Positions 1-32,000 of a stretch of DNA of 32,000 bases are shown in pieces. Every line of letters starts with the position of its first letter. Position 1 is the stretch's first letter. Below the pieces are notes generated by a model. The model was given only the letters and a program-made list of their open reading frames with translations. It was not told the DNA's origin and did no database searches. The position numbers and the translations under genes were made by a program. This DNA comes from Methanopyrus kandleri AV19 (GTDB lineage Archaea > JAADCQ01 > Methanopyri > Methanopyrales > Methanopyraceae): contig NC_003551.1 of assembly GCF_000007185.1 (NCBI RefSeq), positions 1,590,001 to 1,622,000 on the forward strand, read 5' to 3'.

Positions 1-720
1 TCTGAACACGGTTTTCTCCGGCTTCTTGACTTCACCTGCCGCCTGCGTGCCCGTCTCGAAGCCCACGTACGCGAACACCAGCGTCGCGGCCGCCGAGAAT
101 ATCGCGCTGAGGGTACCTACGTCCTTCGGTAGTCCTCCAGCCTGAGATATCAGCGATTTCAGCGCGGTCGTTCCGCCGATCGCCTTGAGGTACTCGGCCG
201 GAGAGTGTGCGAATCCGTACCCGACTACGATGAAGAAACCCGTCAGCAGGATGAAGAACATCACATCGACGACGGCCTCGTAAATCCGGATTCCTAAGAC
301 GTTGACTAGCCACGTGAAGATGATGATAAGGGTCGCCACCTCGAGTGTGTGTGCGTTCAACCACTTCCCTGCCGCCGGTGCACCCCAGAACTTGCACATC
401 GCCGCCAACAGTGCCACGTCTCCGATCGCGATCGCTACGAAGGCTCCGATCTCGCCCACGAATCGGCTCCAAGAGCTGAAGAATGCCAAGAACGGGTCGA
501 ACAGTCGGCTCACGTACGTGTAGTGACCGCCTGCTCGTGGAACCGCCGCGCTGAGGGCTCCTGCTACGATACCGGCTACCAAGCTCGGAACGGCCCCGAT
601 CAAGAACGCCAACGGAACGTAAGGACCGACTCCCGGTGCCTTGACTTGGATCATACACGTCAGGACGTTGACTCCTCCTCCGATCACGGTACAACAAATC
701 GTTGAAATGAAACCCAACAT
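1..720 (-). CDS. APC-superfamily amino acid/polyamine permease, N-terminal part (gene continues beyond the left edge)
   Basis: Absent from the ORF track because no stop lies in the window. Hand translation of the minus strand from the ATG at 720-718 stays open to base 1 (240 codons): MLGFISTICCTVIGGGVNVLTCMIQVKAPGVGPYVPLAFLIGAVPSLVAGIVAGALSAAVPRAGGHYTYVSRLFDPFLAFFSSWSRFVGEIGAF...LVFAYVGFETGTQAAGEVKKPEKTVFR. It has a multi-TM hydrophobic pattern, and the GGxYxYV and FAYxGFE motifs are typical of APC transporters. The listed Arg-rich ORF 32..697(-) is the wrong frame of the same strand. Confidence 0.8.
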   Translation of the reverse strand, partial: MLGFISTICCTVIGGGVNVLTCMIQVKAPGVGPYVPLAFLIGAVPSLVAGIVAGALSAAVPRAGGHYTYVSRLFDPFLAFFSSWSRFVGEIGAFVAIAIGDVALLAAMCKFWGAPAAGKWLNAHTLEVATLIIIFTWLVNVLGIRIYEAVVDVMFFILLTGFFIVVGYGFAHSPAEYLKAIGGTTALKSLISQAGGLPKDVGTLSAIFSAAATLVFAYVGFETGTQAAGEVKKPEKTVFR

Positions 721-857
721 GGTGAGCTCTCGCCTGAGACCTACCTTCTCCATTTTAGCGTCCCCAGCCACTTCCGACCACCGCCCGGAAATCGCTTTCC
801 GGTTTTATCTTACCTATCCCGCAAAGGCCGGCGGATAGGAATTATAACCTTTCCGGT

Positions 858-1445
858 TCACCTTCGACCTTTGAGCGCGCCACGGGACTTTAAAAGTCGG
901 AACGCCTTTCTCACGGCGCGCCTGATTACGTCCCGCTTTCCGAGACCGCCCAGCGCCTTGGCGGCCTTACGAATGCTTCCGCATTCCACTAGGAGCTCCA
1001 ATAGTTCACGATCCCGTGGGCTCAGGGGGATATCCTCCTCGAGGGCCCGCTTGGCGATCTCGATGGGATCGTGACCCTCGTACGGAAGGTGCTCCGAAAG
1101 GATGGGTTCGTCGAAGCGCTCTACCCATTCGAACTCGATGATGGTGACGATATCGTCATCTCGGAGGTTCGGGTAGTGATCTCGAAGTGCCTTCAGCAAC
1201 TCCTCACGGTTTTCGAATCCGTCGAGATTGGCATCCTCGTCCGTCAGATCCCTGACTCTCTTTGTTCGAACGTTCGTGATCCTGACTTTTCCGTACACGT
1301 AGCCACCGCAGTGAATGTACACCACCTTACCGGGTCGCGCTCCAGGAACACGTCCCACTCGGATCGTCGCCCGTTTCTCACCCCGGAGGAGCTTATCCCT
1401 GTACTCACCGCTTATCTCTAGGTGCTTCGAGATTCCGTAGGTCAT
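858..1445 (-). CDS. ASCH (PUA-like) domain protein fused to a C-terminal helix-turn-helix
   Basis: 195 aa. The N-terminal ~105 aa (LLRGEKRATIRVGR...GKVVYIHCGG...VRITNVRTKRVRDLTDEDANLDGFENREELLKALRDHYP...VTIIEFEWV) fits the ASCH domain pattern. The C-terminal part (LSPRDRELLELLVECGSIRKAAKALGGLGKRDVIRRAVRKAFRLLK) looks like a LuxR/sigma70-region-4-type HTH. It lies directly downstream of rps2 on the same strand. Confidence 0.65.
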   Translation of the reverse strand: MTYGISKHLEISGEYRDKLLRGEKRATIRVGRVPGARPGKVVYIHCGGYVYGKVRITNVRTKRVRDLTDEDANLDGFENREELLKALRDHYPNLRDDDIVTIIEFEWVERFDEPILSEHLPYEGHDPIEIAKRALEEDIPLSPRDRELLELLVECGSIRKAAKALGGLGKRDVIRRAVRKAFRLLKSRGALKGRR

Positions 1446-1463
1446 GGGGGCGTGGACCCCGGT

Positions 1464-2075
1464 TCACCGCGGAGGTGGCCCCTCGAAGTCCTCCGGGTCG
1501 TACTCGAACTCCTCGTCTTCCTCCAGACGACCCAGCTTTTTCAGGAGCTCGCGGGCCAGCAGCCAGTACACCAGGGCCAGCGCCTTCCTACCCTTGTTGT
1601 TCGTTGGAATCGCCAGGTCCACGTTACCCGTGAAGTTGTCCGTGTCGCACAGTGCCACGATCGGGATCCCGACGCTCTGTGCCTCGACGAGTGCCTGGAA
1701 GTCCGCACGCGGATCCGTGAGGACGATCACCTCGGGCTCCAGGTATCCATCGTACTCGGGGTTCGTCAATGTGCCGGGCACGAACCTGCCCGGAATCGCG
1801 GTGGTCCCGGTGGCCTCGGCGAACTTGCTGACGGGCTTCTGACCGTAGTAGCGCCTGGACACTACCAGTATCTCGTCGGTGTTGTACATGGACAGGAAGT
1901 TGGCCGCGATCCGGATGCGCTCATCGGTCTTGCGTACGTCGATGACGTGGAGTCCGTCGGCCCGCGTCCTGTAAATGAACGGCTCCATGTCCTTCGTCTT
2001 CTGCTGGGTACCGATGTGCACACCTGCCGCCAGGTAGTCGTTCAGCGGAACGAGCAGGTCGTCGTTTTCGGACAT
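1464..2075 (-). CDS. rps2: 30S ribosomal protein uS2
   Basis: 203 aa: [55 protein letters not shown]...IVALCDTDN is canonical archaeal S2. A GGGGGTGA RBS precedes the ATG. Confidence 0.95.
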
Positions 2076-2111
2076 CGAGTCACCCCCGGAAGATACGTCC
2101 GGGGAGAGGGG

Positions 2112-2303
2112 TTACACCTCGACTTCGATGGCACCGTGTGGACAAGCCTGCTCGCAGAGGCCACAGCCGGTGCAGTCATCCTCGTTCACGACGACCGGCT
2201 TGTCGTCCTCTTCGTCGAGGACGTCCATCGGGCAGGCTTCGATACATTCACCACACTCCGATACTCCGACGCACGCGTCGTAGTCGATCACGACCTTCGG
2301 CAC
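2112..2303 (-). CDS. 2x[4Fe-4S] ferredoxin
   Basis: 63 aa with two Cys clusters, CVGVSECGECIEACP and CTGCGLCEQACP. Confidence 0.9.
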   Translation of the reverse strand: MPKVVIDYDACVGVSECGECIEACPMDVLDEEDDKPVVVNEDDCTGCGLCEQACPHGAIEVEV

Positions 2304-2326
2304 CTTCCCTTACCCCCGCATACCCT

Positions 2327-2497
2327 CTATCTGCGGATCACCACGACGGGCACAACGCCCTCGTCGAACTCCCTTTTAGCAATTTCCAGCGGGTCCTCAT
2401 CGCCTTCGACCTCTACCAGCACAGGTGATCCCATAGCGATCTGAAGGGCACGTGCTCCAACGATCCTTGCGATCTCGAACCGTGTCAGATCCTCCAT
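2327..2497 (-). CDS. rpoK: DNA-directed RNA polymerase subunit Rpo6 (RpoK)
   Basis: Below the ORF-track size cut-off. Hand translation from the ATG at 2497-2495 gives [56 protein letters not shown], with the stop at 2329-2327. [20 protein letters not shown] is the hallmark of the Rpo6/omega family. An rpoK...rps2 neighbourhood is common in archaea. Confidence 0.85.
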
Positions 2498-2623
2498 AGG
2501 ATACTCCCCCGTGGATCTTGGGCCGGAACTGTTTATACGTTGCTTGAGTACACAATACGTGAACTCTAAAACTCAAATAGTGAACAAGGTTCTTCATCCC
2601 TTACGCGGGGCTCGGATAAGCGT

Positions 2624-3769
2624 GTGTCCGGGAACCCCTCGGGGGCACTTCAGAGGGTGAACGATCTAGAGCTCGATCCGATTGGGCTCCTGAAGGATGC
2701 CGTAGCCACTCCGAGTGTAACCGGAGAGGAACACGAGATGACTCGCCTCCTGACGGAAGTGTTAGACGAGCACGGCGTGCCTTACGAGGTGGACGAGATG
2801 GGCAACGTCCTCGCGGGTGACCTGAGCGGACTGGTGCTGAACGCACACCTCGACACGGTTCCTCCGGGCGACGGGTGGGAAGTTACGGACCCCTTCGATC
2901 CCACCATCCGCAACGGGAAGCTGTACGGACGCGGTGCGGCCGACTGTAAGGGAGGACTGGCGGCTGCGACGGCGGCGGTGGTTCAAGGGTACTACGAGGA
3001 GATGCCGATGGGCCTGTTGGCGACTGTCGGGGAAGAGTCGAGTAGTGAGGAGGACAACGGGACCCTCCACGTCTGCAGGACCCGTGAGTTGGAGGCTCGA
3101 GCCGGAATAGTGTGTGAGCCGACGGACGGTCGAGTTCACGTGGGTGATCGAGGAAGGATCACCCTTCGAGTCACGGTGCGGGGTCGCAGTGCCCACGCCT
3201 CGACCCCGGAGATGGGAAAGAACCCTATCGAAGCCGCATCTCGCGTCGTGGAGGCGCTCTCCAAGTTGAGGCCTACGGAGTACAGACTACCGGAAATCGG
3301 CACCGTGAGGTCGGACTTAACGGTCACCAGAATCGAAGCGGACGGGCCTTCGAACGTTATACCGGAGCGGTGTGAGATGACCGTGGATTACAGGACGGTA
3401 CCCGGAGAGAGTACGAAGGAAGTGAAGAGGCGGGTCGAGAGGGTCGCCAAGCGGGCTGTGCCCTCGGGGTTCGAGGTGAGTGTGGGTATAGAGTCGGCTT
3501 CTCGGGCCACAGTTGTGAACGTTGAGGCACCGGTGGTTAAGGCTGCGGTAATCGCCGCTCGTAAGGTCGGCTTACCGGGTAAGCTAGACTTCAAACGGGG
3601 ACACTGTGACATCGAGTACTTGGTGCATGAAGCCGGACTAGACGCCGTGATCCTGGGTCCCAGTGGTGGAAACATCCACGGACCGGACGAGTGGGTCAAA
3701 GTGGAGGATGTTGTGCGGTGCGCCCGAGCATATCTGGCGTGTGCGAACCTCCTCCCCACACCACATTAG
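2624..3769 (+). CDS. M20-family metallopeptidase/deacylase (ArgE/DapE/LysK-like)
   Basis: 381 aa: PSVTGEEHEMTRLL...NAHLDTVPPGDGW...GRGAADCKGGLAA...EESSSEE matches M20 metal-binding and catalytic motifs. The start is uncertain (GTG 2624, or GTG 2657 giving VNDLELD...). Confidence 0.8.
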   Translation: MSGNPSGALQRVNDLELDPIGLLKDAVATPSVTGEEHEMTRLLTEVLDEHGVPYEVDEMGNVLAGDLSGLVLNAHLDTVPPGDGWEVTDPFDPTIRNGKLYGRGAADCKGGLAAATAAVVQGYYEEMPMGLLATVGEESSSEEDNGTLHVCRTRELEARAGIVCEPTDGRVHVGDRGRITLRVTVRGRSAHASTPEMGKNPIEAASRVVEALSKLRPTEYRLPEIGTVRSDLTVTRIEADGPSNVIPERCEMTVDYRTVPGESTKEVKRRVERVAKRAVPSGFEVSVGIESASRATVVNVEAPVVKAAVIAARKVGLPGKLDFKRGHCDIEYLVHEAGLDAVILGPSGGNIHGPDEWVKVEDVVRCARAYLACANLLPTPH

Positions 3770-4827
3770 CCGGGGGCGATCAGGTCCAGGACCAGGTCGC
3801 GGAACTCCTCCTCCATCTTGATCGGATCGGCTGCCGGCAGCCCGAACTCGTCCTCGATTCTTTCACATACCTCGCGAACCTCTTCCTCCGAGTAATCCTT
3901 GCCGTTCACGCTCACGAATTGTACCCTCGCTCCCGTGAGCAGCGTGACTACTTCGACGACGTCCTGAAGCCCGTTAAGCAGTTCCGGCCGTGTAGCCACG
4001 ACCATGCGGTCCGGGTCGCTACCTAGCAAGATAGTGAGCGCGGCTAGAGACCCACCGCGTCCCGTACCCACTTCTAACGGGTCAGCGGTGACCCCTGTCT
4101 GCGCACCTACGAGGATCAAGTCGGGTTCGTACTCCTCGTCCAGCTTCTTCACCGCACCGTAAACGGTACCGGCCGCGTGAGCCATCGGTAGGACCTGGGG
4201 GATCACCATAGCCTCCGAGCCCGTGAGCAGGCTGCTAGGTTCGGTCCCTACCGAACGTACGTTGATACCCTCTTCCTCCAGGATCCTCCTGGCCGTGTTC
4301 AAGGTGGTGAACTTCCCTGTACGGCGGCCGGTACCTACGATCGAAACTACGTCGGCGTTCACGCCCTCCTCACGCGCCTTCATTCCGTAGTGAAGGTATT
4401 CCAGGTAAAGTTCGGGATCGCTCGTGTCGAAGTACTGGACCCCCCTCTTATGGGCCTCCAACTTCCAGTTCGGATCCTGGGCGACCATGTGGAGACGGCC
4501 CATGTTGTACACGTTAACGCCTTTCACGACGGCCTCGTCCACGGCCTCTCGCCATTTGAGGTAGTGCACGTCCTCATCGAGGACTTCCTTGGTCCATATC
4601 AGCCACTCCGCTTCCTCGAGCAGTTCCTCCAGATCCTCCATCGGTCTGATCTCGAGCTCGGGAACGTCGTCACCGACGAGCTCTTTGGTAGTTTTTCCGA
4701 CCTTCTCCTCCCGATAGTCGCAAATACCGACGATCTCGATGTCCGCGAACCTCAGGATTCCGGCGGCCACCTTGGTGAACGGCACCATCACGGCCCGAGT
4801 GACTTCGGGATGTTCCAACGGCTTCAC
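3766..4827 (-). CDS. DUF1611 / COG3367-family protein (P-loop-like, DgcN-related)
   Basis: 353 aa. The segment VSIVGTGRRTGKFTTLNTARRILEEEGINV resembles the GTdcavGK(m)tT motif I associate with DUF1611. Its stop codon overlaps the convergent M20 stop (TTAG at 3766-3769). Confidence 0.55.
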   Translation of the reverse strand: MKPLEHPEVTRAVMVPFTKVAAGILRFADIEIVGICDYREEKVGKTTKELVGDDVPELEIRPMEDLEELLEEAEWLIWTKEVLDEDVHYLKWREAVDEAVVKGVNVYNMGRLHMVAQDPNWKLEAHKRGVQYFDTSDPELYLEYLHYGMKAREEGVNADVVSIVGTGRRTGKFTTLNTARRILEEEGINVRSVGTEPSSLLTGSEAMVIPQVLPMAHAAGTVYGAVKKLDEEYEPDLILVGAQTGVTADPLEVGTGRGGSLAALTILLGSDPDRMVVATRPELLNGLQDVVEVVTLLTGARVQFVSVNGKDYSEEEVREVCERIEDEFGLPAADPIKMEEEFRDLVLDLIAPG

Positions 4828-4853
4828 CCCGTTCGGATGCCGTAGCGGAGTGT

Positions 4854-6443
4854 TTAACCGGTGAGATCTACGATCGTAAACCTACGCTTCGGATTCTCGT
4901 ACTCATCCCGACGCATGTTCAGTACGATGACGCGGCCGACCGTGGGGCTTATTCCGACTTTTTTCTGGAACTCAGTCTGTTCTTGGAACGTGGCCGTCGA
5001 TATCACGTTGCAGCCGTTCCAAACCTCGACGGCGCTCACGTGGGTGTGTCCCACGGCAAGGACGTGCGGAAGTTTCCGTATCGCGAGGTAATCCTCCGGA
5101 AGGGGAGCTATCGGAACGGACCCTCCGTATATAGGTACCAGGTGACGCGCGCGGAGGCACAGCTTGACGGCCTTCCTTACCCCGTCCGGGTTGTGTTCCG
5201 CGTCGGGGTGGTCGATGATTATATCGTCCAGGGACTGCCCGTGGAACAGGAGCACGTCTAGTTCTCCGTGGATCCGCACGAGTGCGGGATTGGAAGGCAG
5301 GTGGACGCCGTCGAGCTCGGTGAGTGGTTGAGCCGGATCCGAGGAGCTGAGGCTCGGCTGTGGGAGCGCTTGTCGGAGGGCATCGTGGTTCCCCGGTATC
5401 ACGATCACCTCGACCCAGTCCGGCAGGAGTTCTAGGTACTCCGCGAACCGCTGATATTGCTCGTCTATATCGGCGATCTCGAGCTCCTCGCGCTGACCCG
5501 GGTATATCCCGATTCCGTCGACAACATCTCCGGTCACTATGACGTACTTCACGCGGCTCGCCACTGGGTCGTTCGGGTCGTTCAACCACTCCAAGAACCT
5601 GCGGAAGAGATCCTCCCTGAACTTCTTCGATCCGATGTGCACGTCTCCGATGAAGACGGCCTTCACGTCGTCCTCCACGGCCGGAACTCGGCTCTTGTGG
5701 TCTCCCTCACCCGGTAACGTCACCTCACCGTACCGGTCGCCGACGAACATCACGGGGCCGCGCTCGACTTTGACGAACCCCTTGACGCCGATCACCATCC
5801 CGGGGGCGACGTCGCGCCTGACCTTCTCCGAGATTTTCGGGGCTTTAGGTTTCGAGATCACCACCCGGACCTTTCCCGCCTCATCCTCCAAGTCGAGGAG
5901 GAACGCGCGCTCCGTCTCTCGGAGGCCCGTCACCACTCCGGCGACGCAGTAATTCCCGGGTTCACGGCGCGCCCGCTCCACGAGCTCTCCGATGTCCTTC
6001 ACCCATTCTCCGTCGAGCTTGGCTTTAACGAGTGGTCGGAGTTTCTCGAGACGATCTCGGAAGTGCGCCACGAATCCCTCCACACTACCATTCGCGGACA
6101 CGGAACGTGCCTCTTCGAGGATTTCCACCTCCGCGTCGACCTCGGCGGCAGGGGGCAACTTGGAGGGACGCTCCGCCCGCGGGCGCGCCTCATGTTCCTC
6201 TTCACTTTCTTCCGCTTCGAGTATCTCGTAAACGTCCCCTTCCATCCCCTCGAGGAAGTCCGGATCCACCTCTCCTCGGATCAGCTGAGCGGTGAACACG
6301 GGAAGATCCACCTCATCCGATTTCTCAAGTACCTCGGGGGCGTCATCTTCATCCTCCAGCTCTCGGAGCGCTTCGGGTGTTAAGAGTACGCCGTACTCTT
6401 CCGCGACTTTGCGCGCCAGTTGTTTAGTCTCCTCACCTTTCAC
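4854..6443 (-). CDS. polB: DNA polymerase II (PolD) small subunit DP1
   Basis: 529 aa. The C-terminal calcineurin-like phosphoesterase motifs (AVFIGDVHIGS, VIVTGDVVDG, VIPGNHDA, GHTH) and an N-terminal acidic region are typical of archaeal DP1. GTG start. Confidence 0.9.
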   Translation of the reverse strand: MKGEETKQLARKVAEEYGVLLTPEALRELEDEDDAPEVLEKSDEVDLPVFTAQLIRGEVDPDFLEGMEGDVYEILEAEESEEEHEARPRAERPSKLPPAAEVDAEVEILEEARSVSANGSVEGFVAHFRDRLEKLRPLVKAKLDGEWVKDIGELVERARREPGNYCVAGVVTGLRETERAFLLDLEDEAGKVRVVISKPKAPKISEKVRRDVAPGMVIGVKGFVKVERGPVMFVGDRYGEVTLPGEGDHKSRVPAVEDDVKAVFIGDVHIGSKKFREDLFRRFLEWLNDPNDPVASRVKYVIVTGDVVDGIGIYPGQREELEIADIDEQYQRFAEYLELLPDWVEVIVIPGNHDALRQALPQPSLSSSDPAQPLTELDGVHLPSNPALVRIHGELDVLLFHGQSLDDIIIDHPDAEHNPDGVRKAVKLCLRARHLVPIYGGSVPIAPLPEDYLAIRKLPHVLAVGHTHVSAVEVWNGCNVISTATFQEQTEFQKKVGISPTVGRVIVLNMRRDEYENPKRRFTIVDLTG

Positions 6444-6506
6444 GGAACTCCCCCCGAAACGGGATTAAGACGGGGGCCGGCGTGGCCGTTCGGGGGCCGT
6501 CCCGGG

Positions 6507-7112
6507 TTGCGGCCAGTAGTATGGACGGTGCGGATAGCGGCCGCCGCGATCATCCTCGTAGCGATGACGGCTTCCGGGTTCCTTTTCGCCGTGTCGCTGA
6601 CCGGGAAGTCCCCGGTCGATCCTCAGTTAGTTATGAGAATGTCCTCCGACCTGGCACGAGGTGACTACGATGCGTTCAACCGTGATTTCGCAATGGCGTA
6701 TCTACAGCTAACGTCTAGGCTCCATGAAGGTTTACAAACGTTACTAGAGTACCTCGGAATTAAGGCTAAATTCATAAAGGAAGAGGTCAAGAAGAAACTA
6801 TTTAGGTATAGAGTTAGGGTTGTTAACTCGGAAGATGTTTGCACTAAATTGACGGAACTAGCGCATGTTGATGATATTGCTAAAGGTAAGTTAATGGTAT
6901 ATGCAGATACGAAATCCGAACCGAATAAGGGTACAAAAGTACTAATAAAGGCCATTGGATATGTGGAAAAAGTGAAGATTAAAGGCGAAACTATAATTAT
7001 ATATTCGACACCCTACTACATTGAAGCCGAGGGAATGGGTATTTACAATGGGGATAAAGAGGTTATTATCGATGTGAACACCATCAAGCTTCGGCAGGTG
7101 AGGAGATTATGA
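6507..7112 (+). CDS. membrane-anchored hypothetical protein, low-GC body (possibly NTF2/DUF4878-like ectodomain)
   Basis: The signal-anchor segment RIAAAAIILVAMTASGFLFAVSL is followed by SPVDPQLVMRMSSDLARGDYDAFNRDFAMAY and a Lys/Ile-rich beta-type C-terminus. Start uncertain (TTG 6507, GTG 6528; the track gives 6420). The stop overlaps the next gene's start (ATGA at 7109-7112), which has a strong GGTGAGGAG RBS. Confidence 0.55.
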   Translation: MRPVVWTVRIAAAAIILVAMTASGFLFAVSLTGKSPVDPQLVMRMSSDLARGDYDAFNRDFAMAYLQLTSRLHEGLQTLLEYLGIKAKFIKEEVKKKLFRYRVRVVNSEDVCTKLTELAHVDDIAKGKLMVYADTKSEPNKGTKVLIKAIGYVEKVKIKGETIIIYSTPYYIEAEGMGIYNGDKEVIIDVNTIKLRQVRRL

Positions 7113-7681
7113 AGGTACCTTCCAGCTCACTTGCGGGATTGAGGAGAACCGTCGCAGAACTGTGTAAGGAGGTACATCGGGCCGGTCTTACGATAGGAGG
7201 ATCAGGGAACGTTAGCGTGCGCTCTGGTCGCTACGTAGCGGTATCGCCCTCCGGGTTCAGATTATCTGATGTGCGCCCACGGCACGTGCCGATCGTCGAC
7301 GTAGAGGGTCGCGAGGTCCTGGGGACCACGAAACCCACATCGGAATTGCTCATGCACCTATCTCTGTACCGAGAAGTCGGTGATGGGGTCGTAATTCACA
7401 CTCATTCACCGTACTTGACGGCACTGGTTCACTCCGGGAACCGTCCGCCGGAGACAGAGGATCTTCGGAGATCCGTCGGAGAAATCGTGTGGGTGGAATA
7501 CCAGCCGCCCGGAAGCGAGCGTCTAGCTGAAGCCGTGGCGAAAGTAGCCCGTAAACCCATGGTAGCCGCACTGGAGCGTCATGGCGGTCTCGTCGTCGCG
7601 GATAGACCCGAAGCGGCCTTGAGACTCGCGGAAGCCTTAGAGGAGGCGGCCAGGCTGGCCGTACTTAGACCTCATCCTTAA
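7109..7681 (+). CDS. class II aldolase/adducin-family protein (FucA / MTRu-1-P dehydratase-like)
   Basis: 190 aa: GGSGNVSVR...VAVSPSG...PTSELLMHLSLYRE...VVIHTHSPYLTAL fits the class II aldolase fold with its zinc-binding His residues. Confidence 0.8.
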   Translation: MKVPSSSLAGLRRTVAELCKEVHRAGLTIGGSGNVSVRSGRYVAVSPSGFRLSDVRPRHVPIVDVEGREVLGTTKPTSELLMHLSLYREVGDGVVIHTHSPYLTALVHSGNRPPETEDLRRSVGEIVWVEYQPPGSERLAEAVAKVARKPMVAALERHGGLVVADRPEAALRLAEALEEAARLAVLRPHP

Positions 7682-7934
7682 CTTGTTCGAGGGTTGCTAT
7701 CACTTGCAAGAGCACGGTGCGGGCGTATTCGGGGGTGTTTTGGTCGTTCACCACTTCCTCCAGGGTGGAGATGGCCGTGCTGGCCCGGACGCCGGGGGAC
7801 TGTCCCTCTTCTTTCAACGCCTCGATCGCTTGCTTGGCCGCACGGCGCACGTTCCTCGGGATCTGGTCGTCTTGAATAATCCGCTGCTCCAACAGGGTGC
7901 AACACTGTTCGAACTTCTCTTCGTAGTCCGACAA
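7665..7934 (-). CDS. UPF0147-family small helical protein
   Basis: The C-terminal 89 codons of track ORF 7665..8321(-) read LSDYEEKFEQCCTLLEQRIIQDDQIPRNVRRAAKQAIEALKEEGQSPGVRASTAISTLEEVVNDQNTPEYARTVLLQVIATLEQV. This matches the archaeal UPF0147 pattern (VPRNIRRAA...GVRAATAIS.LDE). The TTG at 7934 is preceded by GGAGGGGGGTGG. An alternative GTG at 7979 would give 104 aa. Confidence 0.7.
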   Translation of the reverse strand: MSDYEEKFEQCCTLLEQRIIQDDQIPRNVRRAAKQAIEALKEEGQSPGVRASTAISTLEEVVNDQNTPEYARTVLLQVIATLEQVKDEV

Positions 7935-8025
7935 GTCGCCACCCCCCTCCGATGAGGACTGTTGCCGGGCCTCCGACACCTTGAAAAAAATCTTTCGGAA
8001 CGGGGGTTTCGGGGGACCGTTCCTC

Positions 8026-8511
8026 ATGCGTTCCGGAATAAACCGAGACGTAATCGAGGTACTGATGGACGTATACGGCTTGACAGAACGACAGGCTACA
8101 GTTTCGGTCATGAGATCGGAAGGGATGTCGTATCGGGAAATAGCTGAGGAGCTGGGAATTACGGTGTCGGGCGTAAGGAACCACTTAGAACAGGCTCGGA
8201 TGAAGATGAAAGTAGATAATGACTTCCAGATAGCTAGGATCATAGGCAAGCTTGAAATGAGTTTAGGACCGGCGCTAGTCATTGCTATAGTTCCGGTTGA
8301 TAAGTCGGAGGATGTTATCAACAGACTAATTCAGGAAGGCGAAGGAGTTACGGAAATGACTGGACGTGGTGGGTACACAGGTGAAGAACAGTCTGTTCTG
8401 TTTATTATTACAGAGGACGAGAAGAAGGTACGTGAGATAATTGAAGAGGAGGTTGGACGAGAGGTCCCGATGTTCGTGATGAGAGCACCGGCAGCGTTCC
8501 CTTCACCCTGA
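8026..8511 (+). CDS. predicted transcription regulator: LuxR/sigma70-r4-type HTH fused to a DUF2179 (PII-like) domain
   Basis: HTH: LTERQATVSVMRSEGMSYREIAEELGITVSGVRNHLEQARMKM. C-terminal domain: VIAIVPVDKSEDVINRLIQEGEGVTEMTGRGGYTGEEQSVLFIITEDEKKVREIIEEEVGREVPMFVMRAPAAF, which matches the DUF2179 signature (rGvTvl.g.GgYtgee..vl..vv). Start ATG 8026, or ATG 8065 (preceded by GAGGTA); the track start at 7981 is a TTG. Confidence 0.6.
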   Translation: MRSGINRDVIEVLMDVYGLTERQATVSVMRSEGMSYREIAEELGITVSGVRNHLEQARMKMKVDNDFQIARIIGKLEMSLGPALVIAIVPVDKSEDVINRLIQEGEGVTEMTGRGGYTGEEQSVLFIITEDEKKVREIIEEEVGREVPMFVMRAPAAFPSP

Positions 8512-8549
8512 GGGGGAATCCCGACATCAAGAGGTCAGATCTGAACAAG

Positions 8550-8981
8550 ATGGCGGAACGATTGCTCGCAGGACACAAAATGTTGGGTATCCATTGCCCC
8601 GAGTGTAAGGTGCCGCTGTTCCAGGACCCGAAAACGGGAACCGTGAGCTGCCCAATCTGCGGAACGGAGTTCGAGGTGGTAGAGGAGGAGGCGAAGAAGG
8701 TCAAGAGAAAAGCGAAGGAGCGCAGGAAGCGGGCTGAAAGTGAGGAGAAGAAGACGAAGTGGGCGGAAAAGAAACCGGAGAGTGGTAAGAAGGAACGAAA
8801 ACCTGAGAAGGAAAAACAGAAACGTAGACCGAGACTCCCAGGTAGTGAGGACGTACGGAAGGCCGCCCTTCAAGTGGTCACCGCCAGGTTGAAGCGGGCC
8901 GCCGAGACGAAAGATCCGGAACACGCCTTGCGGGAGCTGGAAGTTGCCGAGAAAGCACTCGAGATCCTCAAAAAGCTGTAA
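8550..8981 (+). CDS. UPF0148 / Sjogren-scleroderma autoantigen-1-like zinc-ribbon protein
   Basis: 143 aa: AERLLAGHKMLGIHCPECKVPLFQDPKTGTVSCPICG is a CxxC...CxxC ribbon in the UPF0148 context. It is followed by a Lys/Glu-rich low-complexity tail. Confidence 0.7.
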   Translation: MAERLLAGHKMLGIHCPECKVPLFQDPKTGTVSCPICGTEFEVVEEEAKKVKRKAKERRKRAESEEKKTKWAEKKPESGKKERKPEKEKQKRRPRLPGSEDVRKAALQVVTARLKRAAETKDPEHALRELEVAEKALEILKKL

Positions 8982-8991
8982 GCTGGTATTC

Positions 8992-10101
8992 GTGGGGGTG
9001 GTGAACCGCCAGTTCTCGGAGCTAGCGATCGAGTTAGAGTTTGAAGTAGGGGCCGTTCAGTTCTACGACCCCGATGACCAGCCGGGCGACGTCATATCGT
9101 ACGTCCGGGAAGGGCCGGGTAGATTACTGCCCAGGTTCAGGCCCCCGGATGATCAGTGGCTGATTAGGGCGCTCGAAGAACTTCAGCCCGATGTGATAGT
9201 ACCCACCTCGGAGTTCGCCGTCGAAGCGGCGTTTCGGACCTCCAAGAAGCTCGGCGCGGAATACGCGGGCAACGAACCCGAGGTAGTGAACGTCGCGGCG
9301 GACAAGTTGGAGCTGTTCAACAGACTCTCCGACGTCCTTCCCATGCCAGAAACCTCGGAAGATCCCTCGGAGCTCGGCGTCGAGACCTTAGTCGAGAAGC
9401 CCGTACGGGGAGCCGGCGGCTTAGGAGTTCGGAAGGTGAAACTCGACGAAGCCGACCCACGTCCGGGCGTGATCTTTCAGGAGTTCGTACCGGGTCGTCA
9501 CGTCAGCGTGACGTTCGTCTCCGACGGGTCGGATGTCAGGGTACTATCGGTCAACGACCAGCTGATCGACCTGCGATCCGAGTACTCCTACAAGGGGAAC
9601 CTCGTGCCGTCTCCGTACCACCTAGTGCCGAGCGTGAGGGAGGAGGCGCGGAGGGTCTGTGAGGTATTAGTGGACGAGCTGGGCTTGGTCGGTTTGAACG
9701 GTGTCGATGCCGTGCTCAACAAATACGGACTCCACGTCATAGAGGTCAACCCTCGACCGACCGCGGTTACGGAGTGTTTGGCACGGGTATCAGGGGACAA
9801 CCCAATCCGCCTTCACCTGCAAGCCTTCGATGGTAGCTTGCCGGAACGATGGAAGATACGAGGTTGGTCGTGCAAGAGGGTTGTATACGCCCCGAACACG
9901 GTGCGCGTGCCTTATCTCTCATGGACCCGGGACAGGCCGCGCCCCGGTACGGTAATCCCTCGGGGTGAACCGGTGTGTTCAGTCATCGCCTCCTCGAGCA
10001 CGCCTTCCGGGGCCAGATCGATGGCGAAGCGTTTGGAACGGGTGGTGGTGAACCGCTTAGAGCGTGTGTCGTCGACGCCACCCACGGAGGGGTGGTACTG
10101 A
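8992..10101 (+). CDS. ATP-grasp superfamily ligase (COG2232-like carboligase)
   Basis: ~370 aa. EKPVRGAGGLGVRKV, IFQEFVPGRHVSVTFV, GLNGVDAVL...GLHVIEVNPRPT are the ATP-grasp phosphate-loop, hinge and Mg-binding motifs. The likely start is the GTG at 8992, just after the upstream stop; the track start at 8944 overlaps the previous gene. Confidence 0.75.
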   Translation: MGVVNRQFSELAIELEFEVGAVQFYDPDDQPGDVISYVREGPGRLLPRFRPPDDQWLIRALEELQPDVIVPTSEFAVEAAFRTSKKLGAEYAGNEPEVVNVAADKLELFNRLSDVLPMPETSEDPSELGVETLVEKPVRGAGGLGVRKVKLDEADPRPGVIFQEFVPGRHVSVTFVSDGSDVRVLSVNDQLIDLRSEYSYKGNLVPSPYHLVPSVREEARRVCEVLVDELGLVGLNGVDAVLNKYGLHVIEVNPRPTAVTECLARVSGDNPIRLHLQAFDGSLPERWKIRGWSCKRVVYAPNTVRVPYLSWTRDRPRPGTVIPRGEPVCSVIASSSTPSGARSMAKRLERVVVNRLERVSSTPPTEGWY

Positions 10102-11198
10102 GCGACGAACTGCACGGAATAGGGCACGAGGTCGTACTCGTCGATATCTACGGGACGTGCGATGAGGCCCGTCCTTACCCGATCCTCCGTCGGGCCTTCG
10201 GAAGGTTCGACTTCATCGCCGTTCCAGTTCACTGTGGCGTGGATTTCGGAACCGTGGAAGGCCCACGGGTGACTCATCACGCACTCGCCGGAGCCCTCGC
10301 GGCTCGGTATAAGCAGGATTTCCTCTTCGAGGTTACCGGAGTAAGAGGGAAGACGACGACCGCGACTTACCTCGCGTGGATACTGGAAGAGGCGGGACAC
10401 CGGCCGGCCCTGTCGACCACGGACGAGTCCCCAGTAGGTCGGCCTTCGGTCACGCCCGCCCGCGTCGTCGAAGTAGTACGCGAGACGAGCGGACCTTACG
10501 TTTGTGAGGTTTCGTTGGGGGTTACCTCGGCGGCGGACTACGCGGTGTTCACAGGGGCCCCTTACGACTACCCGATAGCCGGCGGATCGTCGTCCGCACT
10601 CCGCGCGAAGAAGAAGACGTTACTGGAATCGGGCGCCGAGGTAATGATCGAGTACCGTGAAGCGGTGAAGCTTTCGCTGGTGGGTCCTAAGGTGCATCGG
10701 GTCCACACTTCCGACGGGACCGTGAAATGTGACGACATCTGTGTCGAGTTCGAAGCTTTCGACATCCCGTTCCACGACCGCTGCTTCGGGCTCGCGGCCG
10801 CGACCGCCTTAACCTCCGGCCTGGCGGACCGTGAGGACGTAGAGGCGGCTCGGGCTCGGGGACCCGTCCCCTCCCGCCTTGAACTCAGGAGGAACGAGCT
10901 CGTCGACGCACATTCGGCGGTGAACGAGCAGACCGTACGGTACGCGCTGAGCGTGGCTTCGGATTTGTGGGGTAGGTACGGGGCGGTGATCGGAGGCACG
11001 TTAGGCGGTTACTGTGAGGGAGTCGATCCGGAAGCCGTGGCGGAGGTCCTGCAGGAACGTATCGAGAGAGGCGAGTTAGTAGCACTGAAACTGAAAGGAG
11101 AACTCGGACGGGAAGTCGAGCGGCACCTTGAAAACGTCGATCTACCGGAACCCGGACCGGATACTCCCATCGTCAGGATCGTCCGCAAAGGTGATTAG
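10092..11198 (+). CDS. Mur-ligase-family protein (candidate pseudomurein peptide ligase or CfbE-like coenzyme F430 synthetase)
   Basis: P-loop FEVTGVRGKTTTATYLAWILEEAG, followed by YVCEVSLGVTSAADYAVFTG, the Mur-ligase central-domain motifs. The 5' boundary is unresolved. The frame is open from GTG 9975. The first in-frame start after the ATP-grasp coding signal ends is GTG 10092, which would cut off the CVVDATHGG strand-loop of the N-terminal Rossmann-like domain (see finding). Confidence 0.65.
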   Translation: MVLSDELHGIGHEVVLVDIYGTCDEARPYPILRRAFGRFDFIAVPVHCGVDFGTVEGPRVTHHALAGALAARYKQDFLFEVTGVRGKTTTATYLAWILEEAGHRPALSTTDESPVGRPSVTPARVVEVVRETSGPYVCEVSLGVTSAADYAVFTGAPYDYPIAGGSSSALRAKKKTLLESGAEVMIEYREAVKLSLVGPKVHRVHTSDGTVKCDDICVEFEAFDIPFHDRCFGLAAATALTSGLADREDVEAARARGPVPSRLELRRNELVDAHSAVNEQTVRYALSVASDLWGRYGAVIGGTLGGYCEGVDPEAVAEVLQERIERGELVALKLKGELGREVERHLENVDLPEPGPDTPIVRIVRKGD

Positions 11199-11231
11199 AC
11201 TGAAGGCGGACGCGGCGCGGGGGTTCGTCCG

Positions 11232-11696
11232 TTGGCGGAGGTTCAGAGGGAGTTCGTTATGATCAAGCCGGACGGCGTGGTCAGGGGTCTGGTCGGAGAG
11301 GTGATCCGACGTCTCGAGCGCAAGGGTCTCAAGATAGTCGCGCTGGAGATGCGTCAGCTCGACCGCGAGACGGCGGAGAAGCTCTACGAAGAACACCGAG
11401 ACAAGCCATTCTTCGAGGATCTCATCGAGTACGTGACATCCGGCCCCGTCGTGGTGATGATAGTCGAAGGCCGGAAGGCCGTGAAGGTCGTGAGGAACAT
11501 TATCGGCGCGACGGATCCCGCCGAAGCTGCACCGGGTACGGTCCGCGGAGATTTCGCGCTGGATATCGGCAGGAACGTGGTACACGCCTCCGACTCTCCG
11601 GAGTCCGCCGAGCGGGAGATCGAGATAGTGTTCGGCAAGGACCTATCCACGATAGATTACGAACGATGCGACGAGGAGTGGCTGTACGAATCATAG
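11232..11696 (+). CDS. ndk: nucleoside diphosphate kinase
   Basis: 154 aa: [35 protein letters not shown]...TVRGDFA...NVVHASDS contains the catalytic His motif. TTG start. Confidence 0.95.
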
Positions 11697-13013
11697 GAGC
11701 TTCTCGAGCTCTAGAAGGAACTCCTCCAGCCGATCTTCGGGGACTTCGGCACCCGCAGCCCTCTCGTGTCCCCCTCCTTCTCCATCCACGCGATCAGCCG
11801 CCTCTTTGATCACTTCGGCGGCATCCACATCCGAGTTCTCCGGACAACGTATCGACACCTTCACGAGACCCTCTTCCATTTCAGCCACACCTACGGTCAC
11901 ACGCTCCCGCTCCTCACACACGAACTGGGCTACGATTCCCACTACGGTGTGCGGGATCCCGAGCTCGCGACCGTCGATCACTACCATGCTCTCTCGGTCC
12001 GTGATACCTTCTCCGCGACTCAGCCTACTCAATGCTTCCCGGATGATGGCCTTGTGCTTGCTCCTGAGCTTCTTGGCCAGCTGGAGGGGATCCCAAGACC
12101 CCATGGCGATCAGGACACCCGCCCACCCCTCCCCGTATCTGCCGCAGGCGTTGAGGAGCGTAGCCGTCTCTAAGGGATCTCGAAGGGCCTTGAGAGGACG
12201 CTCCTCGTCGAACACGTGGATGCGACCCGTCTTGGACTCGAGCTCCTTCCTCTTCTCACCGCTCAAAAGTTCTCGATGTTCTCGAACTATTTCGGCTTCA
12301 TCTTCTCGACTCAAATCCACGGGGGCCACGTCTAGATCGCCGAATCTGGCCTCTAACGCCTCCCGCACCGAAGCGCCGGAAACGCGCTCCACGATCTCCC
12401 CTACGGTCATCGACGCGCGTCCGAACACCCAGTAGGCTGGGTCTCGGATCTCGATGATTTCGTGCTTCTCCCCGTCCTCCTCCGGCACCCTGTTCAAGCC
12501 TCGAACTCCTCTCTTACCGGCTTGATTGTCACCGTAGGCGCCGACCAGCGCGGCTTTCGGCAGACACGTCTCTTCGACTTTAACCACGCGTCGGCACAGC
12601 AAGTACGCTACTGTGGAAGCCGAAGCTTCCGTACCACCGTCGACACCGTGCTCTCGTGGGTTCACCAGAAGTACGTTGTCCGAAGGTTTCGACGAAATCT
12701 CGTGGTGGTCGATGACGAGCACGGGGTGGTCGTTCCGTAGCTTGTCCAGGATCCCGCTCCCCATATCCACGACCACGGTAGGGCCGTCAAGATCCTCCTT
12801 TAACAGCTCCGTTTCCGTGTTCAGTACCCGAAGCCGTGTGGGTACCTCGAGGCACCGGAGCGTGAAGGCCATCAGTGCCCCTGCCGTGAGCCCGTCCGCG
12901 TCGTTGTGAACGTAGAGGCGGACGGCAGTTCCCTCCAGATCTTCCAGGAACTCGACAGCTTCTTCCAGAGTACCTTCGAACCCGTCATCGCTCAAGGTAC
13001 CGCCCCGCTTCAC
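11691..13013 (-). CDS. DHH/DHHA1 phosphoesterase, archaeal RecJ/Cdc45(GAN)-like
   Basis: 440 aa: [13 protein letters not shown] (DHH motif I-II), VIDHHE (DHH), [12 protein letters not shown] (DHHA1 GGGH). Confidence 0.8.
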
Positions 13014-13094
13014 CCCCAGCTGGGCATCTACCGAGTTGTAGCCATCGGGCGATCGAACGTTAATAGAATCGTAACAATTGGGCGAGGCGAGAGC

Positions 13095-13544
13095 TCATTC
13101 CACGTGGAGGGCCTCCGGGTCGTACTTCCAGTCCTCTGGTAGGACTCCCTTCCGCTTGTAGTACTTAACCAACCTATGAATCTTGGACTCGATGAGCTGG
13201 AGTCCCCGCTTCGAGTGCAAGTCCTTTGGATGTCGCTTCAAGTGCTCGCGCACTCGCTTGGCTCTGCGAATCAAGTTCAGCAGGTCCTCCGGAAGTTCCG
13301 GGGCCAGCCCGTGCTCCTCGAGGATCTCAGTGATTTTCTTACCGGTAATTAATTTGACGTCGGGTATACCGTACTCGTCACGCAGCTTGATACCTATCAT
13401 GGCGGGTTCGTAACCCTGTTTGGCCAGGTCGACCACCAGACTCTCCACTTCCTCGGGCGAGTACTCCACCCACGACGGGGGAGCTACTCTGGGGGGTCTG
13501 GTTGATCCTGACTTGCCTCTGTCACGTGAATGCATACGCGCCAA
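13095..13544 (-). CDS. rps15: 30S ribosomal protein uS15 (S13e type)
   Basis: 149 aa: [17 protein letters not shown]...[14 protein letters not shown]...[29 protein letters not shown]. Confidence 0.95.
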
Positions 13545-13550
13545 GACTGA

Positions 13551-14117
13551 TCACCTCCCCGCCACGTTATTCTTGTACCACTCCGCGAACCTCTCGAGCG
13601 CCTTGGTCCGGTGCGATATTTTACACTTTTCCTCGACTCCCAGCTCCGCGAACGTACTGTCTTCACCCTCCGGGATGAAGATAGGATCGTAGCCGAAGCC
13701 CTCTTCACCTCGGGGTTCCTCCGCTATCCGCCCGCGGATCTCGCCGGTGAAGGTTACCGGTCGACCGCCGGGCTCGCAGTAGCCTACGACCGAGATGAAT
13801 TCGGCCTTGCGGTTCTCCTCCCCCTCCAACAACTTCAAGATACCCTCGTTACCGATCGTGTCGAACACGTAGGCGGAGTACGGCCCTGGGAACCCGTTCA
13901 AAGCTTCGATAAACAGGCCCGAGTCTTCGACTATCACCGGCTGACCCAACGACTCAGCACAGTACCGGGCCCCGTAGGCGGCGATCTCCTCTAAGCTGTC
14001 AGATTGAAGCTCCGGGTAGTCGAGGTCAACGCGCTCGACTTCGATGCCGTACCGCGCTAATATCTGCTTGGCCTCATGGTACTTTCCGATATTGCCCGTT
14101 GCAAATAACACTTTCAT
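13551..14117 (-). CDS. non-canonical purine NTP pyrophosphatase (Ham1/RdgB, dITP/XTPase)
   Basis: MKVLFATGNIGKYHEAKQIL...EDSGLFIEALNGFPGPYSA...FGYDPIF...KCKISHRTKAL. The start is taken at the MKV ATG (14117) rather than the track start (14132). Confidence 0.9.
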   Translation of the reverse strand: MKVLFATGNIGKYHEAKQILARYGIEVERVDLDYPELQSDSLEEIAAYGARYCAESLGQPVIVEDSGLFIEALNGFPGPYSAYVFDTIGNEGILKLLEGEENRKAEFISVVGYCEPGGRPVTFTGEIRGRIAEEPRGEEGFGYDPIFIPEGEDSTFAELGVEEKCKISHRTKALERFAEWYKNNVAGR

Positions 14118-14189
14118 ATTCCATCCACCCAAGGTTTAAATTCGAGTAAAATGGCGTTTCGACGAAAAATCTCAAGGGAGTGATATAAG

Positions 14190-15986
14190 TTGTCCGAGAG
14201 TAATAAAGCCATACGACAACCGATAATTTCGGTACTTGGGCACGTTGACCATGGGAAGACCACCCTCCTAGATAAGATCCGCGGTACCGCCGTAGCGGCG
14301 AAGGAGGCCGGGGGTATCACCCAGCACATCGGGGCTTCGGAGATCCCACTGGAAGTTGTCAAAGAGATCTGTGGACCGTTGCTCGAACAGCTGGATGTGG
14401 AGATCACGATACCCGGACTATTGTTTATCGATACCCCGGGTCATGAAGCTTTCACTAACCTTCGAAGGCGTGGAGGAGCACTAGCCGACATAGCGATCCT
14501 AGTGATCGACATCATGGAAGGCGTGATGCCACAGACTGAAGAGGCCCTTAGGATACTCAGGAGGTACCGCACCCCGTTCGTCGTCGCCGCCAACAAGGTG
14601 GACAGGGTGCCGGGCTGGAAGTCCCACGAGGACACTCCTTTCCTCGAGTCGTTCCAGAAGCAGTCCCCGGAGGTACAGCAGCGGCTGGAAGAAAAAGTCT
14701 ACGAGCTCATCGGACAGCTCCACCAGCATGGGTTCCAGGCGGAACGCTTCGATAGGGTGAGGGACTTCACGAGAACAGTCGCGATAGTTCCCACGAGCGG
14801 GGTCACAGGGGAAGGGATTCCGGAGCTGCTGATGGTCGTGACCGGACTGGCACAGCGCTTCCTGGAAGAGCAGCTGAAAATAGAGGTGGAAGGTCCCGGA
14901 AAGGCCGCGATCCTGGAGGTCAAGGAGGAACCGGGACTCGGCCACACGGTCGACGCAATCCTCTACGACGGTATCATCCGAACGGGCGACACGATAGTCA
15001 TCGGTCATCCAGAAGAGCCGATCGTCACCCGGGTGAGATCCCTGCTGAAGCCGAAGCCTCTGGACGAGATGCGCGACCCGAGCGACCGATTCCGTAAGGT
15101 GGATGAGGTGACGGCCGCCGCCGGTGTGAAGATCAGTGCCCCGGAGCTCGAGGAGGCCGTGGCCGGCGCCCCGTTACGCGTTGTCGGGGAAGACGAGGAC
15201 GTCGAGGAAGTCGTGCGCGAGGTCCAAGAGGAGGTCGAGGAGGTCACCATCGAGACCGACCAAGAGGGAATCATCATCAAGGCCGACACCCTGGGAACCC
15301 TGGAGGCCGTCGTCGGGGAGTTCAAGGAAAAGGACGTTCCGATCCGCAAGGCCGACGTCGGAGACATCACCAAGAAGGACGTCATCGAGGCGCACGCGGT
15401 CGCGGAGAAGGATCCGCTACTCGGCGTGATCGTAGGGTTCAACGTAGGGGTCACCGAAGAGGCGCGGGAGCTGGCCGACGAGTACGACGTCGACATCATC
15501 ATCGACGACGTGATCTACGAGCTAGTCGAGAAGTACGAGGAGATGGTCGAAAAGCGGATCGAGCGAGAGCGGCGCAAGCGCCTGGACGAACTCGTACGTC
15601 CCGGGAAGATAAAGGTGCTCCCCGGGTACATCTTCCGCCAGAGTAAGCCGGCGATCGTCGGCGTTCAGGTCTTGGCGGGTGTGATCAAGCCCGGGTATCC
15701 ACTGATGCGAGAGGATGGTAGGGAACTCGGGGAGATCAAGCAGATCCAGATGCACGGTGAACCGATTAAAGAGGCGAAGAAGGGACAGGAAGTGGCCATA
15801 TCCATCGAGGGTCCCATCGTCGGTAGACACTTCGAGGAGGGCGATATCCTGTATACGGACGTACCTTCCGAGCACGCGAAGCTCATGTTCGAGGAGTTCA
15901 AGGATCTCCTGACGGAGGACGAGTTGGAGGCCCTTAAAGAGATAGCCGAGATCAAACGCAAGGAAGACCCGTTCTACGGGATGTAA
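14190..15986 (+). CDS. infB: translation initiation factor aIF5B (IF-2)
   Basis: 598 aa. GTPase motifs are GHVDHGKTTLLD, DTPGHEAF and NKVD, and the domain II-IV layout follows. TTG start with a GGGAGTGAT RBS. Confidence 0.95.
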   Translation: MSESNKAIRQPIISVLGHVDHGKTTLLDKIRGTAVAAKEAGGITQHIGASEIPLEVVKEICGPLLEQLDVEITIPGLLFIDTPGHEAFTNLRRRGGALADIAILVIDIMEGVMPQTEEALRILRRYRTPFVVAANKVDRVPGWKSHEDTPFLESFQKQSPEVQQRLEEKVYELIGQLHQHGFQAERFDRVRDFTRTVAIVPTSGVTGEGIPELLMVVTGLAQRFLEEQLKIEVEGPGKAAILEVKEEPGLGHTVDAILYDGIIRTGDTIVIGHPEEPIVTRVRSLLKPKPLDEMRDPSDRFRKVDEVTAAAGVKISAPELEEAVAGAPLRVVGEDEDVEEVVREVQEEVEEVTIETDQEGIIIKADTLGTLEAVVGEFKEKDVPIRKADVGDITKKDVIEAHAVAEKDPLLGVIVGFNVGVTEEARELADEYDVDIIIDDVIYELVEKYEEMVEKRIERERRKRLDELVRPGKIKVLPGYIFRQSKPAIVGVQVLAGVIKPGYPLMREDGRELGEIKQIQMHGEPIKEAKKGQEVAISIEGPIVGRHFEEGDILYTDVPSEHAKLMFEEFKDLLTEDELEALKEIAEIKRKEDPFYGM

Positions 15987-16042
15987 CCTCGATACCGCCG
16001 ATGACGACAAACCTGGGCTCGGATCCCGTGAAGAGCCGTGTC

Positions 16043-16858
16043 CTAGCCGAGGCGGCGTCGCGGCACTATCGCCGGGAGAACGGGTACTGTGACGTTCGCC
16101 GAACCCGAGGCCGGAGTCCGCGACTGACCACGACGCAGCGCACCCGTCAACCGCAGGAAGGCCAGGGCCGCGTGGTACGCCCTCTCAACGCCCGACGGAC
16201 CCGCATCACGTGGCACCTCTAGAGTGATCACGTCAATTCCGAACCGGCGCGCCACGGATCTTATCGAGCCCCTCGGGGCGCTCTTTACTAAGGGCACGAA
16301 TCCTGAGGACCTCGCCAGCTCGTCCACGAATTCACTCTCCTCATCGGTTAAAAGCGCTCCCTGGCGAGGTACCCCACTACCGCAGTGCATATCCAACCAG
16401 TACTTCACCCTATGGGAGAGCGCGAACCGCACGAGATGCCACGTCAGGGATCCGGGTATATCCGCTGTCCGGTTAGGATCTACGCCGTCGACTAACCTCG
16501 AGTTGGCCGCCAGCCCCGCCGGGTTGACGGCGGGGATCACGTATACAGTACCTATTACGGAAGTCGGACTCAGCGCGTCCAACAACTTCAACAACGCTAT
16601 CACTGTCCACACCTCGTCGCCGTGGACACCGGCGGTCAAAAGCACGGCCGGTCCGGGACCTCCCCGGAACTCGAAGACCACGGTGCCTTCGACGGAGTGT
16701 CTGTAAACCACCTCCGAGCGTGGGCCGTGGGGCGCGTGCTGGACTAAAACGGGGTTCTTCAGTATGTTACCCTTGGAACCCCAATCGTACACCGTCCACA
16801 CCGCCTCACAACATCCGGACGTCGGGAGCGCTAGCAGGACTAACAGAACCGCGATCAA
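16043..16858 (-). CDS. secreted/lipoprotein M14-like zinc hydrolase (succinylglutamate desuccinylase/aspartoacylase family)
   Basis: 271 aa. N-terminal signal with a lipobox-like LALPTSGCC. GVHGDE, NPAG and DMHCG fit the AstE/AspA zinc-ligand pattern. Confidence 0.7.
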   Translation of the reverse strand: MIAVLLVLLALPTSGCCEAVWTVYDWGSKGNILKNPVLVQHAPHGPRSEVVYRHSVEGTVVFEFRGGPGPAVLLTAGVHGDEVWTVIALLKLLDALSPTSVIGTVYVIPAVNPAGLAANSRLVDGVDPNRTADIPGSLTWHLVRFALSHRVKYWLDMHCGSGVPRQGALLTDEESEFVDELARSSGFVPLVKSAPRGSIRSVARRFGIDVITLEVPRDAGPSGVERAYHAALAFLRLTGALRRGQSRTPASGSANVTVPVLPAIVPRRRLG

Positions 16859-16865
16859 CCCTCCG

Positions 16866-17216
16866 TCACCTCAGTAACGGCAAGTCGCCCGTAACTCGGT
16901 CGATCTCCTCCTCGCGCTCGGGTCCGATTCCGAGACAAGTTACCGTTCCGGGCTCTAACTCCGTGAGCCCCGCGTCTCGGACCAAAAACGACGGTAAGCC
17001 CCTCCTCTTAGCCAGCTCGTGGAGCTCCAGGAGTTCCTCCTTGTCCTTACACTTGAGCACTACCTTCTTCTGACCTTCTCTTAACCACTCCTCCACCGGC
17101 GCCCCGGACTCTTTGGCGCGTAGAAAGGCTCCCAGTGATGCGTGCGCCACCTGGGCCGCGAGCTTCCCACGACTGAGTTTCAGGTCTCCTCTAACCACGA
17201 TCACCTGTTTGTACAA
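16866..17216 (-). CDS. pth: peptidyl-tRNA hydrolase, archaeal Pth2 type
   Basis: 116 aa: [29 protein letters not shown]...VVLKC...[24 protein letters not shown] start. Confidence 0.92.
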
Positions 17217-17297
17217 GGTGAACCCCCTCGGCTGAGAGGAGTCTCGTCACAGACTCGGCCCGTCAGCTCCTCTTCATTGGGGCCCGTAAGACACCGG

Positions 17298-17314
17298 CGA
17301 AACTTTATTTATTT
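17298..17314 (+). promoter_or_regulatory. BRE/TATA promoter element of the L7Ae gene (may serve the divergent pth gene as well)
   Basis: CGAAAC followed by TTTATTTATTT (17304-17314) is the only AT-rich box in the 173-bp divergent spacer. It sits ~76 nt upstream of the rpl7ae ATG. Confidence 0.55.
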
Positions 17315-17348
17315 CAACCGAGCGTCGGACGCCGGACGAGGAGATCGA

Positions 17349-17378
17349 CCACGAGGATGAGGATGAACCGATGAGTGG
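17349..17378 (+). promoter_or_regulatory. candidate box C/D-like kink-turn in the rpl7ae 5' leader
   Basis: Stem CCAC (17349-52) pairs with GUGG (17375-78). There is a 3-nt bulge GAG (17353-55), tandem sheared G.A pairs GA (17356-57) with GA (17373-74), and U.U (17358/17372). The 3' stem strand runs into the SD GGGGUGAU (17377-84), 6 nt before the ATG at 17390. C-like box AGGAUGA, D-like box AUGA. Confidence 0.35.
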
Positions 17379-17389
17379 GGTGATGGTTA

Positions 17390-17761
17390 ATGTCCAAGCC
17401 CATGTACGTGAAGTTCGAGGTCCCGGAGGAGCTGGCCGAGAAGGCCTACGAGGCCCTCGAGATCGCTCGGGACACCGGTCGTATCCGTAAGGGCACCAAC
17501 GAGACCACCAAGGCCGTCGAGCGCGAGGAAGCCGTACTCGTGCTGATCGCTGAAGACGTGGACCCCGAGGAAGTCGTCGCTCACCTACCGGAGCTCTGCG
17601 ATGAGAAGGGCATTCCGTACGTGTACGTCCCGAGCAAGGACGAGCTGGGTGCCGCCGCCGGCATCGACGTAGCCGCAGCCAGCGCGTGCATCATCGATCC
17701 CGGAGACGCCAAGGACCTCGTGGACGAGATCATTGAGAAGGTCGAGGAGCTACGTGAGTAA
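17390..17761 (+). CDS. rpl7ae: 50S ribosomal protein L7Ae (K-turn binding protein)
   Basis: 123 aa: [67 protein letters not shown]. Confidence 0.97.
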
Positions 17762-18199
17762 GCTGATCCTTTTCCCCGCAGCCCCTATCGTTACAGTTAT
17801 CGTAACGAATTCTGTACTCAGTTAGGTGGCTCTCGCCGTTGCGCCCGACGGTATCTTGGTACCCCCGAACATTTGTGCGACTGGCAATTCGGAGTAAGCC
17901 GATGAAGGAGGGACTGAAATCTGAAGTCGCGCGGACCGCGTCCCCACGTTACCATTACGTTTCCGATCCACCACACGCTACCGGGGATGCGCTAGGGTTC
18001 TCTAACGATCGTTGTACGGTGTACGGTCTCGAGACGGTGATACGATAACCATCCCTATCCAGACATTTGAGAACTCCTCGATGCGACCCTGCACGGATAG
18101 TACGGCGGTACAGCACGGACCGGACCGTCATATAGCCGCCTCTCACTAGACCGTGCACCACCGTGCGGGTAAGCACGCTGTCCTAAGGGGGTCGTCGCC

Positions 18200-20462
<2,263 letters not shown>

Positions 20463-20483
20463 TTAAAGGTTGTGCGAGGGCGG

Positions 20484-21053
20484 TTACTCGGACTCCTCCG
20501 TCTCCTCCGTTTCAGACGCCTTGCGCTCCAGTTCCTCGACCCGTTCGGCCAGGTTTTCCGCCAGCTCTTCTAGCTTGTCTCGGAACACCTCGTAGAACCC
20601 TGTAGCGGCCTTGATCAGAAGTAGTCCACCGAAGCCGATACCGACCAGCAGTACGAGGAGACTCAGTACGGCTCCGGCTCCTGGTACGGAGACCATCAGC
20701 GGGGACAGTAGGACGGCCACTACGAGGACTATTGCCGCCAGTACCAGGTTGTACGTGGCTGTACGGAGATCCTCCTCTCGACGGCCCAGCAGTACCATCG
20801 ATACGAGATCGGCGGCAGGAGTGATCATCGGTTTCACGTGCTTTAGCACGCCGTAAGCGAAGTATAGTGCCAGTACCACACCCACGGCGGTGAGCACCAT
20901 GTTCACTGGCACGCCGATACCGGGTATCATCGTCCCGAGCGACGCCAGTGGGGGCACCACCAGCTGGATTACCAATATCACAACGATCAGGCCGATCGCG
21001 TTGAGTGTGGCCGAAACTAGGTGCTCACGGACGGCATCCGCGAGTTCACCCAA
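20484..21053 (-). CDS. hypothetical integral membrane protein with acidic coiled-coil tail
   Basis: 189 aa, about 4 hydrophobic spans, then FRDKLEELAENLAERVEELERKASETEETEESE. An AT-rich TATA-like box (TTTATTAT on the minus strand, ~21088-21096) sits inside an 8-bp inverted repeat, GCCTGAAA (21079-86) / TTTCAGGC (21103-10), upstream. Confidence 0.65.
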   Translation of the reverse strand: MGELADAVREHLVSATLNAIGLIVVILVIQLVVPPLASLGTMIPGIGVPVNMVLTAVGVVLALYFAYGVLKHVKPMITPAADLVSMVLLGRREEDLRTATYNLVLAAIVLVVAVLLSPLMVSVPGAGAVLSLLVLLVGIGFGGLLLIKAATGFYEVFRDKLEELAENLAERVEELERKASETEETEESE

Positions 21054-21105
21054 CTCCTTCCACCCCTAAGGGTACGGGGCCTGAAAGATAATAAATGGGT
21101 CGATT

Positions 21106-21819
21106 TCAGGCGAGCGCCTCGGCCAGTTTCCGGACTAGGTGGCTGCGGATCGCCCCACGGTTACGATCACCGCGCTCACAGGCTGCTCCCCGAACCCCCA
21201 CTATGTCCGCTCCGAGGTCGCGTACGATGGGCATGTCTTCGTGCCGCAGGGACCCGGCGAGCGCCACTTCGAGTCCGTGCTCGTGAGCTGAATCGACGAA
21301 CTCTCCTACCTCTTCCTCGCTCAAGAAGTCGAACAATCGCTTACCGTCCTTTACCGCCGTGTCCACCATCGCCACATCGCACTCAGCTTCGGCTGCTACC
21401 TCCGGGACGGACATGGGGTCTAGGCTCCCGACTCGATGGGCGTCCGCGTAGCCGGCCGCAACTACGCGCGTGTCGTACCCGAACTCACGAACCGCTCGGG
21501 AGCAAGCCCGCATGACTTCCAGCGCTTCTTCTTCGGTCTTGGTTCCGTAGAGCCCTACCTTCGCGTAGTCCACGCCCACGGCGGCTACACCGAGCACGGC
21601 CTGAGCCACCGTACCCGGCTTGTAGGGAACGTCCCCGACGGTGGCGCTGACCTCGCGGTCCTCCGGGACTACTTCCATGATCTCACGTATCACCCATGGG
21701 AAGTTCGCACCTAGGGATCCTTCCTCGGGGTTCTTCACGTCGATGATGTGGGCTCCACCTTCCACGGCCTCTAGCGCCTCATCACGGTTTACAGGACTCA
21801 CAAGGAGCCTCGGTCGCAT
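21106..21819 (-). CDS. mfnB: (5-formylfuran-3-yl)methyl phosphate synthase (methanofuran biosynthesis, UPF0264/DUF556)
   Basis: MRPRLLVSPVNRDEALEAVEGGAHIIDVKNPEEGSLGANFPWVIREI matches the MfnB family N-terminus. The start is taken at ATG 21819 (RBS GGGGTGTGA), not the track start at 21894. Confidence 0.85.
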   Translation of the reverse strand: MRPRLLVSPVNRDEALEAVEGGAHIIDVKNPEEGSLGANFPWVIREIMEVVPEDREVSATVGDVPYKPGTVAQAVLGVAAVGVDYAKVGLYGTKTEEEALEVMRACSRAVREFGYDTRVVAAGYADAHRVGSLDPMSVPEVAAEAECDVAMVDTAVKDGKRLFDFLSEEEVGEFVDSAHEHGLEVALAGSLRHEDMPIVRDLGADIVGVRGAACERGDRNRGAIRSHLVRKLAEALA

Positions 21820-21914
21820 GGTCACACCCCAGCAACTTCGGAACCGGTTTACCGTAAATAGCTCCTTTGGGAGGGGTGTTGGCGCCGCGTTCAAGGTAGC
21901 CGGGGTCGGTTACC

Positions 21915-22466
21915 GTGAGGTCGCTCTCCGTGCTCATAACAGCACTGACGATACCCCTAGGAGTCGCGGGGCAGATCATGACGCCCGAAGAAGTATCCGA
22001 ACTGCCGTACAACCACCCGGTGATCGTGGACGTCGTAGCCGGACCGCCGGAAGCCGATTCGATCGAGGCGTACACCCGGATCGTATGGATGGACCCGATA
22101 ACCCATGAGCGTCATATCGAGGAAGAAGTCGAGGTGAGAACATCAAACACGCTACTGCTCAACGTGGTCGTCGCCTCCCCTCACCGCCCGGCCACTTGCA
22201 CACTCATGGTGTCCTTCGACGACCGGAGGGTCTTGGAGCGTACGGTGCGGTTGCAGGCTAACGGGATAGTTCAGGAATCCCTGGAGCTCGATGTCACGTC
22301 CGGTCGTCATACGCTGTCCGTCGAGGTGACGGATGGGGGCACCGAGGATATCGTTTCCTGCAACCTCCGTGTGGAACCGTCGGAGGGGAACGGAGGCGAG
22401 AATAACCAGGTTCATCCCTTTCAGGGGCTCGTGCTATGGCCTCGTCGTCGAAGGAGACGATGGTAA
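21915..22466 (+). CDS. secreted hypothetical protein with CARDB-like beta-sandwich domain
   Basis: 183 aa, GTG start, signal peptide MRSLSVLITALTIPLGVAG. LMVSFDDRRVLERTVRLQANGIVQESLELDVTSGRHTLSVEVTD...GENN resembles CARDB-type repeats. The stop overlaps the topA start (ATGGTAA, 22460-22466). Confidence 0.5.
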   Translation: MRSLSVLITALTIPLGVAGQIMTPEEVSELPYNHPVIVDVVAGPPEADSIEAYTRIVWMDPITHERHIEEEVEVRTSNTLLLNVVVASPHRPATCTLMVSFDDRRVLERTVRLQANGIVQESLELDVTSGRHTLSVEVTDGGTEDIVSCNLRVEPSEGNGGENNQVHPFQGLVLWPRRRRRRW

Positions 22467-24199
22467 TCATAGCCGAAAAGCCCAGTCTCGCGGGAACGAT
22501 CGCGGGGTTCCTTCGGGGGAGCTGGGACGGTAGGAAGCTGCTGGGGTTCGGTAGATACCGAGGTAGACGGTTCGCCATCACCAGCCTGTCGGGCCACGTC
22601 CTGGAGTGGTGGCCTAAAGACGATCCGGGGTTCAGGCACCCTGATTACTTCCCCGACCCGGGCGACTTCGAGTTGAGGCCTATCGACGGTAAAGAAAGGT
22701 TCCTGCGGGCCGTGGAACGTGTCGTGAAGCGCTATGCCGGCTGTCGAGCCGACAGGGTCATCGTAGCGACCGACAACGACGCGGAGGGAGAGCTGATCGG
22801 TTGGGAAGTACTTGTATGGTTGAAACGACAGGGTGGCCTCGACGATCCCGAGTGCGCTCGGCGGATGCGGTTCTCGGCGTACACCCGCGAGGACGTCCTC
22901 AGGGCGCTCGAGGGGGCACTCCGTGGTGAGAGGATCGACCCGAGCCTGGCTTACTCAGCGCTCGCACGCACGATCGCGGACTGGCTGTACGGGATACCGC
23001 TCACCCGTCGGCTGTCGCTCTGCAACGACGACATAGTCTCCGTCGGTCGAGTACAGACGCCCACACTCAAACTGGTCGTGGAGCGGGAGCGGGAACGCAG
23101 GAAGGCTCAGAAGAAGCGCAGATATTACTGGATACTCCAAGCCGAGACCCCGATCGGGGAACTTAGAACTGAAGAGAAGTTCAAAGATGGACGTCGGGCG
23201 AGGGAGCTCGCCTCCGAAATCGAATCGATAAGGGTCGTGGAAGTGCGGCGGGAGCGCCGGTCCGTAAGACCACCTACTCCGTTCAACCTGACTACCCTTC
23301 AACGGGCCGCCGGTAAGATCCTCCGGATATCGCCGAAGCGCACCCTCGATTTGGCTCAGCGCCTCTACGAGGAAGGGATGATCACGTACCCGAGAACCGC
23401 GACTAACCGGTACCCATCCACGTTCGACCACGAAGAACTTCTCCGCAAGCTGAGGAACGCTCACCCCGATGCCCTCCGGGATTTCCAGCGCACTGGTCGA
23501 AGGTCAGAGCCCGTCTCCGGTAAGGAGTACGACGGCGCCCATCCCCCGATCACCCCCACCGGTCGGCGGAAGTACATCCGCGGGAAACTGGCCTGGCGCC
23601 TGTACGATCTGATCGTCCGTCGATATCTGGCGACACTGTCCGAGGACGCCCTGGTAGTGAAGTGGCGGATCGTAGCCGAGCATCCAGGGACCGGGACGAG
23701 GTTCGTGATGGAAGGCACGGAAGTCGAGCGGGACGGGTGGTACTCGGTGTACCCGTGGGAGAAGCCCCGGGAAAGTACCATGCCCGACGTGTCCGAGGGA
23801 GACGAGCTACCGGCGAATGTAAACGCTTCCCGCCGTAGGAAACCCCTCCCTCGTCGGTACTCGCAGTCGCGGTTGGTGGCGAAAATGAAGAAGCTTGGAT
23901 TGGGTACCGAGTCCACACGGGCGGAGATCGTGAAGAAACTCTTTGACAGGGGTTACGTCAAGAGGGCAGGGTCGGGCGTGGCCCCTACGAAGAGAGGGGA
24001 GCGTCTGGTAGAGCTGCTCGAGGATCGGGTTCCGGAGCTCGTGAGCGTCGAACTCACCAGGCGCATTGAGCGCGAGATGGAGGAGATCTCGGAGTTACCG
24101 CCGAAGCGAGCCAGGGAACGATTGGAACGCGTAGCCCGGGAGATCCGCGAGACCGTGCGCAGGAACTCCAAGAAGTTGAAGTCAGCCAAGGTGGTCTGA
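22460..24199 (+). CDS. topA: type IA DNA topoisomerase (compact TopA/Topo III-like, no C-terminal zinc fingers)
   Basis: MVIIAEKPS (Toprim Glu), VATDNDAEGELIGWEV (DxDxEGE), GMITYPRTATN (catalytic Tyr), RVQTPTL. The start is taken at ATG 22460; the track ORF begins at 22436. Confidence 0.88.
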   Translation: MVIIAEKPSLAGTIAGFLRGSWDGRKLLGFGRYRGRRFAITSLSGHVLEWWPKDDPGFRHPDYFPDPGDFELRPIDGKERFLRAVERVVKRYAGCRADRVIVATDNDAEGELIGWEVLVWLKRQGGLDDPECARRMRFSAYTREDVLRALEGALRGERIDPSLAYSALARTIADWLYGIPLTRRLSLCNDDIVSVGRVQTPTLKLVVERERERRKAQKKRRYYWILQAETPIGELRTEEKFKDGRRARELASEIESIRVVEVRRERRSVRPPTPFNLTTLQRAAGKILRISPKRTLDLAQRLYEEGMITYPRTATNRYPSTFDHEELLRKLRNAHPDALRDFQRTGRRSEPVSGKEYDGAHPPITPTGRRKYIRGKLAWRLYDLIVRRYLATLSEDALVVKWRIVAEHPGTGTRFVMEGTEVERDGWYSVYPWEKPRESTMPDVSEGDELPANVNASRRRKPLPRRYSQSRLVAKMKKLGLGTESTRAEIVKKLFDRGYVKRAGSGVAPTKRGERLVELLEDRVPELVSVELTRRIEREMEEISELPPKRARERLERVAREIRETVRRNSKKLKSAKVV

Positions 24200-24639
24200 C
24201 TCCTACTCCGACCTCGCCCTTGTCACCACCGAAACAACACTCACATGAACCGACGCTTGACCTTGAGCTCTCACATTCTGGGCACGTTGTGATAGCGTGA
24301 TGACAGTATCTTATTCACACCTACAACGGTGCTCGTACCTTAACCTCATCTATTCAATCCGGCAATAATGTGACTATAAGCCACATTGTAGCTACTTTCA
24401 CCGATTCAACTTAGCCTCGCAGCTCCTCATTGGCCCGATCTTGAACTTTAGCATATCCGTTAATAGTCACTATCACCGCCGAGAATCATCTGATCACTTG
24501 ATCGGTCGAACGATGTATGAGGCTCGGGGACGATTTCAAAGATCACTGACCTTCATCACTCGCAAAATCACTCGAGATCCGAAGGCAAAAACACCCTATC
24601 TCCACTTAAAAGTGAGGCTTCTCAAGGGGTTGTGGGCAC

Positions 24640-25353
24640 ATGACCTCGACGGAAAAGGCCAGGATCCGAAGGATGGTGTGGGAAGAGCTCGAGGAGTCCG
24701 GCGAGGCCGCGCCCCCGTTCCCCGTCGAGGGCAGGATCCCGAACTTCAAGGGCGCCTTAGTAGCGGCTCGACGGCTCACTTCGACGCCCGAATACGAGGA
24801 AGCCGAAGTGGTGAAGGTAAATCCGGACTCACCCCAACGACCTGTACGTGAACGAGCGCTTCGCGACGGTAAGATCCTGATAATGCCGACACCGAGGCTC
24901 AAACGTGGCTTCCTCGTCGTGAAGAACCCTAAAGATCCTCGACGTGCCTCAACGATTAGGGGAGCTTTCCAGGAAGGGGAGCTAACGATGCCGGACGAAC
25001 TCCCCGCGGTCGACTTGGTAGTGGCCGGATCCGTGGCGGTAGCTCCGGACGGTGCCAGGGTTGGAAAAGGTGGCGGCTACTTCGACTTGGAGTGGGGGAT
25101 TTTGGCGCAATTGGATCTCGTAGATGAAGACACTCCCATACACACTACCGTTCACGATATCCAGGTACTTCCACCGGGAGAGATACCGATGGAAGAGCAC
25201 GACGTACCGGTAGACGTCATCCACACGCCGACGGGGACGACGGAGTGCGTTCGACGCTACGAGAAGCCCGGGGGTCTCTTGGAAGACCGCATCGACGAGA
25301 AAATTAGGGAGATAAGGTGGTTGCGGGAGTACGTTTCAGCCGGAAGCACGTAA
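24640..25353 (+). CDS. 5-formyltetrahydrofolate cyclo-ligase family protein
   Basis: 237 aa: KARIRRMVWEELEE...GRIPNFKGA...VKVNPDSPQRPVRERALRDGKILIMPTPRL...GKGGGYFDLEW fits COG0212/MTHFS-like proteins. TTAAAA box ~30 nt upstream. Confidence 0.75.
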   Translation: MTSTEKARIRRMVWEELEESGEAAPPFPVEGRIPNFKGALVAARRLTSTPEYEEAEVVKVNPDSPQRPVRERALRDGKILIMPTPRLKRGFLVVKNPKDPRRASTIRGAFQEGELTMPDELPAVDLVVAGSVAVAPDGARVGKGGGYFDLEWGILAQLDLVDEDTPIHTTVHDIQVLPPGEIPMEEHDVPVDVIHTPTGTTECVRRYEKPGGLLEDRIDEKIREIRWLREYVSAGST

Positions 25354-26472
25354 CGCGTCGGCAAGTTCGGCCAAGGCCTTCTCGAGTTCGTCCTCTCCGA
25401 TCACGAGCGGAGGTACTAGTCTGATCACGTCACCAGAGGTTACGTTCACGAGAGCTCCACGGTCCAGCATCTCCCGAGCCACGTCTTTCGCTCTTTCGTC
25501 GTCGCCGACCTCCACTCCCATCATCAGACCGCGACCTCGGACCTCTTCCACGACGTCCTCCGCCTCGGACAGTATTCTCATCGCTAGCTTCCCTTTCCGC
25601 TCCGCGGCCTCCGGAAGGTTCTCCTCGAGTACTGTGCTGACCGCCGCACATACCGCTGCGCAGGCCAGCGGATTACCACCGAAAGTGGACCCATGATCAC
25701 CGGGCTCGAACGCTTCGGCCACCTCCTCCCGCGCTATCGTCGCGCCTACTGGCACACCGCCTCCGAGCCCCTTGGCCAGACAGACGATGTCCGGCAGGAC
25801 GTCCTCGTGTTCGAACGCGAAGAACTGGCCGGTTCGTCCCATGCCGGACTGCACCTCATCGACGATCAGGAGCAGCCCGTGTTCGTCGCATAGCTCCCGT
25901 AGCTCTCGGAGGAATCCCTCTGGCGGTATCCTCACTCCCGCCTCACCTTGCACGGGTTCCACGATGACGGCGGCGGTATCGTCGTCGATAGCTTTCTCCA
26001 CAGCATTCACGTCGCCGTAAGGTACGTGCTCGAACTCCGGTACTAGCGGCTCGAACGGCTCACGGAATTCGGGCTTCCAGGTGGCCGATAGAGCCCCCAT
26101 CGTTCTGCCGTGGAAACCGCCTTCGAACGCGATGAACTTGGTGCAGCCGGTAAACTTGCGTGCCAGCTTTATCGCACACTCCACACTCTCCGTTCCGGAG
26201 TTACAGAAGAAGACCTTGTTCAAGTCCTTGGGAGCCGCTTCAGCCAAAAGCCTTGCAGCCTCCGCCTGCGGCTCGTTGTAGTAGAGGTTCGAGCAGTGGA
26301 TGAGCCGCTCTACCTGCTCCTTAACCGCCTCGACCACGGCCGGGTGACAGTGTCCGAGGACGTTGACGGCTATTCCCGCAACTAGGTCGATGTACTCGTT
26401 CCCCTCGTCGTCCCAGACCCTAGCACCCTCACCGGGGACCAGGGTAACCGGGAACCTCGAATACGTGTTCAT
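25336..26472 (-). CDS. argD: acetylornithine / LysW-lysine-type class III aminotransferase
   Basis: 378 aa: GEGARVWDDEGNEYIDLVAGIAVNVLGHCHP, GFHGRT, DEVQSGMGRTG, LAKGLGGG (PLP Lys). Confidence 0.92.
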   Translation of the reverse strand: MNTYSRFPVTLVPGEGARVWDDEGNEYIDLVAGIAVNVLGHCHPAVVEAVKEQVERLIHCSNLYYNEPQAEAARLLAEAAPKDLNKVFFCNSGTESVECAIKLARKFTGCTKFIAFEGGFHGRTMGALSATWKPEFREPFEPLVPEFEHVPYGDVNAVEKAIDDDTAAVIVEPVQGEAGVRIPPEGFLRELRELCDEHGLLLIVDEVQSGMGRTGQFFAFEHEDVLPDIVCLAKGLGGGVPVGATIAREEVAEAFEPGDHGSTFGGNPLACAAVCAAVSTVLEENLPEAAERKGKLAMRILSEAEDVVEEVRGRGLMMGVEVGDDERAKDVAREMLDRGALVNVTSGDVIRLVPPLVIGEDELEKALAELADALRASG

Positions 26473-26508
26473 GTGGTACTTATCAATGAGCTCACGTGCG
26501 TCCAGCGG

Positions 26509-27411
26509 TCACCCCCCCTCGGGCAATAATCCTAGCTTTTTGAGTTCCCTCCGAAGCAACTCCTTGGTGTCTTCGCGAGCTTCCTTAAGTGGTGGTCTAG
26601 GGGGACTCGAGGCCATTCCCACGAGCTCGACGGCGGCTTTCACGGGTATCGGGTTCGTCTCGGTGAACAGCGCCCGGTGTAGTGGTAAGAGCTCGTAATG
26701 GAGCTCTCGGGCACGCTCTACGTCGCCACTCTTCCACGCCTCGTACATTTCTACCATCAACTCGGGAGCTACGTTGGCCGTTACGGATATCACGCCGACG
26801 CCTCCGACGGCGAGGATCGGAAGCGTCAACTCATCGACTCCGGAGAGTAGGATGAAGTCGTCAGGAGTCTCTTCGATGAAGCGTTGGACCACGTCCAGGT
26901 CGCCACTAGCCTCTTTGACGCCGACGATGTGAGAATATTCCTCCGCGAGCTTGGCGGCCGTCTCCGGTTCCAACGCACAGCCCGTTCGTGACGGCACGTT
27001 GTAGAGGATAATAGGGCACTCGACGGCTTCCGCGATCTTAGAGAAGTGGATGAAAAGACCCTCTTGAGGTGGCTTGTTGTAGTAGGGAACCACGGAAAGG
27101 ATCGCGTCTGCCCCTACGTCTTCAGCGTACGTGGAGAGCTCGAGGGCCTCGCGCGTCGAGTTCGAACCCGCTCCGGCGATTACGGGCACCTTCCCGTTCA
27201 CCTCGTCAACGACGATCTCGATGACGCGTCGATGTTCTGCGTGACTCAGCGTGGACGATTCCCCGGTGGTCCCTGCGGGCACCACGCCGTGCACGCCGGC
27301 CTCGAGCAATCGTGAGACGTTCTCGCGGAGTCCCTCTTCATTGATCCCTTTCAGGTCGTCCGTAAAGGGAGTGATCAGGGCTGGGATGACGCCCTCAATC
27401 TGAAATCCCAA
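26509..27411 (-). CDS. dapA: 4-hydroxy-tetrahydrodipicolinate synthase
   Basis: 300 aa: GVIPALITPF, GTTGESSTLS, YYNKP, GVKEASGD (Schiff-base Lys). TTG start. Confidence 0.92.
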   Translation of the reverse strand: MGFQIEGVIPALITPFTDDLKGINEEGLRENVSRLLEAGVHGVVPAGTTGESSTLSHAEHRRVIEIVVDEVNGKVPVIAGAGSNSTREALELSTYAEDVGADAILSVVPYYNKPPQEGLFIHFSKIAEAVECPIILYNVPSRTGCALEPETAAKLAEEYSHIVGVKEASGDLDVVQRFIEETPDDFILLSGVDELTLPILAVGGVGVISVTANVAPELMVEMYEAWKSGDVERARELHYELLPLHRALFTETNPIPVKAAVELVGMASSPPRPPLKEAREDTKELLRRELKKLGLLPEGG

Positions 27412-27429
27412 CGGGTACGCCCCTCCCGG

Positions 27430-27642
27430 TCACTCTGTCCCTTCTTCCCTCTGACGCTCCTTGAGACGCATGAGGTGCGTGACGTAACCGGCGATCATGT
27501 TCCTGAGCTTTTTGGTCTTGGGTCTCGCGACGATCTCAACTACTTTCTTGTTGTGCTCGAAGTCGGTGGTGAGGTACTCCTCGTACTTCTCCACGATCTC
27601 ACGGGCCGGACGCTTCACGAACGTCGGTCGAACCTTACCCAT
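27430..27642 (-). CDS. rps17e: 30S ribosomal protein eS17
   Basis: 70 aa: MGKVRPTFVKRPAREIVEKYEEYLTTDFEHNKKVVEIV...KKLRNMIAGYVTHLM. Confidence 0.93.
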   Translation of the reverse strand: MGKVRPTFVKRPAREIVEKYEEYLTTDFEHNKKVVEIVARPKTKKLRNMIAGYVTHLMRLKERQREEGTE

Positions 27643-27943
27643 CCCCGATCACCCCCCGCTGGACTTCTTTGCTAACCTTTAGGATAGAAGCCAGCACGAT
27701 GTCCGCGAGCGCCGGATCCAGCCCCTCTGTTTTAAACCTCTTCCTCCACCTCTCCCGGAGCTCCTTCTCCCGCTCCTCGTCCGTCAGTGGTAACCCCTCC
27801 TGAGCCTTTACGCGCCCTATTTCCCGCGCCACCTTCAGGCGCTCGATGACTGCGTCCAGCAAACACTCATCGATGCGGTCTATTTCGCGCCTGAGCTCCT
27901 CGAGCACGTTCAGGCCCCACGGTTCTCGTTTCCAGTACCTCAC
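27635..27943 (-). CDS. chorismate mutase (AroQ class)
   Basis: LEELRREIDRIDECLLDAVIERLKVAREIGRVKAQEGLPLTDEEREKELRER is the AroQ helix pattern. Start uncertain: GTG 27943 or GTG 27907. The Arg-rich 5' part of track ORF 27635..28045 is the out-of-frame aroK 3' region. Confidence 0.8.
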   Translation of the reverse strand: MRYWKREPWGLNVLEELRREIDRIDECLLDAVIERLKVAREIGRVKAQEGLPLTDEEREKELRERWRKRFKTEGLDPALADIVLASILKVSKEVQRGVIGDG

Positions 27944-28727
27944 CTCTATCGGACCAAACTTCGGATACCTCTCTAACGTCCGACTTCGTCTCGCAGAGGG
28001 CGACGAACGCCGGCCCGGTTCCCGAAAGCCCCGCCGCCGCAGCACCTGCTTCTAAAGCTTCGACCACGGGTTCGAATTCGTGACCCAGGGCGGAGCAGTA
28101 CACCGCCGAGTTGATCAGCATTGCTCCCCGGTAATCCCCCGTCATCGCCCTCCGGAAAGCAGTCTCGGCGGCAGGAGCTAACAACTCGAGACGGTTCACA
28201 TCCACCTCCGAGGTTTCGACCTTACCTCCCGGGAGCAGGATCACCGCATAGGGGTACGGAAGCTCGCGGATATCCAGCACTCGGTGCTGATCGTTCAGCG
28301 TCAGCACTAAGCCACCTAAGTACGATGCACAGGCGTCGTCGTAGGCCCCTGTTACCGTCACACCAGCCCTGATGCTGGCCTCGACGCCGAGTCGGACGAC
28401 CTCGAAGGGTTCCGGCTCACGTCCTAGCTCTTTGAGCAGGGCTTCGACCACGGCGTTGGACACGGCACTGCTGCTGGCCAGCCCCATCGCAATCGGGATT
28501 TCGGAGTCGACCTCGATCTCGAAGTTCAGTTCCTGACCGACGTGTTCGCCGACGACCTCCACGCACCGTTCAACGAGTGACGTGTCCTCCACGTCCGTGT
28601 GAATCTCCGTGGAATCGGAAAGTTCCGCTCTGACTGAAACTGTTAGATCTAACGCGTAGGCACAACCTTTTTTGGCAGAGATAGCGTTGACAACGGTACC
28701 GGCGGCGTACGCTATTCCCTCCCCCAA
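27867..28727 (-). CDS. aroK: archaeal GHMP-kinase-type shikimate kinase
   Basis: 286 aa: GIAYAAGTVVNAISAKKGCAYALDL...IPIAMGLASSSAVSNAVV (GHMP motif II)...SGTGPAFVAL. TTG start with a GGGGTGA RBS. Confidence 0.85.
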   Translation of the reverse strand: MGEGIAYAAGTVVNAISAKKGCAYALDLTVSVRAELSDSTEIHTDVEDTSLVERCVEVVGEHVGQELNFEIEVDSEIPIAMGLASSSAVSNAVVEALLKELGREPEPFEVVRLGVEASIRAGVTVTGAYDDACASYLGGLVLTLNDQHRVLDIRELPYPYAVILLPGGKVETSEVDVNRLELLAPAAETAFRRAMTGDYRGAMLINSAVYCSALGHEFEPVVEALEAGAAAAGLSGTGPAFVALCETKSDVREVSEVWSDRGEVLETRTVGPERARGAQARNRPHR

Positions 28728-28774
28728 ACGTCTTCACCCCGGAAAACGCTGATCAGAGCCCGAGCGCGGGCCCG

Positions 28775-28929
28775 CCCCGGTTCGGCAGGCGGCGGTGAGG
28801 TGGGGGTTATCCGCCGATGAACCGCCGTTCAACGGCCGGGGTACACGGGCGATGAGCCCCGTGGCCCGACCGGGCGGAGGCGGGCTCGGTTCCCGGCGAT
28901 GACGCCCCGGTCCCGTCGGGCGGGGCACA
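28775..28929 (+). ncRNA. candidate double-hairpin K-turn sRNA (H/ACA-like), antisense to the flanking genes
   Basis: HP1: lower stem 28775-80/28836-41. Internal loop UUCGGCA / CAACGG. 9-bp helix 28788-96/28821-29. K-turn with GA (28797-98) facing GAU-GA (28816-20). Apical stem GGUGG/CCGCC with loop GGGUUAU. Then U-ACA (28843-45). HP2: stems 28856-60/28922-26 and 28864-70/28915-21. Helix CGGGCG/CGCCC(C)G. GA (28877-78) facing GAU-GA (28898-902). Apical stem GGCGGG/CCCGGC (one G.G mismatch) with loop CUCGGUU. Then ACA (28927-29). G+C ~75% in a non-coding spacer. No TATA box identified upstream. Confidence 0.4.
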
Positions 28930-28930
28930 G

Positions 28931-29374
28931 TCACTCCAGTCTCTCCATCACAAACCGACACTCTTCCTCATCGATGTCGATGCTCGCGGTTCTCATCCTG
29001 ACTCCGAAGGTCTCCTCGGTCGCTTTTAGCACCAGGGAGGCGAAGGGGCACACCACCGGGACCTTGTCACGCTTTAAGAGTTCCCGCTTCACATCCGAAA
29101 ACGGACACTCGACGATCCTCAGCTCAACAGTATTCTTCTTTTCTTCCGCTAGAACATCACCGATATCACCAAGCGATTCTATGGTTTTCTTCACGTCATG
29201 TGCTAATGAATTAGCCGTATCTCCAGTTATTTCCAATAGTTCCTCGTCTTTTATGTATTTCATCATTGCTCTACCTGCAATTCTATTTAGCGCCAATGCC
29301 ATTTCACCGTGAGTCTCGAATAGGGCCTCTTGAAGGCCTACGATAAACGCTTTGTATACTCGCTCTTTCGACAA
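28931..29374 (-). CDS. small V4R-like (4-vinyl-reductase domain) putative ligand-binding protein
   Basis: 147 aa: GEMALALNRIAGRAMMKYI...VELRIVECPFSDV...VPVVCPFASLVLKATEETFG...IDIDEEECRFVM. The spacing of the Cys-Pro-Phe motifs and the terminal Cys recalls V4R/COG1719 proteins. The 5' half is low in GC (~40% by hand count). Confidence 0.45.
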   Translation of the reverse strand: MSKERVYKAFIVGLQEALFETHGEMALALNRIAGRAMMKYIKDEELLEITGDTANSLAHDVKKTIESLGDIGDVLAEEKKNTVELRIVECPFSDVKRELLKRDKVPVVCPFASLVLKATEETFGVRMRTASIDIDEEECRFVMERLE

Positions 29375-29378
29375 CTGT

Positions 29379-30722
29379 CTACCCCCTTAGTACGTTCCGA
29401 ATTACCCTTCCGAGCTCTCCGCCGATGCGTGGGATCCTCCCGCTCTGGATGTCCTCGATCACGTCCTTCATCATGCGGTAGTGGTTCAGGAGCTCGATTA
29501 CGTCGCGCTCTGACGTACCCGAACCGATGGCGATGCGCCGGATTCGTGACTTGTTGAGAATTTCAGGATTTTCCAACTCCTTCTCCGTCATCGAGTCCAT
29601 AATGACCTTGTACTTCTTCAGGCGCTCCTCGGTGATCTGGGAGATCTTCCGAACGTTCCTTCCGCCTCCCATACCGGGCACGTACTGCAGGAGCTTGTCG
29701 ACGGGTCCCATCTTACTCAGTGCCTCTAGCTGCTCGTAGAGGTCCTTGAGGGTGAACTCTCCTTCCAGGACGTCCTCTGCCTTTTCCTCCTCTTCCAGCA
29801 TCTCTTCGGTCCGACGCAGGAGCTCGTCGATGTCTCCGATGCCCAGGAGCCTCGCGACGAAGCTCCTCGGGTTGAATTCTTCCAGGTCATCCACGCGTTC
29901 TCCGGTACCGACGAACTTGATCGGAGCTCCGGTCCGTGCCACCGCGGAGAGCGCTCCACCGCCTTTCGCCGCGGTGTCCAACTTGGTGATGACCACACCC
30001 GTGAGCTGAACCGCCTCGTGGAACGCCTCCGCGTGATCTCCCGCCTTCTGCCCTACCGTGGCGTCCAGGACCAAGAGTACCTCGTGCGGCTCGATACGTT
30101 CCGCCATCTCCCGAAGCTCGTCGATGAGGTCCTCGCTCAGGCGGTCCCTACCCGCCGTGTCCACGATCACGACATCACACTCGTCCTTGAGTGCCTCCAC
30201 ACCTTTGACGGCCATCTCGACGGCGTCATCAACGTCCTCCACGTGGACTGGGACATCTACCTCTTCGGCCAGTTGACGCAGCTGCTCACCCGCCGCGGGA
30301 CGATACGGGTCCGCACCGACGAGCCCGACACGGTATCCCTTCCGCTGGAGGTATCTGGCCAGTTTCGCGGCCGTGGTGGTTTTACCCATACCGTACAGTC
30401 CGACGAGCATGATGACGTTCACGTCGCGGGAGAGGTCGATGTCGAGGCCTTCCGTCTTCTCACCTCCAAGAAGCTCCACGAGCTCCTCGTACACTATCCG
30501 CAGTAGGTAGTCACGTTTCGGCACTCCCGCGGGTGGTTCCTCCTCGAGGGCTCGCTTTTCAATGCGCTTGCTCAGTTCTAGCACGAGCTTTACGTCGACG
30601 TCCGCCTCCAGAAGCGCACGTTGAACGTCGCGTACCACCTCCTTAACGAAATCCTCATCGATTATCGAGGCTCCTTTGATCTTCTTGGTGATTTCAGCAA
30701 GCCTATCGGCGAATCCTATCAC
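29379..30722 (-). CDS. srp54: signal recognition particle protein SRP54
   Basis: N domain ...VVRDVQRALLEADVDVKLV. G domain GLYGMGKTTTAAKLA, DTAGR, TKLD. C-terminal Met-rich M domain. The start is taken at GTG 30722, which overlaps the ftsY stop (GTGA). Confidence 0.95.
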   Translation of the reverse strand: MIGFADRLAEITKKIKGASIIDEDFVKEVVRDVQRALLEADVDVKLVLELSKRIEKRALEEEPPAGVPKRDYLLRIVYEELVELLGGEKTEGLDIDLSRDVNVIMLVGLYGMGKTTTAAKLARYLQRKGYRVGLVGADPYRPAAGEQLRQLAEEVDVPVHVEDVDDAVEMAVKGVEALKDECDVVIVDTAGRDRLSEDLIDELREMAERIEPHEVLLVLDATVGQKAGDHAEAFHEAVQLTGVVITKLDTAAKGGGALSAVARTGAPIKFVGTGERVDDLEEFNPRSFVARLLGIGDIDELLRRTEEMLEEEEKAEDVLEGEFTLKDLYEQLEALSKMGPVDKLLQYVPGMGGGRNVRKISQITEERLKKYKVIMDSMTEKELENPEILNKSRIRRIAIGSGTSERDVIELLNHYRMMKDVIEDIQSGRIPRIGGELGRVIRNVLRG

Positions 30723-31768
30723 GATTCTTCCCCCCCAATTACGCGCTCGACGAACCATTCCGGCGAGAACGCCTTTAAGTCGTCGTAATCCTGACCGACA
30801 CCCAGATACAGGATGGGGGCTCCCGTAACTTTCGATATAGAAAGTACGGCACCACCTTTGGCGTCCGCGTCGACTTTAGTCAGTATCGCGCAATCTATTC
30901 CCACGTATTCGTGGAATGTCTTAGCCTGCTCGATCGCGTCGTTTCCGGCCAGTGCGTCGCCTACGAATACGACGAGATCCGGTTCCAGAACTCGCTTCAT
31001 CTTTTTCAGTTCTTCCATTAAGTTAACGTCGGTGTACGCCCGTCCGGCGGTGTCGACGAGGACGACGTCCTTCCCCTTCGCTTCCGCGTGCTGCACAGCG
31101 TTGAAGGCCACCGCCGTCGGATCGTCTCCCCGCTCACCCTTGATCAGGGTGACGCCGAGTCTTTCCGCGTGCTCCTCCAACTGTTCAATAGCGGCCGCCC
31201 GGAACGTGTCGGCCGCGGCGATTACGACCGAGTAACCGTGATCCTTGAGCAGTTTCGCGACCTTGGCGATGGTGGTGGTCTTACCGCTCCCGTTCACACC
31301 GACGAACATGATGATGGCCGGTCGACCATCTTGCCGGGCCTTCTCAACGGTCTCCATGAGATCGACCTCTTTCTTCGGCTCGAGTACCGATAGGAGCGCT
31401 TCGCGGAAGCCCTCCTCTACGACCTTAGGAATCTCCGATTTACCCTTAACCCGACGGCCGACCAGCTCTTTCTTGAGCTCCTCCCGGATGCTCTCGGCGA
31501 CTTCAACCGCGACGTCGTTGCTTATGAGTTCCAGCTCCAGCTCGTCGAGGATGTCCTCGATGTCGGCCTCTGTGATCGTAACCTCACGCTTGACCACCCT
31601 CTTCAGGCGTTCCTTCAACGTGGGCTTCTTGAGGTCCTCCGGCATCGTTTCGACTTCCTTAACTTTTGCTTCCTCGGCCTCCTCTGCGCGCTCCTCCACG
31701 CGCTTCGCCACCTTCTCCTTTACCTTGCTTAGAACGCTCTTCATCTTGCCGAACAAGCTCGAAGGCAC
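30719..31768 (-). CDS. ftsY: SRP receptor FtsY
   Basis: Acidic and Lys-rich N-terminus, then NG domain GVNGSGKTTTIAKVA, DTAGR, TKVDADAKGG. Start uncertain: GTG 31768, TTG 31756 or ATG 31744. Confidence 0.93.
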   Translation of the reverse strand: MPSSLFGKMKSVLSKVKEKVAKRVEERAEEAEEAKVKEVETMPEDLKKPTLKERLKRVVKREVTITEADIEDILDELELELISNDVAVEVAESIREELKKELVGRRVKGKSEIPKVVEEGFREALLSVLEPKKEVDLMETVEKARQDGRPAIIMFVGVNGSGKTTTIAKVAKLLKDHGYSVVIAAADTFRAAAIEQLEEHAERLGVTLIKGERGDDPTAVAFNAVQHAEAKGKDVVLVDTAGRAYTDVNLMEELKKMKRVLEPDLVVFVGDALAGNDAIEQAKTFHEYVGIDCAILTKVDADAKGGAVLSISKVTGAPILYLGVGQDYDDLKAFSPEWFVERVIGGEES

Positions 31769-31797
31769 CCCCGAAAAACGTCGGGTTTCGGGAAGGA

Positions 31798-32000
31798 TTA
31801 CCCTCCACCGGACTGCTGGGCGATCCGCTGGGCACCTTCGAGCTGCTGCGCAAGTTCTTGTGCCTTCCTCTGCTTCTCCTGCAACTCCTGAGCCAGCTCC
31901 TGGAGCTTCTGCTGTGCTTCCGCGCGGGCTTTCTCTAGCTCCTGCCGCTGGTCGTCGATGCTCTCGAGTGCTTCATCGATCGTTCTCTCCACAGCCACGC
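31798..32000 (-). CDS. pfdA: prefoldin alpha subunit, C-terminal part (gene starts beyond the right edge)
   Basis: ...VAVERTIDEALESIDDQRQELEKARAEAQQKLQELAQELQEKQRKAQELAQQL is the C-terminal coiled coil after the beta-hairpin. The frame is open to the window edge. pfdA immediately upstream of ftsY is a common archaeal arrangement. Confidence 0.65.
   Translation of the reverse strand, partial: VAVERTIDEALESIDDQRQELEKARAEAQQKLQELAQELQEKQRKAQELAQQLEGAQRIAQQSGGG

Follow-up and report, generated by a model that had tools for sequence, protein, structure and literature searches.

Within the window (the whole stretch of 32,000 nt of Methanopyrus kandleri AV19 DNA that was analysed), a spacer of 203 nt (28728-28930; 74.4% G+C) separates two genes, both of which lie outside the RNA described below:

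27867-28727, minus strand: archaeal GHMP-type shikimate kinase gene (aroK), with the Pfam domains GHMP_kinases_N/C; its relatives are named "shikimate kinase [Methanopyrus sp.]"
28931-29374, minus strand: gene for a 147-aa protein, taken from the ORF list; its synteny with aroK is conserved in every relative

The composition of the spacer agrees with the figure of about 75% G+C given in the original prediction, which was made from the letters alone. The label "V4R-like" attached there to the 147-aa protein was, on the other hand, not reproduced: a Pfam search with one copy of the protein at E <= 0.01 gave no match. Precomputed tables list just a weak match of this protein to PF27323 (RdxA_C). 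A 75-aa ORF inside the spacer has zero Pfam matches. The pentamer GATGA is found on the plus strand of the spacer at 28816, 28851 and 28898, the three positions already pointed out, while its frequency on the same strand of the 32 kb window (59 copies) leads to an expectation of approximately 0.37 copies per 203 nt.

There is little doubt that the spacer encodes the box H/ACA sRNA 6 of M. kandleri, a plus-strand RNA of 184 nt which consists of a short leader followed by two hairpin-ACA modules. Using RNA-seq, 126 C/D and six H/ACA sRNAs were described in this organism (Su, Tripp and Randau, 2013; NAR 41:6250; PMC3695527), and the published 184-nt sequence of "H/ACA box RNA Nr6" matches positions 28746-28929 of the plus strand with zero mismatches and the same ends. 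Table S1 of that publication places Nr6 at genome position 1,618,746, in the orientation "pos" and, as befits an abundant RNA, with a coverage of 35,300, and remarks that it "contains two k-turn motifs, 3' terminal ACA"; the legend of Fig. S1 attributes two K-turns and two guide regions to sRNA 6 (Su et al., 2013). In sequence, strand and ends, the spacer RNA and sRNA 6 are thus the same molecule. The H/ACA-like plus-strand sRNA that had been read from the raw sequence, in which an ACA comes after each of two K-turn hairpins, is Nr6, and the transcript that it called for exists in published RNA-seq data. The implied novelty does not hold, inasmuch as the description of this RNA dates from 2013: the call was correct, but it is not a discovery. 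The term "unannotated" applies to Rfam, whose models gave no match anywhere in the window at gathering thresholds and which has no family for sRNA 6, but not to the literature. Database annotation of this published RNA is missing, and no Rfam model reaches threshold for it. The case also shows that a genuine archaeal H/ACA guide can be recognised by reading motifs from the letters alone. Compared with the parts of the 2013 publication available here, which give neither rRNA targets nor comparative data for sRNA 6 and count two K-turns and no third one, the present analysis adds the following: (i) two target sites in 16S rRNA; (ii) the restriction of the RNA to Methanopyri; (iii) the remodelling of the guide of the second hairpin; and (iv) a candidate third K-turn.

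The features of the RNA, all of them on the plus strand, are the following (HP1 and HP2 being the first and second hairpins):

28746-28929, plus strand: the complete RNA, H/ACA box sRNA 6 of M. kandleri, 184 nt, an exact match to the published RNA-seq sequence
28746-28757, plus strand: tail of the 5' leader, ending in an invariant GA (28756-57; G1 and A2 of the alignments, invariant in seven sequences)
28758-28773, plus strand: leader element GCCCG-AGCG-CGGGC-CC, either a local hairpin (28758-62 / 28767-71) or a helix of 28758-62 with linker 28846-50
28774-28842, plus strand: HP1 (H/ACA motif 1), from direct reading, an Rfam match to HgcG hairpin 3 and RNAalifold
28774-81 / 28835-42, plus strand: HP1 lower stem, from RNAalifold and direct reading
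28782-87 / 28830-34, plus strand: HP1 pocket, to which the invariant G.U pairs 28788-89 / 28828-29 are added
28788-96 / 28821-29, plus strand: HP1 upper stem, nine pairs, two of them G.U
28797-98, 28816-18 and 28819-20, plus strand: HP1 K-turn (GA, bulge GAU and GA, respectively)
28799-803 / 28811-15, plus strand: HP1 apical stem, GGUGG / CCGCC, with loop GGGUUAU
28843-28845, plus strand: ACA box 1, invariant in all aligned sequences
28846-28855, plus strand: linker CGGGC-GAU-GA with the third GAUGA (28851-55); linker conserved throughout the alignment, GATGA invariant in seven sequences
28856-28926, plus strand: HP2 (H/ACA motif 2), from direct reading and the HP2 alignment
28856-61 / 28921-26, plus strand: HP2 lower stem, 6 bp
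28862-67 / 28913-20, plus strand: potential HP2 pocket, UGGCCC / CCGUCGGG, 15 nt from ACA
28868-76 / 28903-12, plus strand: HP2 upper stem, 9 bp, with a bulged C28908
28877-78, 28898-900 and 28901-02, plus strand: HP2 K-turn (GA, bulge GAU and GA, respectively)
28879-84 / 28892-97, plus strand: HP2 apical stem, with a G.G mismatch (28880/28896)
28927-28929, plus strand: ACA box 2, with which the published RNA ends, invariant in the HP2 alignment

As expected of an archaeal H/ACA sRNA, a discrete small RNA is present on the plus strand (28746 to 28929 in the published RNA-seq), and each of the two ACA boxes forms the ANA trinucleotide directly 3' of a lower helix. The folding energy of the spacer is no better than that of dinucleotide shuffles (z = -0.73 and -0.34 for the two strands); since neither value is significant, stability was dropped as evidence, and the case for an H/ACA RNA rests on motifs, conservation and published expression. 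Upstream of 28746, no promoter element is visible, in line with the lack of a TATA box noted before, and no TATA/BRE is conserved among relatives. The 5' end of the RNA might have arisen by processing.

Each module is built of lower stem, internal loop, upper stem and a kink-turn (GA / GAU-GA), with ACA directly behind the module. Going by what is established for archaeal H/ACA RNPs, L7Ae would bind each of the K-turns, and Cbf5-Nop10-Gar1 would bind the lower stem together with the ACA; the strands of the internal loop would pair with rRNA on both sides of a uridine, which Cbf5 would convert to pseudouridine.

From 5' to 3', the upper part of HP1 reads GGCGGCGGU (28788-96), GA, GGUGG, GGGUUAU, CCGCC, GAU, GA and ACCGCCGUU (28821-29). 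Below it lie the internal loop UUCGGCA / CAACGG and a core lower stem (28775-80 / 28836-41), followed by U and ACA, exactly as laid out in the original prediction. The 6-bp lower stem drawn there is present but too short, for it gains the pair G28774.U28842 and a covarying pair at 28781/28835 (U.G, U-A or C-G). The top of the pocket is 14 nt away from the ACA (U28829 to A28843) as drawn, and 15 or 16 nt away when one or two of the G.U pairs are opened, which is within the archaeal range of 14-16 nt. The descriptor of archaeal H/ACA motifs asks for a lower helix H1 of at least 7 bp, a loop of 5-11 nt per strand and an upper helix H2 of at least 5 bp (Muller et al., 2008), and HP1 offers 7-8 bp, 6-7 / 5-6 nt and 9 bp, respectively. 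With GA / GAU-GA closed by G-C and G-C pairs, the HP1 K-turn agrees with the sequence consensus. It is separated from the pocket by 9 bp as drawn, by 8 bp in the predicted complex with the target, and by 7 bp with both G.U pairs open. Functional motifs of Pyrococcus have upper stems of 5-6 bp, those of 7 bp being non-functional (Muller et al., 2008); both hairpins of sRNA 6, with 9 bp as drawn, depart from this rule, which is derived from Pyrococcus and may not transfer to Methanopyrus.

At permissive thresholds, Rfam aligned the whole of HP1 (28772-28842, plus strand only) with hairpin 3 of HgcG at 22.3 bits (E = 2.6e-4). The covariance search that had been proposed thus returned an H/ACA match on the predicted strand, but a sub-threshold one: the match covers positions 198-268 of the 276 of the model, and the gathering threshold of RF00064 (77 bits, over a three-hairpin model) was not reached. 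A weaker permissive match was to Pab19. Hairpin 3 of the Pyrococcus RNA Pab40/Pf7 (RF00064, HgcG) is built like HP1, with a 7-bp upper stem, a GA...GAUGA K-turn, a pocket and a lower stem, and in both of them 15 nt lie between the upper stem and the ACA. Nevertheless, HgcG has three hairpins, and its guides are GGUUAG/UGUUA versus GGCAGG/UUCAA in HP1; since the guide sequences differ, so do the targets. The likeness is interpreted as class similarity, not orthology.

The conservation of the RNA was followed in Methanopyrus and Methanopyri MAGs, whose shikimate kinases are 90%, 71% and 64-65% identical to that of M. kandleri. MAGs of the distant Methanopyri include GCA_054046225, GCA_013154335 and GCA_054016775. 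A spacer of 192-203 nt lies between aroK and the 147-aa gene in every relative contig fetched, with differences in length that are not multiples of three. Seven distinct homologous spacers, together with an eighth obtained by a pattern scan of GTDB genomes, make up eight sequences from Methanopyri MAGs. The scan found the RNA in four Methanopyri species only (as MAGs; AV19 itself was not among the matches), evidence that sRNA 6 is confined to Methanopyri. The invariant elements are (i) both ACA boxes; (ii) the 5' GA and the G(A/G)UGA of each K-turn; and (iii) the HP1 pocket strands CGGCAGG / UUCAACG. The positions of GA / G(A/G)UGA and of ACA are therefore retained among the relatives, where compensatory changes are present as well, in agreement with the expectation set out beforehand for a genuine H/ACA-like RNA.

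RNAalifold independently yields the lower, upper and apical stems of HP1. Over the alignment, 95% of the cells of the HP1 structure are paired and four pairs have changed on both sides; when, as a control, the partners were slid by 1-3 columns, 35-49% of the cells were paired, with 0 double-sided changes. The covarying pairs include 28780/28836 (G-C, G.U or A-U), 28793/28824 (C-G or U-A, with the intermediate U.G in the relative L023) and 28795/28822 (G-C or A-U). The pair 28796/28821, which adjoins the G.A pairs, varies freely, as is usual for K-turns at this position. In the upper stem of HP2, three double-sided exchanges (A-U to G-C, G-C to C-G and C-G to G-C) distinguish Methanopyrus from the distant Methanopyri; they were read by hand, given that MAFFT set one gap a few columns off.

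HP2 repeats the plan of HP1 with some irregularities. The sequence of the module and its ACA (28927-29) are as first reported, whereas the G.G mismatch 28880/28896 in the apical stem and the bulged C28908 in the upper stem had been overlooked. Against the descriptor of Muller et al. (2008), the H1 of HP2 measures 6 bp, its possible loop 6/8 nt and its H2 9 bp plus the bulge. Its K-turn follows the sequence consensus, with GA / GAU-GA and a closing G-C pair followed by the G.G mismatch, and the 15 nt between pocket and ACA fall inside the archaeal range of 14-16 nt. In M. kandleri, the pocket strands pair with each other: the minimum free energy (MFE) is -45.7 kcal/mol versus -35.9 kcal/mol for the open fold, so that opening the pocket costs about 10 kcal/mol (37 C parameters, free RNA). 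The earlier remark that HP2 lacks an open guide pocket is, in consequence, right for the MFE structure of the free RNA, but an H/ACA-type pocket is possible at this cost. In the distant Methanopyri L012 (2809-3000, minus strand) and L016 (2804-3000, minus strand), the MFE structure of HP2 is a canonical H/ACA hairpin with its pocket open. There, the 5' pocket strand is UAAGAAAGGU, open, A-rich, 10 nt long and absent from Methanopyrus, and the 3' strand is CCGCCG; the 5' strand of M. kandleri is shortened. As the 5' strand is replaced and the state of the pocket differs across Methanopyri, the guide has been remodelled within the class. The guide of the distant Methanopyri implies the target pattern CGGCGG-UN-ACCUUUCUUA, for which no convincing target was found in M. 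kandleri rRNA (best score 9.5).

For the prediction of targets, the 16S (1514 nt) and 23S (3100 nt) rRNAs of M. kandleri were transcribed by hand from alignments in the supplement of Dennis et al. (2015), so that single-letter errors are possible except at the two target sites, which were re-read. At every U of both rRNAs, uninterrupted pairing with the two strands of the pocket was sought, with G.U allowed, 0-3 or 0-4 opened bp at the top of the pocket and 1-3 target nucleotides left unpaired. For each hairpin, one candidate stands clearly at the top:

HP1: 16S U12 (E. coli U17), GUUGA-UC-CUGCCGGA; 5+8 bp, one G.U; 15 nt to ACA; 34 of 1000 shuffles as good
HP2: 16S U730 (E. coli U755), GUCCGACGG-UGA-GGGCCG; 9+6 bp, two G.U; 15 nt to ACA; 37 of 1000 shuffles as good

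Support is modest, with a shuffle p of about 0.03-0.04 for each of them under flexible rules. In the case of HP1, which tentatively guides 16S U12, this is the only match at or above the reporting cut-off, and the uridine belongs to the central-pseudoknot loop. The 11 core pairing nucleotides (UCAAC + CGGCAG) are inside the invariant pocket segments, and the guides of the relatives keep 11-13 bp. HP2 may guide 16S U730, once its pocket has been opened. In the closest relative (L006), just 4 of the 6 bp of the 5' arm are left, and the gap is a non-canonical one of three nucleotides, UNN, an arrangement which can be functional (Muller et al.). Both target sites are conserved in most of seven aligned archaea. 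In any case, the two assignments are tentative leads, not findings.

Pyrococcus uses an H/ACA guide to pseudouridylate the 16S 5' region predicted for HP1. Motif 2 of Pab105/Pf3 acts on this same region, although not necessarily on the same nucleotide: if the numbering of P. furiosus starts at AUUCCGG, its position 15 equals E. coli U20, three nucleotides from U17. No sequence similarity between Pab105 and the spacer RNA was detected by the Rfam search. Five viral-contig loci that match the 5' end of archaeal 16S rRNA were also considered; Rfam detected no rRNA at these loci, and they were discarded as chance 18-mers.

The leader and the linker allow two pairings. Upstream of the GA at 28756-57, the sequence of the leader tail is not conserved among relatives. 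The local hairpin of the leader element is 94% paired, and its two mismatches occur in exactly the two sequences whose outer pair is A-U, whereas all 35 cells of the long-range helix 28758-62 / 28846-50 are paired. In five sequences, the outer pair of this helix (28758/28850) is G-C; in the other two it is A-U, C28850 having changed to U exactly where G28758 has changed to A. The resulting GA-stem / stem-GAU-GA layout repeats the plan of the K-turns of HP1 and HP2, and so the leader GA (28756-57), this helix and the linker GAU-GA could, judging from the aligned sequences, form a third K-turn. It is a candidate, given that the covariation amounts to a single evolutionary event and that no ordinary helix continues beyond the G.A pairs. 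G28766 (RNA position 21) is the best-scoring predicted 2'-O-methylation target of C/D sRNA 117 in Fig. S1, and of sRNA 9 in Table S1, of Su et al. (2013). Under the long-range helix model, the segment 28763-73, which includes G28766, is single-stranded.

A more speculative and improbable proposal has two separate parts. One is that sRNA 6 carries a third, "split" K-turn of a kind not described before, whose linker GAU-GA abuts the lower stem of HP2. The other is that HP1 clamps the 5' pseudoknot segment of 16S rRNA; the sRNA 6 particle would then be a U3/snR30-like folding chaperone of the archaeal small subunit besides, or instead of, a guide for pseudouridine formation. According to another and quite unlikely explanation, the H/ACA-type RNP would mainly serve as a pre-rRNA folding chaperone, and not for pseudouridylation, where HP1 holds the 16S 5' segment GGUUGAUCCUGCCGGA, destined for helix 1 and the central pseudoknot, and HP2, with its pocket collapsed, is a structural, protein-binding element. 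Eukaryotes do have non-modifying chaperones of both the H/ACA (snR30/U17) and the C/D (U3) types. The best complement of HP1 spans the pseudoknot-forming 5' end of 16S rRNA, the upper stems exceed the 5-6 bp of the catalytically active Pyrococcus motifs, and the HP2 pocket of M. kandleri is self-paired. Nevertheless, the distance of 14-16 nt to the ACA is canonical, a U occupies the expected unpaired position, a Pyrococcus H/ACA guide does pseudouridylate the same region, and a non-modifying archaeal H/ACA RNA is not documented in the literature examined. A pseudouridylation guide is hence preferred.

The other two explanations deny that the spacer encodes an H/ACA RNA of this kind. As both neighbours are on the minus strand, an operon would transcribe the spacer, whose minus strand also folds stably (-104.9 kcal/mol); the spacer could then be envisaged as a stabiliser, terminator, attenuator or similar cis-acting structure that the minus-strand mRNA contains between the cistrons of the 147-aa protein and aroK. 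It is very improbable, for the published RNA is on the plus strand with defined ends inside the spacer; GA/GAUGA, ACA and the Rfam match are all specific to that strand; and the invariant G.U pairs 28788/28829 and 28789/28828 become C.A mismatches on the minus strand. Finally, the leader CUGA (28749-52) might be taken as box D and the linker GAUGA as box C of a C/D, or composite C/D-H/ACA, sRNA, the more so as the linker of the distant relatives carries a perfect GUGAUGA and Pyrococcus Pab21 occurs with and without a C/D motif. Archaeal C/D box sRNAs do share the L7Ae-binding GA/UGAUGA K-turn chemistry with sRNA 6. But they carry box C (RUGAUGA) towards their 5' end and box D (CUGA) towards their 3' end, together with internal D'/C' boxes and guides of 10-12 nt, and measure 55-97 nt in M. 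kandleri; sRNA 6 departs from this type in that (i) the order of the boxes is reversed, D-like at 5' and C-like at 3'; (ii) CUGA is not conserved in L011, L012 and L016; (iii) with 184 nt, it has no guide-box spacing of the 55-97 nt type; and (iv) instead of the C-guide-D' / C'-guide-D layout, which is absent, it contains ACA boxes and pocket hairpins. Su et al. (2013) did not class Nr6 as C/D. The C/D reading is extremely improbable, and the box H/ACA sRNA is retained.

As regards paralogy, sRNA 6 and sRNA 1 (AV19 position 356800) align with a score of 35, above all of 200 shuffles (mean 19.9, maximum 29), a similarity which could be due to H/ACA motifs common to both or to distant paralogy. 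Local alignments with H/ACA sRNAs 2-5 are no better than shuffles; for instance, CGAUGAGCCCCG, common to sRNA 6 and sRNA 4, scores 26 versus a shuffle maximum of 32.

The window contains other published RNAs. The C/D box sRNAs 123, 124 and 125, none of which was detected by Rfam at gathering thresholds, match exactly at 15995-16059 (plus strand), 17219-17286 (minus strand) and 17334-17388 (plus strand), respectively. Two abundant fragments of MK1600 (guaB), from its 3' UTR and its 5' UTR, match exactly at 18880-18955 and 20398-20440, respectively, both on the minus strand. Together with sRNA 6, these matches place the window at 1,590,001-1,622,000 of AV19, its plus strand being the forward strand of the genome. 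For these three sRNAs and the two UTR fragments, the strands in the window agree with the published table.
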